Notes under the pieces: generated by a model | Told to the model about the DNA's origin: nothing | What the model saw: only the letters and a program-made list of their open reading frames with translations | The model's database searches: none | Part shown: piece by piece, positions 1-64,000 of the stretch | Layout of the letters: each line of letters starts with the position of its first letter | Numbering within the stretch: the first letter of the stretch is position 1 | Program-made: the position numbers and the translations under genes | NCBI GenBank assembly: GCA_002189035.1 | Contig: CM007992.1 | Span: forward strand, 3,100,001-3,164,000 | Source: Utricularia gibba | Taxonomy: Eukaryota > Plantae > Magnoliophyta | Reading direction: 5' to 3' | Length of the DNA: 64,000 bases

Positions 1-2198
1 GCAGACTAAGTATACAGAAACAGAGCGGTGATGAAAAGAGATGCTTACCAGTATCAGGAAATCATTCCACGAATATACAGCTAAACCAAAATTCTCAAAT
101 TCCTCCTTATTTTGAGAACTAACTTCTCCAAAGCAAACAATTGCTGCAGGTTATGTCACATAAATCCGAAGTTTTAGCACATTAGATAAATTATCCGAAT
201 CAGAATCAATGAAAGCACGTACTTTTCAAACACTTTGCGGCACCAGGAAGTGTTTTTAGAAGCTATAAGTACAAGACCAGGTGTCAGCATATGTCACATT
301 ATCATCAAAGCAGATAACAAAATCAGGAATGCACATATACTAAAAAGCATCATGTAAAAATTTGACGATAGCAATTAAATAACCTCTGGTATCTTTTTTC
401 CTTCTACAAAAGCTATTTCAACTTCCGCATGGCATATGATGAATTCTACAGCACCAGCGCCTGATCAAGTAAAAAGTGAAGCTATTTTCAGGTACCACAC
501 AAAATCATCCAGCATGCATCAACACTGCAGACTTGTGACAACGCCTTTTCAGCAGCATGCATCCAGCAACATATAAAATGAAGGATGAGAGGTGAGATCT
601 ATGGTGTTTTCAGTGAATAAATGTTTAGTTTATCTGTGTATATAGCCTCTGGCTACAGCTGTTTCATTATATGACTTTTCAGTCGATCAAAAAAAGAAAA
701 AGGCATGGAGGATGAGAAGAAAACATACCCAATGTGTCGTACAAGGGGACACAATATAGCCCATGTGCATTACATGCCTGAATCAATTATAAAACATGAT
801 GAGTTATGATTGACTATGCATATGGATATGTCTTCAATGGAGGACTGCTAGAGTTTTCTTTGTTAGGAACACATAGCATTTAAGATTACCAAAAGAAACT
901 CATGGATCAGAATACCTCCATGCTGATAACCCACTCTGTGGAATTAGCACCATAGATTCCACACCGTCCTCCCTGAGCATCATCAATAAAATGAGAGAAA
1001 ATAGTGAATGGTCGCAGAACCAGCTATAACAGTGCCCAAATACAAAAGAAGAATTTGATTACATATAGGATCACAGTAAGTAGCGCCATGTATGAAAATA
1101 TTACAAAGATATAAGTATGATCCAAACAGATTTGCATGAAGATTCCAAAAAAGATCCGTCTTATTACACAATTCAAAAAGAGAACCAGAGAAAACGCAAA
1201 GCCAAATTCCTAGAAAAGATCTGAAGGGAAAACCTTTTCAAGGCCACAGCTCCGGATAGAATTGCCGACTTTGAGCACTATATCATACACTTCTCCGTAA
1301 GTCTTCCACACATACTTTCCAGGCTGGTAACGCGATCAACATGCAAGGGAAATTTTATTCAAATAAGTCAATAGAAGCAAGACCTCAGCAAATAAATATT
1401 ATCAAGTACCTTCCCATCTATAACTTCACGGTGACCAAGCATCTTATTGTGGGGATATTTCTCTACAGACAAACTGCAGGAGGAACTCATATAGCAACTT
1501 AAGAAATGCCATGGACTGAGAATATAAACATCTAAATTCAACGCATGCAACAGCATATGACCTTGATCATAAACAGCTCAGACGTCCCTCAAGCTCATAA
1601 AGGTGGCAAATTTGCTTTCTACTAGAAAAGATACTCATAGAAGTACCCCATGCTTTTCGCACTAAACACACTCTACAGCGTGCTAATTTAACTCATACAC
1701 GCCTAAAATATCACAAAAAAAAAAAAAAACAGAATTGAGAACCCAATATGACTATTCCAGCGTGCAGAGCCATTCAGGTCCCCTGACTTTGAAACAACGT
1801 GGGTTACGCTTTGAAAGCAAAAAAGATTTTCTCTTTTTTTTCTTTATTGACAAAAAGCGCCACATATTTGTCAGTGATGGGAACGTCCCCATCCTCCGAA
1901 CCAGCGCACCAAAAGAAAAGAAAAGGAAAACAGGAAAATCGCCCAACGAGAAGATCGCGAGCAACGGAAACTCAATTAGCACCAAACCAGTAAAAAGCAA
2001 GTGCCACAAATTGTACAGCATATTCACAGAAAAATAAGGATCGGACCGGAAAATGTCCCAGCAGCTCTCCAGTCCAGGAGCCGGCGCCGGAAAACCATTC
2101 TTAGCAAAAATGCTTCTGTAAACCGGTCCAATGGACGGCCTACCCTCCGCCGCCGGCTTCGCAGGCTCCACCTCCACAACGAACTTCTCCCCCGCCAT
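1..2198 (-). CDS. LACS4: Long-chain acyl-CoA synthetase (LACS4/5-like), 5' part; exons approx. 2198-2047, 1473-1410, 1324-1234, 972-916, 777-729, 460-382, 263-222, 143-48; continues off the left edge
   Basis: N-terminus MAGEKFVVEVEPAKPAAEGRPSIGPVYRS; later exons read PGKYVWKTYGEVYD, GGRCGIYGANSTEWVISME, ACNAHGLYCVPLYDTLG, AGAVEFIICHAEVEIAFV, all with GT-AG boundaries in phase. Confidence 0.93.
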
Positions 2199-3628
2199 CT
2201 CCGATCACACACTAATCCTCCAGCTTCTCCGGTGGAGTGTGATTGGGATCAGATTCAGGAATTCGTGGATTTGACTAAATAAGGAGCAGTTGCAATGACG
2301 CGTAGCGGACGGACGGACCTTTCTATCTGTTGGCCAAAAATAAAATAAAATAAAATAAGGCCTTGACTTTGACATTTTCAATAGTTTACTTTTCGCTTTA
2401 TTTTTCGTTCATTTAGGAATTAGGGTTTAACATTCTCCTGAATCCATCAGTCTTGGAGAATGTTTATATTGAAAAAAATAATATTTAATATTTAAAATTC
2501 ACTATCTTTTTAAAATATATATTAAAAAATTGTTGTACTATTTATATTCTATAACATGGTTTTCGTCTTATAATATAATTGTGTACCATTATTATTATAT
2601 TATATTATATTATATGTTAATATGGAGTATTGGACCATTTGAAAGATTGGATATCAATTCAATTCTCTATTCAATATTAGTAGGATTGACAAAAGTCTAT
2701 GGTGGCTTGGTAAAAAAATAATATTATTTAAATTATTTGAATTTAAATAAATAGTATAAAAATATTTATTTATAATGGTATGTTTGATAGATGATTTGCC
2801 ATTATTTGAATTTATAAAAAATATGCACTTAGTATAATTATTTAGAAATAAAAATTTATATATAAACCATGAAATATTTAGTCTTTTTTTGAAATAACAG
2901 CCAGCTTTATTATTAAATACGAATGAATTTAATTCTAAAAAATTTAGATATTTAGAAGTATTTTTTATTTTTTTAAAAGCTAAAAAGCTCTAATTTCTAA
3001 TTTTTCAAAAATATTTATTATTCAATACATTATATAAAACAAATGTTAAAAACCCGTATTTTTGAAAATCTAACATATCAAAAATACATTTTGATTTCTA
3101 AACCTATATGTATAATAAACATGATCTATGCACACACTTAATTTAAAGCATATATTACAATAAAATTCGATATTTGACAACTACCAACATGATTTCCTGG
3201 CATAATGACAACACATCCATCCTTAAATTTTGGATTCTTTTTGTATTGTATTTGTTTTTTTATATTATTAAATCAGAAAGGTAAAGAAGTACAAGTTGTT
3301 TTATTTATTATTTCTTTGATTAATCTGTATGGCTTCAAAGTCAAATGTAAGAATGCGAGCATACACACATTGGGTATTTTGGATAACTTTTGTTATATTT
3401 TAAAATTATAACTATAAAAATTATTTTTTAAAAAGTAAATAATTATTTATTTTTAACTTTTATTTTTACTTTTTAAAAATAATTTTAAAAAGTAAAAATA
3501 TGTTTTAAAAATTTTAGATAACAGTAATTTAGTTTTCAAATGAGTAGAAGAGCGGATGATTCCTTTCCAAAAGACCCATCGAGATGGCGGGAAGAGGATG
3601 CGCCCCCTTCATCTGGTTCTGGTAATCC

Positions 3629-4815
3629 CCTTCTTCTTGCCTTTCACATGCTTCCCCAACCTCCTGATCCTACGGCGAAGAGGGAGCGCAGGTACGCCAA
3701 AGAACTTCTTCTTCTTGCCTTTCACATGCTTCCCCAACCTCCTGATCCTACGGCGAAGAGGGAGCGCAGGTACGCCAAAGAACTTCTTCTTCTTGCCTTT
3801 CACATGCTTCCCCAACCTCCTGATCCTACGGCGAAGAGGGAGCGCAGGTACGCCAAAGAACTTCTTCTTCTTGCCTTTCACATGCTTCCCCCCTCCTGAT
3901 CCTACGGCGAAGAGGGAGCGCAGGTACGCCAAAGAACTTCTTCTTCTTGCCTTTCACATGCTTCCCCAACCTCCTGATCCTACGGCGAAGAGGGAGCGCA
4001 GGTACGCCAAAGAACTTCTTCTTCTTGCCTTTCACATGCTTCCCCAACCTCCTGATCCTACGGCGAAGAGGGAGCGCAGGTACGCCAAAGAACTTCTTCT
4101 TCTTGCCTTTCACATGCTTCCCCAACCTCCTGATCCTACGGCGAAGAGGGAGCGCAGGTACGCCAAAGAACTTCTTCTTCTTGCCTTTCACATGCTTCCC
4201 CAACCTCCTGATCCTACGGCGAAGAGGGAGCGCAGGTACGCCAAAGAACTTCTTCTTCTTGCCTCCTGATCCTACACATGCTTCCCCAACCTCCTGATCC
4301 TACGGCGAAGAGGGAGCGCAGGTACGCCAAAGAACTTCTTCTTCTTGCCTTTCACATGCTTCCCCAACCTCCTGATCCTACGGCGAAGAGGGAGCGCAGG
4401 TACGCCAAAGAACTTCTTCTTCTTGCCTTTCACATGCTTCCCCAACCTCCTGATCCTACGGCGAAGAGGGAGCGCAGGTACGCCAAAGAACTTCTTCTTC
4501 TTGCCTTTCACATGCTTCCCCAACCTCCTGATCCTACGGCGAAGAGGGAGCGCAGGTACGCCAAAGAACTTCTTCTTCTTGCCTTTCACATGCTTCCCCA
4601 ACCTCCTGATCCTACGGCGAAGAGGGAGCGCAGGTACGCCAAAGAACTTCTTCTTCTTGCCTTTCACATGCTTCCCCAACCTCCTGATCCTACGGCGAAG
4701 AGGGAGCGCAGGTACGCCAAAGAACTTCTTCTTCTTGCCTTTCACATGTTTCCCCAATCTCCTGATCCTACGGCGCAGAAGGGGCACCGGAATGATAGGT
4801 ATTCCAAAGAACTTC
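3629..4815. repeat. 78-bp minisatellite, 15 units, derived from the OXA1 terminal exon
   Basis: Anchor ctttcacatg (or its altered equivalent) at 3641, 3719, 3797, 3875, 3951, 4029, 4107, 4185, (4271), 4349, 4427, 4505, 4583, 4661, 4739; one -2 unit (~3890) and one +8 unit (~4265); minus-strand translation RRRIRRLGKHVKGKKKKFFGVPALPL. Confidence 0.97.
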
Positions 4816-5373
4816 TTGAAGGCAGGCTTCCTCGCAGCTCAATCGAAAGAGTCGGTTCTGGGTTGTAAGAACAGGTCAGGACACTCAAGGATCAAAATGA
4901 GGATGGAGGGAGGCAACAGTTACCATATCCAAATGCGACTGAGAAGAGGTTGAAGGGAACCCATAAGCAGAAAATCGCCTGCAGGGAGAGCAGAGGATGC
5001 TTCAGTGTGAAAAGTAACCATAGTAAGTGTAAAATTTTATTTTTACTGTATGAATAAAATGTTATGATGGTTATTTTTCAAAACAATCCAAAGTGGGTGA
5101 TTTGAAAAGTAATCATTTTAAATGTAAAATTTAGTTCTTATTTTGTGAGAGATAATGTGAAGAAGATTACTTTTCAAAGTAACCGTAAATAAATTGAGTA
5201 GAACAAATGGGAGTCACCTTTGGTAAACCTATAGTTAGTGGGACGGTAAGAGCAGCAAATACTCTTTGAGATCATCATGACACGATCAGCAGTGGGATTT
5301 CCTTTTAGACCCTCCAGAAGATTCAACTCAAAGAGGCCACCGGCCAAATATGACATCAGTTGAAACCAGAAGA

Positions 5374-5648
5374 TATAAGATCATATTCAGTGGTTTTCCG
5401 AAAACTACTATTATTTTTACACTAATGAATAATTTGGGGAAATCTCATTTTATGGAAACAAAAAAAAAAAACAAAATCTCGTTTTCTTGTGGAAAATATA
5501 ATTTTGTAAATAAACTTCACTTCATATATTTTCTATAATTTTTCTATTCATTTTCAGAAATTAATTAATTAAATTAGAAAACTTTGTAAAGAAAATTTAA
5601 TTAAAAAAACACACATCATCATTTCTGAAAATCAATAAAAATGTTCTT
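5374..5648. mobile_element. Possible Mutator-like MITE in intron 6 of the OXA1 pseudogene
   Basis: ~275 bp AT-rich segment absent from the paralogous intron (11040-11130); flanked by 9-bp accagaaga (5365-5373, 5649-5657); imperfect ~30-bp TIRs aagatcatattcagtggttttccgaaa / revcomp aagaacatttttattgattttcagaaa, with the left TIR offset 3 nt. Confidence 0.45.
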
Positions 5649-8345
5649 ACCAGAAGACGTGGAGTAAAGAGATAAAATGGGTACCTCAACTGCGATCAGA
5701 GATGTCAATGCTGTCAAAACCGGAAAAATGCACAAGCTATCTGGTGTTGTCAAATCGGTGAACCATAAAATGCCACCCTCTTTGAAAGATGGCATCTTTT
5801 CAGCCATAGTTCTTACCTGAGGCGATTCAGCAAAATGGACGGCTCCATTGGTACAAGAAACATTTTCAAAGCAGAAAGTGTCAAAGGAAGGGACATGTGA
5901 TCTTACTGCAAAGAAGAGACTGGAAATAATGAGACCTGACACCAGCATTCCTTTGGAAGGGGCCAAAGGAGATACACCGTGCCTGCAGCATAATTACCAC
6001 AAACCAAAAATACTAAACATTCAAAGTGCATTTGGGATTAAAACAATTATGAAGCAGGCCATGCCAAGTACTCGGCAGCACTTTTTTGATCAGCAAATAG
6101 CAAGAATGAATATGATAGATACTGTTTAAAAAGAGCTTTCTGTTGCGCCTGGCGTTCATCCATGCCAATATCCTGCTAAACAACCAGCTGGTATGAAAAT
6201 CAGGAGTCTGAGCCAACAGCATGAATATTCGAGGCCGTACAGGAATCACAAGCAAAAAATGGCCATATCGCATAAATTATGAGGCAGCCTAAAAAAGGAC
6301 AGCATACACTATACAGCCAATTAAGCCTACTGTCCGCATGGAGAGAAAGAAGTGCAAGAATCCTACCTTGATCTCCCAGTCTTTTTGTAGTTTTTCCAGG
6401 TCTAATCTCATAAGCTGTCAAACAAAAACAGGCAATTACGAGCAGAAAAAAAAAAAAAAAACAGCAAAGAAGTGGTACAGTTCTTCTCCAATTTTCAGCA
6501 TATGAATAGAGTTATCTAGAAGTATGAATTTCAAAATATTCGTTTGAAGCCAGAATCTAGAGAATACATCTAAAAATGATGCCTAGAAACTGGTCTGAAC
6601 AGGACTTACAATTGATTTTGAAGTGACTTTTAGCATATGTATCGAGATTGGAAGTTGAAGTAGGCGAATAAAGATAGTTGTCAGAGCAACAGCTGCTCAC
6701 CTGAACATACACATACGATTGCTTACACTGCTAATCCATGAGCATTTTTTAAGCTCAGAAACAAAAAAGAAGAAGAATAACAAGGAGTAGATTGAAAACA
6801 TAAATACATCAAAACAACCCCCTAACATGTAGTGCCGTTAACATTATCATGAACTGAAGATACAAGGCTTTTTAAAGGTTGATTCGGACCCCTAATTGGC
6901 CAGCTTCTCAGTTTTTCAAAAAAGCAAGTTTAACCAGCGCTCAACATGTCTTTAAAAATATTAAAATTGCAATTGAATACGGCCCAAAGTGGCCCAGCAG
7001 TGGTCTTTAACAATAATGAAAAATGTAGAGCCTAAACATAAGCTAGTCTAAGAAAAGTTCAAACCAAAGATTGAAGCAAAAAACTTTCTTGAAAAAAACA
7101 GCCCAGAAATCCATATTTAGATTGTATGTTCATGCTGAAAATTGAAAAATGAACCCACCAATTGAGCCCTGCATAAACGTGAACATAATCAATCAAGTAT
7201 TGAACCGCTGCCACAGGAAAATATGAATCAGCTGCAGAAACCGCCACCTCATTCACCAACGGAGCTGCCTGTGCAGCCAACTCCGTACCCTTATATTCCA
7301 AAACATTTGCCACTTCACTCAAAACAGGAAGATCTCCAGAAGCTTCAGAAACACTCCCGCTTGAGAAATTTCTATGAAAAACAAGTCCTGACCCTAATGA
7401 GTAGGGGGATTCCCGTATCTTGAAAGAAGCTTCTAGCTCTGTGAGTGACACCAAAACTATTTATTGATCCAAATGCACTTCTATGAAGATACTGAAACGT
7501 TTCAGGATTCCTGGAAATGGGATGTCTATGCAATTCTTCGTGATCATGGCTTTCCCGGTGAAGATGAGACAAGTATGCGCCAGCCTGATGACCCTGCTGG
7601 TAGAGTAGTTTCGCTCGACAAGTAATGCTTCTTCTATACGCCATTTACTTTATCCCCTACACATGCACGAATGGAATACGAAGAAAAACGGATTACAAAT
7701 ATTTCAGTGAGGAGATTAGAAATCTCCGATGAGAATAGCAGTCATCCAACATGAAAAGCTTAGAAACTAATCCACCACAAAAAAATGCAAACATCACACA
7801 GGGTATGGACACAAGATTTCCAAGGCTTCTGTGTTCGAGAGATCCAAATTTGCATCCAGGATGCTTATTAACAAAATTCAAAAGACTTTTATCTAAAAAA
7901 GTCACATTTTTTAGCAGTTTAGAGATCAGAATCATATTTTTAATTAGAATACTTAGGATCATCAAATGTTCCAAATCGTAATTCAAGTTCATCCAAAATC
8001 AGCATTAAATGTAAAGAACTGTGATTGGAAAAGCAAGAACCAAATAACCCCAACTTCTCTGTCATATCCACCATCGCCAAACCCTTACCAGCATTCCGAC
8101 AAAGTCACAAAAGTAAATCCCAAAAACCACACGAATGCTCTCAAAAACCCCAATTTCCAAACTACCCAGATAGTTATCTCCAATATTGAATAAAAACATC
8201 GAAAGGGAGTCCCCCTCGTTCTAACCTTCTCCTGGGTGGGATGTTTGTGACTGAAGAATCTTCCCTGAAGCCACCAACGGTTTCCCTTTATAGGATCCAT
8301 TTCCCAAAATCTTATTAAATATTAAGGTCATAGCATGTCAACAAA

Positions 8346-8405
8346 GGGGTGTGTCGCGCTCGCTTCGCATGCGAGAGGCATGGGGTTCCGTTCCCTGCAC
8401 CTCCA
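8346..8405 (+). pseudogene. Degenerate tRNA-Ala(CGC) copy
   Basis: Matches 13792-13864 but the D-arm/A-box is deleted, the B-box reads GGTTCCGTTCC, and the T-run terminator is shortened to ctttc. Confidence 0.9.
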
Positions 8406-8868
8406 CTTTCTGTTGGGCTCTGTAATTCTGTTCTTCTCAAATCTCACGTGCTAGAGAGTAGAGAAGCTATGCTCAACTCAGATCACGTCCTGCTGCACTC
8501 ACTTTTTCTCGTTTAGATCAGCTCTTCTCACTTTGGGATTCACCTCGATGCTTATAAGCTCACCCGTTTTCTCTGACGCATGTCTAGACAGATTGAACCA
8601 GAGTCGCCAACTCAGGTATGGGAATGCCTCCATGAGTTGAATAAAAAGAGAGATGGTATTTTTTCACAGATAGGAGTGGATGATTTTAGGTGCATTGTAT
8701 GCAGAAAAGAGCAATTCTGTGAACATATATACAAGGCCCTTAATCTTATATCAAATGCTATGTGCATATCACATTCACATTCCAAAACGTTTCAGGGAAA
8801 ATACTATGGGGATATAAAACTTTCAGCGGCAGAGAATAGATGTATATAGATCGAGGAAACGGAGGTCA

Positions 8869-9582
8869 TCAAGCTTGTGGAGCTGGAGTGCTTTCATTAG
8901 CAGCTTCAGGATATCATGTTCTGGGGCGGTCGAGGAGGCTTTGTAAGTGCTGCACCAGCCTTCCTTTGCCCTGCTGATGATGCTCTTTCCCTCCACCTTC
9001 GTCCATCCTGATGGATAACCAAGCACAAAGAAGAGTTCAAGCAGAATCATTTACAAAAACTCCACTGATGATGAACATCGGGTTTAAAGAGGGAATTCCA
9101 AGGTAGCTTGCAGGTGATTCAGGTACCAATCTACCATGCAAACTAAGGTGGGAACAAGCATCATAAGCACTTATATTGAGAATAGAAGAATCTGGGGATG
9201 GACATTGGATAGGTTGATCATTGTCAAGAGGCTCACTTGGGCGCTTAACAGGCTTAAATTCGGCAGCAACTTCGATTCCACGAGGAGATGCAGATTGTGC
9301 TACGCCCTCGCTACGGTTCGACTGTGAGCCAGAAGGCAACCCTTTTCTTTCAATCTGCAATTCCAAGAGATACAACACCAAAAATAAATAAATCCCTGAA
9401 ACCAGATCAAAAGCTGGAGATAAACCCAGGCAGATTGGTCCTTCATCTAATCAAATCAAATTCACAGCGAGATCACCAACAAGGAATTCCCAATACAACA
9501 CAAAATAACCAGAAATGATCATGGAACCAATAAATATATAAAACAGAATGATGGGGAAGTTGGGTTACGAGCGCGCTCTGAG
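8869..9582 (-). pseudogene. Pseudogene copy of the small uncharacterised gene at 14281-15199
   Basis: Start codon and most of exon 1 replaced at 9582; exon-2 donor GT>AT (~9174); ~30-bp deletion in exon 3 (~8926). Confidence 0.88.
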
Positions 9583-9630
9583 TTTGAAGCTTACTGCCGA
9601 CTTGATGGACAGGGGAGTCACTCCATTCAA
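9578..9630 (+). other. 53-bp fragment of UGT85 exon 1 captured at the duplication junction
   Basis: 52/53 identical to 21131-21183. Confidence 0.9.
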
Positions 9631-9643
9631 GAATAGGCAGATT

Positions 9644-10020
9644 CCCCTACACATGCACTAATGGAACACGCAGAGAAACAGATTACCAAGATTGCTGGTA
9701 GAGTAGTTTCGCTCGACAAGTAATGCTTCTTCTATACGCCATTTACTTCATCCCCTACACATGCACGAATGGAACACGCAGAAAAACAGATTACAAATAT
9801 TTCAGTGAGGAGATTAGAAATCCCCGATGAGAATAGCAGCCATTCAACATGAAAAGCTTAGAAACTAATCCACCACAAAAAAATGCAAAATCATGCAGGG
9901 TATGGCCACAAGATTTCCAAGGCTTCTGTGTGTCGAAAGACCCAAATTTGCAACCAGGATGCTTATTACCAAGAATCAAAAGACTTTCATAAAAAAAAGT
10001 CACATTTTTTACTGCTATTT
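9644..10020 (-). pseudogene. OXA1: Third, 5'-only OXA1 fragment (upstream/5'UTR region plus first 17 codons)
   Basis: ATG at 9742 reads MAYRRSITCRAKLLYQQ then SW*; upstream sequence matches 13028-13290; 44-bp local duplication 9644-9687 vs 9752-9795. Confidence 0.85.
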
Positions 10021-10390
10021 GTAATAATAAACCTGATCTAATGTACAGACTTAATTTAAAGCATAGATTATAATAAAATTCGACATTCAGCATCTACATA
10101 CATTATTTAGTGACATAATGAGAACACATCGGTCCTTAATTTTGGATTTTTTTGTATTATATTTGTTTCTTTATTGTTATAAAATCAGGAAGGTGAGAGA
10201 GAAGTCCAAGTTCTTTTGTTTATTGTTTCTTTGATTGATCTGTGTGGCTTCAAAGTCAAATGTAAGAATGCGACCGTAATCACATCCTAAAGCAATAACA
10301 CAGGCCTATTCCTTGCTCCTTTTTTTTTTTTATGGAAATCCAAAAAAAGAACACCACCTGCTTGGGATGGCGGGAAGAGGATGTGCCCCC

Positions 10391-13027
10391 TCATCTGGTT
10401 CTGCTAATCCCCTTCTTCTTGCCTTTCACATGCTTCTCCAAGCTCCTGATCCTATGGCTAAGAGGGGAGGACACACCAGGCGTTGTTTCAGTCGCAGTCG
10501 CCGTCGCTTTTCCGACATGGGGTGCCTGAGGTGTCTGTGGAGATGGCGGCAACTGAGGCATCTTGGGGAAGAATGAGAAGGCGGAGCTCTTCATGGCAGA
10601 GGGAGGGGCACTGGTATGATAGGTATGCCAAAGAACTTCTTGAAGGCAGGCTTCTTCACAGCTGAATAGGAAGAGTCGGTTCTTGGTTGTAAGAACGGGG
10701 CAGGACATTTAAGAATCAAAATGAGGTTGGAGGGAAGCAAGCAATAGTTACCATATCCATATGCGAGTGAGAAGAGGTTGGAGGGAACCCAGTAGCAGAA
10801 AATCGCCTGCAGGGAGAGCAGAGGATGCTTGAGTGTGGAAAAATTGGGTAGAACTTCTGGCTACAGCTTAGTAGAGAGAGCAAATGGCAGTCACCTTTGG
10901 GAAGCTTAGCGTTAGTGGGACGGTAAGAGCAGCAAATACTCTTGAGATCATCTTCACCGGACCAGCAGTGGGATTTCCTTCTAGACCCTCTTGAGCGTTC
11001 AACTGAAAGTGGCCACCGGCCAAATATGACATCAGTTATAACCAGCATGCTGGAATTCGTATCTAGCTTGGTTTAGTTAATCAGATTCTTTGTGCAGAAG
11101 TCAGGAAGATACGCAGGAAATAGAGAAAATGGGTACCTCAACTGTGATCAGAAATGTCAATGCTGTCAAAACAGGAAAAATGTACAAGCTATCTGGTGTT
11201 GTCAAATCGGTGAACCATAAAATGCCACCCTCTTTGAAAGATGGCATCTTTTCAGCCATAGTTCTTATCTGTATGCAGCCCAAGAAGGCGATTCAGCAAA
11301 ATGGACGACTCCATTGGTACAAGAAACATTTTCAAAGCAGAACGTGTCAATGGAAGGGAAATGCCATCTTACTGCAAAGAAGAAACTGCAAAAAATGGGA
11401 CCCGACACCAGAATTCCTTTGAAAGGGGCCAAAGGAGTTACACCGTGCCTGCAACATAATTACCACAAACCAAAAATACTAAACATTCAAAGTACATTAG
11501 GAATTAAAAAAATAATGAAGTAGGCCTTGTCAAATACTCGGCAGCAGTTTTTTGATTAGTAAGTAGCAAGAATAAACATGATACATACTGTTTATAAAGA
11601 GCTTTCACTTGTGCCTGGCGTTCATACATGCCAATACCCTGTTAAACAAGAAGCTGGTATGAAAATCAGGAGTCTGAGCCAACAGGATGAATATTCTAGG
11701 TCATACAGGAATCACAAGCAAACAATGGCCATATCACATAAATTATGAGGCAGCCTAAAAAGGACAACATACACTATACAGCCAAATAAGCCTATTGTCC
11801 GCATGGAGAGAAAGAAGTGCAAGAATCCTACCTTGATCTCCCAGTCTTGTTGTAGTTTTTCCAGGTCTGATCTCATAAGCTGTGAAATAGAAACAGGCAA
11901 TTATGAGCAGAAAAAAAAAAAAAACAGCCAAGAAGTGGTGCAGTTCTTCTCCAGTTGTCAGGATATGAATAGAATTGTCTAGAAGTATGGACTTCAAAAT
12001 TTTTGTTTGAAGCCAGAATCTAGAGAATGCATTTGAAAATGATGCTAGAAACTGGTCTGAACATGACTTACAGTTAATTTTGAAGTGACTTTTAGCATAT
12101 GTATCGAGATTGGAAGTTGAAGCAGGCGAATAAAGATAGTTGTCAGAGCAACAGCTGCCCACCTGAACACATATGCGATTGCTTACACTGCTAATCCCTA
12201 AGCATCTTTTAAACACAGAAACAATAGCAAGAAGTAGATTGAAAATACAAGGCTTTTCAGGCGTTGATTCGGACCCCTAATTGGCCAGCGTCTCAGTTTT
12301 TCAAAAAAGCAACTTTAATCAGCGATCAGCATGTCTTTAAAAATATTAAAATTGCAATTGATTACGGCCCAAAGTGGCCCAACAGTGGTCTTAACGATAA
12401 TGAAAAATGAAGAGCCTAAACATAAGCTGGTCTAAGAAAAGTTCAAACCAAAGACTGAAGCAAGAAACTTTCTTGAAAAAAACAGCCCAGAAATCCATAT
12501 TTAGATTGCATGCTCATGCTGAAAATTGAAACATGAACCCACCAATTGAGTCCTGCATAAACGTGAACATAATCAATCAAGTATTGAAGCGCTGCCACAG
12601 GAAAATATGAATCGGCTGCAGAAACCGCCACCTCATTCACCAATGGAGCTGCCTGTGCAGCCAACTCCGTACCCTTATCTTCCAAAACATTCGCCACATC
12701 ATTCAAAACAGAAAGATCTCCAGAAGCTTCAGAAACACTCCCGCTTGAGAAATTTCTATGAAAAAAATGTCCTGACCCTAATGAGTAAGGGATTCCCCTA
12801 TCTTGAAAGAAGCCTCTAGCTCTGTGGGTGACACCAAAACTATTTATTGATCCAAATGCACTTCTATGAAAATACTGAAACGTTTCAGGATTCCTAGAAA
12901 TGGGATGTCTATGCAATTCTTCCTGATCATGGGTTTCCCGGTGAAGATGAGACAAGTAAGCGCCAGCCTGATGACCCTGCTGATAGAGTAGTTTCGCTCG
13001 ACAAGTAATGCTTCTTCTATACGCCAT
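10391..13027 (-). CDS. OXA1: Mitochondrial inner-membrane insertase OXA1-like, right copy; exons 13027-12543, 12162-12072, 11879-11832, 11638-11589, 11448-11373, 11268-11137, 11002-10895, 10806-10752, 10661-end; apparent -1 frameshift near 10605 (in-frame stop 10591; homologous tail ends 10391)
   Basis: Presequence-like MAYRRSITCRAKLL; motifs LNWWAAVALTTIFIR, MAEKMPSFKEGGILWFTDLTTPD, AQEGLEGNP, AIFCYWVPSNLFSL; tail HRIRSLEKHVKGKKK resembles the plant OXA1 C-terminus. Confidence 0.9.
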
Positions 13028-13791
13028 TTACTTTATCCCCTACACATGCACGAGTGGAACACGAAGAAAAACAGATTACAAATATTTCAGTGAGGAGATT
13101 AGAAATCCCCGATGAGAATAGCAGTCATCCAACATGCAAAGCATAGAAACTAATCCACCACAAAAAATGCAAAAATCACGCAGGGTATGGCACAAGATTT
13201 CCAGGGCTCCTGTGTGTCGAAAGACCCAAATTTGCAACCAGGATGCTTATTAACAAAAATCAAAAGACTTTCATCTAAACTGCTCATTTTTTAGCAGTTT
13301 AGTGATCAAAATCATATTTTTAATTAAAATACTTACGAACATGGAATGTTCAAAATCGCAGTTCAAGTTCATCGAAAATCAGCATGAAATCTAAAGAACT
13401 GCCATTGGAAAAGCAAGAACCAAATGACCGCAACTTCTCTGTCATAACCACCATCGCCAAACCCTTACGAGCATTTGGACAAAGTCACAAAAGTAAATCC
13501 CAAGAACCACACGATTGCTCTCAAAAACCCCAATTTCCAAACTACCCAGTTAGTTATCTCCAATATTGAATAAAAGCATCCAACGGGAATCCCCCTCGTT
13601 CTAACCTATCTCACCTTTACTGGGTGCGCGGAAACCACCAAATGTTTCCGTCTATGTGCAAGATCCAAGCGTAAGTTGCCAAAATCAAGTGATAGCTGGG
13701 CAACAACATGCCTTTGGCTTAATTGTATGGAGTTGAGGGTTTAAGGTTTTAATGTTTTATTACAAAATTAGTTAAAATGATATTCATATCA

Positions 13792-13864
13792 GGGGGTGTA
13801 GCTCATATGGTAGAGCGCTCGCTTCGCATGCGAGAGGCACGGGGTTCGATTCCCCGCACCTCCA
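13792..13864 (+). tRNA. tRNA-Ala(CGC)
   Basis: 73 nt; acceptor GGGGGTG/CACCTCC with G3:U70; anticodon stem CTCGC-TT-CGC-AT-GCGAG; intact A box and B box GGTTCGATTCC. Confidence 0.97.
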
Positions 13865-13865
13865 C

Positions 13866-13872
13866 TTTTTTT
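13866..13872 (+). terminator. RNA Pol III T7 terminator of tRNA-Ala
   Basis: TTTTTTT immediately after the tRNA 3' end. Confidence 0.85.
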
Positions 13873-14280
13873 GAGCTCTTTTCGTCTCAGGTACTAGAGA
13901 AGCTATGCTCAACTCAGATCAGGTCCTGCTGCACTCACTTTTTCTCTTTTAGATCAGCTCTTCTCACGTTGGGATTCCCCTCGATGCTTCCAAGTTCACC
14001 CCTTTTCTCTGAACAGATTGAACCAGAGTAGCCAACTCAGGTATGGGAATGCCTCCATGAGTTGAATAAAAGAGAGATGGTATTTTTTCACAGATAGGAA
14101 TGGAAGATTTTAGGTGCATTGTATGTAGATGAGCAACTATGTGAACATATCTACAAGGCCCTTAATCTTATATCAAATGCTATGTGCATCACATTCACAT
14201 TCCAAAACGTTTCAGGGATGGAAATATAAAACTTTCAGCGGCAGAGAATAGATTTATATAGATCGAGGAAACGGAGGTCA

Positions 14281-15199
14281 TCAAGCTTGTGGAGCAGGAC
14301 TGCTTTCATTAAGCAGCTTCAGGATATCATGTTCTGGGGCGCTGATGGAGGATACAATCATGCGATTTGGGGGCGGTCGAGGAGGCTTTGTGAGTGCTGC
14401 ACCAGCCTTCCTTTGCCCTGCTGATGATGCTCTTTCCCTCCACCTTCGTCCATCCTGATGGATAACCAAGCACAAAGAAGAGTTCAAGCAGAATCATTTA
14501 CAAAAACACCACTATGATGAACATCGGGTTTAAAGAGCGAATTCCAAGGTAGTTTGCAGGTGATTCAGCTACAAATCTACCATGCAAACTAAGGTGGGAA
14601 CAAGCATCACTACCAAAATCCGATTTTTGTTAACGCCCAAAAAACGAATATCACTACCGCAGATGACTACAAAGGTAGCAAGCATCATAAGCAATGAAAT
14701 TGAAATGATGGGTTAAAGTTCAATGAAGCTTACATTGAGAATAGAAGAATCGGGGAATGGACATTGGATAGGTTGATCATTGTCAAGAGGCTCACTTGGG
14801 CGCTCAACAGGCTTAAATTCGACAGCAACTTCGATTCCACGAGGAGATGCAGATTGTGTTACGCCCTCGCTACGGTTTGACTGTGAGCCAGAAGGCAACC
14901 CTTTTCTTTCATTCTGCAATTCCAAGAGACACAACAGGGAAGTAAATAAATCCCTGAAACCAGATCAAAAGCAGAATATAAACCCAGGCAGATTTCAGCG
15001 AAAGGGCCCTTCATCTAATCAAATCAAACTTACAGCGACATCACCAACAGGGAATTCCCAATACAACACAAAATATCCAGAAATGATCATGGAACCAATA
15101 AATATATAAAACAGAATGATGGGGAAGTTGGGTTACGAGCGCGCTCTGAGTTCTTCGGTGACCGCCGCCGCGCACAGAGAATCTTGAGAAAATACCCAT
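14281..15199 (-). CDS. Small uncharacterised plant protein (138 aa); exons 15199-15137, 14913-14734, 14454-14281
   Basis: In-phase GT-AG exons give MGIFSRFSVRGGGHRRTQSAL...GIEVAVEFKPVERPSEPLDNDQPIQCP...SILNDGRRWRER...SISAPEHDILKLL; recalled as a conserved plant family of unknown function. Confidence 0.85.
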
Positions 15200-15744
15200 T
15201 TTCGGTGCCACGAAAAGCGATTCTCGTTGTTCAATCGGAGATTTCACCGCAACTCTGTTTTATGGAACAAGAAAAAACTAAGAAACGCATCAGCTGCCTT
15301 GGCTTGCAACCTGGTTTTCCAGATTCGGTGGCTTCAGAAGCTGGCTCGACAATGATCATTTCCTTTTCTTTTCCCTATATTCTTTAAAAATCATTAATAT
15401 CTGTTTTATTGACCCAATCATGGAATACACCAATAGGAATATGAGACTTCATTAAATTTAAATATAACCGTCTTTAAAATAACATTTTATTTTATTGATG
15501 ATTGTGTAGATGTTTATGTGTAGTTGTTATGAAATAGACATAGTGACTTCCAAATGTAACCCCAGTTATAGTTTAATTGAGTAGTTGTTTGATTTTAGAA
15601 GTTTTAATGAGTACTCAAATTAAATCAATGCATCCAATCTTACATACCTTGATAAGAAATTAGATTCCATATTATAACATGTAGCATTCGATTGATTACT
15701 AGCTTTGGACGGATTAATTATATTTATAATTCTTGCACTCATGA

Positions 15745-18700
15745 CATATCTATTGGAAATATTGAGTTCCCTAAAAATTATTTTTTGATGATATCTAAAT
15801 TTTTTTACGTGCAATTTCCTGAGTAGTGCCAAAATATATTCTTAGTTTCTTTTTTATTCAATTTTCTTACTTTTTTTATTGTGCAAATCGAAATCAATTG
15901 GATTTTTTTTATGCCATACTACATTACTACTATATATACAAAATTGATCAAAATAATAAATTGATCAAAAAATTTAAAAAATAGATATAAATATATTTAC
16001 TTCATTAAATCAATGTTTTAAAATTATGGGTTAATTTTCTTTTTTCTGAATTTTTAAATATATATCTTATATAGATGATTAGTAACAAATATAAGATATT
16101 ATAAATATTTAATATATATATATATATATATTGATTATATATTAATAATTATATTTTTATATATTTATTTATATTGATATTAAAAGAATATTCATTTATA
16201 TTTAGATTATATCAAGGTTTTAAAATTATGGGTTCAACCCATGGTTTGATCTAGTTAGATTAGAACTCATATTTTCATGGGTTGTATCTAATTCAATTCT
16301 TTTAATTTAATTCTTTTTTCTGAATTTTTAAATATATATCTTATGTATATGATTAGTAACAAATATAAGATATTATAAATATTTAATATATATATATATT
16401 GATTATATATTAATAATTATATTTTATATATTTATTTATATTGATATTAAAAGAATATTCATTTATATTTATATTATATATTATTTGAATAATATATTGA
16501 ATGATTAAAATGATTTAATATAATTATATCAATTATTTATGTATATAAATATGTGTCTGTATATATATTTTTTGAATATTATATATATATATCTATATAT
16601 ATTAAATATTATATATATATATATTATTTGAATGATTAAAATGATTTAATATAATTATATCAATTGTTTATGTGTATATATATGTATGTATATATATTAT
16701 ATATACATACATATATATATTTGAATAAGATATTGAATAATTAAAATTATATATATATATATATATAACCTTCTATATTTTGAATATTTTCATACATTAA
16801 AGTATGATTTTATAATTATATTTTAATGAAATTTAATGAATCCGGATCAATTCATTTTAAAAAGGATTCAATCCAAAATCATAACAAAATGATTCAATAG
16901 ATTTAGCCTGTTTTTAAAACATTTCATTAAACTATCAAATTTATATTCTTATACAAAATCCTACTCAAAGAGATTGATGATGATGTTTGACTATGCATCA
17001 CCATGACATCTAACAATGAAAAAATTCAGTTTAACTCTGCTCATAAGATTTCATTTTTTATCTTTGATTTTTGATAGATCTTTGAAACCGAAGAAAGAAG
17101 ACCATAATATACACCATAACTTATCCTTTATCCCCTAATATAATAGTAATCCCAACAATACCATAATGCACATCCTTTCTCCACTCCTCATCCTAGATGA
17201 TGCGCAATACAAAACTCTACCCATCAACTATGAAGGGGTTGTGGGAGTTTTTTAAAGCACTCATCGATCATTTCATTATGATCCCTTTAATTAGATCATG
17301 TTTGTAGAAGAATACATGAGCACATGGTGACAATTGTGGTCTTTGACTATTATCATTTGTACAGTTATCTAATGTTATGGCTTGGCATAGTGAACATTCC
17401 ATCAATCTTTATTGGATGTTATGAAACATGTCTATTGGAAGTAGGGGTTTCGTAAAGATTATTTTCTAATGATATCTAAATCTTTTTACATGTAATTCTC
17501 TGAACAGTGCTAAAATATATTTTTAATTTCTTTTTTATCCACTTTTCTTTATTTTTATTGTGCAAATCAAAACCAAATGGATTTTTTTGTCATATTACAT
17601 TACTATTATATATATAAAGTTGATCGAAATGAAAAATTGATCGAAAAATTTAAAAAATAAATATAAATATATTTACTTCATTAAATGAATGTTTTAAAAT
17701 CATGGATTCAACCCATGGTTCTACTTATTAAATTCAAACACATATTTTCATGGGATATATATAATTCAATTCTTTTATTTTTATTTTTTTAATTTTTAAA
17801 TATATATTTTATATAGATGATTAATACCAAATATAAGATATATTATAAATATTTGATATATATATATATTTATTTATTATATCTTAATAATTATATTTGT
17901 ATATATTTATTTATATTGATCGTAAAAAATACTCATTTATACTTAGATTCTATATTATTTGAATGAGATATTGAATGATTAAAAATGATTTGATATAATT
18001 GTATAAATTGTTTATGTGTATATATATATATATTGAATATTTTCTATATATATATATTATTTGAATGATATATTGAATGATTAAAATGATTTAATATAAT
18101 TGTATCAATTGTTTATGTGTATATATATATATATAATTGAATATTTTCTATATATATATTATTTGAATGATATATTTATTTCATGATTAAAATAATTTAA
18201 TATAATTATATCAATTGTTTATATAGAATGATTAAAATGATTTAAAATAATTATATCAATTTTTTATGTATATATATATTGAATATTTTCCATATATATA
18301 TTATTTGAAAGGGATATTGAATGATTAAAATTATATATATATATATATATATAATTTTCTATATTTTGAATATTTTGATACTTTAAATATGATTTTATAA
18401 TTATATTTAATATTTTGATAAGTATAAATAAAATTTAATGAATCCAGTTTAATAGATTTTAAAAAGGGTTCAACTCAAAATCATAACAAAACGATTCAAT
18501 GGATTTAGCTCGTTTTTAAAACAATTCATTAAATTATCAAGTTTATATTTCTAATCCACATGATTCTTACACAAAATCCTACTCAAAAAAATTGATGATG
18601 ATGCTTAACTATGTGTCATCATGACATCCAACACTGAAAAAATTTGATTTAACTTCAATTACAAGATTTTATTTATTATCTTTGTTTTTTGATAAATTTT

Positions 18701-19045
18701 TTTTTTAAAAAAAAACCATAATATATATCATAATTTAATCTTTATCCTCTAATATAATAGTAATCCTAACAAAGTCATAATGCACATCCTTTCTACTCTC
18801 CTCATCCTGGGTGATGTGCAATACCAAACCATACCCATCAACTATGAAGGAGTTGCGAGAAGTTTTTAAAGCACTCATGGATCGTTTCATTCTAATCTCT
18901 TTGATTAGGTCATGTTTGTAGAAGAATATATGAGACCCTGGTAACAATTGTGGTTATTAACTATTGTCATTTGTGCAATTATCTAGTGTTATGCCTTGCC
19001 ATATTGAATATTCCATCAGTCCCTATTGGGTGTTATAAAATATGT
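15745..19045. repeat. Diverged ~1.65-kb tandem duplication of AT-rich DNA with nested ~100-bp and (TA)n subrepeats
   Basis: 15745-16030 resembles 17430-17710; 16790-17430 resembles 18370-19040; internal repeats at 16030-16200 vs 16300-16500 and 17960-18330. Confidence 0.8.
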
Positions 19046-19376
19046 TCCGATAATATTTATATTATTTTCATAGTTTTGGCTTCTTATTGAAGTTTCATGT
19101 TTTTATGCTTGGATATTTTTCCATTAGCTCATCAAATCAAGGATGTAATAACGCCTCAAATAGCTCTTCACTTAGTATTGTCCTTCTCTCGCTTGTACAA
19201 CATTCTCAATTCCCTCATTGCTACGTAGTCAGTATTGATTTCCAAAAACTTCTGATAAAGTACAAAAATGTTTCCTTATATATCTATATTCAAATCTAAT
19301 AAAAGTTCGATCTTTCTCATATTAGTTAAACGTAAGATTTGACTTTGGTTAGTTCTCCCATTTTGGAGAAATGCAT

Positions 19377-19607
19377 ATGTATGCTAATTTTGATATAAGA
19401 TTTTTTTTAAATATTGATTAATAAGATATTTAAATATTTATATGGATTTATTATATTATTATTAATTATAATAATAAATAATTAAATTAATGTATAAAAT
19501 TTTAAATTTAATTAATAATAAAATAATAAATCTATATATAAATATTTAAATATCATATTAATCAATATTTAAAAAAATCTAATATCAAAATTAATATACA
19601 CATACAT
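19377..19607. mobile_element. AT-rich foldback/MITE-like long inverted repeat
   Basis: Arm 19377-19467 pairs with arm 19510-19607 (roughly 90% over ~85 bp) around a ~42-nt loop. Confidence 0.75.
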
Positions 19608-19980
19608 GAATAATATAATTTTAATCTTAATGAAAAAAAGATAATTCTCACAATCATTAATAAAATTATAATTATAGAATTAAATGAGTTTATCGAGTAA
19701 TAATGTTTTATATAAATTTTTATTGTTTATTTTTAATACAAAAATTTATTAAATACATGTACATGCACCCATATATTTATTCCATTACGATGCTATCTCT
19801 TCCCCTTTTCTTACTTCGTATTCTGTGTAATCGAATATTGTAAATTTATGTAAAATAAGAGAATCTGCATCATTGTCTATAATAATTTTTTATAAAATAA
19901 AAAAGAGTAAAAGAAAAATTGTATTTAAAAAGGATTAGAATTTATTTATAAAATATTTATAAAAAAAAGTTATATTATTT

Positions 19981-20180
19981 ATACTCTTTTATCTTTGATA
20001 TTATTTATAGTAAAAAAAAGTTAGATATTTATACTTAAATTGAATTATCTTATTTTCATATTTAATTATGCAAAATATATATTAATAATTACTCTTTTAT
20101 CTTTGATATTATTTATAGTAAACAAAAGTTAGATATTTATACTTAAATTGAATTATCTTATTTTCATATTTAATTATGCT
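19981..20180. repeat. ~90-bp direct repeat, two copies, ~109-bp period
   Basis: tactcttttatctttgatattatttatagt...tttaattatgc at ~19982 and ~20091. Confidence 0.85.
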
Positions 20181-20404
20181 TTCATGCATAGAAATACCCA
20201 TTAAATTATTTAAATTAAGTATTAGAAATGTAATGAGACATCAAATTATATCTATTGGAATTGCCAAGTTTTATCAATTAATATTTTAAATTTAGTATTA
20301 ATATTTCAATTAATTAAATCATATTTTAATAAATTTACCTATAACTATACTAATGAATGAAATCTCTCTAAAATTACATAAAATTATTATTATATTCACT
20401 AATA

Positions 20405-20443
20405 CCGAACCCGAACCCGAACCCGAACCCGACCCGAACCCGA
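20405..20443. repeat. (CCGAAC)n hexamer microsatellite upstream of the UGT
   Basis: ccgaacccgaacccgaacccgaacccgacccgaacccgaa. Confidence 0.85.
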
Positions 20444-20683
20444 AAATGCCTGTGGACAGAACTCATGCACGTAATCCGATCCGGGATGTGGCCGCACAGA
20501 ACTGAATGAGGAAAATGTGAGCATGGGCAGCATGGTTTAAAGATGGTCATCTCTCTCACAATTTCAACAATGGAGGTGGTGGTGATGATGCGTTTGGATT
20601 GTGCTGAGTGATCGAGCTTCACCTCAGCTTCTCTTTCCTTCATCAGAATTGCATCATTTGCCGGCCGGAGTCAGAGGGGAACC

Positions 20684-22251
20684 ATGTGCACTTCCGCATC
20701 CACAGTCCACGCCGTCTTCGTGCCATTCCCCTCCCAGGGCCACATCAACCCACTCCTCAAGTTAGCGAAGCTCCTGCACCACAGAGGCTTTCATATAACC
20801 TTCGTCAACACTGAGTTCAACCACCGGAGGCTGCTCCGCGCCAGAGGCTCCCAGGGGCTACCGGGTTTCTGCTTTGAAACAATTCCCGACGGGCTTCCGC
20901 CGTCGGATCCTGACGCCACTCAGAGCATACCGGCGCTCTGCGATTCCATTAGGAGGAACTCTTTGGTCCCATTGAAGGATCTTCTTGTGAAGCTGAATGA
21001 CTCCGGGGCATTGGGTGTTCCTCCAGTTACCTGCGTGGTAGCTGATGGCGTGGCGGCGTTTGCTATCCAAGCGGCGGAAGAGCTCGGCATTCCTTCTGTA
21101 GGTTTCTGGACTTTCTCCGCTAGTGGATTTCTGAGTTTGAAGCTTACTGCCGACTTGATGGACAAGGGAGTCACTCCATTCAAAGGTGAGGTTGCACCAA
21201 CTTTATCAATGGCGGTGGTGCATCTGATTTTGAATATACGAAATTTGCAGATTCGAGTTACTTGACGGACGGAACCCTCGAGACGCCGGTGGATTGGATT
21301 CCCGGAGTGAAAAACATCAAGCTGAAGCACGTTGCGCGATTCATCCAAACTACAGATCCGAATGATCTGATGCTGGAATACACGAAGGAGCAAGTTGATT
21401 TATCACAAAAAGCTTCGGCTCTGATTCTCTACACATTCGATGATCTGGAAACCGATTTCCTCAGCTCACTCTCACCTTTTTTCCCTCCGATCTACGCAAT
21501 CGGACCTCTCCAGCCGCTAATCAACCAGATCTCCGACAAGAATCTCGAATCGGTGGACGGTAGCTTGTGGAAGCAAGACGACGAGTGCATACACTGGCTG
21601 GACTCGAAGGAACCGAGATCCGTTATCTACGTCAATTTCGGGAGTATCGCAGTGCCTAGCACAACGGAAATTCAGGAAGTAGCAGCGGGGCTGGCCGACA
21701 GCGGGAAGAACTTCGTGTGGATTCTCCGGCGGGACTGGCTGAAAGGGGAGTCGGAGATTCTTCCCGCAACATTTGCCGATGACGTCAAAGGAAGAGGATT
21801 GATTCTGGGATGGTGCAACCAAGAAATGGTGCTGAACCATCCCGCCATCGGAGGGTTCTTCAGCCACTGTGGCTGGAACTCCGTTTTCGAAGGTAAGCGT
21901 GCAAAACACACCATTGATTCCCCATTTTATTTGAATGTCACAATCCCTTAAAAATACCACGGCGCTAACCTAGGTATAGCGGCCGGAGTGCCGTTTCTCT
22001 GTTGGCCGCGGGCGACGGAGCAGCCGATGAACAGCAGGATGGTGTGCGAGGAATGGAGAACGGGGATCCAAATGGGGGAAGAGTTGAAGAGGGACGACAT
22101 CGTCCGGTGCATCAACCAGCTGCTGGATGACGACGAGATGAGCAAAAGGGCAGTTGAGTGGAAGAACAAGGCTGTGCAAGCCACCACTCCTCCCAATGGC
22201 TCCTGCCTCCTCAATCTCCAAAAGCTAATTCATCATATCCGTTCTTGGTAA
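20684..22251 (+). CDS. UGT85A: UDP-glycosyltransferase, UGT85 family (group G), 473 aa; exons 20684-21185, 21251-21892, 21974-22251
   Basis: HAVFVPFPSQGHINP (catalytic His), HITFVNTEFNHRRL, FETIPDGLP, DWIPGVKNIKLK, PSPG box [44 protein letters not shown]; spliced length 1422 nt is in frame. Confidence 0.93.
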
Positions 22252-23764
22252 ACGGCTGCAAGTAAGGAATTTGGCTGATGCTTTCTTCTACGCATGTGAA
22301 AGAAGACTGTGTGATTTCCCATCATCTCTCTACATTTTCTTCTGCTCAAAGGACCCTTTTACACATTGACTTATGTTTCTGCAAATAAACATTGAGACAA
22401 GGCTCTTGCGAGTATTATACAGCTCCCCAGTGTCATTGCAAGATCATTCAAACTTTTCAGATTTATGTAGAAGAGGATGAATGCACAAATTATGTCACTT
22501 TATTCAGTAAATCGGAGTAGTGTGGCTGTGGCAATAAAACGCCATGGCAAGAGCAGAGCCGTGTCCTCATTTCCACGCACAATTGAGGATCGGCATTCCA
22601 CCTCGCGACTTCTCTCTGCCCAGAGATTTCTTCACGAAGCTGATAACTTTTTGATAGTGGATTTTGCAGAAGCCCATTTCATTTAGTTTAGTGGAATCTG
22701 AGAAAAACCCATTGGGATTGCGATTGGATTCCAGGCTTTTGCATACCATTTGGTATGTGCAATGAATTAGAAGATTTACTGCGCTTTGTTTATTTCAACT
22801 GTGATAACCATTACTGATGTTCTGTTTCCTGGATTTGATTCCTTGATTTTAGGTTCAACCAGAACAAAGTAGGCTGGTGAGGAGGAACCACGAGGATAGG
22901 CTGTTTGTTCTGTTCCGTTCTGTCTTCTGTTTAGGCAAGTCACCATCATCTTACATTATCTTTACGGCTAAGGATCCTTGAATTCTCTTCACGGATTGCT
23001 TTCATTGCTCTCGTGTTGTTGCATTCATATCTCCACAGTCCCCATTTTTAACCTCTGTCATTCCCTATGACTAACAATCAGCAACAGTCTTTGAAACTGT
23101 TTTTTTTTTTTTTCAATACGCGGTTTATGGGGTTGCTCTGAGTTGTGAAAATAAATGATATTTCTGGAATGGATGGGCATGGAGGTCTGTGAAAGAGGGT
23201 GGTAAAGGGAAAAAAATGTTTAAAAATTTTTCTTCCCTACTGCAACAGGGATCTCTGAAGATAAATCCAGAGGTCTTTATGATTGAGGTTGTTGGTTGCC
23301 GCTTTGTGGGCATCAAAGTGGACGGATGCAGATCCACAGCCCATTTTCTTGCATTGAAGATACTGATTTTACTCGACACCTAATTCTCTCGCTTCTTAAA
23401 ATCTCTGATTCCAGCGATCCCGAGCCTGTTTCCTCCCTCCACTTTTTTCAATTCTTTAATTTATGACGTTTCCATCTATGAATACTTCGGTTGGAGAGAA
23501 AGTATGCACTTCCCTTCCCCCTCCCACTACCAAGGTTCTGTATTAAAACAGTCCCATCTTTCAAATTGAGAGCATGTGGATGGAGAACTAGAACCTTCAT
23601 TGGGGTGCAAAGGAAAATTTCTGGGTAATGTGAAGCCTAATTTTGAGCCTTATACTTCTCTCCTGTTCTGCTGTTTTCAGGAACATTGAAACATAATGCA
23701 TAACTTCTCTGCTTTTTTGTTGCAGTTGCAGGTGAGGAAGAAGCATTTGTAAGAAAAAAAAAAG

Positions 23765-26280
23765 ATGTTAACGTGCATTACTTGCTCCAAGCAAGAAGAT
23801 AGGGACGATGAAGACGCTCCTCGTGGGATTCCTGGAAGTAAAGACGCCGTCCAAAGCGTGACATCGCAGGTTCGAACTTGTCACTACAATCTTTTTTTTC
23901 CCTTCATTCTGGACAACAAAATCTCAACTCACAAAACACATCACTTGAGTTAAAATTTCTTTTAAATGTGACCCAATACTTGTCTTTTGCATCCCATTCC
24001 TCATCATTTTTTGGTTACCATCTCTTTTAGTGGCCTGTTTTTGAACTGATCCACAATGCCATTGCTCTTCTTCTCCAAAGATGGGGCGGGACCCCTCCAA
24101 TCATGGGACCCTGAAAATAAAATAAAATAGTGATCTTTGAATGATTTCTGCCACTTTGTTCTGTGATCTTGATTCACGGTAAGGCTATCTTATCATATCG
24201 TTGATCTGCATCTTGTCTTTAGGTTCACTGTAAGCTCTTCTTTTATTTCACCAACACAACCATGAAATGTAAATTTCAAAAAGGTGTTTGTACGGTAAAG
24301 GAACAAAGTCTGTAGTCGATATCACCAAATCCGTGAGTTGAGTCACACCCACCTCACTCCATAAAGAGCACATCTCTAGTAGCTTCATGTATTGCATGAA
24401 AGCGACGTGAAAAGCATCCCCATTTAAGTGGTATAAATGTCTTTCTTGTGACGCCAGCAAAGAGGAGAGCATAAGAAACCATAGCCTCCCATTTTCAGCG
24501 TTGGATTATGTGCCAGGAATCATAATCTTGGTCCCTACAACTGTGCTTTGGTCCCTTCTCTTTTCCTGATATCATATCTCACTTGTTCTTTATATGGGAA
24601 AATGTTAAGAATTTTTGGTAATTATCTTGATTGGAGTTATCTTCCCAAGATTCTGAGATGTGACAGATGAAGTAGAAACCGGAGATCCTCTAAACGCTGT
24701 TATGAGGCTCCTTTATTTTTGTCTAGCTTTATGGAGTTTGAAAATGGGAGACGATAGTTTTCAAGATACTTCAATAGTAGTGACTACTTTTACTTCCAAT
24801 GGGGCCAAATCTTCAACAAGGGTCTTTGACAGGACATCTCTCCATGTTGTATAATGCCCCAGTTAGATTTACTGATGTGCCTGTTGTTTCGTCAAGTCCT
24901 GGTAGCTTTCTTGCTTAGTAAACTGACTTAAAAGCAGGTACCTCCTGAGGACACCATGCATTAAGCCACTCTGTTGCTTTGAAAGGTGCCTGTGCTATCC
25001 ATGAGAGGTCTCATTAGATGATTTTGACCATTGATTTGAACTATTTACTGTTCTTACTACATTGGTTTTAGTGAATATCCAGTTTTTTTGGTTCGAATCA
25101 TCTCAGACTGATGAGTGTTTGGATTGGTTTGGAGGCAGATATTTAACTTCTTTTGCTAGGAGTAACATCCATGTAGTTTGTTCCATAAGACTAGTTAACA
25201 CGTTGGGGTCATGTCATGTCTTTAACAGATCAAGGGCATAGCTCGGAAGGTCTCAGGAGCGCACAGGGGAAAGCAGGGAGCAGAAGAAGCAAGATCGAAG
25301 GGATGGCAACGTTCCTATTCGCACTTTGATTCAATCACAGATGGCGTCCAACATCTGTATCTGCGATCAGGTAGCTCGGGTTCAACACCATCATGGGATT
25401 CTGATACCATCATTGGTCATCATCATGCTACTCCAAGACTCCCTGCATTCAGCAATGGCAAGCCCCCTCGTCCCCCTGAATCCGCCCCCTCGAGGTATAA
25501 TGATATGCTGCTAGCACATGAATCTGAACCTAGAGAATGGGTGGCTCAGGTGGAGCCTGGAGTGCATATCACCTTCGTGTCGCTTCCCCGTGGCGGGAAT
25601 GATCTCAGAAGAATCCGTTTCAGGTACTCAGCCCCACACCTTTGCTCATTTCAATTGGTTATAGTGATCAAGAACATGGTGTCCTTTGCTCTTACAGCCG
25701 GGAAATGTTCGATAAGTGGCGAGCGCAAAGATGGTGGGGCGAAAACTATGATCGGATCATGGAACTGTACAACGTCCAGAGATTCAATCATCAAGCTCTC
25801 AACACCCCCGGAAGATCCGAGGATGGAGTGAGTGCCCATCGGAAACTGTGTGTTCTCCTTGTAGAACAGGAAGTTGACAACAACACACTTGTTTTTGAAC
25901 GCAGAGGGACTCCAGTTTCTCAAGTTGCAGGATGGAGGGAAGCCCACAAGAATCCAATCCAGGCGCACGAACCACGACGTCTTCCAGAGACGAGGCATCA
26001 GCATCCACAAGCAATTCCGGCGAAGTCGAGACGGAGTGGACGGAGACAGATGAACCCGGGGTCTGTATCACCATCAGGCAACTCATGGACGGCACCAGAG
26101 AGCTCCGCCGTGTTAGGTTCAGGTAACAGCCGAAACCTCCAACCAATGACTGGACCAAAACACTCACCTGTGCCTTTGTTTCCCCTCCCCAGCCGCGACA
26201 TGTTCGGGGAAGCCCGGGCCAAGCTGTGGTGGGAGACAAACAGAGACCGCGTTCTGTCGCAGTATCTTTGCCAACCCTAG
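23765..26280 (+). CDS. BRXL: BREVIS RADIX-like protein; exons 23765-23869, 25229-25623, 25698-25827, 25905-26122, 26193-26280
   Basis: MLTCITCSK N-terminus; two BRX domains (EWVAQVEPGVHITFVSLPRGGNDLRRIRFSREMFDKWRAQRWWGENYDRIMELYNV; EWTETDEPGVCITIRQLMDGTRELRRVRFSRDMF). Confidence 0.93.
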
Positions 26281-27487
26281 CCGCCGGAGGCTGGAGCAGA
26301 AGCAGGCAGGATACTGGTCTCCGGGAACACGAAGCGAAGAACAATCATCGGCATTCATTGAACACACATCCGAGAAATATAAGTTAAAGTTAGGGAGTTT
26401 TTGTAATATTTGGTATTTTAAGTCCAAATTTTAAATTTCATGAAGTTTTTGTAAAATATTTTAATTTATATTTCTCATTTTTCGAGAAATAAAACAATAT
26501 TATTATCTGATATGTATATATTTTGAATATTTTTTATTTAATTTTCTATTTTAACCTCGTTTTAATGCTAAATATCATCATCTTTTTTAACAGTAGTCCC
26601 TTTTGGGATATACTTTATTTTTCAAACATTTAATATTTTTCTATGTAAAATATTTAAGAGTGTTTAATATTTTTTTTATCATTTAAATACTCATATAATA
26701 ATAATAATAATAATATATTTAATAAATTGGTTTAATTTTAAAAAAATTTACATAATTTTGTAATAATAAAATGTTATTGATATTGAAAATCACTTTTAAG
26801 ATGAGAGTTCCAAATCACAACATCTCAATTGTTATTGGGATTTTTTATGAATTAATATGATTATATTGAAATAAGATTCAAAACGATATATTATGAGAAA
26901 TATAATTATCATAATTTGGAAGATATCGTATTTCAAACCATGATAATTCACGTTACCTATAACACAATGTTTTAAATATATCACATCTCAAATCGTGATA
27001 ATTCACATTGCTTTTAGTATAATGTTTCGAAACTTGTTTCAAGACGATCACATTGATTTATGAAATGTTTTACAAAGCAACTACCAGCATTTCGAGTTGA
27101 TTATTTTAAAACTCATCTTTTAGATGGTAATTTTATCTTCTTACAATGTTAGGGATGTTTGATGCTGCTTTAAACATAAGATGTGATTTTTAACACTATA
27201 AATATTGAATTGGTAATAACATTAAACAACAAAAGGGTAATTACTGAAATAAACTTACAGCACATGTCGTGGATAATTTCTCACTCACAAATAATTATTG
27301 TTTTAATCAGCTTGCGTATATTCCACCCTCCCCATTTGAAAGAGACGCCATTTCTGTGTAGAACGAAGAAAGAATTCCTGTTCGGTGTTGTGTGGATTTC
27401 CCTTATTCTCGTGTCTTGAGCCATGAATGTTTGCTGTGTATCCCCTGCTTCTGCTGCAGCTCCTTCCCAAAAGCTTGCAACTTGGGC

Positions 27488-29755
27488 TCAGGGCGATGCC
27501 TGTTTGGAGGAGTACCAGAGCTTCTTCTGGCAAACCAGTATCTTCTCCTGTTTGACTCCGTACTCTGTGTCTTCCTTGCGACAACCCCATCTCATCCCCT
27601 TCAATGTCGATGCGATCGCGTCGATGAAGTAACTGGATTCGCGGATGATTGCGTATCCGTTCGGCCGGAGGATGCGGTCCATCTCTAGAAGAACGTACTT
27701 CATCTCGCACCTGCAGGGGAGAAGGCAAGTATTGCTGCAAGCTCTGTGGTTTAAATGGGAATGCAGTAGTATTAGTGGGTCGTCGTTACCTGTGGCTCTC
27801 CGCCGTGAACAGACCGTCGACGTGGAGAAGGTCATAGGTACGAGGGTAAGTCGAAAATGCCTCACACCTTCGCAGATGGGAAACTGTTAGCATTTCAACC
27901 AGGAAGAAGAAACTGATCGAGATGAGAGTTTTACCAGTCGTGGTATGTCCCGATGAGTCCCCTGTCGAAAACCACCGGAAGCGTGTTCTGGGAGTAGGAC
28001 GAAACGACGTTCATCACCCACAACGGTGAATCGACCAAGGCAGCGGCGAAGCCCCCGTAGAGAGTGTTCATGTCCATGACATTTCTTATCTTGTCTGTGC
28101 CTAATGCAGGGAGCAGCTTCTTGTAGTGCTTCATCCGTGTCTTCCATTTGCTGTCGTCGTGCTTGAAGGTACCACTGCTACCGCCGTGGACATCGGAGAT
28201 TCTCTCGGGAGTAGTGTGCAACCTCTCAGGCCATTTGGGGAGACTCTTGAGCGCCACTTGTTTATACTTCTGGTCGGCACCGACGATGCAGGGCCGGATC
28301 GGAGTGTACCAGGCGGAATCAGGCTCCGTGCCGTCATCACATTTTGGAGGGTACTGATCGGGGGACTGGAGCTGCTTGTAGCAACTGTTGTTGGACGACT
28401 TCTGCCAGACAGCAATATCGTCCTTCTTCTTGTATAGAGTGAAGCACATTGAGGTAAGCAACGCCTGCAACTTCTGGTAATCTGACTTCTGTTCTTGGAT
28501 TGTTGTATTCCATCCCTTCCAGCGATTCTCATAGTTCACCGGCGGCCCTGAGAGCGCCCAGAAACCACCGGGTCGGAGAATACGATGTATTTCCAAGAGA
28601 TAAATCCCACCTGAGACGAAAAGCAATGGAACCTGAGCAAAACGACTTCACCCAAAAAGCTCAAAAAGCTCACGAGCAAGATGGTCACCGAATTCAGTCC
28701 ATGGAATGAGGCATCTGGAGCAGTGTGCCATGTCAAATGAGTTAGAGGGAAAAGGAAGTCTCTGTGTTGAGATGATGCCCAGAATCGCAGGAATCCCACG
28801 CTCCAGAGCAAACTGAACTTGAGCCTCATGGTTATCTCTAGGTGCAAGAGAGAGCGTGAGGATCCCACGATCGAGTAAATCCCCACCCCAACTAGCAACC
28901 TGATCAGAAACAGTGACAGGGATGATCAGCTCTCTTCTTCCCACAACGCAAAACTATCTGAATTCAATGGCGTTCATCATGATCTCACCCCACATCCAGT
29001 ATCGATTGCAGTGCGAACAGTTCCATCCTTCATTTCTGGGATCACTTTTTGCATCAGATCAACATACTCACCGACACCATTGGGAAACATGGTGCCTCCC
29101 CCAGGGAAAAGGAACTTCTCTCCCTCTTTCTTGAGCCAGTGCTGGTTGGACTTCTGCTTGTTGATCCAGTCATATGGTACATTCCTGAGAAATTGACAGA
29201 TCTCAACAAGATCTGCAGATGATGCAGCTGAATGAGAGCTTCAGTGGATGCTGCATTACCTGTACCAGCATTCATCCCTGCTCTTAGGCCATCTGATAGG
29301 CGTCTTGTAGCCATTAGGTGGAGGAACAAGGCATTCCTTTCTCTCGAATGTTGGAGGGCAATGTCGCTCCATAAACGAAAGGCGATGGCTGCTATACTTC
29401 CTCCATCTCTGGAACAACAAAGGGAGTTGCTTTTCAAACACTGAAACTTCAGAAAATGCTAGAAATCTGAGCAGGTAATCAATTACCCTAGGATCAGTGC
29501 AAGGAGTGTAATCCTGGGAATCAGGACTGCACTCTGGAAAAGATACATTCTTGATTTGAAGAGGTTGAGCAGGAATTTTTGCAGCTTCAGGTGGAACTTC
29601 AATGATCCTAACAACCTTTGGAGGTAAATACCTGTCCTTCCCAGAACTAAAGATCCTACCCAGATAAAATGAGATCCCACACAACACGAAAAGCGTCATA
29701 ACCATTGGAAATTTCCTTGGACTATGAGAAACGGCCTTCCATCTTTCTGCTTCAT
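27488..29755 (-). CDS. PMT21: Putative SAM-dependent methyltransferase PMT20/21-like (DUF248); exons 29755(or 29705)-29487, 29408-29260, 29184-28989, 28899-28689, 28610-27935, 27867-27790, 27710-27488
   Basis: [72 protein letters not shown] motifs; the homologous ATG at 29755 is 1 nt out of frame. Confidence 0.92.
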
Positions 29756-31872
29756 GATGTGGAGATTCCTCTGTGATCTGAACATAACACAAACAAGAGA
29801 ACTTAAAAACACAATCACCCTGTGGAGAAAATGAAAAGAGGAGGATAATCACAGTTCAATAAGAGAACAGAAACTGGCTGATCTCCAACCCAGAAAACTA
29901 GAAGATAAGGTAGATCTACAAGCCAATCAAGTCTATTCAACCTGACTTTAAGATCTGCTGTCGCAGCAAGAAAATGCAGCAACTTCCTTAGAGAAAAAAT
30001 GCATTTACTTCAAAGAATGAAGAGCCTCAGAAATCAGGATCATGAAAATTCAATCCTCATAAAAAAATGAGCAGATCTGCTCAGACTGCCCCAAGAAACA
30101 GAGAAGTAAACATTCCCCAAGTGGGAAGGTCTTTACTGAAGTTGGGAACTCACACGCTACCCGAGAAACATAGTAAATACACTGAATTTAAAGCACCGAA
30201 AACCAGATCTGACACACAGAGAACAGATTTAACACATAGGGAGTACGAATACACATCGGACGATTCACGATCAGAACATCCAAAAACAGTAACCTGGTCA
30301 AGAACACACCAAATTTGCAAGCCTTCTTCACTCGCTCTCTCTGCTCATTCAAAGGAGCGAACTTTGAGGCAACCCATAAAATGAATCGAAAATGGAAGAG
30401 AAGAACAGGAACCCAGGCAACAGGAGAAGGACGAAACAAGAAGCTTTAAGCAGCTCACTTGCTTCTCACCATCACAAGGACAAAACACTGCTGCCGCTTC
30501 TACATATAAATCAAGTTACACCCCCAAAGCCAACGCTTCATTTTCTTACCGTTGCTTTACATTCTCCAACGGCGCTAGCTGTCTGTCTCTTCCAACTTCA
30601 ATGATTAATGACTTAATTAATCATTATTTCTTTAATTATTTTTTAAATCCAATTTGCAAAGGCTCAATCCTGCCTGATCTTACACTAAAAAATCCCAGCA
30701 TTATCCAGAAGCAGTTGCTTTGTTAATCCTGGTCTTAATTACTATCATTTTTTAAATATTTTTAGACACATACTATGTATGTAGTGAAACATGTAAAAAT
30801 CTAGTCAAAATATTAATAAAGAAATTTCAATGATTAGTGTCTACTTTCTTAATTTGTCCCATTCTAAAGAGGGAAAATGAAAAACATGTTTCACAATGAG
30901 ATTAATTATTCATAGATTAATTAATATGAATAATAGATTAAATAAAAACTTATCTGAACATTTAATTTATGATACTAAATATCAATTATACCAATTGCCT
31001 TCACCTATCATGATGTTTAGAGTTCAAAAAGAGCAAAACTATCACATGATGAGAAATGAAAGTTGTTGATATTGTATTTTGAGATAAAAATTGTTCACCA
31101 TTATAAAGTTATTAGGATCAAAATCGATTAGTTTTAATAATATGAAAGGTTTAATATATAATTTCATAAATTGTGAAGCAAACTCTTTATTAAAACAAAA
31201 TTGAAGGGGCTGAAATATAATTTTGAAAATTAAAGCTTATAATCTTTATATTGACTTTAATTAGAAATACCAACAAACTTCACCTATTATTTATTAGAAA
31301 ACAACTTTTCATATTCTATTAAAAAATATTTTTAAATGAATTTAAATATAGACTATAAATTATACAATTATGAATTAAATAATCTAAAATTTAAAGGGTT
31401 TTGTTAAATCTAAACCTGCTTTTCTCAACCATATTATTTTAATTAAATCCAAATAAATAAATCATTTATATTTTAAATCTGCGTATTGTCATAGAACTTA
31501 ATGCCACGTGGCAAGAATCCCTTAGCCGCACCACCACCGGCTTGTAAGAAAGGTTTGAAAAAGAAAAAGGAGAGAATTGATTAGGGCACATGGTAGTTGA
31601 GATGAGATCGGGCCGCCATTGAAGCAGGGAAGCTACGGACAAAAGGAACGTCGACGTTAGGGGCACACCACAAGTCTGCACATGGGATGCAGTAAAGATG
31701 CCATGAATTGTTAGCCCTTTAGCCTCTGCCGACACCGACCTTACCTTCATGTGATGACACTTCCTACATGGTTTGGTAATTCCTAGCTAATTCTATACTG
31801 CTTATTGCACTGTTTCATTACCGCTTCTTACCTTGAGAAGGATGCTACATCGCTTGTCTGTAGTGGGTTGCC

Positions 31873-34800
31873 TTAACCATTGAGGTCCCTCGGATGACCA
31901 GCAATCTCTCCTCCATCATGATGTGGTAAGTTTACTTGATGTGCAGTAGTATCTTGTACATCATTCTGTGGTAAAGTATTCTGCTGAACACCAATATCAT
32001 GTGCATCATTCTGTGGTAAGTTTACTTGATGTGCAGTAGTATCTTGTACATCATTCTGTGGTAAAGTATTCTGCTGAACACCAATATCATGTGCATCATT
32101 CTGTGGTAAGTTTCCTTGATGCGGGATAATATCTGGTGCGCCATTGTGTTGTAAGTTCCCCTGATGAGCATCAATTTCCTGTGCATTATTCTGTGGCAAG
32201 TTTCCATGATGCAGGATAATATCTGGTGCACCAATGTGTTGTAAGTTCCCCTGATGAGCATCAATTTCTTGTGTATCATTTTGTGGTAAGTTTCCATGAT
32301 GCAGGATAATACCTGGTGCACCATTGTGTTGTAAGTTGCCCTGATGAGCATCAATTTCTTGTGCATCATTCTGTGGCTCGTCTCGATGTTGATATTTGAG
32401 GATTACTGTGTGCAAAACAATAAAGAAAACAGCGGTTGCTCCTACAATTGCAAACAACCCCCAAAAGCTCTCGAGACCAAGGCTGCTGCTGGGATAGGGT
32501 GAGCTAGTTTGGCATACACGTGAATCCCCTAACCATTTGTTTGTTATTTGAAACATCAAGTCGCTCTCAGTCACATTCAATACTTTCTTTGAAATGTCAG
32601 AAACCAAAGGAGACCCAGTTGGAAACACCTGCAATCATGTTTTGTATAAGAAAAGGCAAGTAGAATGTGAAGTGGAAGCTTCCTTTAATCAAAGGGGAGG
32701 ACTTACAAAACCAAAGCCATCTGTTTTGTAGATGGGACCTATCATTGTGTATTGAGAACAGTATTCAGATAAAAAGAGGTTTAGATATGGAATCTCATCA
32801 AAGGCTGCTGCAATCTCTCCATTTCCACTTCCATTTGTGAATAAATCATGAAGCTCCTGTGGGCTGCTATATGGTAACATTCTGGATGGATCAAAGTTCA
32901 TGTTCAAAAGAAATCCCTTGATAAATGAGGGCTTTGGATAACCAACATATGCATTGGTCTGAAGAAGTGTCTTCACATCTTGAACCGAAGGTTGTAATTG
33001 TTGAATTGTTAAAAGTGAAGCTAAGCTAGCTGTATAACTTTGTGTCAGAATAAGAACAACAAAAAACCAGATGATCATAAGTATTCTTGCAAAGTTATTT
33101 TTCAGATTCTCCCCTACAAAAAAAAACATTAGAAAAAAATAAGAAAATGTCAAACACTCATTTCTTTAAAAGTGATGTCTATTCTGTATTTCAACTTACT
33201 TTGAGCAAATACCATAGTTGAAAAAGAGTACCACAATATCATTCCTATTTGGTGATGGAGTGTACCCCTAAATTCAGTTCCAGTCTCCTTGTGCTCAAGA
33301 ATCCAAATCACAACAGCAATAATTACAAAAGACCAAAAACTTGTTAGCCAAAGTTTCCATGTCAGTGGCTTCAGAAATACCCATGCTTTGTGATTATTTG
33401 GTACATATGGAACAACCATGGAAATGCCAGATTCTATATAGGGGAGTGAGAAATCAACAAATTGTGATCGATTTGCCATTATTGTGACATCACCAATTAA
33501 TGCATCATAATTCTGTACATTTTCCAAAAATAAATGAGTTTAGGATAACTTCAAATAAAAAATGTACATAAGTTGTGAAAGTACTTACTCCAAGATATAT
33601 TTGATGGACCATGTCATTATATGTACCAGCACTGCTTCGATCTTGTGTTACAAAAGGGATGTAATCATATGGTAAGCCATAGGATAATTCTGCTACCACT
33701 GTTTCAAAAACATCAATACTGAATCCTTGTACTTTTGTTGAATTATCCTCATTCCAAGTAACATAGACAAATTTAGAGACTCGATCTTGTACTGGGACCA
33801 AAATCCGAAGTTTTTTTTCATTTACAGGTAACACCCAACCTTTGGGTGGAGAGGTTCTATCACCAGGCCATATAATAGGTTTAAAGTTATCCTTTGAGTT
33901 GGAGCTTCGGATAGTGGAATTGACTTCTGTGACAATCCCATATTGTTCAATCCAATATCCCACTTCTCTAGCTCTTGAACCAACCACATTAAGCACCTCG
34001 TAAGGTGGAGACTGAAGTTGTTGATTAAACAGTTTAAAGGTTCCTGCTAAGCCTTGAAATGTTGTATTAGATAATGCATGAATAAGATTTAGCCCCATAT
34101 CAGACACCCCAAAGCTTTCAAGATCAGTTGGGATACTTGAAGCATTTGGAATTAAGAAAGTGGCAGTTCCAAAAGATCTGGATGCACTTTCTACTGCCAT
34201 GGCTAGTGCAGTTATTGTATCATATGCCCATAGTCCGAAAATCGTGAGCTCTGAGATTCCATTGTTCAACAAAAGCTGCTTTTTGTAATGCTTTTGAAAT
34301 TGCTTAAGCTTTACTGTTTTTTGCACATGAGGCCTTACTCCTAAGGCTCCTTCCATAGATTTCAAGATACTTGGATTCAAAGAATCAAGTTCATTTGCCA
34401 TTGCATTTGTAATAATCCATGCATAATCCTTGCTCATCATCCCAAGTTCCTTAGCCTTCATGAAAAAGCGAGATCCAAGAGACTTCACCATATGAACAAT
34501 AAAAACTCTCGTATGCATAGACATTAGCTTATAAAGCTCAGCACTAATCTGCTCATCAGTGGCTGATGAGGGAATTGCGCTTCTGTAAGGAATACGCACA
34601 TATTTTTGTTCCAAGGCATCACTTAAAGAAGAAAGAATTCCTTGTCCAAACTCATCATCAGCATAAATCAATGTAACTTCCCTCCATCCAAAAGCTTCAA
34701 CTATTGCACTTATAGCATCTACTTGAGAGGAGTCACTCAGAGTAGTTCTAAAAAAGTATGGACTTTTAATTGATGCGAGCGATGGACTTGTAGCAGTAAA

Positions 34801-35312
34801 TGTGATGATGGGTACATGTGCCTTATCTCCAAGATGTATCACGAAATATGCATCCATTGATGTCAATGGACCAATAATCGCCTCAACTTGAACATTTTTA
34901 AACAAGTCTATAACTGTATCATAAAATCAAACATAGCATCCGCTTAAGTCAAAGGCTTTTCACCTGTTTTTTTCATATGAGTTTCAGAAAAAAGATGATG
35001 AAAACCTGTTGCAGCTGCAGAGATGACACCTTCAGAGTCCCTTGTGATAAGAACTAACCTTGTCTGATATTCTTGGTTGGCAGCATAGAAGTCTGCTAAA
35101 GCTATTCTCATGGAAGTCATGCTCATCTTCCCGACATCTGTATTCATGTCGAGCACAACTCCAACCTTCACCGGAACCACCTTCGATGTACTACCGATGA
35201 AGAAATATAACATGGGAATTAGATACAGGAGATGGTAGGCAGAAGGGCAGGATGCGGATTTCAAGTGCATGAAGAACATCATTCGACCTGAACAACTCTT
35301 TCGATTAAACAT
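31873..35312 (-). CDS. GLR2: Glutamate receptor-like channel, clade 2 (GLR-A), ~1035 aa; exons 35312-35006, 34913-33589, 33512-33200, 33113-32707, 32628-31873
   Basis: VGVVLDM, VEAIIGPLTSM, GFSIDVF, GDVTIMANRS, WYSFSTMVFAQ, SYTASLASLLT, FDEIPY, GFGF; spliced length 3108 nt is in frame. Confidence 0.94.
31897..32376 (-). repeat. 45-bp (15-aa) coding repeat with 90-bp higher order in the GLR-A C-terminal tail
   Basis: Ten full monomers such as HQGNLQHNGAPDIIL / HHGNLPQNDAQEIDA / QQNTLPQNDVQDTTA plus one partial. Confidence 0.92.
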
Positions 35313-36407
35313 TTGCTATAGCATGGAGGAAATGCACCTATTAATAGGAGCTCAATGTGCTATACGCATCATACCCTCTAGTTGACTTTTGAGCATTCAA
35401 CACATTTGTTGACAAAGTAAATGATGTAAGATGATATTGACTTGACAAACATGAGATAACAAGTTTCATTGACTAATAAAATAAAAATCTACTTTTGAAA
35501 GGCAACCATCCCACATGATCTTGCACACATAAAAACAATACATTAACATTAGGGATGATCATTTTTCAAAATCATTCTAAAATAAAATTGTATAAAGTTA
35601 TTAAAAAGAAGGAAATTGTGTCTTTATAACTAAATATTTTTTTAATAACAATCATAGATTGTTCAATAAAAAATTATTTTAAAGAAGAAAAAAGAACACC
35701 CATCCAAATTGTGTATGTTATATTTAAATAAATTATTAAATTCATGGATAAGGTTTCCAACTGCACCATGCGTTCATCTTGTGTCTCTCTCCCTTACTAA
35801 TGATTTGTTATTAAATAATCCTTTAATCATTTGATTTTCCTTTATTAGATATGCATTTTGTTATTTTATTAAACTAAAATTGATTTAAATTTGTACTTAG
35901 TTTAGAAACTATGGTTTATCAAAAAGTAAAGGAGAAAAATATCTTTTATATAATATTAGAAATTCATTTCTTATATTATGATATGTTTTTAAAATTGTAT
36001 GATACCGACTTATTTTACTTATCATTCCTATTTTCTAATCTAATTAGTGAATTTGGATGGTAAGACCAATAAAATAGGATATTAAATTAAAAAGGGGTTA
36101 AACAGATCATTTACTTTACTTTTAACAAAAAACAGAATTTTAAAATATGTAATTTAACATCTAAAACATATAACTATAAATGATACATGTAGACCAATGC
36201 CTGATTCTTGGACACAACTTGTCATATCATGCACATTGATGTCCCTATGATGAGCAGCAATCTATTGCATATCATAATGCAATAAGTTACTTATGACTAT
36301 CATTTCCCTTGATGAGCACCTATCCTTTCTGCATGATTCTTTAGTATATTCCACATTTGCTGTGCTGCTTCTACTTCCATGCTTGAATCTTGGATGCTTC
36401 TGTATTA

Positions 36408-36731
36408 AGCATTGCTCTGAAAATTTTTTTAATGCAGTTCTTACTTTTGAAAAAATATAAAGTAGAAATAATTTTTTTTTATAATAAATAGAAATAAAAA
36501 TAATGTATTTTGAAAAAATTGTAGAAACAGAAATATTTTCGAAAAATTTAAGGAAAAAATAGAAATGAGAAGTAGAAGTATTTTCTTATTTCTACTTTTA
36601 ACTCATTTTTTTCTATATCCAAAATTATTTTTATCAAAAATAGAAATAAAAATAGGAATTGTTCTATGTAAAATTATTTTCAGTAAAAATAAAAGTAGAA
36701 ACAGTACTCAAAAATTTTCTAAAACACACCT
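36408..36731. mobile_element. Tourist/PIF-Harbinger-like MITE in the GLR-B 3' UTR
   Basis: TTA TSD (36405-36407, 36732-36734); imperfect ~40-bp TIRs (right-end revcomp aggtgtgttttagaaaattttt); empty site gtattaatctc in the GLR-C paralog (~42215). Confidence 0.82.
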
Positions 36732-36752
36732 TTAATCTCATGTGCATCATGT

Positions 36753-39700
36753 TCATTGTCGTTCTTGGATATTCATGAAGTTCGCACGTAATCTTCTGAA
36801 TCTTTCCTGTAGCGGTAAGCTTGCATCACGTAGCAAGTCCCGCTGATCATGTAGGAAGTTGATGATGTGCAAAATAACAAATGCAATAGCAGCCGATCCA
36901 ACGATCACGAAAAGTCCCCAAAAGCTATCAATATCAAGGCTGTTATTGGAATAGAATGCAGCATTCAGACATGTATTTGAATCTTTTTCTAGCCATTTAT
37001 CTTCTATCTGAAATATGATGTTACTCTCTGTGACATCCAATATTGCCCTTGAAACATCAGATACCAATGGAGATCCAATGGGAAAGGCCTACAACCATTC
37101 ATCATGCATGTAAGTGGAATCATTCTGAATATATAGAGAACTTTGTTTGGTCATAAGGAAGAACTTACAAAGCCAAAGCCATTTGTTCTGTAAATGGGAC
37201 CAACCAGTGTGTACTTTGAACAATGCTTAGAGAGAAAAGATCTTAGATATGGAACTTCATCGAAAGCTGCTGCAATGCCTCCATTTCCACTTCCTTTCAT
37301 GAGCAAAACATTGAGTTCCTCTAAGTTTTTGTACATCAACAATCTTGATGGCTTGAAGTTCATGCTCAAAAGAAATTCCTCTACAAATGAACCTTTTGGA
37401 TAACCAACATATGAATTGGACTGAAGAAGTGTGAGTACGTCTGTGATTGAAGGTTGTAGTTGTTGAACTGTTAATAGTGAAGCTAAGCTGGCAGTGTAGC
37501 TCTGTGTGAGAATGAGAACAACAAAGAACCAGATGATCATAAGCATCCTAGCAAAGCAGTTTTTTACATTTTCTCCTGAATATAGATAGAAAAGCAAGAA
37601 AATGTTAACTGCTAATCATTTTGAAATTGTATGTATACTCTATATTTTAACTTACTTTGTGCAAACACCATGGTTGAGAAAGAGTACCACAATATTGTTC
37701 CTGCTTGGTGACAAGGACTACCTTGTCTAAAGACATTATCATCCTCTCTATGCTCCAATATCCATATAAATATAGCAATAATTATGAAAAAGCAAAAAGA
37801 TGTTAGCCAAAGTTTCCATTTCAGAGGCTTTACAAACAACCATGCTTTGGGATCATTATTAGGTATATATGGCACCAGCATTGAAACACCAGATTCTGTA
37901 TATGAAAGTGAGAAGTCCACAAACTTTGATCGATTAGCTACGATTGTCACATCTCCAACCAATACATCATATTTCTGTTCATTTTCAAAAAAATAGGAAT
38001 GGTCACATTATATTTCAATATCTTCAAAACAAAAAAAAAAAAACTTTTACGAGCATAATAATACTTACTCCAAGGTATACTTGGTAGACCATGTCGTTAT
38101 AAGTATAATCACTGTTTGGGTTATTTGAGATAAAAGGAATGTATTCATATGGTAAACTATACGGTAATTTTGCTACCACTGTATCAAAAACATCAATACT
38201 GAATCCTTGTACATTTGTTGAGTTATCCGGATTTTGTGTGACAGAGATAAATAATCCATCTTTTGCTGGGACCAGAATCTGGAGTTTCTTTTCATTTACT
38301 GGTAACACCCAACCTTTGGGAGGAGATATATTGTTACCTGGCCATATAATAGACTTGAAGTTACTCTTCAAGATAGAGTTTTTGACTGTTGAATGGATGT
38401 TTTTAACAATTCCATAATCTTCAGTCCAATATCCCACAACTCTAGCTCTTTGGCCAACTAAATTAACTATCTCGTAAGACGAAGATTGAAGTTCTTGATT
38501 AACCAATCTGAAGTTTCCTGCCAAGCCTTCAAATTTTGTATTAGAAAATTCTTGACTAAGCTTCAGCCCAACACTAGATACCCCAAAACTTCCAAGCTCA
38601 GTTGCATTGTTCTTAGTGTTTGGAATTCGGAAGGTAACATTACCAGAAGATCTGAATACACTTTCTACTGCTATGGCTAGTGCAGTTACTGTGTCATATG
38701 CCCATAGTCCAAAAACAGTGAGTTCCGAGGTTCCATTACTCAACAGAAGCTGCTCTTCGTAATGATCTTGAAAATATTCGAGTTTTGTAGTGTTTGGCAC
38801 ATAAGATCTTACTCCTAGCACTCCTGTCATAGATTTCATGATACTTGGACTCAAAGAATCAAGTTCATTTGCCATTGCAGTTGTAATAATCCATGCATAA
38901 TCCTTGCTCGTCATCCCAAGTTCCTTAACCTTCATGAAAAAGCGAGATCCAAGAGACCTCACCATATGAACAATAAAAACTCTCGTATGCATAGACATTA
39001 GCTTGTAAAGCTCAGCACTAATCTGCTCATCAGTGGCTGATGAGGGAATTGCACTTCTATATGGAATACGCACATTTTTCTGTTCCAAGCCATCACTTAA
39101 AGATGAAAGAATTCCTTCTCCAAACTCATTATCAACATATACCAACGTAACTTCCCTCCATCCAAAAGCATGAATTATTTCACTTATAGCACCTACTTGA
39201 GAGGAGTCACTTGAGGTAGTTCTAAAGAAGTAAGGACTTTGAATTGATATAAGCGATGGGCTTGTAGCAGTAAATGTAATGATGGGTACATGTGCCTTTT
39301 CTCCAAGATGTATCACAAAATATGCTTCCATTGATGTCAACGGACCAATAATCGCTTCAACTTGAACATTCTTCAACAAGTCCACAACTGTACAATAAAA
39401 TCAAACACAATTAAATCAGAACTACAAGTGAAATCCCTTTTACATGTTTGTTTTTTCATATGAGTTTACAAAAAGTTGATACAAACCTGTTGCAGCTGCA
39501 GAGATGACTCCTCCAGCATAGTCTCTTGTGTAAAAAACTAACCTTGTCTGATATTCTTGGTTGGCAGCATAGAAGTCTGTTAGAGCTATTTTCATGGAAA
39601 TCATACCCATCTTCCCAACATCTGTATTCATGTCAAGCACCACCCCAACCTTCACCGGAACCACCGTCGACATGCTACCGATGAAGAAATATAACATGGG

Positions 39701-39805
39701 AATTAGACACAAGAGATAGTAGACAAAAGAACAAGATGTAGTTTTCCTATGTGTGATAAACATTGTTCGACTTGAGCAGAGCACTTGCTGAGTTTTCATG
39801 TGCAA
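36753..39805 (-). CDS. GLR2: Glutamate receptor-like channel, clade 2 (GLR-B), ~899 aa; exons 39805-39487, 39387-38069, 37974-37656, 37575-37169, 37088-36753
   Basis: Same motifs as GLR-A; spliced length 2700 nt is in frame. Confidence 0.94.
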
Positions 39806-42236
39806 AACCCACCTATTAATAGAAGATCAATGGCCACACCTTGTAGTTGACTTTTGAATATTCAACATATTTGCTCAGACATGATATTGACTTGACAAAC
39901 ATGAGATTAAAAGCACCTTTTATTCATAGGACATCATTTTTCACATATGAAGAGAAATCTTAATATTAAAAATGGTTATTTATCATAAGAAAAAAGTGGG
40001 AGTGACAATTTTTTTAAAATTACCCTAAAATAAAAGACATAAAGTTTTCAAAGAAAAGAAACCTATGATTTTTTAATTAAATAGCCTTTTTTCAATAACA
40101 ACTGTATAAATCATTTTTTAATCTAAAGTAATGAAGAATAACTTAACATAAAATGATTGCTGGGATATTTAATTATACCATATGAGTAACTAATTCAACA
40201 TACTTTTAGATGATGAACATCATAAATTTCATTAAAAATTTTTTATTTGAAAGGTAAAAAAAATACACCTACCTAAATTGTGAATGAGGGCATCGAAACT
40301 ATGTAAATTACAAGCTAGAACGAGCATCCAAATGTTGTACTGTGATTAAAGGTGTAACTACTATAATGAGTTGTGTGTGCTCCTTGAATTTTGAATTGTT
40401 TTTTTTTTCAAAAAAAAAAAATCAAATATGCAATCACTGTAATGTCACATTTGCTATGCTTGGACTCAAATGCTTTATTAAAAGAATTAAAAACACAATA
40501 ATCATAATTTCATATTTGCAGTGCTTGAATTTCAAACACGATGTTAAAAAAAAAAATTGAAAACACAAGTACCATAATATAGTGTTTGCATTGGTTGCAC
40601 CATGAATATTTATTTTTTAAAAAAGAACCAAATGTACAAGTCTCATAATGTTATGTTTGCGATGATTGCATCTCAAATATGAAATATAAGTAAACTCATG
40701 ATATTATCGAGTTTATGTTCAACTTATTGACTTCTGACTCAACATATTATATTTATAGTCTTGATACATTGAATTTGACTAGTGATTCCATAAGTCCAAG
40801 CCCTAACACTCTTTAATTATTTTTTAATATACAAAAATGAACTTGTGTGGTTTACATTAGAAGATGTCAAACTGCTTATGTTTCATTAATCCATTACACA
40901 AAACATTAAACACCCCAATATAAGGAAGAAGGGGATACAATTATCCAAATTAAAATTAATTGACGACTAATTATCCAAAAATGAAATAGTGTAAATTTAT
41001 AATGTGTTATGGGTAGAAATTGGTTGTGATGAGTGATTGATTTCCGATGGCTAAATCGGTTGAATGCTGATTTATTCGAATAGATTTTGTTATTTGATTA
41101 GTGTGAATGCTACAAAGGAGATAAATATTTTTTTTATGTAAAAACTGTCATGACAGAAAATCATGTAGTTCTAGAAATTTAATTAAAAACGAGTTTTACT
41201 AAAAGAAAAAAAGAAGTTTATAATAAATGATGTAAGATGATATTGACTTGACAAACATGAGATAAAAAATTTCATTAACTAATAAAGTAAAATTCTACTT
41301 TTGAAAGACAACTATTCCACATGATCTTTCACACATAAAAACAATACATTAACATTAAGGATTATCATTTTTAAAAATCATTCTAAAATAAAAATTGTAT
41401 AAAGTTATCAAAAGAGAAGTATATTGTATTTTTATAACTAAATATTTTTTTAATAACAATCATAGATTGTTCACTTAAAAAAAATTATTTTAAAGAAGAA
41501 AAAAGAACACCCATCCAAATTGTGTATATTATATTTAAATAAATTATTAAATTCATGGATAAGGTTTCCAACTGCAGTGTGTCGCGATGCATTCATCTTG
41601 TGTCTCTCTCCCTTCGTAATGATTTGTTATTAAATAATCATTTACTCATTTGCTTTTCCTTTATTAGATATGCATTTTGTTATTTTATTAAACTAAAATT
41701 GATTTAAATTTGTACTTAGTTTAGAAACTATCTTTTATCAAAAAGTAAAAGAGAAAAATATCATTTATATAATATTAGAAATTAATTTCTTATATATGTT
41801 TTTAAAATTGTATGATACCGACTTATTTTATTTATCATCCCTATTTTCTAATCTAATTAGCGAATTTGATGGAAAGACCAACAAAATAGGATATTAAAAT
41901 AAAAAAGGATTAAACAGATCATTTATTTTATTTTTAACAAAAAATAGAATTTTAAAATATGTAATATAACATCAAAAACATATAACTACTAATGATCCTT
42001 GTAGTACAATGTCTGATTCTTGGACACAACTTGTCATACCATGCACATTGATGTCCCTATGATGAGTAGCAATCTCTTATGTATCATAATGTAATAAGCT
42101 TTTTATGATCATCAGTTCCCTTGATGAGCACCTGTTCTTTCTGCATAATTCTTTAGTATATTCCACATTTGCAGTGCTGCTTCTACTTCCATGCTTGAAT
42201 TTAGGATGCTTCTGTATTAATCTCCTGTGCATCATG

Positions 42237-45200
42237 TTAACTGCTTGTTCTGGATTCTACTACTCTGAGATCCACGAAGTTCTTCCATAATCTTTTTAAT
42301 CTTCCCCTTAATGGTAAGTTTGCATTACGTAGCATGCCCCACTGATCATATATGAAGTCGATGATGTACAGAATCAAACATGCAGCAGTGGCCGATCCTA
42401 CGATCTTGAAAAGCGCCGAAAAGTTATCAAAATCAAGACTTTTATTGGGATAGAATGCAGCATTCAGACATGTATTTGAATCTTCTTGCCATTTGTCTTC
42501 TATCTGAAATATGATGTTACTCTCTGTGATATCCAATATTGCCCTTGAAACATCAGATACCAATGGAGATCCAATGGGAAAGGCCTACAATCATCCATCA
42601 TCATGCATGTAAGTGGAATCATAGTGAATATATAGAGAACTTTTTTTGGTCATAAGGAAGAACTTACAAAGCCAAAGCCATTTGTTCTGTAAATGGGACC
42701 AACCAGCGTGTACTTTGAACAATGCTTAGACAGAAAATATTTTAGATATGGAACTTCATCAAAAGCAGCTGCAATGCCTCCATTTCCGCTTCCTTTCATG
42801 AACAAATCATTGAGTTCCTCAAAGTTTTTGTACATCAACAATCTTGATGGCTTAAAGTTCATGCTCAAAAGAAATTCCTCTACAAATGAACCTTTTGGAT
42901 AACCAACATATGAATTGGACTGGAGAAGTGTGCGTATGTCTGTCATTGAAGGTTGTAGTTGTTGAACTGTTAATAGTGAAGCTAAGTTGGCAGTGTAGCT
43001 CTGTGTGAGAATGAAAACAAAAAAGAACCAGATGATCATAAATATCCTAGTAAGGTAGTGTTTTACATTTTCACCTGAACATAGATAGAAAAAGCAAGTA
43101 AGAAAATGTTGAATATTAATCATTTTGAAATTGTATATGCTTTATATTTTAACTTACTTTGTGCAAACACCATGGTTGAGAAAAAGTACCACCATATCCT
43201 TCCTACCCCGTGACGATGACCACGATCTCTAAAGGCATCTACAGCCTCTCTCAAGGCATTTTCAGCCTCCCTACGCTCCAAAATCCATATACATACGGCA
43301 ATAATTATAAAAGAACAAAAGCATGTTAGCCAAAGTTTCCATGTCAGAGGCTTTACAAACAACCATGCTTTGGGATCATTATTAGGTATATATGGCACCA
43401 GCATTGAAACACCAGATTCTGTATATGAAAGTGAGAAGTCCACAAACTTTGATCGATTAGCTACGATTGTCACATCTCCAACCAATGCATCATAATTCTG
43501 TTCATTTTCAAAAAAACAGGAATGATCACATTATATTTAGATATCTTCAAAACAATAAAAGGAACTTTTAAGAGCGTAATAATACTTACTCCAAGGTATA
43601 TTTGGTAGACCAGGTCATCATAAGTATAAATACTACTTTGGTTTTCTGGAACAAAAGGAATGTATTCATATGGTAAACTATACGGTAATTTTGCTACCAC
43701 TGTATCAAAAACATCAATACTGATTCCTTGTATATTTGTCGAGTTATCCGGATTCTGTGTGACAGAGATAAATACGTCATCTTCTACTGGGACCAGAATT
43801 TGAAGTTTTTTTTCATTTACTGGTAACACCCAACCTTTGGAGGAGATATATTGTTACCTGGCCATATAATAGACTTGAAGTTACTCTTCAAGATAGAGTT
43901 TTTGACTGTTGAATGAATTTTTTTAACAATTCCATAATCTTCAGTCCAATATCCCACAACTCTAGCTCTTTGGCCAACTAAATTAACTATCTCGTAAGAT
44001 GAAGATTGAAGTTCTTGATTAACCAATTTGAAGTTTCCTGCCAAGCCATCAAATTTTGTATTAGAAAATTCTTGACTAAGCTTCAGCCCAACACTAGATA
44101 TCCCAAAACTTCCAAGCTCAGTTGCATTGTTCTCAATCTTTGGAATTAGGAAGGTAGCATTGCCTGAAGATCTGAATACACTTTCTACTGCTATGGCTAG
44201 TGCAGTTACAGTGTCATATGCCCATAGTCCAAAAACAGTGAGTTCTGAGGTTCCATTACGCAACAGAAGCTGCTCTTCGTAATGATCTTGAAAATATTCG
44301 AGTTTTGCAGTTTTTGGCACATAAGATCTTACTCCTAGCACTCCTGTCATAGATTTCAAGATACTTGGACTCAAAGAATCAAGTTCATTTGCCATTGCAG
44401 TTGTAATAATCCATGCATAATCCTTGCTCATCATCCCAAGTTCCTTAACCTTCATGAAAAAGCGAGGTCCAAGAGGCTTCACCATATGAACAATAAAAAC
44501 TCTCGTATGCATAGACATTAGCTTGTAAAGCTCAGCACTAATCTGCTCATCAGTTGCTGAAGAGGGAATTGCACTTCTGTAAGGAATACGCACATTTTTC
44601 TGTTCCAAGCCATCACTTAAAGATGAAAGAATTCCTTCTCCAAACTCATTATCAACATATACCAACGTAACCTCCCTCCATCCAAAAGCGTGAATTATTT
44701 CACTTATAGCACCTACTTGAGAGGAGTCACTTGGAGTAGTTCTAAAAAAGTACTGACTTTGAATTGATATAAGCGATGGGCTTGTAGCAGTAAATGTAAT
44801 GATGGGTACATGTGCCTTGTCTCCAAGATGTATCACAAAATATGCTTCCATTGATGTCAACGGACCAATAATCGCTTCAACTTGAACATTCTTCAACAAG
44901 TCCACAACTGTACAATAAAATCAAACACAATGAAATCAGAACATAACAATCGCTACAAGTCAAAGGTTTTTTTTCATATAAGTTTTGAAAAGGATGATAA
45001 AAACCTGTTGCAGCTGCAGAGATGACTCCTCCAGCATAGTCTCTTGTGTAAAAAACTAACCTTGTCTGATATTCTTGGTTGGCAGCATAGAAGTCTGTTA
45101 GAGCTATTTTCATGGAAATCATACCCATCTTCCCAACATCTGTATTCATGTCAAGCACCACCCCAACCTTCACCGGAACCACCGTCGACATGCTACCGAT

Positions 45201-45281
45201 GAAGAAATATAACATGGGAATTAGACATAAGAGACAGTAGACAAAAGAACAGGATGCAGTTTTCCTGCATGTGAAAAACAT
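42237..45281 (-). CDS. GLR2: Glutamate receptor-like channel, clade 2 (GLR-C), with a -1 frameshift at ~43840 (pseudogene or assembly error); exons 45281-45005, 44907-43590, 43497-43158, 43074-42668, 42584-42237
   Basis: Near-identical to GLR-B; plus strand aacctttgg vs aacctttggg in GLR-B gives PPKVGCYQ* instead of PPKGWVLP; spliced length 2690 nt. Confidence 0.88.
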
Positions 45282-47978
45282 TGTTCAACTTGAACTGTTT
45301 CTTTGGATAGAACACTTGTTAAAATATATATAAACGCACAAAACCCACCTATTAATAGAAGCTCAATGGGCATTATGCATCACACCTTGTAGTTGAATTT
45401 TGAATATTCAACATGTTTGCTCACAAAGGTAATGATGTAACATGATATTAACTTGACAAACATGAGATTAAAATCACCTTTTGTTCATATGACATTAATT
45501 TTCACACATGAAACAAAACTTAATATTGAAAATGGTTATTTATCACAACAAAAAAGTGGGAGTGAAATTTTTTTTAAAATTACCCTAAAATAAAAGATAT
45601 AAAGTTTTCAAAGAATAGAAACCTATGATTTTTTCAATAACAACTATATAAATCATTTTTTAATCTAGAATAATGAAAAATAATATAATATAAAATGGGT
45701 ACTGGGATTACTTTTAGATGATGAACATCATAAATTCTATTAAAAAATATTTATATTTGAAAGAACAAAAAAATACACCTAGCTAAATTGTGATTAAAGG
45801 TATAACTACTATCATGAAGTGTGTGTTCTACTTCTATTTTGAATTGTTTTTCAAAAAAAAAATCAAATATGCAATCATTGTAGTGTAATGTCACATTTGC
45901 TATGCTTGAACTCAAATGCTTTATTAAAAGAATTAAAAACACAAGCATCATAATCTCATATTTGGAGTGCTTGAATTTCGAACACGATGTTAAAAAAAAA
46001 TTGAAAACACAAGTACCATAATGTAGTGTTTGCATTGGTTGCACCATGAATATTTTTTTAAAAAAAGAACCAAATGTGCAAGTCTCATAATGTTATGTTT
46101 GTGATGATAGTGGAATTTGTCAACTCATGATATTAGTCCAATTTGTGTTCAACTTATTGACTTCTGACTCAACATATTATATTTATAGTAAATAGTCTCG
46201 ATACATTGAATTTGACTAGTGATTCCATAAGTCCAAGCCCTAACCCTCTTTAATTATTTTTTAATAAACACAAATGAACTTGTGTGATTTACATTAGAAG
46301 ATGTCAAACTGCATATGTAAAGAGAAAGAGTGTAACTCATGTTTTTTTTTTCTGGTTGTTGCGATGGGCAGGGAAGCAATCTGAGGGGAAGCGATGATAG
46401 TGGAGGTGTGGCGGAGAGTTCACCAATGGGGAAGAAGGGGATACAATTAGGGTTTTGAATTTGAAGATCAATATTATCCAAATTAAAATCAATTGAGGAC
46501 TAATTATCCAAAAATGAAATAGTGTAAATTTATAATGTGTTATGGGTAGAAATTTGTTGTGTGATGAGTGACTGATTTCTGATGGCTAAATCGGTTGAGT
46601 ACCAATTTATTTGAATGAGTTTTGTATTCTGATTAATGAGAATCTTGCAAAGAAGACAAGAATATTTTTACATGAAAATTGGCATGATGAAAAACCATAA
46701 AGTTGAAGGAATTTAATGGAGAAATGAGTTTCACTAAGAGAAAAATAGATATTTACAACGATTTCTATTTATATAGAAATCATGATCGATTGATTTTGAA
46801 TGTATCGATTATTTTCTGTATTAGATAATATATATATATATATAATCTTATTTGTGGTTCTATTAAAAAATAACAATTGTCTATTTTTAATTATTGAATC
46901 GACTAATTTTCAAACTGTATTAAAACAATTTGCATCTGACGCTACTTTCTTTCTATCTCCTCTTGTAAATAACTCATCAATAGGTAGATTTTGGACTGAT
47001 TTATTGTTCATAGTTTAGTTTGTTGTCTCTGCTCATTTAGTTGATTTGTGCTTTAGTGCTGATTTATGTTCCATTGCTAATCCTCCTGTAAGTTCCTTCC
47101 AATTTGTTTAGGTTGCCAATTTATACTCAATATGAGTTTTTCTAATTTTTCTCCTGAATTTTTGACGTGGAATCCTATATTATCTTTTTCCTTTTTGAAT
47201 AATGCTTATCGGTTTTTAACACCATCATAATACAAATTTGATTTGGGTACCAATTATACCAAATGTTGAAATAATGAAGACTAAGCATGCATGATTTTAA
47301 ATAGTCAAGATGAAATATGCATGATATACAAATTATAGATATTAGAAATATTTAGAATATGAAACTTTAGACATTAATTTTACCTACTATCCTAAAATTT
47401 GGGTACCAAATGTGTTGGATAAGTAAAATTTTATAAATCAATTTTATCAATGAATGATGTGTAATTTAGACCAAATAATGAGAATTATTTTTGATATTAA
47501 ATAAAACAGTTTAAATCTGTAATTTTTTATTTTAGAAGCTGCTATTTGGGCCGCCATGGACTTGCATCCCTTTGTTCTCGGGTTGGATAATCGGTCCATT
47601 GTACGCCGCCTCCGGCGACACTCACCGATGCGTTTCCAGCCGCACCGTGTTGCCACTGCGATCACCTCTTTTCTCTCCATACCGCCGTCTTTTGTCTCAA
47701 TTCCTCATTACGACGCCGTTTCAAGATCAGCGTTTTCGTGCCTTCGGTTTCAGTACTGGGGAAGCAGGTTTGCCGCGGGATTCCTTGTATCGTCAAACTC
47801 GGACCGCATTTCTATCCCAGTATCATTCCTTCAGCCCTAGCGCATGGTTGATTGCGGGCAAATATGATACATTAAGACGAAGAGTCATGGACCCATGGTG
47901 GAGCTTTGGCATCGCACGGGAAACTTTTGAATGATCAAAATCAGCTAGCTCGATAAACGCTCTTAGGGATTCGGTTAC

Positions 47979-49589
47979 ATGAGAAGGAATTTTAGGGTGT
48001 GCGGCTTCTTCAGGACGCTGTATGATCATCATCGTCGTCCCAAATGTTTGTCTCATGGTATCATCCGGCGTCTCAGCCTTTATTCCGTTGGTTACAATAC
48101 CGGTGATTGGCCTAATATTGAGAAATGGCCTCAGCTAAGTTACTCTTTTGGTTCAAAAATAGGTTTTTTTTCGAGTTCTTCTCTCCCAATAGACGGAAGC
48201 GGAGATGTTCATGGAGATGAACACTGGGATTTTGAGATTGAGAAAGAGTTGGCACAGAGAAAATCTGGTGACGCGGGATCTTCATCTAATCTCTGCACAG
48301 TTTTGGACATGTTGTCGCTGCCGTGTGCTCAAGATCGGAGCAGGAAACTCGATGAGTGCACGGTGAATGTAACGTCGGAATTAGTTGAGAAAGTGATCTC
48401 CAGGACTCGGAATAACTGGGAAGCCGCTTTCACCTTCTTCATCTGGGCCGGTAAGCGGCTAGGTAACAAGCATTTGCTTCGAGATTATCATTCCATGATA
48501 GCGATTCTGGGGAAGTTCAGGAAATTTGATACTGCTTGGAGTTTGATAAACGATATGAAAGCTTTATCCATGGTCACTCCGCACACACTTATGATCATGA
48601 TAAGGAAATATGCTGCTGTTCATGATGTTGCCCGGGCGGTTAATGCTTTCTATGGGTTCCGGCGTTTTAACTTCGAGATTGGAGTTGTGGAGTTCCATGG
48701 CCTGCTTTCAGCTCTTTGCAGGTACAAGAATGTGAAAGATGCAGAGGATTTGCTTTTCTGCAATGAGTCTGTTTTCCCCTTGAGCACAAAAAGTTTCAAT
48801 ATCATCCTCAACGGATGGTGCAATGTCGTTGGGGATCTTCGTGAGGGAAGGAGAATCTGGGCTGAGATGGAGCGGCGAGGCATCAAACCGGACGTGTTCT
48901 CATATTCAAGCATCATTTCTAGCTACTCAAAAGCTTCTAATCTGAAACCCATCATGAGATTATATGAAAGGATGAAGGATTTGGGGATTGCTCCTGACAG
49001 GAAAGTCTACAATGCAGTGATTCATGCACTTGCTAAGACAAAGCTTTTAAGTAAAGCTCTTGAGCTCATGAAAACTATGGAGGAGAAGGGCTTTCCTCCA
49101 GACAGCGTCACCTACAACTCCCTCATAGTACCCCTTTGTAGACAAAGAAGGTTGGATGAAGCAAAAAGAGCAATGGATGAGATGGTAAAGAGAGGCCTTC
49201 ACCCTACGGTCCGAACCTTCCATGCCTTTTTCCATGCTATCGAATCTGCGGATGAGGTGTTCCAGCTCCTAACAAGAATGTATGAACTGGGATGCGATCC
49301 CAGCCATGAAACATACATAATGCTGATCAGGAAGTTCTGCCGATGGCGCGAACTTGGCGACGTTTTCAAGCTTTGGAACACAATGGCTGAAAACGGGCTT
49401 GACCCTGATCGAAGCTCGTATACTGTGATGATACATGGTCTTTTCTGGAATGGAAGACTAGAAGATGCACACAGATTCTACATGGAGATGAAGGAGAAGG
49501 ATCTCTTACCGGAGCCAGCCACAGATGCCATGATTCAGCGGTGGCTTGATGGCAAGACACATCGGTATAAGCTTCCATATCATGGATGA
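47979..49589 (+). CDS. P-type pentatricopeptide repeat protein, probably mitochondrial (resembles At5g15010), intronless, 536 aa
   Basis: Tandem 35-aa repeats (KSFNIILNGWC, FSYSSIISSYSK, KVYNAVIHALAK, VTYNSLIVPLCR, SSYTVMIHGLF); N-terminal WEAAFTFFIWAGK. Confidence 0.93.
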   Translation: MRRNFRVCGFFRTLYDHHRRPKCLSHGIIRRLSLYSVGYNTGDWPNIEKWPQLSYSFGSKIGFFSSSSLPIDGSGDVHGDEHWDFEIEKELAQRKSGDAGSSSNLCTVLDMLSLPCAQDRSRKLDECTVNVTSELVEKVISRTRNNWEAAFTFFIWAGKRLGNKHLLRDYHSMIAILGKFRKFDTAWSLINDMKALSMVTPHTLMIMIRKYAAVHDVARAVNAFYGFRRFNFEIGVVEFHGLLSALCRYKNVKDAEDLLFCNESVFPLSTKSFNIILNGWCNVVGDLREGRRIWAEMERRGIKPDVFSYSSIISSYSKASNLKPIMRLYERMKDLGIAPDRKVYNAVIHALAKTKLLSKALELMKTMEEKGFPPDSVTYNSLIVPLCRQRRLDEAKRAMDEMVKRGLHPTVRTFHAFFHAIESADEVFQLLTRMYELGCDPSHETYIMLIRKFCRWRELGDVFKLWNTMAENGLDPDRSSYTVMIHGLFWNGRLEDAHRFYMEMKEKDLLPEPATDAMIQRWLDGKTHRYKLPYHG

Positions 49590-49651
49590 ATGAAGCTCAC
49601 TATAAACTTGTGAATTACAATGTAAAACTATTTGTTTTGCAAGCTATATGA

Positions 49652-51088
49652 TTAAGTAGCATGGCGTGTGCCAAAATGAATATCAGGAAGTTCAGAGCTG
49701 ACTGAGAATTTAACCCATCCCTTCTTCCTCATGAGCTCAATGCAGGGGTGCAGGATGAGTCCGATGACCATAGCAGCTAGACTCACGATGAAAACCTTCA
49801 GTGAAGAAAAGGCCAGGACTGCTACGATCAATATTGTGGGAGGGATGCACATCAAGATCGCTCCTGCGGTTCCCACCGGAATCTTGAAGGGTCGATCCAT
49901 GTTGGGAGCGATGATCCGAAGCCTCACGAATGCTATGAACTCCAGAATCATGCCAAAACAATACAGGAAGTTCTCGGCAGCAACTATCTCTTGGAAAGTC
50001 ATCCATGAGAGCAGCAAAACACCTGATGCGGATAGCAGGATTCCGATGATCGGTGTGCCGTAGCGTGATCTTTTTGCTAGAATCTCAGGGAGCATCCCAC
50101 GCTCTGCCATACCCAGAATCTGGAACGAGTCGCTGCTCATTTCTGACATGAACATGCCTAAATTTGCAGCTGCTGCAGCTCCTGTTACCCACCAACTAAG
50201 CCATGCTCCAGCGATGAGCCTCGCTACATCTGAGAAATACCCATCTGTCCAGAGACCCTGGTTCAATGGAATCGCACCAGTTCCAGCTAACAAAGGGAAA
50301 AAGTACCCCAAAACAACAAGGATCAGTGCAAAAAACAGAGCTTTTGGGAGAGCTTTCTTTGGGTTGTCAACTTCCCCTGTAAGAGTACTGACTGAATCCC
50401 AATAGTTGAGGTTCCAGAAGAGTGTGTTCAAATACAAGTTCCAATCCACTTTGCGAATGTTTCCAACAAACCATCTTCTGGGTCTCAGTTTTGGAATCGA
50501 AACCAGACACATCACTGCAAAGGGAAGAAGCGACAAGATTCCGAGAGCCACAGCCACCCATCCCACGATCGTTAATCCCCTGTAGTTCAATAAAGTTAAG
50601 ATCACTGTTAAACCCACAATCGCCACCTCTCGCGGCCAGCCGCCGCCGAGCGCCGGAATCCCTGACTTGAGATAGTCTAAGAAAAGAGCTGGGTAAAGGG
50701 CGTTATCTATGACACCACTTACCCACTTCATCCACCCCTGTTGAAATCCCCAGAAGGGTCCAAGGGCGGATGTGACCCAAACAACATAACCGCCGTTTTC
50801 AGGGAACATTGTGCCCATCTCTGCGGTGATCAGAGCTTCTGGGATGCTCCAAATTATGGGGAAGATGAGGAAGCCGGCGAGAGCGAGAAGCGGGCCAGCG
50901 GCACCGACGGTGTCTTCAATGCCGAACGGCCCTCCCGACACGTCGTAAAAGATTAGGAAGATAAGAGGCAAAAGCGAGAGCTTTTTGCCATGGTGACTCA
51001 CCAGAGGAGTGGATTCACTCAGTTCCTGTCTGGAATGAGCTGAAACTTCACCGTTATGCGACTCCACGTCTCGCTGCATCGAATCCAT
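49652..51088 (-). CDS. PUT: Polyamine uptake transporter (PUT/RMV1, LAT family of the APC superfamily), intronless, 478 aa
   Basis: [74 protein letters not shown]. Confidence 0.93.
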
Positions 51089-52459
51089 AGCTTACACGAA
51101 GAATCTGAAACAGCCCGTTAGACAGGAGGAACGAAGCAAGACTCCATGGATATTTTCAAGGAACTAACAAGAAGAACCAGCCGTCAAGAAATCAAATTTG
51201 AGAAACCCGTTCCACCAGTTTAGGATGACTGACGGCATCGTCGACTCATCTTTTTCACTTTTTTTTTTAATTGGCATTCACATTCATGGAACAGAGTCCA
51301 CAATCAAATTAGCGTATATCCATTCTCAGATTTGGAAAAGTTGGACGAATCTGAACACCGCTTTTCAAGCAATCAAAGCACGAAACTTTGACTGCACAGT
51401 ACTTAAATATAAAAACTAGTTTGTAAAAAAAAAAAGAAAAGAAAAATTGTAATTTTGTAAGTCATCCATTATTTAGGAAACAATATAAATCATCGATTAT
51501 TTGGAAAAATATACATCCGTATAATCTATCCAACATACCAAATAAAAAAATTTATATTATAGATAATTAAGTTTCTTATGCAATGTTTTACATATATTCA
51601 AATTACTAATTCATCCTTCAAAACACCCTGAAAAGAGAATCTCCATTTTTATGGTCACAAATTAGTTTACTTTTTTTAATTATTATTTTAGTATCTAATT
51701 ATGTAGGAAAAGAATAGTCAATTTTACCCCTTTCGGTCAAAACAGGTTGAGTAGATAGCCGTTTAGCCGGCCTACTATTTATTCAATTTAAAAAATGATA
51801 TTTAATCGCTTAAAATTTTCTTGAATTTTCGTTTTTGCATCTAATTCGAATTTCAAACATTGTTTATGAAACCAAAATTAACAATTAAATTTATAATTAA
51901 AATATATTGAAAAAATAATAATATTGAATATTATATTTCACCTCAGAACACAATATACTATAAATTCGCACCTTCACGTTTATATCAAATATATCAAAGT
52001 CAGCAATGACTTATCCGTTTTACTTTTCTTTTCTATATTTAGTTTTTGTATTAATTAAAATTCAGTTTATTATTAAATTATAATGATGAAAAAAAGGGAA
52101 TGAAGAGTTGAGAAGTAGCGTCAATCAATTTCATGCCGTCTTTTTGGCCTCGATCCAAATTTCTTGCACCTTTTTTGCGTGATCGGTGTGGCGCTTATGG
52201 GATGAGTATTTTTTTAATATTTATTTACTAAAAAATTCGAATATAAATTATTAATTAATAAGGGCGAGCATATTGATTAGTATTTTACATGGGATTTTTA
52301 TAAATATAAAAATTATGATAATTATCTTATCTTATATTTAATATATATAATATTTTTTTAGAACACGGATTTTTTTTATTTCTGAAACCAATATGAAGAT
52401 TAAATTTACATTTTGATATATTTTTTATAATTAATTATTTAATATAATTTATTATCCTA

Positions 52460-52526
52460 TGGGCCGTCGGGTTGTTATTATGGACGCGTCGGGTCCATCT
52501 CTAGATGGGCTTATATTCGTTGGGCC
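52460..52526 (+). promoter_or_regulatory. Three site II (TGGGCY) elements upstream of ACBP
   Basis: TGGGCC 52460, TGGGCT 52506, TGGGCC 52521, about 160-220 bp before the ATG. Confidence 0.6.
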
Positions 52527-52684
52527 TATTTCTTTGGATATGTACGAATTATCCGTCTATCTGGCAAAAGCTTCCGTGATACTCGTTGCTGCTTTTCGGC
52601 ATTGGAATCTCCGCCCACCCACACTCCTTTTACTTCATTACTGCTGAAGGAATCCGTCACAAGTCGGAGAGCTGCGGCTGCAGA

Positions 52685-53615
52685 ATGGGGTTGAAGGTGT
52701 ACGCAAATGAATAAGCTTCGTAGATTTTTCAATCTTCACTTGGAAATGCCTTGTTGTGGATATGTTTTTGTTGTTTGTATTCGAAGCGATATTTACGTAA
52801 TTTTCGGATCTGTTGCTTGATCTCTCGTGTGATAACTGGTTTTGTGCCTGATCAGTATCGCATTTGAGAGTTTTTGGATGATGCGCGTCGCGTTGAAGTG
52901 CAATCTTAACGTACTTTTTTCCAGAGATCCCAGTTTTACAGATTCAGATGTTAAAATTCTGTTATAGCAATCTATGGCATGAATTGAGGTCAGATCTGTG
53001 CGCGAGTCGATTCTCTGAGTTGGTTAAGAATTTTTAGTTCTTTATCTTTCGGTTTGAAGTCAATCCTAGTTCATTCTTGTTTTGTTCCTTGGATTTCTTC
53101 CACTTAAAACGTTTTTATGACAGTAGTATAATCCATAAACGCTTCTTCCCTTTATGATATTGAATCAAAATGTTTCGTCATTGAAGGAGGAATTTGAGGA
53201 GTATGCTGAAAAAGCGAGGACCCTCCCGACGGCTACTAATGAGGACCTTCTAATCATTTATGGGCTGTTCAAGCAGGCCACAATCGGTGATATCAACACC
53301 AGTAAGTTCTCAATCCTGCAGTTCTTCATCTTCGCTGCCCCGAGTTTTTCTCCTTCGAATGCATGTGCATATCTGGATTTTACCTCAAAAACACACAGGC
53401 CGTCCTGGCATCTTCAACCAGAGAGACAGGGCCAAGTGGGATGCCTGGAAGGCAAATGAAGGTACTATCTACAGTAGCAATACAGTATATTAACTTCAAC
53501 AGCCCAACAATGTCTTTGTTGTTCATCCCTGGCAGGAAAACCCCAGGATGATGCAATGAGTGATTATATCACCAAGGTGAAGCAGCTGCTCGAAGCAGCA
53601 GGCGTTTCGAGCTGA
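52685..53615 (+). CDS. ACBP6: Small cytosolic acyl-CoA-binding protein (89 aa); exons 52685-52696, 53187-53301, 53399-53461, 53536-53615
   Basis: MGLKEEFEEYAEKARTLP...[36 protein letters not shown]...AMSDYITKVKQL; 270 nt spliced, in frame. Confidence 0.95.
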
Positions 53616-54015
53616 TTCGCTCCACCCTCCTGGCCATTTGTCCTCTATTTTCATGGTGTGTAATCCCGTTCTCCGGTGACTTAGTTTGGTATTGAACTCT
53701 GTGTTGAAGTATTATTCTAGCGATGGTAATAAAGGCACCGGCAGCTAGCCATGCTTCGAATCCTCGTGCCGGAATTCGCCATTCAGTCATTCATCCCTCT
53801 CATTATCTATTTGGCATACACAAATGGGGGGATGGGAGTGGTCGGCGGTAGGTGGCGGGCGGTGGCCGGAGTCAGGTTGAAAATAGTATATAGTTAGTAT
53901 TATTTTTATCCAATTTTGAAACATCAAAAGCGGTATTTAAGATGATTAATTATGACATTTATATAAATAATAATAGTTATTGACGCAATTTTTTCAGATA
54001 CATCTTTAATTTATT

Positions 54016-54054
54016 TGGGCTGTAATGAGATGAAATGGGCTTGCAGATTGGGCC
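54016..54054 (+). promoter_or_regulatory. Three site II (TGGGCY) elements upstream of RUS1
   Basis: TGGGCT 54016, TGGGCT 54036, TGGGCC 54049. Confidence 0.55.
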
Positions 54055-54177
54055 CAATAGAATCCAAGTTCCTTGCGTCCACTAGAAAGGGCATTGCCAG
54101 TGTCGTGGCCAGTGTATCCGGATTCCGAGGAGGCCGTTTCTTTTTTTCGCGGAAATTTGAACGACGCCGCCGCCGGA

Positions 54178-56628
54178 ATGGGTTGCTTTGCGCGCGTGCC
54201 CTCCCAGTTCTTCCTCACCACCAATCTTCGAAGTCTCTCTTCTGCTCCGGTGCCGCCTTCGACCGCTCTCTCAAGGTTACTCTACGCCTCCGCGGCAGCG
54301 GCGCGGCGGAATGCTTGAGTCTACGTTACCTTGCGTTGAAACATTCTCGCTCATCGCATCTCGCTCCTATTCGTTGCTCCGGAGTGTTCGTCTGCTGTGA
54401 TGATGGTAGCAGTGATGGTGGTGGGGGAGAAGGTGGAAATGGTGGCGGAGGGGATAACGAGAGCGGTGATTCTTTTCATGAGTCATGGTGGAATTTGTTC
54501 TTCCGATTTCATGATGACTTCATTTGGATTAGAGAGGGAGTTGTTTCTGTAATGCTGATTGCGGCCTCTGCTTCCCTGAGCCACTTCATTCTCTTGTCAT
54601 CTGTGGCGCGTGCAAATGTTGTTGATTCATCAGGAAATAACCATGATGCCCTTTTTGAAGTTCATGGTGGGAGGAAAGTTAAGTTGGTGCCAGATTACTC
54701 AAAGGATGAGTTTGTTCTTCTCGAAGATCTTTGGTTTTGGTGGTCAAAAGGAGGTAAGGATAAATATTTGTTGGATTTTAGGGATGTTTGGATGAAATGT
54801 GGAGATGTTTTGACGAGATTCTTGCTTCCTGAGGGATATCCCGAGAGTGTTACGAGCGATTACCTTGAATATTCCCTTTGGAGAGGGGTTCAGGGATTGC
54901 TTCTCAGATCAGTGGTGTGCTAGCAACTCAGGTAGTATTAGTTTTTAAACCAGTATATCAACTACCTCGTTTTTTGTTATCTAATGCGTATTCTGATGCC
55001 GAATTTGAGTTTCAGGCCTTGCTTTACTCGGTCGGATTGGGTAAGGGGGCGATTCCAACTGCTGCTGCCGTAAATTGGGTGCTCAAGGATGGAATCGGGT
55101 ACCTGAGTAAGATTATGCTTTCAAAGTTTGGGAGACACTTTGATGTGAATCCAAAAGGCTGGAGACTATTTGCTGATCTATTGGAAAATGGTGCTTTTGG
55201 GTTGGAAATTTTAACCCCTGCATTCCCACATCTTTTTGTTCCAATTGGTGCTGTTGCTGGAGCTGGAAGATCTGCATCTATTTTGATTCAGGTGACTAAC
55301 AACTGTGGAGTTCACTGTTCATTTTATAATCACATTTCAGAAGTGAAAATTGTGTTTTCCAGGATTAAGGATTTTGACTTTCACAGGCAGCAACAAGGAG
55401 CTGTTTCTATGCTGGTTTTGCTGCTCGGAGGAATTTTGCAGAGGTTAATATCACCATGGTCACTTAAGTCTCATTTCATTGGCTGCTCGAGGCCCATTAC
55501 ATTCAAAATTTTCTCCTACTTGGTTGCTCCTTATTTCTATACTTGTCCCTCGTGGCAGGTGATTGCTAAGGGGGAGGCACAAGGAATGGTGAGCAAATTC
55601 GCCGGTATTGCGCTTGGCATTGTATTAGCAAACCAAGTTCAATCGTCCACACCACTTGCCCTTGCTTCTTTTGGCATTATAAGTGGGATCCACATGTTCT
55701 GCAACCTCAAATCATATCAGTCCATTCACCTGCGGACGTTGAATCCTTATCGTGCAAGTATTTCTTCTCATCTAGCCTTTAATTCTGCAAGGTGTAGAAG
55801 TCATTAGGATTTCTTTTCAAGTTTTTCTGTCCATTTCACCCCCTTTGAAAACGTGAACTCCTATGCGAAAACAGGCTTAGTCTTCAGTCAGTATCTGCTC
55901 ACTGGCCTCGTCCCTCCAGTGAAAGAGGTGAATGATGAGGAGCCTCTGTTTCCATCTTTCCCTTTCCTTATACTGAAACCCACATCCAAGGTCAGTTTAC
56001 GCTCCGGTTTTCATATTACATTGCGTCATTGTTTTAATGTGAAATCATCGATGGATTCTTGATATACTTGCAGAAACAAGATGGGGTATTGTCAAATGAA
56101 GCCAAGACCGCAGCTTCTCATATTGATCGCCATTTACAACTCGGCTCCAAGCTCTCTGATATCGTAAGCTCTCGAGAGGAAGCAGTCGCATTATTCGATC
56201 TGTACAAGGCCGAGGATTACATCTTGACTGAGAAAGATGAAAAATACTGCGTATGCCAATCTTCATATATCCTCCGCAGCTTATATTGAACTTCTCCTAC
56301 AAAGTGCGTTCTTCTAATGGTTCCAGTGATTCAGGTGGTGCTCAAAGAAAGCTCCTCACCCCAAGGAATGCTCAAGGTGCTCTTCCAAATCTGTTATCTC
56401 CACTGGCTCGAGGAGGTCGCCGGAATCCGAGCAAGCACCTCCCATTCTCTTGACTGCAGACCCGGTGGGAGGCTCCGGATGTCATTGGAATATGCACAGG
56501 AGGAATTCAACCATGCCAGGAGTGACAGCGAAGCTGCAGGATGGATAGTCGATGGCCTCATTGCCCGGCCGCTACCGACCCGGGTTCTGGTCGGCAATGG
56601 AGCTTCATCTCCGGCGGGTGCTAGATGA
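54178..56628 (+). CDS. RUS1: ROOT UVB SENSITIVE 1-like (DUF647); exons ~54178-54931, 55016-55291, 55387-55443, 55559-55757, 55875-55990, 56074-56250, 56335-56628; apparent frameshifts at ~54310 and ~54894
   Basis: [76 protein letters not shown]. Confidence 0.9.
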
Positions 56629-57554
56629 TGACTTGGTAGGCAGAAGCTGTTTGGTACGTGGTATGTACATTGAGCCCGAGTTAGTTAAAATCGCACCACC
56701 GTTGCCTAATTTCTTTTATTTTTTGTTTTTTGTAGGGACAAAATATGGAAGCTTTTTGTAGGTTTATATAAACCCACCTCTCTCCTGGATTTATTTTTAT
56801 CCATACGTGGGATCAGGTAAAAATAAACTCGACCTCTGGGATCCTTGTAAATCCTCAAATTTACTTTCCAAATCCACCTGAATTTACCTGCTGAATGTTT
56901 TGTAGATGATTCATTGTTAGATGATGATTTGGACATTTGTTATCATGTGATATTCATTGTTTAAAAGATCATGTTACATTGTTTTGTAAGGAAAATCGGA
57001 TAGAATTATAATTAAATCATGATTCCTGTTCATAACTAATATGGATATTGAGTGTACGCTTATCCTATTATTGGTTTTGATATCATGTCGTGATTTATGT
57101 TTTTTTATACAATATTGTTCGTTTTATGTATTTAATTTTCAAAAGTGTATATGTTTTTTTTAAAAATATCTTAGACAAAATTAGAAATATCATTTTATTT
57201 AAAAATATCTTCTCCTATACTAGGCCTCCATCACCTCAAAATGAAGGGTGTGATCTCGTAGTTCTTGGTTTATGAAGATGCATTGTTAGGTACTCCATTT
57301 TCTTTTCCCATTAAGGTCGAATAATATCATTTTGAATTATCAACTATTCATGGAAACAATGCACGATTTTTTTGATCATAACCATTAGTGACAGCTGGTT
57401 TTGAAGTAAATAAACCCTTCAACATAATTTTTCACTATAAAACCTTAGTTGAGATTGATCTGTGGAGAATGTAGTAAACTTTAGTGTCTGAGTCTACTGA
57501 GTGTGGAGTAAGTTCCTGCAATGAATGAAGTGAAACATGAATCTGATCTGTGGG

Positions 57555-59553
57555 TCAATCTACCAACTTGGGCTTAGATGCGGAAGTTGCAGAGAAAATG
57601 CTCCCCAACTGGAATGTGTTCTTATGGGTGGCCGGGTCACGGTGGATCGGCACCTCCGGTGAACGCGGAAGAGCTCCGACGGTGGCCAGTTTTTCTCCAT
57701 GTGACGCCCAAGTCACCAAATAAAGCCCAACTATGATCAACAGTCCTCCAACAATGCTGCATGTGTTGTACGTGGGTGAGAATGGTGAAAACTAGAGAAA
57801 TGGAGAACGGATGATGCTATGGGAAACTGCATACCTTCCCAGGTAAACCGGGCTTCCGAGGAAGATCCTCGACAGGAATGCCGATGCCGCAGGTTGAAGA
57901 GGATTGTACAACGCCACCAGAGAAGGGCCAAGGATCTTGTTTGACCATGTTAGTAGTCCGTAGTTAAGTGCTGATGCTACAATTCCCTGTAGAATCAAAT
58001 CAGAATGGTGGTTTTTCTTTAGATCCGGTGCAGTATGTGGTGGTGCTCGTTCAGAAGTTTTTCATAAAGAAAGGAAATAGGGAAGAGAGGAGACTTACCG
58101 CATACAACACGGCGAAAGATTCGGATTGTGTGAGATTCCAATCAGTTGAGTTGGGTACCATGAAAAATGCAGTTACTATCATGAATGCAACACCAAAAGA
58201 GTAGGAATAGGCCGTCACTGATAAACTTGCAGGATATTTAGCTAAAAGCTGAGCCTGAAACAGATTGCAGAAGAAAATCTTAAAGTTCTGTTAGATCACA
58301 CGACCCAGAACGAAGGTTGTTAGTTAGAAGATAACCTGAATGGCCAAGTAAGCTGCCATGCACATGCAGTTCCCAATCAAGCATAGAACCCCAAGGTGCC
58401 ATGTGTTGAAGCCCCAGTCCATGAAGGCGGATAATAGCCAACCAGAAGGCTCAGGTTGACTCTTGGCACTTATCTCATTGTAGTGTGAAAAATCTGATTC
58501 TGCATATCCAAACACGGGTGGACCACGGCACAAGGCCATCACAATTGCACCAGATACACAAACAAGGGTACCCCCTACCTTTGTTTGGCCTTCCCTTTGT
58601 TGCAAGTTCACAGTTTCGGTGCTGCACAGAGAGGAAAAAAAAAATGACTACAATTGTGGAAGGCGGATGTCCGAATCCGCATGCATGGAGATGACAAAGA
58701 TACGGAGAAAAAAAGTCACAAGTTTGCAAAGTGCAACTAACCCCATCATCACAGCCAATATGAAAGTAAAGACAGGGACAGCAGGTTGTATGGCAGCAGC
58801 ATACGATGGATTTGTATACCCAAGACCAAGCAGGAACAAAAGCTGGTTCCCAAAGATTCTAACACCAAGAAATCAGAAAATGCAAAGCGTTTATAGATCT
58901 TCAATATTAAATCACGATAGGCAAGCCAACATATAAAAAAAAGAAAATGATGGAATAATGCTGCTTACCCTGTCAAACCAAGGAAGAAGAATGATACCAG
59001 AAAGCGCCTATTCAGAGGCAATCTCACCCTTCTGCGGAATAGCAAAATTGACAGCTGATCAGAAACTGACTAAAACAACAGCCATGAACCTCATTTGACC
59101 AAATATCGATTCTCAGAGTCACACAATGAAAATAACACAGAGCCCCTTTCGTTCATCAATAGAGCATCAATTCCACCCTCCCCATTAAGTTTGACATAAG
59201 CATCAATTTTACAGCAAATATGGCCGAAAAGAAAACATCTTTAAAACTAGGGATCCCATAACATCCCTCATCGAGCCCCAGTCAGACTTGGGGATCACCG
59301 ATCACAGAGAGAAATAGACAATAGCATGAAACAAAATTACTTACTTCTCACGAACGTAGGCTAGAGGGGCGAGAATCGTGAGAGCAAGAAGATCCCTGCA
59401 GACGCAGAAAACAAGCTGATTAACTCCAACGTTGAGCGCCATTTTGGTAATGACGTGGTACCCCCCGTTGAAGACCTGCACCGCCGCCATCGCCATATGG
59501 GCTCTCCACGCATCTTCGCCATTCGCCATTGCCGCCGCCCCCAACTTTTTCAT
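57555..59553 (-). CDS. WAT1-related/UMAMIT (nodulin MtN21, EamA) transporter; exons 59553(or 59529)-59345, 59031-58969, 58858-58742, 58621-58336, 58254-58099, 57986-57835, 57756-57555
   Basis: [75 protein letters not shown]; resembles At4g19185. Confidence 0.93.
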
Positions 59554-60022
59554 TTCAACGCCACGCCCCTCTCCTCCCTCCACCCATCGCAGGCAATACA
59601 AAAACACAGTTAAAAATCAGTCGATCTGATTCGTCAACTGCTCCGGATCGCAGAAACCAAATCTTTCCCTTTACAGTGAGGAAATGGATTTCGGAATCGG
59701 ATTAACGAAATGGGACAATGGGCCAGGGGATTGTTTCCTTTGGTGGGAAGATATCAACGTTCAAACCGCACATTAACTGCCAGCCCACCGGTCGAGATTC
59801 AGACTTCGCAGCTAAACTGGCCCAGGCTTTTAGGGTAATAATAAGAGAGAATCCACATTTACTCAGTTCACCCCTTTTCTCCTCCTTGTTCATGGTTTCC
59901 GTCACATAACTGAACTTTTTTGGCATTTCAAAGGCAAATCATCAGGTGATTTTGAAGTTTCAACGGAATGGATGATGATATATGGTTGATGAGAAGAGGT
60001 GAAAGGGCTCAAAGGTTGTGTT

Positions 60023-62910
60023 TCAGATTCCCAGAATGGTCCGAATCTGGCTCCCTGGCTCCATTTGTGCCCTGTAAATGACTTCATATGAGTCTGCAAT
60101 GGACTTGACATCCTCTGGGCAAGTGGCAGCCATGACCGCTATTCGACTTCCTTGAGAGCATCATGGACAAGGATCACCTTGAGTGAAATTCCGCATCCTT
60201 TCAGTATTGCTTCCAGTTCTGTCTCAATGAGACCTTGTAGGTGGTTTTCTGTCATGGAGTCGAGCTCGACGACGTGCTCAGATGCAATCTCGTGCCCAAG
60301 TAGTGGTCGTCGAATGGCACCATAAGCAGATGATGTGAAATATCCTTGACGGGGTTTCACGCGTTTGTGAGTGAACCTACAACTTTTAAAACTTCTGAAG
60401 CAGAGGAACGATTTTAACTTGGGCAGATTATGTACCTGTGGAGAAAGCGTGGAATTGCCATAATCAAAAACAGCATCTATGGATGACCTACTGAGCTGAG
60501 CAGTATTTGGGCAAGTTCTGTTCCTCCTAGATACCTGACCTGCTCCCTTTCACTTGTGCGCCTCTGCTGCTTCGGCACATATCTAGTAACACAATCAAGG
60601 TGAGTGCTGGATGCAAAAGATGTCTACTAATCCTTTACAAGATTTTGATGTATGTTACATATGGTATGATGATATGTGATAGCAGATGAATTTCATAGAA
60701 AAAGGTTGAAACAAATGAATCATGTTCTTGATTAAAAGTGCAACAGAAGTAAGGTGCATAAGATTTTAAGAAAGGGAACCTGCATAATAGGATCCAGCAG
60801 AGTGGATATGATTGGTTCAAACGCTGGCTTCCTTGGGGATATGGCAACTATCATATTTTCATAAGCCTCGATAAGTCCAAGGGTCATGGATACTCCCTCC
60901 TTCAATGCTGTAGATGGAGAAAGATCCGCAGCAACTAATGGAGGATATCGTATAAGCTTCTCCCCACGAGTTCTCAGCATATCAAAAAAGGTTTTTCAAG
61001 CAGTATCTTTGAGGCTCAAAGTGTGTTCCACAGAACTGTATCGCTTCCAAGATTAGATATATGTCAGCGACATATGAGATGGCTCAATCAAATCATCAAA
61101 AGGACTGATTAACTCACATTGTGGCTGTAGAACTCCAGAGTATTAGAAAGTTTATATGAGATAATGAAATTAGGTTGTGACAAACTCGTTCCACTCGAAT
61201 TTTTAATGGCCGGCAAACCCCCTAAAGATCCTGCAAGAACAAATATTAACTCAGGATCTTCTTTGCGATCATCATGCTCTGGCATTTAAAAAATCCATTG
61301 GCTATAGCGCCAGTTTCAGTATTAGAATCTGCGTAAAGAATGGCAAGAACCAGTTCTCTTTTTCAGATGCCAATGCCATCAATAGAGTATCGGGGTAAAA
61401 ATTGAACATCTTGTGAGAAAAAAATGAATAGAAAAAAAAAACCTTATGCAGCCATCCCAGCGTCTCAACAACATATCTCAAAGGGTCATGAGCATGAACT
61501 TCAATAGGCCTAGGCAACCCACCAGGACATCCGCCGGGTCAGGGCACCAATAGATCTTCTTAAGAGAGTATTGTGCCTCATATTCGCTACCTGAACATCA
61601 AAGAAAGTACATACAAGAGAATTAAATAATGTGCTCCCAGTAAATTTACTGGTTTGCGAAGCTTATGCTAAACTACCTCTTTAGCGGAGTACTTGAAGAG
61701 AACTGGTCTTGCCATGAGCCATCGGACACCAGTTTTTAAGAGTTCATTGACATTAGGATTATCTATCATGATCACCAAGCCTCGCACACTCATCTTGTAC
61801 CCACCTAGACACATAAGCAGAATGTCAAAAATCATCAAAATTACACTGTATAAAAATCACTTTAGGGTTACCACGAAAACCATTCTATTAATGAAACAGG
61901 AAATTCACCTGCAAAGCCTCTCATATCCATTACAAACCAGCCCGCTGCATAAAGACCTTTTTCTAATGAATTACATGATTTTTTTTATCCCGGTTCTAGC
62001 ATCAGTGATAGTTCAATATTTCCCTAGATTATGTTAGTTGCTAACCATAGAGTATTCGAACAATAAGTGGCTTGCCAGAAAAACATACTGCAAGATAATA
62101 ATGATGAATCTGGTGTTGTGTCCTTGGGATTACATTACAATTAGCATGGATGCCATGAACATGATGAAGCGCCTTGGAAAAGGTTTTCACTCATGTCTTC
62201 CTCCCGCAAAGCATTTATCTAAAAAAAAAAAAGACCACCAGCACGTAAGCATCATATTGAAATGACTGGCAACGAGCTGATGGAAAAGGAAACAGTAAAA
62301 AAATGAAAATTTGAGCGTCATACGCAGCACCTCATGATTAGAAAGCTGATAGTCCAGGAGAAATCATGAAACTATTCCTTGTCTCTCCGTGGTGGTTTCA
62401 AGCCCTTGTTTGAGCCTCTCTGTGGTGCTGCTAATATCACCAGTGGTTGCGTTACATTCACCTAAAACTTTCGCAATCCTGCAATATAAATTTTTGAGGA
62501 TGCAGTGTACTAATCATAATTGTAAGTAGTGCAAGCAAAAACAATAAATAGTTGATCCGATGTAATTAGAACGAATCCACTACATAACATTAGGCAAACC
62601 AAGGGGAAAAAGATGCAGTTAAACAGAAGAGAACAGGGTGCATACATATCACAGCTTGCTACAAGAGCGTTAACCTCTTCCTCAAGGTTATCCAACGCCA
62701 AAAAACCGATAAAAATTCCTAACCGTTACTCCACAACCTAATTTCAATTGCGAACCGCACCAAAATGCTTAGTCAATGCACCTGTAGTGCAGAAGAAGAC
62801 GCATCGGGAATACCTCATTTACGGATTGACCACCTTTCTCGACAGGGATCGCAGATTGCGGCGAGCATCAACGTAGTTCTCCGATTAGAACGTCGAGAGC
62901 GTACTGAGCG
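60023..62910 (-). pseudogene. COG6: COG6 (conserved oligomeric Golgi complex subunit 6) duplicated pseudogene, 5'-truncated, introns retained
   Basis: [80 protein letters not shown]; stops at 62887-62885 and 62366-62364, many frameshifts and internal deletions. Confidence 0.92.
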
Positions 62911-63289
62911 ACGCTAGCAGAATTAGTCCACATTATTAAAAAAAAGAAAATAATATAAATATCTACCTTCATTTTTCAAGAGTGTGTGCAGTGTGCTGCA
63001 TTGACTACTCTCACTTTTTGTTAGAGAAATTTAACACAAATCAGAATTTATCATATATTTAATTCATATATATAAATTACTACATACCTTAGGATAAAAT
63101 TATATATCCTCGTATCTATGTCGCCCTTCTTAATTACGACAATCTTCATCATAAACTCAACATCATTTCCCACTCGTTCAAGTGAATCAGAAAGTTGTTT
63201 GGACCAATCACAAACGTCAATATTAAGAGCTTAACTACATACATACCATTCAAATATTTAAATTTCTATTGTTAACTATCAAACGTTAT

Positions 63290-63296
63290 ATATAAA

Positions 63297-63345
<49 letters not shown>
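63290..63345. repeat. (TA)n microsatellite
   Basis: More than 20 TA units. Confidence 0.95.
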
Positions 63346-63347
<2 letters not shown>

Positions 63348-63388
63348 AATTTGGTATATCATATTTAAATATATTAATGACCTACTAT

Positions 63389-63929
63389 TCAAGCTGGGCA
63401 CGGGTCCGACTCGACCCGCCGAGTAAAAAATGAAATGTCTGACTCGGTGGACACGGGTTGACGAGTTGGACAGCTTGACTCGTCCCAGGTCACGAGTTGA
63501 CACTACAATGATATGTTTACGGTGCCTGGAGAATATTGAAATCAGTATCTTCTAGACATTACAATTGCATGTTTGCGATACCTAGAGAATATTGAAGCAA
63601 CTGTCTTCCAAGCGCTACAATTATATGTTTGCGCAGTCTTAAGAACAATGAAGCTAATGTCTTCCAAGCACTATAATTGTATGTTTGCGATGACTGAAGA
63701 ACATTGAAGCCAATGTCTTCCAAATATTGTAATGGTATGTTTGCGATGCCTGAAAATATTGAAACTAGTGTTTTATAGAACTATTTTGGTTGACCCGCCG
63801 GGTCAACTTGTACCCATGCACAATCAACCCGTCCCGTACCCATTTTTGAAAATTACGGGTAACGGGTCGGACCCGTCACGAGTCAACCCACCGGATACAC
63901 GGGTCAACCCATATCTATACCCAGCTCTA
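63389..63929. mobile_element. Non-autonomous hAT-type element (MITE)
   Basis: 8-bp TSD CCTACTAT (63381-63388, 63930-63937); TIRs TCAAGCTGGG / revcomp TAGAGCTGGG; subterminal GACCCG/CGGGTC motifs. Confidence 0.85.
63505..63775. repeat. 56-bp tandem repeat, ~5 copies, inside the hAT MITE
   Basis: atgttt(g/a)c anchor at 63513, 63569, 63625, 63681, 63737. Confidence 0.9.
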
Positions 63930-64000
63930 CCTACTATTAAACGACTTGTAACCACTAAAGACCATACCTGGTTGTGGCATTTCATTGAACACCTATAAGA

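Follow-up and report, generated by a model that had tools for sequence, protein, structure and literature searches.

A tandem array in the genome of Utricularia gibba is, with a probability of about 0.8, a very young minisatellite that was born in the terminal exon of an OXA1 copy, itself an unprocessed pseudogene, and that most likely has no function. It is an ordinary kind of feature, and its origin can be traced step by step unusually well. The window analysed here is a stretch of 64,000 nucleotides (contig CM007992.1, positions 3,100,001 to 3,164,000 of the assembly GCA_002189035.1), to which all the positions given below refer. The OXA1 copy at the lower positions is called left and the other one right.

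Two OXA1 copies in tandem

The comparison by BLASTN of positions 3300-9900 with positions 9900-15600 revealed a tandem segmental duplication of about 5.4 kb, which holds two OXA1 genes on the minus strand. An acyl-CoA-synthetase-like gene is located downstream of this locus. The left part (9584-3300) matches the right part (15152-10215) at 86-97% identity with the introns included, so the two genes are adjacent paralogs that have retained their introns. Using Genlisea P0018 as query, 661 plant OXA1 proteins were retrieved, and the best 120 of these 661 were examined. The exons were mapped by tblastn with the retrieved proteins, the splice sites being read directly, and they were searched and compared singly. 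Exon 1 of the right copy matches OXA1 proteins from Lamiales (Sesamum, Handroanthus, Rehmannia and Genlisea) with 40-60% identity, and the exons of both copies align to OXA1 proteins carrying PF02096 (from Genlisea, Sesamum, Rehmannia and others), which establishes their homology to the insertase core. Pfam searches with the single exons and with a neighbouring ORF gave no family, the exons being too short. The two copies are organised as follows:

10391..13027, minus strand: right OXA1 copy, parent-like paralog with nine GT-AG exons (tblastn and splice sites)
13027-12543, 12162-12072, 11879-11832, 11638-11589 and 11448-11373, minus strand: exons 1-5 of the right copy
11268-11137, 11002-10895, 10806-10752 and 10661-10391, minus strand: exons 6-9 of the right copy
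4838..7644, minus strand: rest of the left OXA1 copy, exons 1-8 with the introns kept, assigned to the unprocessed pseudogenes
4815..4837, minus strand: start of the terminal exon 9 of the left copy, with acceptor GAG (CAG in the right copy)
3609..3629, minus strand: native OXA1 coding 3' end of the left copy (GITRTR and stop), which abuts the last unit of the array and has one mismatch to the right copy

In the right copy as assembled, frame A of exon 9 reads PVPLPLP and then ends at a stop (10593-10591), and the tail SHRIRSLEKHVKGKKKGISRTR, which is conserved, is found in another frame. In neither copy is the conserved basic tail in frame with the core, the core of the left copy being itself out of frame and interrupted. 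As assembled, neither of the OXA1 copies present here encodes a full-length protein with the conserved tail, which is a matter of concern for genome annotators. The bases that match the frameshift of the right exon 9 (10612-10591) fall at the deletion junction of the left copy.

The left copy is a pseudogene

DNA alignment of the left copy to the right one, exon by exon, revealed a +1 insertion in a C run of exon 1 (near 7405), a change from TGG to TGA at the second codon position of exon 2 (6699-6697) and a +1 insertion in an A run of exon 7 (near 5267). Besides, the acceptors of exons 7 and 9 are weakened by the replacement of C by G at position -3 (CAG to GAG). The disabling lesions of the left copy are therefore two +1 frameshifts and a TGA codon, together with a stop codon located inside the array.

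Over exons 1-8, the two copies show 16 synonymous and 45 non-synonymous codon differences. When the amino-acid replacements were polarised with 12 outgroup OXA1 proteins, the derived state was assigned to the left copy in 25 cases and to the right copy in 2, at sites conserved in the 12 outgroups, and 18 could not be polarised. It follows from this asymmetry that the core of the right copy has been kept under purifying selection and that the left copy has drifted roughly neutrally since the duplication. Judged from its lesions and its replacements, the left copy is a disabled unprocessed pseudogene that evolves without constraint, and any transcript of it would carry premature stops. Like other unprocessed (duplicated) pseudogenes, it lies beside its parent, keeps its introns, has frameshifts and a nonsense codon and shows an excess of replacements at conserved sites. 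However, whereas most of these pseudogenes just gather small lesions, the left copy has also gained an internal repeat of around 1.1 kb derived from an exon.

Two of the three lesions in the left exons are located in homopolymer runs and could be assembly errors, which is not the case for the TGA codon or for the 25:2 asymmetry.

Structure of the array

Tandem Repeats Finder described positions 3630-4779 as a repeat of period 78 with 14.7 copies, 97% matches and a score of 2193. A table constructed unit by unit resolved the minus strand of 3630-4814 into one diverged founder unit of 87 bp followed by 14 units of 78 bp, which gives a total of about 1.2 kb and a unit size proper of minisatellites (VNTRs), whose units measure about 10-100 bp in arrays of hundreds to thousands of bp. 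The parts of the array are:

4814-4728, minus strand: unit 0, an 87-bp founder-like edge unit (KFFGIPIIPVPLLRRRIRRLGKHVKGKKK), already without the linker described below
3630..4727, minus strand: core array of 14 head-to-tail units of 78 bp (26 codons, KFFGVPALPLRRRIRRLGKHVKGKKK), 12 of them identical, one with +8 and one with -2
4264..4274, minus strand: templated +8 change, AAA to TAGGATCAGGA (unit comparison)
3890..3893, minus strand: two nucleotides (TT of GGAGGTTGGGG) missing from the unit that begins at 3939 (unit comparison)

The 14 units start at 4727, 4649, 4571, 4493, 4415, 4337, 4251, 4173, 4095, 4017, 3939, 3863, 3785 and 3707. Twelve of them are identical to the 78-bp consensus, the remaining two differ from it by one indel each, and no point substitution is found among the 14 units in 1,092 bp. 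On the other hand, 8 substitutions and an indel of 9 bp separate unit 0 from the consensus (about 10% difference); near-identical interior units next to a more diverged edge are the arrangement displayed by VNTRs. A core sequence of 44 nt taken from the unit was located at 13 places within the array and, with 3 mismatches, at one place of the right paralog (10412-10455), and no match to it was obtained in shuffled sequence.

The unit starting at 4337 has 86 bp, with an 11-nt copy of the unit's own TAGGATCAGGA in place of AAA. Together with its flanks, this change constitutes a second copy of the unit's GTAGGATCAGGAGG and generates a stop codon (TAG at 4274-4272). Thirteen nucleotides were copied from 27 nt upstream, and microhomologies of G and AGG are present at the ends. 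The unit starting at 3939 has been reduced to 76 bp by the loss of TT. The reading frame coming from exon 9 passes through AARKPAFKKFFGIPIIPVPLL, six units of 26 amino acids and RRRIRRLGKHV to the stop at 4274-4272, and it is regained after the -2 indel, so that the native end KGKKKGITRTR* is read at 3609.

A previous sequence-only reading of this DNA had given exactly this translation. It had also described units that are nearly identical in spite of diverged paralogs, in agreement with the absence of point substitutions in the array against 6-13% difference between the paralogs. The array of 15 x 78 bp that it reported is a real minisatellite, but its composition is 1 x 87 plus 14 x 78 according to the unit table. 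Both indels had been correctly described; nevertheless, the sum of +6 that would return the last units to the original frame is simple arithmetic with a frame chance of 1 in 3, and it provides no evidence of selection.

Such a regular pattern, with 12 of 14 identical units and no point substitutions, is one that repeat-aware polishing can yield. In that case, assembly or polishing would have created the array itself, or else the number of its units and their complete identity: a short repeat would have been expanded or homogenised by the assembler, and the real locus would have one or few units. The location of two left lesions and of the frameshift of the right exon 9 in or near short homopolymer runs hints at some indel noise in the assembly. 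Nevertheless, the array contains internal landmarks that are rare in artefacts (the diverged 87-bp edge unit and the templated +8 and the -2 changes at defined positions), its flanks are unique and align cleanly to the paralog on both sides, and there are neither N runs nor contig ends near it. An artefact is unlikely in view of these data, although assembly or polishing could have affected the number of units and their perfect identity.

Origin of the unit in exon 9

The repeat unit fuses two parts of the OXA1 terminal exon, namely a segment that reads KKFFG(I/V)P and a basic, conserved tail with the sequence RIRxLxKHVKGKKK. Bases 1-16 of the unit (AAGTTCTTTGG...) align to positions 10638-10623 of the right exon 9, which correspond to the KKFFGIP segment, and bases 24-78 align to positions 10466-10412, which correspond to the basic tail. 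The right exon 9 has each of these halves once, separated by a linker of about 150 nt rich in Pro, Ser and Thr. The length of the terminal exon is 271 nt in the right copy and 131 nt in the left one (with the array collapsed), that is to say, a net linker loss of 140 nt. The exact breakpoints of this deletion cannot be placed to the base, because similar CCCTCT...GCC motifs are found on both flanks and the copies have diverged.

The motif AAGAAG is present at both source sites (upstream in ttcAAGAAGttc and in the tail in ggcAAGAAGAAGggg) and at the junction of the unit (ggcAAGAAGAAGAAGttc). By its position, this motif is the signature expected of a duplication bounded by short direct repeats. 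Two proposals made earlier from the sequence are hereby borne out: the fusion of the KKFFG part with the RIRxLxKHVKGKKK tail across an aagaag microhomology, whose halves map to the positions mentioned and whose AAGAAG occurs in both copies, and the disappearance from the left copy of a Pro/Ser linker of around 150 bp, the net difference being 140 nt.

Timing and mechanism

The divergence between the paralogs is K = 0.067 in the exons and 0.13 in the alignable introns, the copies differing by 6-13%. For the units of the array, zero substitutions in 1,092 bp correspond to a 95% upper bound of 0.0027 substitutions per site per unit lineage. From the comparison of this bound with the K of the paralogs, the expansion to 14 copies would be no older than a few percent of the time elapsed since the gene duplication, unless homogenisation or polishing has intervened. 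The first 87-bp duplication is old, given that unit 0 is about 10% off the consensus, and it is possibly near the gene duplication in age. The edge units of tandem arrays usually stay diverged, as unit 0 has done here.

The array could have been formed by the following succession of events. The OXA1 gene would first have been duplicated, and the left copy would then have lost the linker between two C/T-rich CCCTCT...GCC motifs. An 87-bp segment would have been duplicated afterwards through misalignment of two AAGAAG(AAG) runs, and one of the two 87-bp copies would have shed 9 bp and gained a few substitutions. Much later, the resulting 78-bp variant would have grown to 14 copies, either by unequal sister-chromatid exchange or by replication slippage. 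Lastly, two repair scars would have been added, these being the templated +8 insertion flanked by microhomologies of 1-3 nt and the 2-nt loss. Templated insertions with short flanking microhomologies are typical of template-switch end joining, which the +8 event resembles.

Slippage driven by hairpins was also considered. Two units taken as single-stranded DNA fold no better than shuffles (z = +1.05); hairpins are thus unnecessary to explain the array, and this mechanism is not favoured over unequal exchange.

The lengths of the 87-bp duplication, of the 9-bp deletion and of the 78-bp unit are divisible by three, and KKFFGIP and the tail share one frame after the loss of the linker. If the early steps were three independent events in dead DNA, their chance of preserving the frame would be around 1 in 27 (a figure obtained post hoc). 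For this reason, they may date from a time at which the left copy still underwent translation. The frame was clearly disregarded by the later +8 and -2 events. When the left tail is compared with the right tail, all four replacements (S to R, H to R, S to R and E to G) add positive charge.

Coding potential and other possible functions

Among the best 120 of the 661 plant OXA1 proteins, the full-length relatives end in ...SQRI[KR]SLEKEVKGRKKGKKR or a close variant, and their C-terminal region opens with KKPxVKKFLGIPIIPV; a repeated tail motif was looked for in the same 120 proteins and none of them has more than one copy. In yeast, Oxa1 has a C-terminal domain with positive charge that touches the rRNA of the large subunit close to the exit tunnel, and a similar domain has been reported in Oxa1a and Oxa1b from Arabidopsis (PMC5855863). 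The peptide repeated in the array contains the conserved basic end of plant OXA1, and in this it is like the ribosome-binding C-terminal tail of mitochondrial Oxa1 (PMC5855863). However, the OXA1 relatives examined have the tail motif at most once, whereas it appears here 15 times and in a copy that is unable to make OXA1.

If the 3' end of the left copy were still transcribed, a highly basic (polycationic) repeat peptide could be translated from it, or a form of OXA1 with a tail able to bind ribosomes multivalently could have been made until recently. Several features are consistent with translation: the unit has 26 codons, the KKFFGIP segment of the exon is read in one frame with the first six units, the early rearrangements keep the frame, all four replacements in the tail raise its positive charge, and the tail motif coincides with the basic terminus conserved in plant OXA1, the equivalent domain of yeast Oxa1 being the one that binds large-subunit rRNA (PMC5855863). 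Were this reading true, the frame-preserving early steps and the charge-raising replacements would reflect selection instead of chance.

The organisation of the locus argues against it. In the polycationic frame, no ATG is found within the array or exon 9, and the sole ATG of each unit directly precedes a TGA. A reading that starts at the ATG codons of exon 7, which is frameshifted, enters exon 9 in another frame and stops within unit 0, as worked out from the sequence. The exons located upstream are out of frame and contain two +1 frameshifts and a TGA, the acceptor of exon 9 is weakened to GAG, and the array is broken by a stop after six units, so there is no uninterrupted ORF beginning at a start codon. 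The left copy has evolved in a neutral-like way, and no relative of the repeat was recovered in any protein search. Related to this, a word search with the 188-residue repeat ORF gave no match, and HMMER on 1.84 billion protein cluster representatives gave 5 matches at E <= 0.001, all of them unrelated repeat proteins, such as precursors with a repeated KSFFGMP...GR and a protein with a PIPLHTHLLEISSHIITSPRSVLSLIP repeat. These five were discarded as relatives, as they share only a KxFFG(M/V)P-like word or the periodicity with the array and none is related to OXA1; consequently, no relative with the same repeat was found among the 1.84 billion representatives. The Pfam/NCBIfam matches of the repeat ORFs (Ribosomal_S15 and LapA) were below the threshold and were rejected as compositional.

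Translation of the repeat, at present or in recent times, is thus extremely unlikely. The sequence-only reading had offered two interpretations, namely a satellite being born from the exon of a dead gene and a source of a polycationic repeat peptide. The first one is sustained by the two frameshifts and the nonsense codon located upstream, by the 25:2 ratio of replacements and by the unsubstituted array. The second one is unsupported, given the absence of ATG, the upstream exons out of frame, the weakened acceptor of exon 9 and the absence of related proteins in the databases searched.

A non-coding function of the array, for instance as a length-variable element upstream of the next gene or as a source of small RNAs targeting the intact OXA1 paralog, was also weighed. 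The end of the array lies some 1.4 kb upstream of the start codon of a minus-strand ORF (2198-1752, ATG at 2198), and its 55-nt stretches are 93% identical to the right exon 9, so that antisense or small RNAs could in principle cross-target it. Nevertheless, nothing in the sequence points in this direction: there is no inverted copy and no hairpin potential, Rfam and tRNA scans of the array found nothing, and the array is too young to show conservation. This kind of function is therefore very unlikely, and a minisatellite most likely without function continues to be the preferred reading.

Comparison with known systems

Tandem repeats associated with flanking microhomology have been described, for example, in plant mitochondrial genomes (PMC7643612). 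The array shares with microhomology-seeded minisatellites (VNTRs) a unit of tens of bases arranged head to tail, AAGAAG direct repeats at the ends of the founder, near-identical interior units and a diverged edge unit. It differs from other minisatellites in that the derivation of the founder from two parts of a coding exon can be followed base by base, thanks to an intact-like paralog located 5.4 kb away.

The genes of antifreeze glycoproteins (AFGP) offer another point of comparison, as a short in-frame element was also amplified in tandem there, resulting in a long, repetitive, ORF-like tract (PMC6410882). The AFGP loci also hold related non-coding "minisatellite-like" arrays and frameshifted pseudogenes (PMC6410882). 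However, in the functional AFGP genes, which are subject to selection, the ORF can be read through and includes a signal peptide, whereas here the upstream gene is dead and the array is interrupted.

Unless the array is expressed, nothing new about the function of OXA1 is to be learnt from it. It is valuable as a clean and datable record of how a minisatellite is born, covering linker loss, first duplication, small deletion, recent burst and repair scars, each step being readable because the parent sequence survives 5.4 kb away. The locus is useful as a teaching case. The copy number of the array is expected to differ among individuals, and the locus is probably a hypervariable marker in Utricularia gibba.

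Reading frame and tail of the right OXA1 copy

As assembled, exon 9 of the right OXA1 copy (the parent-like paralog) is out of frame, and the rest of the copy is well conserved. The reading of frames in the assembled sequence places the break as follows:

10591-10661, minus strand: frame break in exon 9 of the right copy

On the minus strand, a TGA at 10593-10591 ends the KKPAFKKFFGIPIIPVPLPLP frame, and the conserved linker (Pro/Ser/Thr-rich) and basic tail (…SSAFSFF…SHRIRSLEKHVKGKKKGISRTR-stop) are found in a different frame. A 1-nt indel somewhere in about 10612-10594 would be sufficient to explain this break, which is either an error of the assembly or a real, recent truncation that costs the copy its ribosome-binding tail.

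Comparison of the left-copy tail (4728-4771) with the right-copy tail (10412-10466) reveals four amino-acid differences, all of which increase positive charge. The replacements, from right to left copy, are S>R, H>R, S>R and E>G. One tail codon is AGC in the right copy, AGA in unit 0 (the diverged edge unit of the left-copy array) and AGG in the array units.

Duplication junction and upstream region

Between the two duplicated units there is an additional piece of OXA1, and a tRNA gene is located upstream of the right copy:

9643-10011: extra OXA1 promoter fragment and first 17 codons
13792-13865, plus strand: tRNA-Ala(CGC) gene (ARAGORN; Rfam, 65.6 bits)

The first 17 OXA1 codons of the extra fragment (MAYRRSITCRAKLLYQQ) lie at 9742-9692, and the fragment within 9643-10011 is 95% identical to 13185-12978. 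With this promoter/start fragment in between, a simple head-to-tail copy does not fully describe the duplication junction, which has a more complex structure. No intact tRNA-Ala(CGC) counterpart was detected at the corresponding site upstream of the left OXA1 copy.

Neighbouring ORF and other repeats

The ORF that follows the array on its downstream side is:

1752-2198, minus strand: ORF MAGEKFVVEVEPAKPAAEGRPSIGPVYRSIFAKNGFP…SCWDIFR

Its ATG is about 1.4 kb from the array end, the array being on the upstream side. This ORF, which had no match in Pfam or NCBIfam, appears to be the first exon of a gene for a long-chain acyl-CoA synthetase. Among the best 120 of 661 OXA1 relatives, one from Capsicum bears the NCBI name 'long chain acyl-CoA synthetase 4-like', which hints at a conserved adjacency of OXA1 and acyl-CoA synthetase.

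Between the OXA1 duplication and the next genes stands a block of very low G+C content (16000-20200; 19-20%), in which AT-rich tandem repeats with many different periods are densely packed. A further repeat is located at:

63500-63763: tandem repeat, 56-bp unit, 4.7 copies, 76% matches
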